A stretch of DNA of 28,265 bases from Egibacteraceae bacterium (GTDB lineage: Bacteria > Actinomycetota > Nitriliruptoria > Euzebyales > Egibacteraceae), in contig DATMKC010000288.1 of assembly GCA_035553555.1 (NCBI GenBank), forward strand, positions 1-28,265, in the 5' to 3' direction. Of this stretch, positions 1 to 28,265 are shown piece after piece. The notes under the pieces were generated by a model, which worked only from the letters and a program-made list of their open reading frames with translations, was not told the origin of the DNA and searched no databases. Positions within the stretch are counted from its first letter, which is position 1, and every line of letters starts with the position of its first letter. The translations under genes were made by a program, and so were the position numbers.

Positions 1-48
1 GGCGCAGCCCGGGACGGGGCGGATCGCGGGGGCGGCTGCGGTGCTCAT
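1..48 (-). CDS. N-terminus of the next dcw gene, probably FtsL (runs off the window)
   Basis: ATG at 48-46 overlaps the rsmH TGA (ATGA coupling) and reads MSTAAAPRSAPSRAA. The identity is inferred only from the usual mraZ-rsmH-ftsL order. Confidence 0.5.
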   Translation of the reverse strand, partial: MSTAAAPAIRPVPGCA

Positions 49-1061
49 GCGTGCTCCGATTCGCGGACGAGCGGGAACGCGTCGTTGGCTCGGACCCGCT
101 CGGCGGCGCGGAGCTTGGCCGAGCGGGCCCGCGGGTTGGCGGCGACCTCGTCGCCGTCGGGCTGCTCGGCGCCGCGCGTCACCGGGCGGAGGAGGGGGAC
201 GCGGCCACAGCCGCACACCGGGAGATCCGGCGGGCAGATGCAGCCGGTGGCCGCGTCGGAGAAGAACCGCTTGGTGATGCGGTCCTCCAGGGAGTGGTAG
301 CTCAGGACGGCGATGCGGCCGCCCTGAGCCAGCAGGTCCGAGGCCTGGGGAAGGGAGGCCTCGAACCGCTCGAGCTCTCTGTTCACGGCGATGCGCAGCG
401 CCTGGAAGGTGCGCGTCGCCGGGTGCACGGCGGAGTTGCGCCGCACCGCCGCCGGCACCGCGCCGTAGACGACGTCGGCCAGCTGGGTGGTGGTGCGCAG
501 CGGCCGCGCGGCGACGATCGCCCGCGCGATGCGCAGGGCCTGGCGCTCCTCGCCGTAGCGGCGGATCAGGTCGACCAGCTCGTCGACGTCGAGCTCGTTC
601 ACCAGGTTCGCGGCGCTCACGTCCGACGTCGGGTCCATGCGCATGTCCAGCGGCGCCTCGGCGCGGAAGCTGAAGCCGCGCTGCGCCTGGTCGAGCTGCA
701 TGGAGGAGACGCCGAGGTCGTAGAGCACACCGACGGGGGGGACGTCTGCATGCTCTACGACTGGCGTGACGTGGTGGTTGATCTGGTCATACCCCGAATG
801 AACCAGGGTCACACGCCCGGCGTACGCGGCCAGGCGCCGTTCCGCCAGGGCCAGCGCATCCGGGTCCCGGTCGAAGCCGACCAGGTGCAGGTCCGCCCGG
901 GCGGCCAGCAGCGCCGCGGCGTGACCGGCGGCGCCGATGGTGGCGTCCACGATCAGCGCCGGGCCGGGGCGCAGGCCGTCCAGGAGCAGCTCGACGACGC
1001 GCGCGGCCATGACCGGCAGGTGCGGGGCACCGCCGGCGGGCACGTCGGGCGTCGGGTCCAT
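45..1061 (-). CDS. rsmH: 16S rRNA m4C1402 methyltransferase RsmH (MraW)
   Basis: Motifs HLPVM, VDATIGAAGHA, DLGVSSMQLD..RGFSF, HPATRTFQALRIAVN, SYHSLEDR and NPRARSAKLR. Start trimmed to MDPTP (ATG 1061, GGAG upstream), 338 aa. Confidence 0.97.
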   Translation of the reverse strand: MDPTPDVPAGGAPHLPVMAARVVELLLDGLRPGPALIVDATIGAAGHAAALLAARADLHLVGFDRDPDALALAERRLAAYAGRVTLVHSGYDQINHHVTPVVEHADVPPVGVLYDLGVSSMQLDQAQRGFSFRAEAPLDMRMDPTSDVSAANLVNELDVDELVDLIRRYGEERQALRIARAIVAARPLRTTTQLADVVYGAVPAAVRRNSAVHPATRTFQALRIAVNRELERFEASLPQASDLLAQGGRIAVLSYHSLEDRITKRFFSDAATGCICPPDLPVCGCGRVPLLRPVTRGAEQPDGDEVAANPRARSAKLRAAERVRANDAFPLVRESEHA

Positions 1062-1099
1062 GCGGCGACTCCAGGTCGACCGGCAGGCCGGGCGCTGCG

Positions 1100-1255
1100 C
1101 TAGGCGAACAGCCACAGGGCGCCCAGCACGCTGCCCAGCACCACGCCGGTGGAGGTCAGCACGAGCAGCATCAGCAGCGCCGAGGCCACGAGCTCGCGCC
1201 CGAGGTCGCCGTTGAGGTCCGCGGGGTGGTCCACGGTCGCGGTCAGCACATCCAT
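1100..1255 (-). CDS. Small (51 aa) single-pass membrane protein between mraZ and rsmH
   Basis: Not in the ORF track. ATG overlaps the mraZ stop (TGATG) and codons are GC3-rich. Sequence: MDVLTATVDHPADLNGDLGRELVASALLMLLVLTSTGVVLGSVLGALWLFA, with a hydrophobic C-terminal half. Confidence 0.7.
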   Translation of the reverse strand: MDVLTATVDHPADLNGDLGRELVASALLMLLVLTSTGVVLGSVLGALWLFA

Positions 1256-1689
1256 CAGAAGATCCCTCCAAGGTCGAACGGCTGCTCGGTATTGGCGAAG
1301 TCCGCCATGGCGGAGTCGCGGTAGGTCTCCCAGCGCCCGGCGTCCCAGAGCTCGACGCGCATGTCGGCGCCCACCACGGTCACGTCCTTGGCGAGGGCGG
1401 CGTACTCGCGCAGCCGGGCCGGGATGGTGACGCGGCCCTGCTTGTCGAGCTCCTCCGAGTGGGCGGAGGAGGTCATGACGCGGGCGAACATGCGCTCGCG
1501 GCGGTCCGTGGTCCGGAGATTGCGGAGGCTGGCGAGCACGCGCTGCCAGTCATCCACGGGGTGGATGGTCAGGCAGTTGTCGAGCCCCACCGTGATCACC
1601 AGGCCGTCCTTCAGTCGGTCCCGGAAGGCCGACGGCAGGATCACGCGCCCCTTGGGGTCCAGCGTGTGCTGGTACTCCCCGAGGAACAT
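1255..1689 (-). CDS. mraZ: Division/cell wall cluster transcriptional repressor MraZ
   Basis: MFLGEYQHTLDPKGRVILPS, second repeat LDKQGRVTIP and VELWD. A GGAGGAGG Shine-Dalgarno lies upstream of ATG 1689; 144 aa. Confidence 0.97.
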   Translation of the reverse strand: MFLGEYQHTLDPKGRVILPSAFRDRLKDGLVITVGLDNCLTIHPVDDWQRVLASLRNLRTTDRRERMFARVMTSSAHSEELDKQGRVTIPARLREYAALAKDVTVVGADMRVELWDAGRWETYRDSAMADFANTEQPFDLGGIF

Positions 1690-1749
1690 GCGGCCTCCTC
1701 CCACGTCCGTCCGGTGCTGTCACAGGGAGGCGGCATACTCCCCCGCCCT

Positions 1750-1790
1750 CCATAGCGCACCACTCTCCACCACTTTTCCCCACATGTCAA
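1750..1790 (-). promoter_or_regulatory. dcw promoter with tandem MraZ-binding boxes
   Basis: Minus strand reads TTGACA-T-GTGG-ggaaaa-GTGG-tggaga-GTGG-tgcgct-ATGG: four boxes at exact 10-bp period directly after a perfect -35 hexamer (1790-1785). The -10 is weak (GAGAGT at 17 bp). Confidence 0.8.
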
Positions 1791-1853
1791 CACCGTGGGA
1801 CCACTCTGCGCGACTTTTTCGTCACCGCGCGCGGCAAAGCCGCAGGTCAAGGC

Positions 1854-2050
1854 GGTGGTGCCAAGTGGGGCGCCCCGGCGCGTCCCGGGGGCCCGGGCGG
1901 CTTCCGCGGGCTGCGGGGGCAGGCCGGGGAGGCCGCTGGGACGGCGCGCGGGCGCCCTCGACGGCGCCGTAAAGGGGTTTTGGCGCCGTAGAGGGCGTCC
2001 GCGATCAGCCGGCCGGCGGCCTCACCGGGCCGAGGTGGTGCGAAGTGGGG
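1854..2050 (+). repeat. 17-bp direct repeat pair GGTGGTGC(C/G)AAGTGGGG
   Basis: Copies at 1854-1870 and 2034-2050 differ by one base and are exactly 180 bp apart. Each holds GTGG-N6-GTGG. Confidence 0.8.
1947..2003. repeat. Intergenic palindrome (REP-like hairpin)
   Basis: CGCGGGCGCCCTC/GAGGGCGTCCGCG (13 bp, one G-T pair), a 1x1 mismatch, then ACGGCGCC/GGCGCCGT (8 bp) around the loop GTAAAGGGGTTTT. Confidence 0.8.
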
Positions 2051-2058
2051 GGCGGTTC

Positions 2059-2118
2059 CCCGTTCAAACGGGTGCGGGCACAGCGGCATGTCGCGGTGCC
2101 CGCACCCGTTCGAATGGG
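2059..2118 (-). terminator. Long stem-loop just downstream of the HNH gene; probable terminator or RNA-stabilising hairpin
   Basis: 23-bp arms at 2059-2081 and 2096-2118 with two non-Watson-Crick positions, 16 nt after the HNH stop. No U-tract. Confidence 0.55.
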
Positions 2119-2134
2119 TGCGCGGGTGAGGGGG

Positions 2135-2812
2135 CTACAGGGCGGCCAGGGAGTCGCCCAGGTAGGGCTGCCAGTCGTCGTGGAAGCCGCCGACGGCGAC
2201 CACCAGCCAGAACGCGGCGCGCGGCGCGAACGGCGCGCGCCGCAGCACCATGCCGCACTCGGCCGGCATCAGGTCCTTCTTCTTGGAGTTGCAGCGGCGG
2301 CAGGCCGCCACGACGTTCTCCCACTCGTGCGGGCCGCCACGGCTGCGCGGCACCACGTGGTCGACGTTCTCGGCGGCCCGCCCGCAGTACTGGCACGTGA
2401 AGTTGTCGCGAATGAAGACGCCGCGTCGGCTGAGGGCCGCGCGGCGACGGTAGGGCACGTGGACGAAGCGCCGGAGGCGTACCACGGAGGGCGCGGCGTA
2501 CTCCAGCCGCTCGGAGCGGTAGCGGTGGCCGTTGGTCTGGACGACGTCGGCCTTGTCGTTCAGCACCAGCACCAAGGCGCGGCGCGCCGGCACGACGCAG
2601 AGCGGCTCCATGGTGGCGTTGAGCACCAGCGCCTTGTGGTGGGGGCTCGGGCGGCGCTGCCGCTCCGCGCGGTGCGCGTGTCCCGAGGCGAGGCCGCCCA
2701 GGCCGCCCGCCGCGACAGCGGGCGGTTCACGATGCGGATGCCCGGCCGACCAGTCGGCCATGACGGCCGCCGAGTCGTCGCGCATCCGCAGGACTGGCGG
2801 GCCTGCGTCCAC
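2135..2812 (-). CDS. HNH endonuclease (McrA-like, LVLNAxxEPL N-terminal type)
   Basis: ALVLNATMEPL, RDNFTCQYCG, VDHVVPRSRGG and ENVVAACRRCNSKK (two CxxC pairs plus HNH). Start set at GTG 2812 with AGGAGG 5 nt upstream; a TACAGT -10-like hexamer lies at 2863-2858. Confidence 0.9.
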   Translation of the reverse strand: MDAGPPVLRMRDDSAAVMADWSAGHPHREPPAVAAGGLGGLASGHAHRAERQRRPSPHHKALVLNATMEPLCVVPARRALVLVLNDKADVVQTNGHRYRSERLEYAAPSVVRLRRFVHVPYRRRAALSRRGVFIRDNFTCQYCGRAAENVDHVVPRSRGGPHEWENVVAACRRCNSKKKDLMPAECGMVLRRAPFAPRAAFWLVVAVGGFHDDWQPYLGDSLAAL

Positions 2813-3063
2813 ACGTGCCTCCTGCCGCCCGGAACCCCCTGCCGGCGCGGCCGAGCCACTGTACCCGCTTTGACGCACGCGCTCCGTCCCGGCCCGTGGC
2901 CAGCTGCGGGACGAGTTGTGTCCGAAGTCGGACTTAAGTGGTCCCGCAGGGGGGAACCTGTCGGGCCCGCATGGCGTCGTTAGACTGGCCGCACCATTCG
3001 CACCGCCGAGGCAAGGGACATCGCCGCGTGGCAGCACGCCGAACCGTGGGCCGCCGGGCCGCT

Positions 3064-4011
3064 GTGGACGCCACGCAGCTCGCCGAGCTCTTCGCCCAGA
3101 TCGAGGGCAACGTCACCACCGTGGTCGAAGGCAAGCCGGAGGTCGTCCGGCTGGCCCTGGTCGCCCTGATCGCGGAGGGCCACGTTCTGGTGGAGGACGT
3201 GCCCGGCGTCGGCAAGACGCTGCTGGCCAAGGCGATCGCGCGCTCCATCGCCTGCAGCGTGCGGCGCGTGCAGTTCACCCCCGACCTGCTGCCCAGCGAC
3301 ATCACCGGCGTGACGATCTACAACTCCGAGCAGGGGGACTGGGAGTTCAAGCCGGGTGCCCTGTTCGCCAACATCGTGCTGGGCGACGAGATCAACCGCG
3401 CCGGACCGAAGACGCAGTCGGCCCTGCTGGAGGCGATGGAGGAGCACACCGTCACCGTCGACGGCACCACCCACGAGCTGGGCGTGCCGTTCATGGTGAT
3501 CGCCACGCAGAACCCCATCGAGCTGGAGGGCACCTATCCCCTGCCGGAGGCCCAGCGCGACCGCTTCCTGATGCGCCTGGAGATCGGCTACCCGTCGCTG
3601 GACGCGGAGCTGGAGATCCTGGACGTGCACGGCAAGAGCGACCGCCTGGAGGGCATGACCCCGGTGGCGGACACCCGCCAGGTCGCGGCGATGATCGCCG
3701 CCTGCCGCGAGGTCCACGCCGCCGACCCGCTCAAGCGCTACATCGTGGAACTGGTGCGCTCCTCCCGCCGGCACCCCGCCGTGGAGCTGGGCGCCTCGCC
3801 GCGCGCGTCCCTGGCGCTGCTGCGCGCCGCCCGCGCCCTGGCGGCCGCGAGCGGGCGCGACTACGTGGTGCCCGACGACGTGAAGTCGCTGGCGCGTCCC
3901 GTGCTGGCCCACCGGCTGATCCTGGCCCCGGACGCGCGGCTGTCGCGCGGCGGCGCCGAGGAGGTCGTCGACGAGCTGCTCGACTCCATCCCCATCCCGG
4001 TGCAGCGTTGA
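3064..4011 (+). CDS. MoxR family AAA+ ATPase
   Basis: EDVPGVGKT (Walker A), RVQFTPDLLPSD, DEINRA (Walker B) and ATQNPIELEGTYPLPEAQRDRF. The GTG 3064 start is chosen by homology and is not certain. Confidence 0.93.
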   Translation: MDATQLAELFAQIEGNVTTVVEGKPEVVRLALVALIAEGHVLVEDVPGVGKTLLAKAIARSIACSVRRVQFTPDLLPSDITGVTIYNSEQGDWEFKPGALFANIVLGDEINRAGPKTQSALLEAMEEHTVTVDGTTHELGVPFMVIATQNPIELEGTYPLPEAQRDRFLMRLEIGYPSLDAELEILDVHGKSDRLEGMTPVADTRQVAAMIAACREVHAADPLKRYIVELVRSSRRHPAVELGASPRASLALLRAARALAAASGRDYVVPDDVKSLARPVLAHRLILAPDARLSRGGAEEVVDELLDSIPIPVQR

Positions 4012-4024
4012 GGGCGCGCGGCTG

Positions 4025-5281
4025 ATGGTCACGGAGCGCGGGGCGGGCCTGCTCATCGGCGCCGCCTTCACGTGGCTGCTCGGCCGCTTCCTCGGCGTGC
4101 CGGAGCTGTACGTGGTCGCCGGGGCGGGCTGCGCGCTGGCCGGCCTGTCGGTCGCCTCCGTGTGGCTGGGCTCGGCGCGGCTGGACGCCGGCCGCACCGT
4201 GTCGCCGGCGCGCATCGCCTGGGGCGGGCGCACCGTCGTGCGCGTCGCGCTGCGCAACACCGGGCGGCTGCCGTCCGGGCTGCTGCTGGTGAGCGACGAG
4301 ATCCCCTACGCGCTGGCCGACGCGCCGCGCTTCTCCGTGCCCGGCCTGGCGCGGCGCGCGCAGGTGGACCTGGGCTACGAGCTGCACGGCGCCGGCCGCG
4401 GCCGCTACGACGTGGGGCCGGCGCGGGTGCGGCTGCGCGACCCGTTCGGCCTGGCCGAGCGCGTGCGCCGCGTGGGGGCGACCGCCGAGCTGGTGGTGTA
4501 CCCGCGCGTGGAGCGCCTGGGCGGCGGCGTGCCCGCCGCCGGCCGGCAGGGCGACGGCGGCGCCCACCGCCGCACGCTGCTGCACGCCGGCGACGACTTC
4601 TCCACGATCCGCGAGTGGGCCCCCGGCGACGACGTGCGCCTGGTGCACTGGCCGTCCAGCGCCCACCGCGACCGCCTGATGGTGCGCCAGTTCGAGCAGC
4701 CCTACGAGCCGCTGGCCACGCTGGTGTGCGACACCCGCGCCCTGGTGCACCGCGGCGCGGGCCCGGCGTCGACCCTGGAGACGGCCGTGACGGCGGTGGC
4801 CAGCGTGGCCGGCCACCTCGCCGCGCACGGCCACCGCCTGCGCCTGGCGCTGCCGGAGGACCGCGAGACGCCGCCCATCCAGCCGCTGGAGCGGCTGATG
4901 GACCGCCTGGCGATGGTGGAGGCGTCGCGCGAGACGTCGCTGGCGCCCGCGCTCGGCGGCCTGGCGGGACGCGCGTCCGGCGGGCTGCTGGTCGCCGCGC
5001 TGGCGCCACCCGCCGACGGCGGCGAGCGCCTGGGCGCGCACCCCGACATCCGCGCGCTGCTGGCGGCCGGGCGGCCCTACAGCGTGCGCATCGCGCTGGT
5101 CGTGGACACCGGCGCCCTGGCCGGCCCGCGGGGAGGCCAGGAGCGGCCCGCCGCGCTCCTGGCCGCCGCGCTGCACGGAGCCGGCTGGCGCACCGCGCTG
5201 CTGCGCCCCGGCGCGCCCATGTCCGACGCCTGGAACCGCGTCGCCGGTCCCACGGCGATGGTGCTGGGGGGCGCGCGATGA
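4025..5281 (+). CDS. DUF58 domain protein (MoxR-associated)
   Basis: N-terminal TM segment, RGRYDVGP..RLRDPFGL, IREWAPGDDVRLVHWPSSA and LMVRQFE. Lies directly after moxR. Confidence 0.9.
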   Translation: MVTERGAGLLIGAAFTWLLGRFLGVPELYVVAGAGCALAGLSVASVWLGSARLDAGRTVSPARIAWGGRTVVRVALRNTGRLPSGLLLVSDEIPYALADAPRFSVPGLARRAQVDLGYELHGAGRGRYDVGPARVRLRDPFGLAERVRRVGATAELVVYPRVERLGGGVPAAGRQGDGGAHRRTLLHAGDDFSTIREWAPGDDVRLVHWPSSAHRDRLMVRQFEQPYEPLATLVCDTRALVHRGAGPASTLETAVTAVASVAGHLAAHGHRLRLALPEDRETPPIQPLERLMDRLAMVEASRETSLAPALGGLAGRASGGLLVAALAPPADGGERLGAHPDIRALLAAGRPYSVRIALVVDTGALAGPRGGQERPAALLAAALHGAGWRTALLRPGAPMSDAWNRVAGPTAMVLGGAR

Positions 5282-7647
5282 CCGCCGTCGCGCCACAGCG
5301 GCCGCCGGTCCACGCCGGCGCCACGCCGGCGCCCGCCGGTCCTGTCACGGACCCGGCCGCGCGCGGACCCGCCACGCCCCGGCCGCCGCTGCCCGGCGTG
5401 GCCGCCGCCGTGGCGTGCGTGGCCCTGCTGCTGGCGACCGTCCTGCCGCTGGACCGCGTGTACGCGGACCGCTCCTGGGTCGCGCCGACCGTGTCCGCGG
5501 CGCTGCTGGCGTTCGGGGTGGGCTGGCTGGCGCGGCGCCTGCGCCTGGGGCCCGTGCTGTCGGTGTCCTGCAACGTCGCGGCCTGGGCGCTGTTCAGCGG
5601 CCTGGCGTTCCTGCCCGACACCCTGCTCGCCGGCCTGGTGCCCACCCCGTCCACCGTGGCGGCGGGCGTGGCCGCGTGGGCGCACGGCATCGAGCTGCTG
5701 CAGCTGCGCCCGGCCCCCGCGGTGCCGGAGACGGGACTGGTGCTCATCACCGCCACGGGCATCTGGGCGGTCGCCCACGCGGTGCACGAGCTGGTGTTCC
5801 GCGCCCACGCGCCGATGCGCGCCGTGCTGATGGCGATGGTGATGTGGATCGTGCCGCTGGGCCTGTCGCCCGCGCGCGGCGAGGCCTGGTTGTGGGCGGT
5901 GCCGTTCCTGGGCGCGGCGGCGCTGCTGCTGCTGGCGGCCGGCGCCGGGGAGGCGGCGCGCTGGGGTCGCTGGTCGCCGCCGGCGCAGGGCCGCAGGCGG
6001 CTGGGGCTGCCCGTCGGCGCGCGCAACCCGCTGGGCTGGCTGCTGGCCGCGGCGGCGATCGCCGCCGGCGTCATGGGCGCGCCGCTGCTGCCCGGCTGGA
6101 CCGACCCGGCGCTGTACGAGCTGCGCGACCTCGGCGGCAGCACCACGACCACCAACCCCATCGTCAGCATCCGCGCCAGCCTGCTGTCCCCCGACCCGCG
6201 GCCGGTCCTGCAGGTGCGCACGCCGCGGCCGGTGTACCTGCGCACCACGTCGTTGGACCGCTACAGCGACCACGAGGAGTGGACCAACGACGGCATCCGC
6301 GGCACGCCGTTCCGCGCCGGCTCCGTGGTCCCGTTCGAGGTGCCGATCCGCACGGCGCTGGACGTGCCCGTGGAGGTCTCGGTCGCCGCGCTGGACGCGG
6401 CCGTGCTGGTGCCGATGCCGTACCAGCCGCGCGTGGTCGACGGCACCATCGGCGACGTGCTGCAGTACGACCAGCGCCTGTCGACGTTCACGCTCAACAA
6501 GGGCGTCCGCCTCAGCCAGGGCGACGTCTACGCGGTGAGCGCCGCGGTGCCCGCCCCGCTGGCCGAGCAGCTCGACCGGGTGCCGGCCGGCTGGTACGCC
6601 GGCGAGCTCACGCGGCTCCCGCCGTCCGTGCCGGCGGAGGTCGCCCAGCTTGCGCGCGACATCACCGGCCGGGCCGGCGCGGTCACGCCGTTCCAGCAGG
6701 CCATGGCGATCCAGGAGGAGCTGCGCGCCTGGACCTACTCCCTGGACCCGCCCAGCGGCCACAGCGGCGAGGCGATGCGCACGTTCCTGCGCACGCGCAC
6801 CGGCTACTGCGAGCAGTTCGCCGGGACCATGGCCGTGATGCTGCGCACGCTGGGCATCCCGGCACGGGTGGGCGTCGGCTTCACGCCGGGCGAGCTGGCC
6901 GACGCCGCCGCCGGCGAGTACCTGATCCGCTCGTCCAACGCGCACGCCTGGGTGGAGGTGCTGTTCCCGGACGAGGGCTGGATCGCGTTCGAGCCGACGC
7001 CGCGCACCGACGGCAACGTGCTGGTACCCAGCCCCGCCAACCTCGCCCCGTCCGCGACGCAGGCGCAGCAGGCCGGCGACATCCCTGACGCCCCGGAGGC
7101 CGACGACCTGCCGCGGCAGGGTCCCGAGCGCCTGCCGACGTCCGCCCCCAGCCCGGCCGCCACCAGCCCGTCCGCGCCCGGCGCGGGCGGCGGCGACGGC
7201 GGCGGCACGACCCTGCTGGCCGCCGCCCTGCTGCTGCTGGCCTTCGCCGGCGTGGGCGGCACCGTGCTGCGGCGCACGCGCGTGGACGTGGACGCCCTGG
7301 GCCCGGCGGCGCAGGTGCTGCACGCCGTGGCCAAGGTGGAGCGCGTCTCGGCGGCGATGGGGCGCCCGCGCAAGGACACCGAGACCGACCGGGAGTTCCT
7401 GGGCCGCATCACCCGGTCCGCCAGCGGCCCCGCGCTGGCCGCCCAGGCCGAGCGCGCCCGCTACGCCACCGAGCTGCCGCTGGAGTCCATCACCCTCGCC
7501 AGGACCGTGGCGGCGGACCTGGTGCAGCGCCTGCTGTACCCGCTGGACCGCCGCAGCCGCGCCACGGTGCTGGCGCAGGTGCGCCTGGCGGAGCTGCGCG
7601 AGCGGGCGGCGCGCGCCCTGCCGGGCCGGTTCCGGCGGCGAAAGTGA
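5278..7647 (+). CDS. Membrane-anchored transglutaminase-like protein (DUF3488/TgpA type)
   Basis: ATG overlaps the DUF58 stop. Multi-TM N-terminus, catalytic-type motifs GYCEQFA, AHAWVEV and FEPTP, then a Pro-rich linker and one more TM; 789 aa. Confidence 0.9.
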   Translation: MTAVAPQRPPVHAGATPAPAGPVTDPAARGPATPRPPLPGVAAAVACVALLLATVLPLDRVYADRSWVAPTVSAALLAFGVGWLARRLRLGPVLSVSCNVAAWALFSGLAFLPDTLLAGLVPTPSTVAAGVAAWAHGIELLQLRPAPAVPETGLVLITATGIWAVAHAVHELVFRAHAPMRAVLMAMVMWIVPLGLSPARGEAWLWAVPFLGAAALLLLAAGAGEAARWGRWSPPAQGRRRLGLPVGARNPLGWLLAAAAIAAGVMGAPLLPGWTDPALYELRDLGGSTTTTNPIVSIRASLLSPDPRPVLQVRTPRPVYLRTTSLDRYSDHEEWTNDGIRGTPFRAGSVVPFEVPIRTALDVPVEVSVAALDAAVLVPMPYQPRVVDGTIGDVLQYDQRLSTFTLNKGVRLSQGDVYAVSAAVPAPLAEQLDRVPAGWYAGELTRLPPSVPAEVAQLARDITGRAGAVTPFQQAMAIQEELRAWTYSLDPPSGHSGEAMRTFLRTRTGYCEQFAGTMAVMLRTLGIPARVGVGFTPGELADAAAGEYLIRSSNAHAWVEVLFPDEGWIAFEPTPRTDGNVLVPSPANLAPSATQAQQAGDIPDAPEADDLPRQGPERLPTSAPSPAATSPSAPGAGGGDGGGTTLLAAALLLLAFAGVGGTVLRRTRVDVDALGPAAQVLHAVAKVERVSAAMGRPRKDTETDREFLGRITRSASGPALAAQAERARYATELPLESITLARTVAADLVQRLLYPLDRRSRATVLAQVRLAELRERAARALPGRFRRRK

Positions 7648-7672
7648 ACGGACGGGTGTGCCGAGACCTTTC

Positions 7673-7702
7673 TTGACGCACACTGGAAGGGCTACGGATA
7701 CT
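7673..7702 (+). promoter_or_regulatory. Possible housekeeping-sigma promoter for the DUF3040 gene
   Basis: TTGACG-N18-GATACT in the short, less GC-rich gap before ATG 7730. Confidence 0.35.
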
Positions 7703-7729
7703 CGGCCCGTCGATGAAGCGGAGTAGCTG

Positions 7730-8071
7730 ATGCCCCTGTCCGACCGCGAGCAGCAGATCCTCGCCGACATCGAGGCGCGCCTGCGCGCCGAGGATCCGAA
7801 GTTCGCGCGCGCGGTGCAGACCACCACCGTCTCGGCGCACCTGCGCCGGCGCATCAAGCTGTCCGCCGCCGCGTTCGTGGTCGGCTTCCTGTCCCTGCTG
7901 CTGCTGGTCCTGCACATCGGCTTCGGCATGGCCGGGTTCGCGCTGATGCTCGCGGGGGCCGTGAGCGGCATCAACGCGCTGAAGCGCCTGGGGCAGGCCG
8001 AGGGTCCCCTGGGCGACCAGATCCGCGGCGGGTTCGAGCGCTACCGCTCCGACCGCGACCGCGAGGAGTAG
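7730..8071 (+). CDS. DUF3040 family small membrane protein
   Basis: MPLSDREQQILADIEARLRAEDPKFA is the typical N-terminus, followed by two TM helices. The family is commonly found near the actinobacterial dcw cluster. Confidence 0.85.
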   Translation: MPLSDREQQILADIEARLRAEDPKFARAVQTTTVSAHLRRRIKLSAAAFVVGFLSLLLLVLHIGFGMAGFALMLAGAVSGINALKRLGQAEGPLGDQIRGGFERYRSDRDREE

Positions 8072-8104
8072 CGGGCGCGGCCGGCGGGCGCGCTCGGCGC
8101 CTGC

Positions 8105-8755
8105 TTACCGGCGGCGTCGTTGCGGGTCGCGCCACTGGAACCACTGCAGCGGGCCGCCCTCGAAGGCCGGCTCGGCGTGCTGCACGGCGAAACCCAGGCG
8201 CGTGTACCAGTCCTTGGCGGTGGGGCGGGTGGTCTCCAGGAAGCACGGCTCGCCGCCGTCGTCGGCGCGCCGCAGGCCGGGTGCGATGAGGCGCGCGCCC
8301 ACCCCGCGGCCCTGGTCGGCCGGGTCGACGGCGATCGCCGCGAGGTACCAGTGCTCGGGATGGTCCGGATGGGGACGCTCCACGCGCGCCAGCGCCTGCG
8401 CGACCAGGCGCGCCCGCCGCGGGTAGCGGCGCAGGGCCGTCGCGGCGGCCGGCAGGAACGCCACGGTGCGCCCCGCAGGCATCGGGTAGGCGCCGGGCCG
8501 CAGCCACGCGCAGTAGCCGGCCAGGCGGTCGCCGTCCAGGGCCACCTCCACCACGCCGTGGGCGAGGCAGTCGGCCACGGTGGCGGCGTAGAAGCGGCGC
8601 GCGATCCCGGCGCGCCGAGGGTCGCCGGCCTCGCCCGGGAACAGCTCGCGCATGAACGGGTAGTCGTCGAAGGCGCGGGCGGACAGCCCCGCCACCTGCG
8701 CCATGACCGGTTTCGCCGAGGCGCGGTCCAGCCGCGTGACGGCGAGCTCGCCCAT
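8105..8755 (-). CDS. GNAT family N-acetyltransferase
   Basis: HWYLAAIAVDPADQGRGVGARL (acetyl-CoA-binding motif A), CFLETT and WYTRLGF. Confidence 0.88.
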   Translation of the reverse strand: MGELAVTRLDRASAKPVMAQVAGLSARAFDDYPFMRELFPGEAGDPRRAGIARRFYAATVADCLAHGVVEVALDGDRLAGYCAWLRPGAYPMPAGRTVAFLPAAATALRRYPRRARLVAQALARVERPHPDHPEHWYLAAIAVDPADQGRGVGARLIAPGLRRADDGGEPCFLETTRPTAKDWYTRLGFAVQHAEPAFEGGPLQWFQWRDPQRRRR

Positions 8756-8763
8756 CGGTGCCG

Positions 8764-9582
8764 CTAGCGGCCGGCGAAGTCCGGCGCGCGACGCTGCATC
8801 GCCGCCGCGACCGCCTCGCCGAAGTCGGCCGAGGACAGGCAGCCGGCCTGGGTGGCGCGCTCGGCCGCCAGGGCGTCCTCACGCGTGCGGTCCAGGCTCT
8901 CGCGCATGAGGCGCGCGGCGCCGGCCTGCGCGAGCGTCGGGCCGGCGGCGAGTGCGGCCGCGTAGGAGCGCGCCGCGGCGTCGAAGTCCTCGTCGTCGAG
9001 CACGGCGTCCACGAGGCCCCACGCCAGGGCCGTCGCCGCGTCGACGCGGCGGGCGCTGACCGCCATGTCGATGGCGCGCGACAGGCCGACCAGGCGGGGC
9101 AGGCGGTAGGTGCCGCCGAGGTCCGGGATGATCGCCCACTTCACCTCGAGCACGCCGATGGAGGCGTCGGGCGCGGCCACCCGCAGGTGGCAGGCGGCCG
9201 CGAGCTGGCAGCCCCCGCCCAGGGCGACGCCGCGCACGGCGGCGACGGTGGGCACCGGCAGGTCCTCCCAGGCGGTGAACGCCTGCTGGAGCCAGGCGAT
9301 CATGCCGTCCTGCGTGCCGCCGCCGGCCGCCTGCAGGGACGGGTCGCCGGCGGCCATCTCCCCGAACAGCGACACGTCCAGGCCGGAAGAAAAGGCGCGG
9401 CCGGCGCCGCGCAGCAGCACGGCCTTCACGGCGCCGTCCTCCGCGGCGGCGCGCGCCTGGGCGGCGGCGTCGTGGAGCCCCTCGAACACGCCGCGGTCCA
9501 GCGCGTTCAGCTTGTCGGGACGGTTCAGCGTGACCACGCCGACCTTGTCGTCGCCGACCTCGAACATCACCCGGTCACTCAT
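8764..9582 (-). CDS. Enoyl-CoA hydratase/isomerase (crotonase) family protein
   Basis: VTLNRPDKLNAL, FSSGLDV, AVRGVALGGGCQLA and LEVKWAIIPDLGG. Start at ATG 9582, 7 nt after TAGGCT (leaderless-type). Confidence 0.9.
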   Translation of the reverse strand: MSDRVMFEVGDDKVGVVTLNRPDKLNALDRGVFEGLHDAAAQARAAAEDGAVKAVLLRGAGRAFSSGLDVSLFGEMAAGDPSLQAAGGGTQDGMIAWLQQAFTAWEDLPVPTVAAVRGVALGGGCQLAAACHLRVAAPDASIGVLEVKWAIIPDLGGTYRLPRLVGLSRAIDMAVSARRVDAATALAWGLVDAVLDDEDFDAAARSYAAALAAGPTLAQAGAARLMRESLDRTREDALAAERATQAGCLSSADFGEAVAAAMQRRAPDFAGR

Positions 9583-9612
9583 GCGATGGAGCCTACTCCG
9601 CATTCCCAATGG

Positions 9613-10866
9613 TCAGTGCTGCCAGTCCTCGCGGCGGGCGGACTCGTCGCCGCTGGTGGGCGCGGCGTCGCGCAGCAGGGCGCCGCGCGTCACGGCCTCG
9701 CCGCCGAAGCGGTCCCGCGCCACGTCGGCGGCGCGCTCCAGGCGGCTCCAGCGGTCGTCGGCGGTCAGGGAGAGCTGGCGGCTGGCGTCCTCCGGCACGA
9801 GGTTGGTGACGCCGACGCCGATCAGGCGCACCCGCACCCGCTCCAGGCGCAGCCCCTCCAGCAGGGCCAGCGCCTCGCGGTGCAGTTCCGTGGCCTCCGC
9901 CGTCGGCATCAGCAGGGTGCGGGACCGGGTCACCGTCTCGAAGCTGGCGTAGCGCAGCTTCAGCGTGACCGTGCGCCCGGCGACGTTGCCCTTGCGCAGC
10001 CGCCGCGCGACCTTCTCCGACAGCCGCAGCAGCTCCCGGCGCAGCACCGCGAGGTCATCGACGTCGTGGGCGAACGTCTCCTCGGCGCTCATGCCCTTGG
10101 CCGGCTCGTGCGGGACCACCGGGCGGTCGTCGCGGCCGTCGGCCAGCGTGCGGATCTGGTGGGCCGCCGCCGGGCCGAGCAGCCGCGCCAGCGTCGCCTC
10201 CGGCGTCGCGCGCACGTCCGCGAGCGTGCGGATGGCGAAGCGGTCCAGCTTCGCGGCGGTCTGCTCGCCCACGCCCCACAGGTCGCGCACGGGCAGCGGC
10301 GCCAGGAAGGCGCCGACCTCCTCGGCGCGCAGGTGCAGGATCCCGTCCGGTTTCGCCTTGCCGCTGCACAGCTTGGCCAGGTACTTGTTCGGCGCGATGC
10401 CGACGCTGGACGGCAGGCCCAGCTCGTCGCGGATGCGGCCGCGGACCAGCTCGGCGATGCGCGGCGGCGGCCCCAGCAGGCGCACGCTGCCGCCGACGTC
10501 CAGGAACGCCTCGTCCAGCGACAGCGGCTCGACCAGCGGCGTGACCGCCAGGAAGATCTCGCGGATCCGGCCGGACACGCGCTGGTAGGCGTCGAAGTCC
10601 GGCGGCAGCACCACGGCGTCCGGGCACAGGCGCAGCGCGCGCGCCATCGGCATGGCGGAGCGCACCCCGGCCGCGCGGGCCTCGTAGGAGGCGCTGGCCA
10701 CGACGCCGCGCCCGCCGGTGCCGCCGACGAGCACGGGGCGGCCCAGCAGCGCCGGGTCCTTGCGCGCCTCGACGGACGCGTAGAACGCGTCCATGTCCAC
10801 GTGCAGGATCGGCTCGGCGACGGCCACCCGCCGAGCGTACGTGCGCCGGGCGAGCGTCGCGCTCAT
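9613..10866 (-). CDS. dinB: DNA polymerase IV (Y family, DinB)
   Basis: Catalytic motifs ILHVDMDAFYASVE, VVASASYEAR and EPLSLDEAFLD are intact, plus LAKL..GKAKPDG and LWGVG. C-terminal QLSL is a clamp-binding-type motif. ATG 10866 overlaps the dnaE2 TGA; 417 aa. Confidence 0.95.
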   Translation of the reverse strand: MSATLARRTYARRVAVAEPILHVDMDAFYASVEARKDPALLGRPVLVGGTGGRGVVASASYEARAAGVRSAMPMARALRLCPDAVVLPPDFDAYQRVSGRIREIFLAVTPLVEPLSLDEAFLDVGGSVRLLGPPPRIAELVRGRIRDELGLPSSVGIAPNKYLAKLCSGKAKPDGILHLRAEEVGAFLAPLPVRDLWGVGEQTAAKLDRFAIRTLADVRATPEATLARLLGPAAAHQIRTLADGRDDRPVVPHEPAKGMSAEETFAHDVDDLAVLRRELLRLSEKVARRLRKGNVAGRTVTLKLRYASFETVTRSRTLLMPTAEATELHREALALLEGLRLERVRVRLIGVGVTNLVPEDASRQLSLTADDRWSRLERAADVARDRFGGEAVTRGALLRDAAPTSGDESARREDWQH

Positions 10867-13800
10867 CCCGCCGAGCCGCCGGACCGATGCCACAGCGGGG
10901 TTTGTCTCTCCCCAATGCGCGGGGGCATGCCCGCGATGCGCCCCTGGCGCAGCACCGCGCGCAGGCGGTCGCCGCGCCACGCGTCCAGCAGGTCGCGCAA
11001 GTCCCAGGCGCTGTGCGCGTTGACGGACACGGCGCGCCCGCCGCCGTGGCGCACGCGGCCCTCCACCACCAGCAGCCAGGAGTGGAAGACGGTGTGCGCG
11101 CAGCGCTCCAGCACGCGTTCGAAGAACGCGAGGTCGGCCACGCCGGTGGCGTCGTCCAGCGACAGGAACACCACGCGCTGCCCGGAGCGGATCGGCGGGG
11201 TCTGCGTGGCGACCTTGACGCCCGCGACGCGCACCAGCGCGCCGTCGGGGCGGTCCAGCAGGCCGGCGGCGCGCGTCACGCCGAGCGCCTCCAGCAGCGG
11301 CTCGTAGAAGCTCACCACATGGGCGCTGGCGTCCAGGCCCAGCACCTCGAGTTCGGCGCGCACGCGCTCGCTGAGGGTGTAGTCGGCCAGCCCGGCCGCC
11401 GCCTCGGCGAGGAGCTCGCCCTGCACCGGCTTGGCCGCCGCGGCCTTCGTGCGCGCGCCACTCCAGCGCTCGGCGACCTCCAGCACGATGTCGCGGCGGG
11501 AGCGCCCAGGCGCCAGGCACTCCAGCGCGCCGACGTGCGCGAGCGCCTCGGCGACCGGGGCCGACAGCGCCGAACGGTCCCGCAGGTCCGCCACCGACGT
11601 GAACGGCCGGTGCGCCAGGACCGACTCGATCATGCGCTCGTCGATCCCCGCCACATCGCACAACGCCAGCCTGATGCCGAACCGCACCGACGGCTCCGCC
11701 GGATCACTCCCCAGGTCCGGCACAGCAGACGCTGGAGCCGCCGGGAGGGACGGGGTGGGGCCGGCCCATCGACCGGCGCCGACGTAAAGAGGGTTTCCGG
11801 AGGCGCCGGGAGAATGGGACGGCCCCACCGGCACACCGGGCTCCCTTGCGCCCCCCGCCGGACCCGTTGCGCACCCCGCCATCCCGGCGTGATCTGCCGG
11901 CACACGCTCGACGCGGTAGTCGCGGGCGGAGCGGTTGACGTCCAGCGGCAGCACGGCGACGCCCAGCCGGCGCGCGTCCTCCAAGAGCAGCCGCCGCGGG
12001 TACATGCCGGGATCGTGGGTGAGCAGCCCGGCGACGAACTCCGGCAGGTAGTGGCGCTTGAGCCACGCCGAGCGCCACGTCGGCACGGCGAACGCCGCCG
12101 CGTGCGCCTTGCAGAAGCCGAACGAGGCGAACTGCTCCAGCGCGTGCCACAGCCTGCGCGCCGTCGCCTCGTCGATGCCGCGCTCGGCGCAGCCGGCCAG
12201 GACCCAGTCGCGGATCTCCTCCAGGCGCTCGGCGTCGGACAGGCGCCGGCGCACCAGGTCGGCCACCGCCAGGTCGCAGCCGGTCACCGCGGCCACGCAG
12301 CGCATCACCTGCTCGTGGAACACGATCACGCCGTGGGTCTCCGCCAGCGCCCGCTCCAGGATCGGGTGCGGGTAGACGGTCGGCTCGCGCCCGTGGCGGC
12401 GCGCGACGAACGGCCGCACCATGTCGCCCTTCACCGGCCCGGGGCGGAACAGCGAGATGTCGACCACGAGGTCGTGCAGCTCGGCGGGCTGCAGCCGGCC
12501 GATCAGGTCGCGCTGCCCGGGCGACTCGATCTGGAACATGCCCAGCGTGCGCGTGGAGCGGATCAGCTCGTAGGTGTCCTCGTCGTGCCACGGGATCGCC
12601 GACAGGGCCACGTCCTGGCCGCGCACCCGTCGCACCTCGTCCACGCAGTGCGACATTGCCGACAGCATGCGCACCGCCAGCACGTCCAGCTTGCACAGGC
12701 CGAGCGCCTCGACGTCGTCCTTGTCGAACTGCGCCATCGCGAAGCCGTGCGCGGAATGCTCCATGGGCACCAGGTCGCGCAGGGTGGCGTCGGCCAGCAG
12801 CACGCCCGAGGGGTGCAGCGCGATGTGGCGCGGCAGGCCGTCCAGCGCCTCCACCGCGTCGAACAGGAACGCCAGGTCCGGCCGGTCCAGGTTGCGCCCG
12901 CGCAGCTCCGGCAGGTGGTCCAGCCCCTTGCGCACGTCGCGGGCGCGCAGGTGCGGGAACGCCTTGGCGATCACGTCGATCTCGGCCTGCGGCAGGCCGA
13001 TCGCCTTGCCGGCCTCGCGGATCGCCATGCGCGCCTGGAACGTCTCCACCATGGCGACGCAGGCGACGCGGTCGTCGCCGTAGCGGTCGAGGATGTCGCG
13101 GTAGATGTCCTCCCGGCGCGCCGACTCCACGTCGATGTCGATGTCGGGCAGCTCCTCGCGGTAGGGGTTCATGAAGCGCTCGAACGCGAGGTCGTGCGCG
13201 ATCGGGTCGACGTCGGAGATGCGCAGCGCGTAGATCAGGATGCTGCCGGCGGCCGAGCCGCGGCAGGCGGCGATGATGCCCTTGGAGCGGATGCGCGCGA
13301 CGATCTCGGCGACGGTGAGGAAGTACGGCGCCAGGCCCATGCGCGCGCACATCGCGAGCTCGCGCTCGAACGTGTCCCAGTGGCGCTCGGCCGGGCTGGC
13401 GTAGCGCTCGCGGATGCCGGCCTCGGCGCGCGCCTTGAGCTCCGCCAGCGCGTCCTGCCCCAGCGCGACGAAGTCGGGCACGCGCAGGCGGCCCAGCTCC
13501 AGCTCGGCCTCGCAGCGTTCGGCGACCCACGCGGCGTTGGCGACCGCGTCGGGACGCTCACGGAAGACCTCCGCCATCTCCTCAGGCGTCTTGAGATAGC
13601 CCTGGTCGTTGGCGCGCCCGCGCGCCACGGTGCGCAGCGGCGCCTGGAGGCGCACGGCGTCGAGCACGTCGGCGATGCGCGCGTGCGCGGCGTCGAGGTA
13701 GCGCGGCTCCTGGTTCGCCACGGCGCGCAGGCCCAGCCGGTCGGCCAGCGCGAAGCGCGCGCGGGCGCGGGCGTCGTCGCCGGGCGCCAGGTGGTGCGTC

Positions 13801-14365
13801 ACGCCGACGAGCACGGAGCTCGGCCCGTACACGTCCATCCAGCGGCGCGCCCCGACGCCGCCGCGGCGTCGGGGCGCCCGGCGTCGAGCAGGCGGCCGAC
13901 CGGGGAGTCGTCGCCGAGCAGCACGAACTGCGCGTCCGGGCGGCGCTCCATCTGCGCCCACGTCAGCCGCGGCGTCCCACGGACGGACTCCAGGTGCGCG
14001 TCGGACACGGTGCGCGCCAGGTTGGCGTAGCCCGGCGTGGTGCGCGCGATCAGGGTGACCCGCGAGGGCCCGTCGTCCAGCCACGCCGGGCCGCTGCCGG
14101 GACCGGCGAAGCGGCCGCGCTGGACGCGCGCCGCCCAGCCGGGCCGCGCATCGTCGGGCCGCAGCGCCAGGTCCGCCCCGTAGATCGGCCGCACCCCGGC
14201 GGCCTGGCAGGCCTGCGCCACGCGCACCGCCCCGTACAGGCCATCGCGGTCGGCCACGCCCACGGCGCGCATGCCGCGTTCGGCCACCGCCTGGGCCAGC
14301 TCGCCGGGACGCAGCGCCCCGTGGCGCATCGAGTAGCAGGTCCGTGCGGCGAGGTGAGCGAACAT
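10863..14365 (-). CDS. dnaE2: Error-prone DNA polymerase III alpha paralogue DnaE2 (one-base frameshift near 13850-13870 as sequenced)
   Basis: The PHP domain (MFAHLAARTCYS..GA, ADRDGLYGAV) lies in ORF 13799-14365. The rest lies in ORF 10863-14777: CRGSAAGS, ELPDIDID, KLDVLAVRML, FQIESPGQ, YGFCKAHAA-like FGFCKAHAA, and OB-fold VAGVKVATQTPP..SLDDATG. Length 3503 nt is one base short of 1168 codons. Confidence 0.9.
11754..11829. repeat. Imperfect palindrome inside an in-frame insertion of dnaE2
   Basis: Arms GGTGGGGCCGGCCCATCGACCGGCGCC (11754-11780) and GGCGCCGGGAGAATGGGACGGCCCCACC (11802-11829) surround GACGTAAAGAGGGTTTCCGGA. Confidence 0.7.
13847..13877. repeat. Perfect 14-bp inverted repeat at the dnaE2 frameshift
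   Basis: GCGCCCCGACGCCG-ccg-CGGCGTCGGGGCGC. Confidence 0.85.
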
Positions 14366-14373
14366 GTGTTCGA
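14358..14373. promoter_or_regulatory. LexA (SOS) box overlapping the dnaE2 start codon
   Basis: GCGAACATGTGTTCGA fits the actinobacterial CGAAC-N4-GTTCG consensus. CAGAAT (-10-like) sits 7 nt upstream of the ATG on the minus strand. Confidence 0.9.
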
Positions 14374-14519
14374 TTCTGCTCGCGAACGCACCCGCCCAAC
14401 AGGGTGGAGAGCGGTGTACCGATAGCCCGCCGAGCGGTGCGGCAGCAAGTTTGACCTCGCGCCGTGCGCGGAACCCCCGTACCCTCTGCGCTTCCCCGCC
14501 GCACCCACGAGGAGCCCGC

Positions 14520-15284
14520 ATGGAGCCGGTCTACACGCCCGTCATCGGGGCCGCGAAGACGCTCATCGCCGCCATGAACTGGAAGATCCAGATCCACGGC
14601 GCCGAGCACATCCCCGCGTCGGGCCCGGCGCTGCTGGCGTCCAACCACATCGGCTACCTGGACTTCGTGTTCATCGGCTACGGCGCGCTGGACCGCGGCC
14701 GCATGGTCCGCTTCGCCGCCAAGAAGGAGGTCTTCGACCACAAGGTCTCCGGCCCCCTCATGCGCGGCATGCGGCACATCCAGGTGGACCGCTTCGGCGG
14801 CGCGGACGCCGCCGTGGTCGCCTCGGTCGCCGCCATGCGCCGCGGCGAGGTGATCGGCATGTTCCCGGAGGGCACCATCAGCCGCTCGTTCATCCCGGCC
14901 GCCGGCAAGACCGGCGCGGCGCGCATGGCGATGGACGCGCAGGCGCCGCTGATCCCCACGGCGGTGTGGGGCACCCAGCGCATCCTCACCAAGGGACGCC
15001 CGAAGAACTTCCAGCGCGGCGTCGTGATCGACGTGCGCTACGGCGAGCCGGTCGCCTGCCAGCCCGGCGACGACCCCACCGAGGTCACCAAGCGCCTGAT
15101 GGACGCCATCACCGGCCTGGTCGAGAACGCCGCGCGCGAGTACCCGCAGCGGCCGGCCGGCGACGGCGACCGCTGGTGGCTGCCGGCGTCGATGGGCGGC
15201 ACCGCGCCCACCGTCGAGGAGGCCGAGGCGATGGCCGCGGCGGAACGGGCCGAGCGGCGCGCGAAGCGGCAGCGCGAGGGCTGA
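14520..15284 (+). CDS. 1-acyl-sn-glycerol-3-phosphate acyltransferase (PlsC/LPLAT family)
   Basis: SNHIGYLD (HX4D), FAAKKE, FPEGT and KTGAARMA; GAGGAG SD before ATG 14520. Confidence 0.92.
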   Translation: MEPVYTPVIGAAKTLIAAMNWKIQIHGAEHIPASGPALLASNHIGYLDFVFIGYGALDRGRMVRFAAKKEVFDHKVSGPLMRGMRHIQVDRFGGADAAVVASVAAMRRGEVIGMFPEGTISRSFIPAAGKTGAARMAMDAQAPLIPTAVWGTQRILTKGRPKNFQRGVVIDVRYGEPVACQPGDDPTEVTKRLMDAITGLVENAAREYPQRPAGDGDRWWLPASMGGTAPTVEEAEAMAAAERAERRAKRQREG

Positions 15285-15340
15285 AACCCGGCCGCCCCGC
15301 GCGGCGTCTCACCGGCACGACACGAGCGGGAGGTGGGACG

Positions 15341-15874
15341 ATGCGGATCGCGCTGCTCACGGTGACGTTGGCGCTGGCCGCGGCGTGCGCCGGCCCGGAC
15401 GGCGCGGAGGTGTCCTTCAGCACGCCGCCGGACGACGCCCGCACGCAGGCCGTGCCGCCGGAACCGGCCGCCACGAGGGAGGCGGCCACGCCGGGGGCCG
15501 CCACGGCGAGCGCGGTCCCGGCCCAGACGCCGGGGCCGGCGGCCCCGCGGACCGTCCCGGCCTCGCCCACACCGTCCGGCGGGCCGCGCGAGCTGGGCGC
15601 GGACGAGGACGCCAAGGTCGGCCAGCCGTACCTGTACCGCCTGTACACGCACTGCGGGATCGAGGCGACGTGGTGGAACGGCGCCTGGTGGGACGCCGAC
15701 CCGCCGCTGTCGGACGGCAGCGGCAACCCGCCGCCCGGGTGGGGCAACCCGTACCAGGACGGCGTGATCGTGCAGGTCTCCGAGACGCGGCTGGAGTTCA
15801 CCGGCGACGAGGGACAGCGCGCCGCCTTCCGGCCGCGGCCGGCCGACGTCGGCGCCCCACCCCCCTGCGACTGA
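15341..15874 (+). CDS. Uncharacterised lipoprotein
   Basis: GGAGGT SD, signal peptide with lipobox LAAAC, a Pro/Ala/Thr linker, and a compact C-terminal domain YRLYTHCGI...WWNGAWW...PPPCD. Confidence 0.75.
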   Translation: MRIALLTVTLALAAACAGPDGAEVSFSTPPDDARTQAVPPEPAATREAATPGAATASAVPAQTPGPAAPRTVPASPTPSGGPRELGADEDAKVGQPYLYRLYTHCGIEATWWNGAWWDADPPLSDGSGNPPPGWGNPYQDGVIVQVSETRLEFTGDEGQRAAFRPRPADVGAPPPCD

Positions 15875-15903
15875 CCGGACGTCCACAGATTTCAGCCGGG
15901 TAT

Positions 15904-15941
15904 GGGTGCACTTTCAGAGCGATGACTCTGAGAGTGCACCC
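15904..15941. terminator. Stem-loop between convergent genes; probable bidirectional terminator
   Basis: GGGTGCACTTTCAGAG-cgatga-CTCTGAGAGTGCACCC: 16-bp stem with one wobble, 8 nt from the aceE stop. Confidence 0.75.
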
Positions 15942-15949
15942 AGCGACGG

Positions 15950-18727
15950 TCAGGGCAGCTCGGTGGTCGCGTCCGGGTCGATGCCATAGCGCTCCACTGC
16001 CTCGCGCACCAGCTTGGCCTCCACCGCGCCCTGTTTGGCCAGCTCGTGCAGCGCCGCCAGCGCGACGTGCTCGGCGTCGATGCGGAACAGCCGCCGCAGG
16101 GCCGAGCGCAGGTCGGACCGGCCGAAGCCGTCCGTGCCCAGCACGTGGTACGGCGCCGGCACCCACGGCGCCACCAGCAGCGGCACCGCCTTCTGGTAGT
16201 CCGTCACGGCGATCACCGGCGCGTCACCGGCCCCGCGCAGCGCCTCGGTGACCCACGGCACGCGCGGCTCCTCCTCCGGGTGCAGCAGGTTCCACTCGTC
16301 GCACGCGACGCCCTCGCGGTGCAGTTGCACCCAGCCGGGGGCGGACCACACCTCGGTGCGCACGCCCCAGTCCTCCGCCAGCAGGTCGCGGGCGCGCAGC
16401 GCCGCCGGCATCGCCGAGCCGCTGGTCAGCACGCGCGCCAGCGGCCCGTCGCCGTCGGGCGCCTCCAGGTAGCGGTACAGGCCGCGCAGCACCAGCCGCT
16501 CGTCGAGGCCGTCGGGCATCGGCGGCTGCGGCACCGGCTCGTTGTAGACGGTGAGGTAGTACATGAGGTCAGCACCATGGCCTACCGCTTCGCTGCTTGA
16601 GGCCGGACCGTCGGGGTCGGCCTGGTTGCCGAGCATCCTGTTGATGCCGTCCTCCACGACGACGGCGATCTCGTAGGCGAAGCTCGGGTCGTAGGACACC
16701 ACCGCGGGGTTGGTGGCCGCGTACAGCAGCGAGTGGCCGTCCTCGTGCTGCAGCCCCTCGCCGTTCAGCGTGGTGCGCCCGGCCGTCGCGCCGATCAGGA
16801 ACCCCTTGCAGCGCTGGTCCGCGGCCGACCAGATGAGGTCGGCGGTGCGCTGGAAGCCGAACATCGAATAGAAGACGTAGACCGGCAGCATGTGCTCGCT
16901 GAACGTCGCGTACGCCGAGCCGGCAGCGTGGAACGACGCCATGGAGCCGGCCTCGGTGATCCCCTCGTGCAGGATCTGGCCTTGCGTGGACTCCCGGTAG
17001 GCCAGCAGCATCTCGCGGTCCACCGGCTCGTAGGTCTGCCCGTGCGGCGAGTAGATCTTCTCCGTGGGGAACATCGCGTCCATGCCGAACGTGCGCGCCT
17101 CGTCCGGGATGATCGGCACGATGCGCTTGCCCAGGTCCGGGTGCTTGAGCAGGTCCTTGAGCAGCCGCACGAACGCCATGGTGGTGGCGACGTCGTGCTT
17201 GCCGGAGCCCTGCTTCAGTTCCGCGTAGGCGTCGCGCTCCGGCAGGCTGACCGGGTGCACGCGCACGCGCCTGGCCGGCAGCGGCCCGCCCAGCTCCAGG
17301 CGCCGCTCCAGCATGTACTGGATCTCGTCGGAGTCCTCGCCCGGGTGGTAGTACGGCGGCAGGTCGCTCTCCAGCGCCTCGTCCGGGATGTCCAGGTACA
17401 GCCGGTCGCGGAACTTCTTCAGCGCCTTCTGCGTGAGCTTCTTCATCTGGTGCGTGGCGTTGCGCGCCTCGAAGTCCGGCCCCAGCGTCCAGCCCTTGAT
17501 GGTCTGCGCCAGGATCACGGTGGGCTGGCCGGCGTGGTTCACGGCGGCCTCGTAGGCGGCGTAGACCTTGCCGTAGTCGTGGCCGCCGCGGTCCAGCACC
17601 GGCAGGTCCGCCTCCGTCAGGCTGGACTGCTCCAGGATGCGCCGCAGCTCCGGGGAGTCGAAGAAGTGCTCCCTGATGTAGGCGGCGTCACTGACGCTGT
17701 AGGTCTGGAACTGCCCGTCGGGCGTCGCGTTCATCTTGCTGACCAGCGCCCCCGTGGTGTCCAGCGCCAGCAGCTCGTCCCACTTGCGGCCCCACACCAC
17801 CTTGATGACGTTCCACCCGGCGCCGCGGAACAGCGACTCCATCTCCTGGATGATCTTGCCGTTGCCGCGCACCGGGCCGTCCAGGCGCTGCAGGTTGCAG
17901 TTGACCACCCAGATGAGGTTGTCCAGCTCCTCGCGGGCGGCGACCGTCAGCGCGCCCTGGGACTCGGGCTCGTCCATCTCGCCGTCGCCCACGAACGCCC
18001 ACACGCGCGAGTCGCCGGTGTCGGCGATGCCGCGGTGGTGCAGGTAGCGGTTGAAGCGGGCCTGGTAGATGGAGTTGATCGGGCCCAGCCCCATGGAGAC
18101 GGTGGGGAACTCCCAGAAGTGCGGCATGAGGCGCGGGTGCGGGTAGCTGGGCAGCCCGGCGCGGCCGTCGGACGTGCGGCGCGTCTCCTGGCGGAACAGG
18201 TCCAGATGCTCCTCGCTGAGCCGCCCCTCCAGGTAGGCGCGCGCGTAGATGCCCGGTGAGGCGTGGCCCTGGAAGAAGATCTGGTCGCCGTGGCGCGGGT
18301 CGTCGGACGTGCCCTTGCCGCGGAAGAAGTGGTTGAAGCCGACCTCGTACAGCGACGCCGACGAGGCGTACGTGGCGATGTGGCCGCCGACGCCGATGTC
18401 GGGCCGGTTCGCGCGGCTGACCATGACCGCGGCGTTCCAGCGGATGTAGGCGCGGATGCGCCGCTCGATGTACTCGTCGCCGGGGAACGGCGGCTCGCGG
18501 TCCGGCGGGATCGTGTTGATGTAGTCGGTGGAGCGCAGGTGCGGCACGCCGACCTGCTGCTCGCGGGCGCGTTCCAGCACGCGCAGCAGCAGGTAGCGGG
18601 CGCGCTGGCGCCCCTCGCGCTGGACCACCGCGTCCAGGGACTCGATCCACTCGCGGGTCTCCTGGGGGTCCACGTCGGGGAGCTGGGTCGGCATCCCGTC
18701 CGTGATCACTGGCTTGCGGTCGGTCAC
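15950..18727 (-). CDS. aceE: Pyruvate dehydrogenase E1 component, homodimeric AceE type
   Basis: [44 protein letters not shown]-binding [17 protein letters not shown] and [10 protein letters not shown]. Start set at GTG 18727 after AGGAAGGA. Confidence 0.96.
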
Positions 18728-18849
18728 AGCGCTGGTCCTTCCTGCGTGCACGTGCGCCTCGCGCGCCATGTCGCGGCGGTCGGGCGCCCTTTTGCGCCAG
18801 TCTTCCACCATCGGCGGGGCCGCGCCGGGTACCTTGCCCGCTGTTCCCG

Positions 18850-19335
18850 ATGACCAAAGACCCAGGCGAGGCGATGCCCGTGCACGGCGGACGGACGTGG
18901 GTGCTGGCGGCTGTGCTGTGCGTCGCCCTGGCCGCCTGCGGCGGCGGGGCGGAGCCCGGCTCGGAGACGTCGGTGTTCCGCATCCGGCCCGGCGACTGCT
19001 TCAACGACCCGCCGGCGGAGCGGCAGCTGGACCAGGTCGACGTGGTGCGCTGCGACCAGCCGCACGACAACGAGGTGTTCGCGGCGATCGAGCACCCCGC
19101 CGCGCCGGAGGAGCCGTTCCCCGGCCGCGACGCGCTGGTGGGCTACGCCGAGCAGGGCTGCCCGGAGCCGTTCGCGGACTACGTCGGCGCGACGTACGAC
19201 CAGTCGCGCTTCTCGCTGTTCCCGATCGTGCCGAGCGCGGACACGTGGGCGAAGGGCGACCGCCAGATCATCTGCGCGCTGTACGACCACCGGGCCGGCA
19301 AGCTGACCGGCTCCGTGCGCGGCTCAGGCCAGTAG
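18850..19335 (+). CDS. Septum formation family (Septum_form) lipoprotein
   Basis: Lipobox LAAC, then [19 protein letters not shown] and [12 protein letters not shown]. The start could instead be ATG 18874. Confidence 0.75.
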
Positions 19336-19944
19336 CGCGCGGACGCGGCGCAGATCATCGACGAAGTCGGCGCGCTGCGCGGCGCGGCGCTCGCCGGCGC
19401 GCAGGATCGACGAGGGGTGCACGGTGGCGACGTAGCGCACGCCGTCGCGCTCGTGCACCTGGCCGCGCTCGCGCGTCACCCGGAAGGAGCGTCCCAGCAG
19501 GCCCTGCGCGGCGGTGGCGCCGAGCGGCACGACCAGTTCCGGGCGGACCACGGCGAGCTCCGCCTCCAGCCACGGCCGGCACGCCTCGACGTGCTCGGCG
19601 TTCGGCTTGGCGTGGATGCGCTTGCCGCCCTTGCCCGCCTGCGCTTTCCAGCGGAAGTGCTTGACGATGTTGGTGAGGTAGACGTCGGCGCGGGCGATGC
19701 CGGCCTCCTCCAGGGCCTCGTCCAGCAGGCGGCCGGCCGGCCCCACGAACGGGTGCCCCTCGCGGTCCTCGCGGTCGCCGGGCTGCTCGCCCACCAGCAG
19801 CAGCCGCGCCCGCCGCGGCCCCTCGCCGAACACGGTCTGCGTACCGGTGCGCCACAGCTCGCAGGCCTGGCAGCCGGCCGCGGCCTCGCGCAGCTTCGGC
19901 AGCGTGGGGCGCTCCGGGACCAGCGCCGCCGCCGTGGCGCTCAC
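19324..19944 (-). CDS. udgX: UdgX-type family 4 uracil-DNA glycosylase (Fe-S)
   Basis: CQAC, motif A GEQPG, TNIVKHF, extended R-loop GGKRIH, C-x-PWL and motif B HPSSILR. GTG 19944 overlaps the DUF1028 stop; 206 aa. Confidence 0.85.
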   Translation of the reverse strand: MSATAAALVPERPTLPKLREAAAGCQACELWRTGTQTVFGEGPRRARLLLVGEQPGDREDREGHPFVGPAGRLLDEALEEAGIARADVYLTNIVKHFRWKAQAGKGGKRIHAKPNAEHVEACRPWLEAELAVVRPELVVPLGATAAQGLLGRSFRVTRERGQVHERDGVRYVATVHPSSILRAGERRAAQRADFVDDLRRVRALLA

Positions 19945-20627
19945 ACCAGCCCCGCGTGGTCGTCGGCGTGCAGGCCGCCCTGGCTGTCCTGGCGCGTCGG
20001 CAGCCGCAGGATCTGGGGCAGCAGCGTCTCGGCGATGTCGTCGCGCAGGTCGGTCAGCGCCTCCAGCGGCCGGTCGCTGTCGTCGATGCGCAGGTCCCAC
20101 AGCGGGTAGCGCTCGGTGGCCACCACGAGGACCGACGCCGAGCGGGCGCCGCGCCGGTCCCCGCCGGCCTTCTCCCCCGCGATCAGCGCGCCGATGAGCC
20201 GGTCGACGAGGTCGCTGCCGGGCGACCCGGCGTAGGCCTCCAGGCAGGCGTCCAGCGTCTCGGGGCCCTCCAGCAGGTTGCCCTGGACGGCGACGTCCTG
20301 CTCGCTGCGGTGGCCGGCCCAGCGCTCGCAGCGCTCGCCGGTGTAGGCGGCGCTGGTGCCGTGCGCGTCGACCATGCCGACCTGGCGCAGGCGCCGGTCG
20401 TCGTCCATGGCGACCACGGCGCGCAGCGTGCGCTCTGCGGGGTGGCCGTTGCCCATGAGGTCCAGACCGTCGACGCCCAGGTAGGGGTTCACCCAGGCCT
20501 GCGTGGCCACCGCGCCGACGCCCGCCTCCGCCCAGGTGACGAGCTGGCCGACGCCGGGCGTGCCGGTCACCGCACCGACGCCGAGCTGCCCGGTGCGCGC
20601 GCAGCGCGCGACGATCGAGAACGTCAT
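19941..20627 (-). CDS. DUF1028 family protein (Ntn-hydrolase-like)
   Basis: MTFSIVARC..TGQLGV, AGVGAVATQ, RQVGMVD..G..AAYTG, VQGNLL and GGDRRG..SA. Confidence 0.88.
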   Translation of the reverse strand: MTFSIVARCARTGQLGVGAVTGTPGVGQLVTWAEAGVGAVATQAWVNPYLGVDGLDLMGNGHPAERTLRAVVAMDDDRRLRQVGMVDAHGTSAAYTGERCERWAGHRSEQDVAVQGNLLEGPETLDACLEAYAGSPGSDLVDRLIGALIAGEKAGGDRRGARSASVLVVATERYPLWDLRIDDSDRPLEALTDLRDDIAETLLPQILRLPTRQDSQGGLHADDHAGLV

Positions 20628-20650
20628 GGCGTGCTGCTACCCGGTGCGGC

Positions 20651-20902
20651 TCAGTCCCAGACGCGGTCCAGCCGCCAGGCGCCGCCCTCGCGCACCAGCT
20701 CGTAGACGCCGGCGCCCACCTCCACGCGCCACAGGTCGCGCTGGGGCACCGCCATGCCGCCGCCCTCCCACCAGCCGGCGTCCTCCCGCCAGTGGCCCAG
20801 CACGCCCCGCACGCGGTAGGCGGCGCCACGCCAGCGGAACGCCGACGGGGCGCCCCGCTCGGTGGTCTGCACCTCGACGGGCTCGCGGTAGCGCTTGCTC
20901 AT
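20651..20902 (-). CDS. Stand-alone DUF6504 / ImuB C-terminal-like small protein
   Basis: 83 aa: MSKRYREPVEV..PSAFRWRGAAYRVRGVLGHWREDAGWW....RDLWRVE...VYEL....WRLDRVWD. The WW..RD.W/Y..W pattern resembles the ImuB-C tail. An in-frame GTG at 20932 is an alternative start. Confidence 0.75.
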   Translation of the reverse strand: MSKRYREPVEVQTTERGAPSAFRWRGAAYRVRGVLGHWREDAGWWEGGGMAVPQRDLWRVEVGAGVYELVREGGAWRLDRVWD

Positions 20903-20924
20903 CGCCGCCTGGCCTCGCACCCTG

Positions 20925-20940
20925 TCGAACACATGTTCGC
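20925..20940. promoter_or_regulatory. LexA (SOS) box upstream of the DUF6504 gene
   Basis: TCGAACACATGTTCGC, the exact reverse complement of the box at 14358-14373. TACCGT (-10-like) lies at 20947-20942 on the minus strand. Confidence 0.9.
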
Positions 20941-20984
20941 TACGGTACCCGGTCGGCGGGCGCGGCACCAGCCCGGCCGGCCGG

Positions 20985-21884
20985 CTACGGCTCCGGCAGC
21001 GCCTGCTCCAGGAACGCCTCGGCCAGCGTCGCGGGGTCGCGTCCCCGGGCCACCTCCGCGTTGAGCTCCCCCAGGGCGCGCGTGTCGAGCACGCGCGCCA
21101 GCGGCTGCAGCGCCCCGGCCAGGCCCGGATGGCGCGCCAGCGCGGCGGCGCGGGCCACCGGCGCCACCACGAAGGCCGGGAAGATCGCCAGTTCGTCGGC
21201 GACGGGCACCAGCCCGGCGGCGCGCGCCTCCCCGGACGTCGCCGTGGCCAGCCCGGCGAAGCACGAGCCCGCCGCGACGCGGCGGATCGCCGTGGCCTCG
21301 TCCGCCGCGACCACGCGCAGGCGGTCCATGCCAATGGCGTAGGCCTCCGCCAGCGCGTCCAGGCCGCCGTCGCGGCGCACGAAGTCGCGGTCGGCGCACA
21401 GGGCGGCCTCGCCGCCGGACAGCACGCCGGCCAGCCAGCTCATACCGCGCGGGGAGCCCTCCGGCGGCAGCGCGTCGCCGCGCACGTACAGCGCCAGGGT
21501 CGCGTTGGCCGCGGTCGGCTCCAGCCACACCAGGCCGCGGTCCTCGTCGGCGCGGCGCACGCGCTGGTAGCTCTCGTCGGTGTCGGCGGGCGGGGCCTGC
21601 TCCCCCATGCCGAGCGCCCACGCCGCGCCGGTGTAGTCCCACCACAGCTCCACGTTGCCGCGCAGGCCCTCGCGCCGCAGGCCCACGGTGCCGCCCAGGT
21701 CGGGGCGGGGCTCCACGCGGATGCCCGCCCGGTCCAGCGCCACCACGGTGAGCGCGGCGAGCATGCGCTGCTCGGCGGTGGAGCCCACGCCCAGGGTCAC
21801 CACCGCGTCCTCACCGCCGCCGCGGCAGCCGGCGACGGCCGCGCACAGCGCCAGTGACGCGGCCAGAACCCGACGGCGACCCAT
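20985..21884 (-). CDS. Glycine betaine/OpuAC-type ABC transporter substrate-binding lipoprotein
   Basis: Lipobox VAGC, STAEQRMLA, GGT..LREG..GNVELWWDYTG, WLEPT.ANATLAL, FVRRDGGL and LDTRALGELNAEV. ATG 21884 lies 7 nt after CAGACT. Confidence 0.8.
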   Translation of the reverse strand: MGRRRVLAASLALCAAVAGCRGGGEDAVVTLGVGSTAEQRMLAALTVVALDRAGIRVEPRPDLGGTVGLRREGLRGNVELWWDYTGAAWALGMGEQAPPADTDESYQRVRRADEDRGLVWLEPTAANATLALYVRGDALPPEGSPRGMSWLAGVLSGGEAALCADRDFVRRDGGLDALAEAYAIGMDRLRVVAADEATAIRRVAAGSCFAGLATATSGEARAAGLVPVADELAIFPAFVVAPVARAAALARHPGLAGALQPLARVLDTRALGELNAEVARGRDPATLAEAFLEQALPEP

Positions 21885-21987
21885 GCCGGCCAGTCTGCCA
21901 GTTGGGCGCGCCCGGCCGGGGGCGACTACCCTAGTGCGGGCGCGCCCGCCGCCACTCCCGCCTCCTGGAGACAAGGACCGTGTTCGC

Positions 21988-22851
21988 ATGCACCGACGCA
22001 CGTTTCTGAAGTCCATGGGTGTGCTGGCCGGCACGGTCGGCACCGGCGGCCTGCTGGCCGCCTGCGGCGACGACGAGCCCACGGGCACCGAGCCGGCCAC
22101 GGAGGCCGCCCAGCTCAACGTGATCCACGCGTCCCTGGAGACGCTGGCCGGCGAGGGCCGCCGGTTCGCGTTCGGCCTGACCACGCTGAGCAACGTGCCG
22201 GTGAAGGCCGCCGAGGCCACCGTGCGCGTGCGCACCATGGACGGCGCGCCGGTGGGCGAGCCGGCGAGCGCGGAGTTCCACGACGAGGGCGGCTCGCCGC
22301 TGGGCCTGTACGTGGCGCGCATCGACGTGCCGCAGGCCGGCACCTACGAGGTCGAGGTCAGCGCCGCCGAAGGCGTCGGCACCGTGGCGATCAGCGTGAT
22401 CGCGCCGGAGGACTCCACTGTGCCGGTGCCCGGCCAGGCCGCGGTGGCGACGGCCACGCCGACGCACGCCGCGCCGCTGGGCGTCGCAGCGGTCTGCACC
22501 AACGAGCCCGGCTGCGGCATGCACGAGGTCAGCCTGGACCAGGCACTGGCCGACGGGCGCCCCGTCGCGCTGCTGTTCGCCACGCCCGCGTACTGCACCA
22601 GCGCCCTGTGCGCGCCGGCCGTGAACACGCTGGCCGAGGTGGGCGACGACCGCGACTGGGGCGACGTCGCGTTCGTGCACGTGGAGATCTTCTCCGACGA
22701 GGGCCAGACGGTGCTGCAGGCGGTGTCCGACTGGGGCCTGCGCAGCGAGCCGTGGTTCTTCACCATCGACCGCGACGGCAAGGTCGCCGACCGCATCGAC
22801 GGCCCGCTGCTGGCCAGCGAGCTCACGCAACTCGTCGAAGCCGTCGCCTGA
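21988..22851 (+). CDS. Tat-exported lipoprotein with C-terminal thioredoxin-like domain
   Basis: MHRRTFLK twin-arginine motif and lipobox LAAC; CTNEPGCGMH, FATPAYCTSALCAP, FVHVEIF and W.L.SEPWFFTIDRDGKV. Confidence 0.75.
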   Translation: MHRRTFLKSMGVLAGTVGTGGLLAACGDDEPTGTEPATEAAQLNVIHASLETLAGEGRRFAFGLTTLSNVPVKAAEATVRVRTMDGAPVGEPASAEFHDEGGSPLGLYVARIDVPQAGTYEVEVSAAEGVGTVAISVIAPEDSTVPVPGQAAVATATPTHAAPLGVAAVCTNEPGCGMHEVSLDQALADGRPVALLFATPAYCTSALCAPAVNTLAEVGDDRDWGDVAFVHVEIFSDEGQTVLQAVSDWGLRSEPWFFTIDRDGKVADRIDGPLLASELTQLVEAVA

Positions 22852-22907
22852 CGGCCCGCCGGTCGCCAGCGGACCTCGCTTGCGGCGCTCACCACCTCGC
22901 AGATGTT

Positions 22908-22939
22908 CTGGGCAGAAAGATGTACGTCTTTCTGCCCAG
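22908..22939. promoter_or_regulatory. Perfect 13-bp inverted repeat; probable toxin-antitoxin operator
   Basis: CTGGGCAGAAAGA-tgtacg-TCTTTCTGCCCAG directly upstream of, and touching, the antitoxin AGGAG SD. Confidence 0.65.
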
Positions 22940-22953
22940 GAGATGGTGCGTTG

Positions 22954-23232
22954 GTGCATCCGGTGACGACGACAGAGGCCCGTGAAGGCCTGACTTCGAC
23001 GGTGCGCCGCTTCCGCGAGGAAGGCGTCCGAGCGGAACCAGTGATATTCGGCTCCCATCGCAAGCCCGAGGCGGTGGTCCTGCCGTACGAGGCGTACGAG
23101 GAACTCCGGGAGCTCGCCGAGGAGCTCATCGTGGCGCAACGGCTGCGGGAGCGCGACGCACGCGACAGCGGGGCACGCCGGTCGCTGCGTGACGTCGCCG
23201 GCCACTTCGGCATCGATCTCGACACCCTGTGA
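22954..23232 (+). CDS. Phd/YefM-like type II antitoxin
   Basis: VHPVTTTEAREGLTSTV..., GSHRKPEAVVLPYEAYE and an acidic tail. Start is GTG 22954 or TTG 22951 after AGGAG; codon usage is less GC3-biased than neighbours. Confidence 0.8.
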   Translation: MHPVTTTEAREGLTSTVRRFREEGVRAEPVIFGSHRKPEAVVLPYEAYEELRELAEELIVAQRLRERDARDSGARRSLRDVAGHFGIDLDTL

Positions 23233-23626
23233 GCTTCTCGCGCGTCCGGTCACCGAGGACGCGGTCGCCGATGTTGAGGACTTGCGTCGCACTGATGAGC
23301 GTCTGCTGGTGGAGGCCCTGCGAATCGCCAAACGCGTCGACGAGCGCACCCTCGCCGGCAAGCAGCTCCGCTACTTCTCCAAGACCGGCGACCTGACGGA
23401 TTGCTTTCGCGTCTACTTCGGCGCCGCGCACGGTGAGGACACGCACCGGATGGTGTTTCGGGAGCTCGACGATGGCGCCGAAGTCGTCGAGGTCGTGGTC
23501 CTCGCCGAGCGGGATGCAGACATCCCGTACCTGCTCGCGGCCCTTCGCCTTGGCCGGCTGGACGACCCACTGAGGCAAGCAGATGCGCGGCGACGGATCG
23601 CGAAGGCGCGCAGGAAGCGCGATTGA
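23229..23626 (+). CDS. RelE/ParE-like type II toxin, apparently with a one-base frameshift near 23232-23250
   Basis: GTG 23229 overlaps the antitoxin TGA and reads MSFSRVR. The body (VTEDAVADVEDL, GDLTDCFRVYF, RMVFRE, VEVVVLAER) is in the -1 frame; 398 nt is one short of 133 codons. Confidence 0.7.
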
Positions 23627-23645
23627 GTGCGGCGCGCCGCCGAGC

Positions 23646-26749
<3,104 letters not shown>

Positions 26750-26751
26750 TT

Positions 26752-26848
26752 CTGGCTCCCTTCGCCGGCATGACCCGGATCAGGTGGTGACGGTCGGAAC
26801 CGCGCGGTTCCCTCTCAGCCCGCTGGACTCGCGGACTCCCGTGCTGGT
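26752..26848 (-). ncRNA. TPP riboswitch
   Basis: Minus strand CACGGGAG...GGGCTGAGAGG...GACCGT..CACCTGATCCGGGTCATGCCGGCGAAGGGAG. The aptamer 3' end is the thiO SD, 6 nt before GTG; TATGCT -10 at 26860-26855. Confidence 0.95.
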
Positions 26849-26869
26849 ACTCCCAGCATATGCGCCTCG

Positions 26870-27220
26870 CTACAGGGCGGGGTCGGCGAGGTTCAGGGAG
26901 GCGAGGCGCTGTTCGAGCCTGTCGATCTCGCCGGTGACGGCGGCGGCGTCGCGGGCGAGCCTCGCGTCGAACTGCGGGTACAGGATCTGGAAGCTGGTCT
27001 CGGCGGCGCCGATCTGCCAGCCCATCGCCTCGCAGAACTCCCCCAGCTCGAACTCCCACGTGAACAGCAGCTCGCGCCCGTCGTCGTGGACCCACTCGGT
27101 GAGGTAGCGGTTGGGCTTGCGCGCGTACTGCAGCAGCCCCTGGCGGTCCCGCTGGAGCAGGTGGAACCCCAGCCCCGCGAGCTCCGCGGCGAACCCGTCC
27201 GATCCGTTCGTGCCGGCCAT
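26870..27220 (-). CDS. Hypothetical protein (116 aa)
   Basis: This is the C-terminal part of ORF 26870-28264, from MAGTNG. Codons are GC3-rich, the sequence looks globular (LFTWEF, GWQIG, LYPQFD), and TAGGCT lies 8 nt before ATG 27220. Confidence 0.75.
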   Translation of the reverse strand: MAGTNGSDGFAAELAGLGFHLLQRDRQGLLQYARKPNRYLTEWVHDDGRELLFTWEFELGEFCEAMGWQIGAAETSFQILYPQFDARLARDAAAVTGEIDRLEQRLASLNLADPAL

Positions 27221-27316
27221 GGGGCCGAAGCCTACCGTCGCGCCCCGCTCACCGTGTCCGCCGGACAGGGGCAGCCAGGGAGGAATGTCCGGTTGGCGGA
27301 CATAGACTCGACCGGG

Positions 27317-28265
27317 ATGGAACCCGGATCTCCGAGGACCGAGAGCCTGCGCGACGTGCTGGCCGGCCGCTACCGGCTGGACGCGCGCGTCGGGGCAGGC
27401 GGCATGGCCACGATCTACCGCGCCCGCGACCTCACGCTGGACCGCGACGTGGCCGTCAAAGTGCTGCACCCGCACCTGATGGACGACGACGGGCTGCGGG
27501 AGCGCTTCCGCACCGAGGCGCGGCACGCCGCCCGGCTGCTGCACCCCAACATCGTCAACGTGTTCGACACCGGCGACCGCGAAGATCCCGACGGGCTGCC
27601 CGCGGGCTCCCCCGCGAACCTGCCCTGGATCGTCATGGAGTACGTGGACGGGCCGTCCCTGCGCGACGTGCTGCGCGAGCGCGAGCGCCTGTCCCCGCGC
27701 GAGGCGCTGTCCATCACCGAGCCCGTCGCCCGGGCGCTCGCCCGCGCGCACGGCGGCGGCGTGGTGCACCGCGACATCAAGCCGGAGAACGTGCTGATCG
27801 CCGCCGACGGCACCCCCAAGGTCGCCGACTTCGGCATCGCGCGGGCGCTGGCCGAGACCAGCCACACGCAGACCGGCACGCTCATCGGCAGCGTGCACTA
27901 CATGGCCCCGGAGCTCGTCAGCGGCAAGCCGGCGACCGCGGCCACCGACCAGTACGGCCTCGGCGTGCTCCTCTACGAGCTGCTCACCGGCACGCAGCCG
28001 CTGCCGGCGGAGTCGCCCATGGCGATCGCGCTGCGCCACGCCCAGGAGGCGATCCCGCCGCCGAGCGCGGTCAACCCCGAGGTGCCCGCCGCCCTGGACG
28101 CCGTGGTGGCGCGGGCCACCGCGCACGCCGCCGAGGACCGCTTCCCGGACATGGAGTCCTTCGCCGCCGCGCTGCGCGCCGCCGTGCCGGACGGGCCGGA
28201 GCCCGTGGTGGTGCACCGGCCCGTCCGGCACGGCGGCGCGCAGCGCGGCGGCGAAGGACTCCATG
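27317..28265 (+). CDS. Hanks-type Ser/Thr protein kinase, PknB/PknL-like (3'-truncated; sequence after about 28215 is fold-back)
   Basis: Not in the ORF track (no stop). Motifs [42 protein letters not shown] and YMAPE; TAGACT lies 8 nt before ATG 27317. Confidence 0.92.
28150..28265. repeat. Perfect 50-bp inverted repeat ending exactly at the window end (fold-back)
   Basis: 28150-28199 is the exact reverse complement of 28216-28265, with a 16-nt spacer. Confidence 0.95.

Follow-up and report, generated by a model that had tools for sequence, protein, structure and literature searches.

The closest described relative of this locus is the putative DnaE2B-PolY-[ImuB-C]-RecA mutasome of Actinobacteria. 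It was described computationally in 2019 (Timinskas & Venclovas, PMC6511836) and again in a 2026 NAR census of polymerases (PMC12926913, section 20), so the system type has already been reported, and the idea of a split ImuB is not new. In the census and its supplement, the multimer model from Tessaracoccus is graded a "good tetramer," and Egibacter rhizosphaerae, a member of the family to which our MAG belongs, is entered with DnaE2B=1, DnaE2A=0, and PolY-core=1. The census passages on this group do not discuss SOS boxes.

We analyzed a window of 28,265 nucleotides (the whole stretch of DNA) from the MAG of a soil actinobacterium. This MAG is 70% complete, and we compared it with 40 relatives, namely Egibacteraceae and other Nitriliruptoria. 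Gene content, LexA boxes, the fold of ImuB-C, co-occurrence, and the lack of imuA and imuB in close complete genomes are results of our own computations. The window encodes an apparently damage-inducible set of error-prone polymerase components: DnaE2, a putatively active Pol IV, and a stand-alone ImuB-C. We think it likely that the locus belongs to the DnaE2B-PolY-[ImuB-C]-RecA type and forms two LexA-repressed transcription units. The features are:

9613-10866, minus strand: dinB (PolY), a Pol IV-type Y-family polymerase of 417 amino acids (P0002), with Pfam domains IMS, IMS_C, and IMS_HHH
10863-14365, minus strand: dnaE2 (DnaE2B type, ~1167 amino acids), with Pfam domains DNA_pol3_alpha, finger, HHH_6, and OB
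13854-13855, minus strand: two frame-breaking bases in dnaE2, identified by comparison with Logan assemblies
14358-14373, minus strand: predicted LexA (SOS) box TCGAACACATGTTCGC, spanning the ATG of dnaE2 (14365-14363)
19950-19324, minus strand: UdgX-family uracil-DNA-binding protein (Pfam UDG, E = 2.9e-38; TIGR03914, 256 bits, cut-off 190)
20627-19941, minus strand: DUF1028 protein (Pfam, E = 4e-68)
20651-20902, minus strand: stand-alone ImuB-C (DUF6504, PF20114), a predicted all-beta barrel of 83 amino acids (P0001)
20925-20940, plus strand: predicted LexA (SOS) box TCGAACACATGTTCGC, 22 nt upstream of the start codon of ImuB-C

Like the system of the exemplar, Tessaracoccus lapidicaptus, as the census sections on it present it, this locus has a DnaE2 that is not of the ImuA/ImuB-associated kind (DnaE2B), an apparently active PolY core, and a stand-alone ImuB-C, without imuA or imuB. 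The difference is that here ImuB-C lies outside the polymerase operon, where it has a LexA box to itself and is followed by DUF1028 and UdgX, whereas the consecutive accessions given there for Tessaracoccus suggest a single operon, as in the relatives G038-G040.

The locus also resembles the canonical ImuA'-ImuB-DnaE2 mutasome of mycobacteria: SOS-inducibility and DnaE2 as the mutagenic polymerase (both predicted here), a Y-family protein with a clamp motif and a RecA-NT-type motif (tentative here), and an ImuB-C beta-barrel that is predicted to bind the PHP domain of DnaE2. However, we found no ImuA' or ImuB in the MAG, all catalytic residues of the Y-family protein are in place, ImuB-C is a protein of its own, and DnaE2 is of another clade. 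By the first three of these differences, the locus does not correspond to a canonical ImuA-ImuB-DnaE2 mutasome. The dnaE2-dinB2 pair of Streptomyces (DnaE2B-iPolY-RecA) is translationally coupled, as this actinobacterial pair is, but PMC6511836 describes the Streptomyces DinB2 as lacking catalytic activity and reports no ImuB-C partner for it; our locus has an intact DinB as well as ImuB-C. Finally, Geobacter's operon lexA-imuB-C-polY (PolY-ImuB-C-RecA) shares the stand-alone ImuB-C, the active PolY, and SOS control (predicted here) with our locus, but has no DnaE2.

DnaE2 shares 50-75% of its residues with its orthologues from 32 relatives (68% with the one in G022) and just 31-38% with the other DnaE paralogues of those genomes, which include DnaE1 and a DnaE2A-type copy. 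By its identity to these orthologues, we assign it to the DnaE2B clade. The polymerase aspartates are kept (PDIDID at 407 and KLDVL at 559), and the score against the NCBIfam model for error-prone DNA polymerase (NF004225) is 750 bits, which is under the cut-off of 939. We did not find dnaE1 in the MAG (70% complete).

One correction to the first-pass annotation is that this assembly does not have dnaE2 as a single open frame: its first 170 codons (14365-13856) are read in a different frame from the remainder (13853-10863). In the Logan assemblies of runs X1 and X4, the sole contig that covers the spot lacks two bases at 13854. With these deleted, ...PDAAAA joins GARRWMDVYGPSS, which is collinear with the intact orthologue from G006 (...PDAAAAEARRWLELVGPSS). 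The N-terminus of that orthologue (VPGFAHLAARTCYS) also supports the ATG at 14365-14363. Because the two extra bases are missing from an independent assembly, they are probably an artefact or a minor variant, and we regard an assembly error as the most likely source of the frameshift. If dnaE2 were instead a true frameshifted pseudogene in a decaying locus, a canonical imuA-imuB-dnaE2 cassette could lie in the 30% of the genome that the MAG lacks. The frameshift and the incompleteness of the MAG would fit this explanation, as would the ImuB-like or iPolY cassettes that G005 and G020, from the same family, carry instead. But the only independent contigs over the site restore the frame, GC3 is 0.9-1.0 on either side of the break, and the two system types do not occur together in any of the 40 genomes. 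We consider this explanation very improbable.

The annotation's other statements about the polymerase genes agree with our analysis. The stop codon of dnaE2 overlaps the start codon of dinB (ATGA, 10866-10863 on the minus strand), and DinB contains both catalytic motifs (DMDAFYASVE and SLDEAFLDV) and a clamp-type motif, QLSL, within RQLSLT at residues 372-377. DinB matches IMS (E = 1.4e-50) and IMS_C (E = 1.2e-31), and it passes the NCBIfam equivalog model for Pol IV (NF002751; 396 bits versus a cut-off of 371). It appears to be an active Y-family polymerase, as judged from these residues. Orthologues from 17 relatives retain these catalytic motifs together with the C-terminal pattern "RQLxL ... 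DDRW..LERAAD.AR.RFG..AVTRGALL". The conserved tail (LERAADxARxRFGxxAVTRGALL) resembles the N-terminus of the MAG's RecA (EKALDMALGQIEKQFGKGAIMR), although the similarity is weak (BLASTP E = 0.034 in a single comparison). The tail does not match Pfam's DUF4113.

Does DinB need to be part of a complex? It might be an ordinary, independent Pol IV that happens to be on the SOS transcript of DnaE2, with no splitting of the scaffold's role. It is the sole IMS match in the MAG (70% complete), and most of these genomes have no other Y-family gene, so that the usual work of a Pol IV may be all that its intact active site reflects. Since DinB passes the equivalog model, the intact site needs no special explanation, and the evidence for the RecA-NT motif is weak. 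Against mere co-regulation stand the linkage of dnaE2 and polY, which persists throughout the class (here the stop codon of one overlaps the start codon of the other), and the strong conservation of the tail beyond the clamp motif. Multimer models of the same system type, in the part of the census that covers it (PMC12926913), also argue for a complex. We therefore view co-regulation without a complex as very unlikely.

As the first-pass annotation reported, a DUF6504 gene encoding 83 amino acids (20902-20651) lies 6.3 kb upstream of dnaE2; it matches PF20114 with E = 2.9e-14 (53.6 bits, cut-off 24.2). All 485 homologues that we collected match PF20114, and GHWRED, QRDLWRV, and a C-terminal W.L.R.WD are invariant among them. 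The annotation proposed that this protein resembles the C-terminus of ImuB, and comparisons of its predicted structure (pLDDT 94.9, 10 strands) support this, with TM scores of 0.70-0.80 to ImuB or ImuB-like proteins. Among the Swiss-Prot entries of AFDB, the best match is ImuB from Caulobacter (TM 0.70 by query, with the aligned range of ImuB not given), and the others are at 0.35 or below. The matching AFDB clusters comprise DUF6504 proteins and "UmuC domain-containing" proteins of 426-438 amino acids (TM 0.73-0.78), and the matching ESM Atlas clusters are "putative Protein ImuB" and IMS+DUF6504 (TM 0.80). A search of the PDB with the model gave no match at E ≤ 0.001.

PF20114 also matches in the genome of Caulobacter, our control. 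Our own HMM and the Pfam model of DUF6504 found nothing in three ImuB2 proteins of relatives. With hhalign, DUF6504 aligned to the C-termini of ImuB2 from the nearest ImuB-bearing relatives in the expected register, with a probability of 0.3 from shallow alignments. Given the modeled fold, the co-occurrence of the Pfam domains, and the published homology, we take DUF6504 to be the C-terminal domain of ImuB.

The distribution of DUF6504 follows that of this type of DnaE2, as the annotation would predict. Both are present in 31 of the 40 relatives and both are missing from 7, which leaves two exceptions; G026 has DnaE2B and PolY without DUF6504. All seven genomes that lack both contain an ImuB-like gene with a weak IMS match and a different DnaE2 paralogue, and the DnaE in them that comes closest to DnaE2 of the window is only 34-38% identical to it. 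In 18 relatives, one contig carries both dnaE2 and DUF6504, and in each of them (18/18) DUF6504 lies upstream, on the strand of dnaE2. G038, G039, and G040, which are from a sister family, have the two genes side by side, and in the other 15 relatives they are 5.7-21 kb apart.

Also as proposed, imuA and imuB are absent from the window, and a complete imuA-imuB was not found elsewhere: imuB and imuA' have no match in the MAG (70% complete), and neither imuA nor imuB was found in the complete or near-complete genomes G022, G036, and G030, with G027 as the positive control. The same search of G040 gave one marginal match of 17 bits. Because structure and co-occurrence favor it, as does the lack of the canonical genes, the idea that the role of ImuB is split between an active Pol IV and a free ImuB-C is well supported as a prediction.

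Both units have LexA (SOS) boxes in their promoter regions, as predicted from sequence. The actinobacterial LexA box is TCGAAC-N4-GTTCGA, and lexA itself is encoded in the MAG (on contig C407). Exact TCGAACACATGTTCG occurs just twice in the window, at 14359-14373 (minus) and 20925-20939 (plus). Adding the C that follows gives two identical 16-mers, whose orientation with respect to the two genes on the minus strand is inverted. The annotation was thus correct about the boxes' identity and orientation, but they do not indicate a special link between the two units: this is the genome's SOS consensus, and the MAG contains eight further sites with the TCGAACACATGTTCG core, as the perfect palindrome TCGAACACATGTTCGA (the reversed-pattern control gave 1). 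With up to 2 mismatches allowed, there are 23 matches in the window versus 6.0 ± 2.6 in shuffled sequences. Among relatives, 25 of 28 distinct DUF6504 loci have a box (up to 2 mismatches) within 200 nt upstream, and boxes also precede dnaE2 in G006 and G026. A -10-like TACCGT adjoins the box upstream of ImuB-C. Because the ATG of dnaE2 lies inside its box, with a -10-like CAGAAT just upstream, the dnaE2-dinB transcript may be leaderless.

The annotation also suggested modeling the complex, and co-folding gave a weak pass for the one pair that we ran. We used residues 1-330 (the PHP region) of DnaE2 from G006, which is 71% identical to the frame-broken gene of the window, and ImuB-C from G006. 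The score was 0.39 versus 0.00 for the best control, which is graded "weak support," and passes at or below 0.60 are wrong more often than right unless there is a strong prior. Among solved complexes, 51 of 78 attain this mark, as do 2 of 108 mismatches. The predicted interface includes the invariant GHWRED.

We infer LexA control, every protein contact, and the mutagenic output as follows. DNA damage would lead to RecA-stimulated cleavage of LexA and would free two units, dnaE2-dinB (with the box over the start codon of dnaE2) and imuB-C-DUF1028-udgX. The beta-barrel of ImuB-C would dock on the degenerate PHP domain of DnaE2 via GHWRED/PQRD, a surface that is invariant. DinB, which is of the Pol IV type, would stand in for ImuB by means of its beta-clamp motif (QLSL) and its RecA-NT-like tail, which would bind RecA and replace the missing ImuA. 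Through the clamp motif, the tail, and the contact with ImuB-C, DnaE2 would be recruited to stalled forks.

What is particular to this locus is that the ImuB-C gene is displaced from the polymerase operon and that its own operon contains UdgX. The DUF1028 and UdgX genes (19324-20627, minus strand) probably share the SOS transcript of ImuB-C. Because this operon differs from that of dnaE2 and contains UdgX, ImuB-C may serve other partners besides DnaE2.

More radically, ImuB-C might not be a partner of DnaE2 at all, but belong with UdgX (and DUF1028) to an SOS repair unit apart from it, for instance as a DNA-damage sensor or an adaptor for the processing of uracil, abasic sites, or DNA-protein crosslinks; dnaE2-dinB would then be a DnaE2B-PolY-RecA system without ImuB-C. 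ImuB-C does head its own unit, 6.3 kb from dnaE2, and UdgX follows DUF6504 directly in six relatives. Also, solo ImuB-C is found beside many non-polymerase repair genes, and a damage-sensing role has been proposed (Aravind et al., PMC3765255). DnaE2B-PolY without ImuB-C is known from Bacteroidetes and Streptomyces (PMC6511836) and is seen in G026. On the other hand, co-occurrence with DnaE2B is near-perfect, including the joint absence from seven genomes, and G038-G040, from the sister family, have dnaE2 and DUF6504 side by side. An invariant motif is involved in the predicted contact with DnaE2, and UdgX follows ImuB-C in some relatives only, while aceE follows it directly in others. We consider a separate unit unlikely and prefer the reading in which ImuB-C works with DnaE2 and DinB.

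UdgX forms covalent cross-links between itself and uracil or abasic sites of DNA. Because it probably shares the LexA-controlled unit of ImuB-C, we speculate, as a long shot, that in Egibacteraceae and Euzebyales ImuB-C moved to its own LexA unit with UdgX and became a shared SOS adaptor, which recruits DnaE2 and Pol IV to UdgX-DNA adducts or to similar protein-DNA cross-links. If so, ImuB-C would couple the marking of lesions to their mutagenic bypass by two active polymerases.

The two polymerase genes and the DUF6504 gene are all on the minus strand, in two separate units:

10866-9613, minus strand: dinB (P0002, 417 aa), Pol IV-type; Pfam IMS E 1.4e-50, IMS_C E 1.2e-31
14365-13856 (170 codons) and 13853-10863 (996 codons), minus strand: dnaE2, in two frames in the assembly
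20902-20651, minus strand: DUF6504 gene (P0001, 83 aa); PF20114 E 2.9e-14
20627-19941, minus strand: DUF1028 gene, 3' of the DUF6504 gene
19950-19324, minus strand: UdgX-family gene; TIGR03914, 256 bits

The TGA of dnaE2 (ending at 10863) overlaps the ATG of dinB in an ATGA, the coupling described in the first-pass annotation, and P0002 scores above the cut-off of the NCBIfam Pol IV equivalog NF002751 (396 bits vs. 371). Neither imuA nor imuB was found within the 28,265-nt window. Between the two units are a divergent acyltransferase, aceE, and a septum-formation gene; the remaining genes are mraZ, an HNH nuclease, MoxR/DUF58 genes, thiE, and a protein kinase. The window, ~75% G+C, is contig C288 of a metagenome-assembled genome (MAG). 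At 70% completeness, this MAG comprises 468 contigs that total 2.47 Mb.

The first-pass annotation overlooked a frameshift: codons 1-170 of dnaE2 and the remaining 996 are in different frames, with GC3 of 0.9-1.0 in the respective frame on both sides of the break. We compared positions 13400-14400 with Logan's independent assemblies of public sequencing runs. Two extra bases at 13854-13855 are absent from the sole Logan contig that covers the site in run X1, and likewise in run X4. Deleting them joins ...PDAAAA to GARRWMDVYGPSS, which is collinear, without any indel, with ...PDAAAAEARRWLELVGPSS in the relative G006. Because the X1 and X4 contigs lack these bases and the restored frame is collinear, the break most probably arose in assembly or is a minor variant, and we rejected a true pseudogene as the likeliest reading of the two frames. 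The polymerase aspartates are kept (PDIDID at 407 and KLDVL at 559). The PHP metal ligands are degenerate, which is usual for DnaE2. A Pro/Gly/Ala-rich stretch of ~70-75 codons (11682-11903) lies between YRVER and FGIRLAL; many relatives' DnaE2 matches also split near it, so this region is variable.

Exact copies of TCGAACACATGTTCG occur twice in the window, at 14359-14373 (minus strand) and 20925-20939 (plus strand). With up to 2 mismatches, there are 23 matches, versus 6.0 ± 2.6 in shuffled sequences. Once the next base is added, both sites read TCGAACACATGTTCGC, in inverted orientation relative to the genes. The box of P0001 ends 22 nt 5' of its ATG. The other box includes the ATG of dnaE2 (14365-14363), and the N-terminus that starts there (MFAHLAARTCYS) aligns with VPGFAHLAARTCYS of the intact G006 orthologue. 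Because a -10-like CAGAAT lies immediately upstream of this box, it is plausible that the dnaE2 transcript is leaderless and repressed by occlusion. We found no sigma-70-like promoters or terminators around the ImuB-C unit. On one strand, 19324-20902 is arranged as LexA box, then ImuB-C, DUF1028, and UdgX.

The MAG encodes lexA. The two boxes are both present and their 16-mers are the same, as the first-pass annotation had stated, but they do not specially link the two units: the perfect palindrome TCGAACACATGTTCGA has eight more sites in the MAG, versus one for a reversed control pattern. We therefore rejected a private link and attribute the identity of the boxes to the organism's tight SOS consensus. 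The eight extra sites are on contigs C119, C166, C217, C236, C260, C287, C322, and C402; all of them share a central ACAT/ATGT, and the set of SOS boxes is unusually uniform. Of 28 distinct loci from relatives, 25 have a LexA-type box (up to 2 mismatches) in the 200 nt upstream of DUF6504.

P0001 has 485 close homologues, every one of which is stand-alone with PF20114. Several are from Egibacteraceae MAGs, and one is named "protein ImuB" by JGI. Invariant motifs include GHWRED, QRDLWRV, and a C-terminal W.L.R.WD. The AlphaFold model of P0001 (pLDDT 94.9) is all-beta, with ten strands. Among Swiss-Prot models, its only real fold match is ImuB from Caulobacter (TM 0.70 by query; others were at most 0.35). 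AFDB clusters gave DUF6504 proteins and "UmuC domain-containing" proteins of 426-438 aa (TM 0.73-0.78). In the ESM Atlas, two matches are at TM 0.80: one is a 508-aa cluster named "putative Protein ImuB", in which 97% of members have IMS, and in the other (485 aa) 82% have IMS and 23% have DUF6504. The Atlas also contains a CinA-family cluster from Chloroflexota (269 aa, TM 0.81 by query to the ImuB-C model), and the modelled fold suggests a fusion of CinA to an ImuB-C-like domain. A fold search of the PDB found nothing similar to the P0001 model, which agrees with the description of ImuB-C as a novel beta-barrel in the 2026 NAR polymerase census (PMC12926913).

Sequence profiles gave no link to the C-termini of ImuB2 in the nearest relatives. 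A profile-profile comparison (hhalign-type) of the DUF6504 alignment with these C-termini had a probability of 0.3; an HMM built from 110 stand-alone homologues did not match the relatives' ImuB2, even with filters off; and with Pfam at E ≤ 10, ImuB2 of ImuB-bearing relatives showed no DUF6504. In an exhaustive search of representatives, the 150 listed of 882 matches were all short and stand-alone (57-238 aa), with no fusion among those 150. Thus, for the proposed comparison of P0001 with ImuB C-termini, the fold matches (TM 0.70-0.80) but the sequence profiles do not connect P0001 to ImuB2 of the nearest relatives. The assignment of P0001 to ImuB-C therefore rests on structure, co-occurrence of Pfam domains, and published homology (PMC3765255).

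We then searched 40 related genomes for DUF6504, DnaE2, and Y-family genes. (Two of these, G018 and G019, are unpublished; they are within the counts, and no conclusion hinges on either.) DUF6504 is present in 32 genomes and a DnaE2 orthologue at 50-75% identity in 32, with both in 31. G004 (83% complete) has DUF6504 without the orthologue, G026 has the orthologue without DUF6504, and 7 genomes have neither. The co-occurrence of stand-alone DUF6504 with this type of DnaE2, which had been predicted, thus holds (both in 31/40, neither in 7/40).

All 7 genomes with neither gene contain an ImuB-like gene with a weak IMS match, and, of their DnaE proteins, the one closest to the DnaE2 of the window is just 34-38% identical to it. 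In at least 4 of the 7, a DnaE paralogue is on the same contig as the ImuB-like gene. In genus g26, the ImuB-like protein has an open frame of 549-598 aa (3 of 5 genomes inspected directly). In G027, a 235-aa ORF, a putative ImuA', is immediately upstream of the ImuB-like gene; with G027 as the positive control, this ORF had no match in the MAG (70% complete), G022, G036, or G030. None of the 40 genomes has both types of system.

Both genes are on one contig in 18 relatives, and in every one of these dnaE2 has DUF6504 upstream of it, on its own strand. The distance is 5.7-21 kb in Egibacteraceae (f1) and in family f3, and DUF6504 directly adjoins dnaE2 in family f4 (G038, G039, and G040). The constant order and strand, together with the adjacency in f4, suggest that imuB-C, dnaE2, and polY formed one operon ancestrally and that insertions later broke it up.

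Two relatives differ in arrangement. G020, from the same family, lacks both DnaE2B (the DnaE2 type of systems without ImuA or ImuB) and DUF6504. At its locus L032 (contig C247, 4556-5065, minus strand), the order is a 401-aa PolY with weak IMS, a small ORF with a weak match to the 110-sequence ImuB-C HMM (E 0.005 at Z=1e5), and a DnaE2 paralogue at 37% identity, which resembles the published "DnaE2X" split-ImuB type. In G026, from the same order (~52% G+C), dnaE2-polY is behind two tandem LexA boxes (locus L040, contig C2, 3686-3730), and DUF6504 was not detectable in this genome.

In most of the 40 relatives, the dnaE2-linked gene is the single Y-family gene. DinB orthologues were compared across 17 relatives: they retain the catalytic motifs, and nearly all also have the clamp-type motif RQLxL, after which comes a strongly conserved tail (DDRW..LERAAD.AR.RFG..AVTRGALL). 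Pfam DUF4113 was not detected in this tail. The published "RecA-NT motif" predicts that the tail is like RecA's N-terminus, and it does resemble that of the MAG's RecA (EKALDMALGQIEKQFGKGAIMR), weakly and in a single comparison (BLASTP E 0.034). The MAG's recA (contig C468:649-2724) matches in two pieces, ~1.27 kb apart, within one 804-aa open frame; the gap looks like an intein insertion.

To model the complex, residues 1-330 of DnaE2 from G006 (71% identical to the window's) were folded with ImuB-C from G006. The score was 0.39, versus 0.00 for the best control, which is weak support. Unless a pairing is already likely beforehand, a pass at scores of 0.60 or below is wrong more often than it is right. 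Of 78 solved complexes, 51 attained the pass mark, as did 2 among 108 mismatched pairs. In this model, ImuB-C makes its confident contacts through the invariant GHWRED residues and the PQ of PQRDLW; those of DnaE2 fall within residues 191-265, part of the PHP region. Published models likewise have ImuB-C bound to the DnaE2 PHP domain (PMC12926913); the predicted contact is in agreement with them but is not independent proof.

The first-pass observation is thus confirmed with corrections, and its interpretation is supported, but the system had already been described. The definition of ImuB-C and of its stand-alone forms goes back to Aravind et al. (2013; PMC3765255). Timinskas & Venclovas (2019) reported variants that lack ImuA and have active or inactive PolY together with stand-alone ImuB-C and/or DnaE2 (PMC6511836). 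The 2026 census (PMC12926913) places a DnaE2B-PolY-[ImuB-C]-RecA group in Actinobacteria only, reports a good tetramer model for Tessaracoccus lapidicaptus, and lists DnaE2B=1 and PolY-core=1 for Egibacter rhizosphaerae and Euzebya pacifica. The first-pass reading, a split mutasome containing two active polymerases, is a correct rediscovery of this type; with both the type and its predicted complex published, no new question is opened. Particular to this locus are the 6.3 kb between the ImuB-C gene and the polymerase operon, the ImuB-C gene's own SOS box, and its position at the head of a unit with UdgX. UdgX directly follows DUF6504 in six relatives (G006, G008, G009, G017, G019, and G024); DUF1028 intervenes only at the window's locus.

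We consider it likely that LexA derepression would cause DnaE2, Pol IV, and ImuB-C to be expressed together, that ImuB-C would bind DnaE2's PHP domain, and that Pol IV would supply the contacts to the clamp and to RecA; we infer all of these protein contacts and the mutagenic output.

In mycobacteria, mutasomes built on DnaE2 are the drivers of mutagenesis after DNA damage and of drug resistance. This locus is a well-conserved example from the Nitriliruptoria, and each of its two units has a clear SOS box. It points to a cultivable relative, Egibacter rhizosphaerae, which gives it practical value. ImuB-C is evolutionarily tied to DnaE2 even when displaced by 6-21 kb, and variants that divide ImuB between an active polymerase and a free ImuB-C show how the canonical system could have come together.
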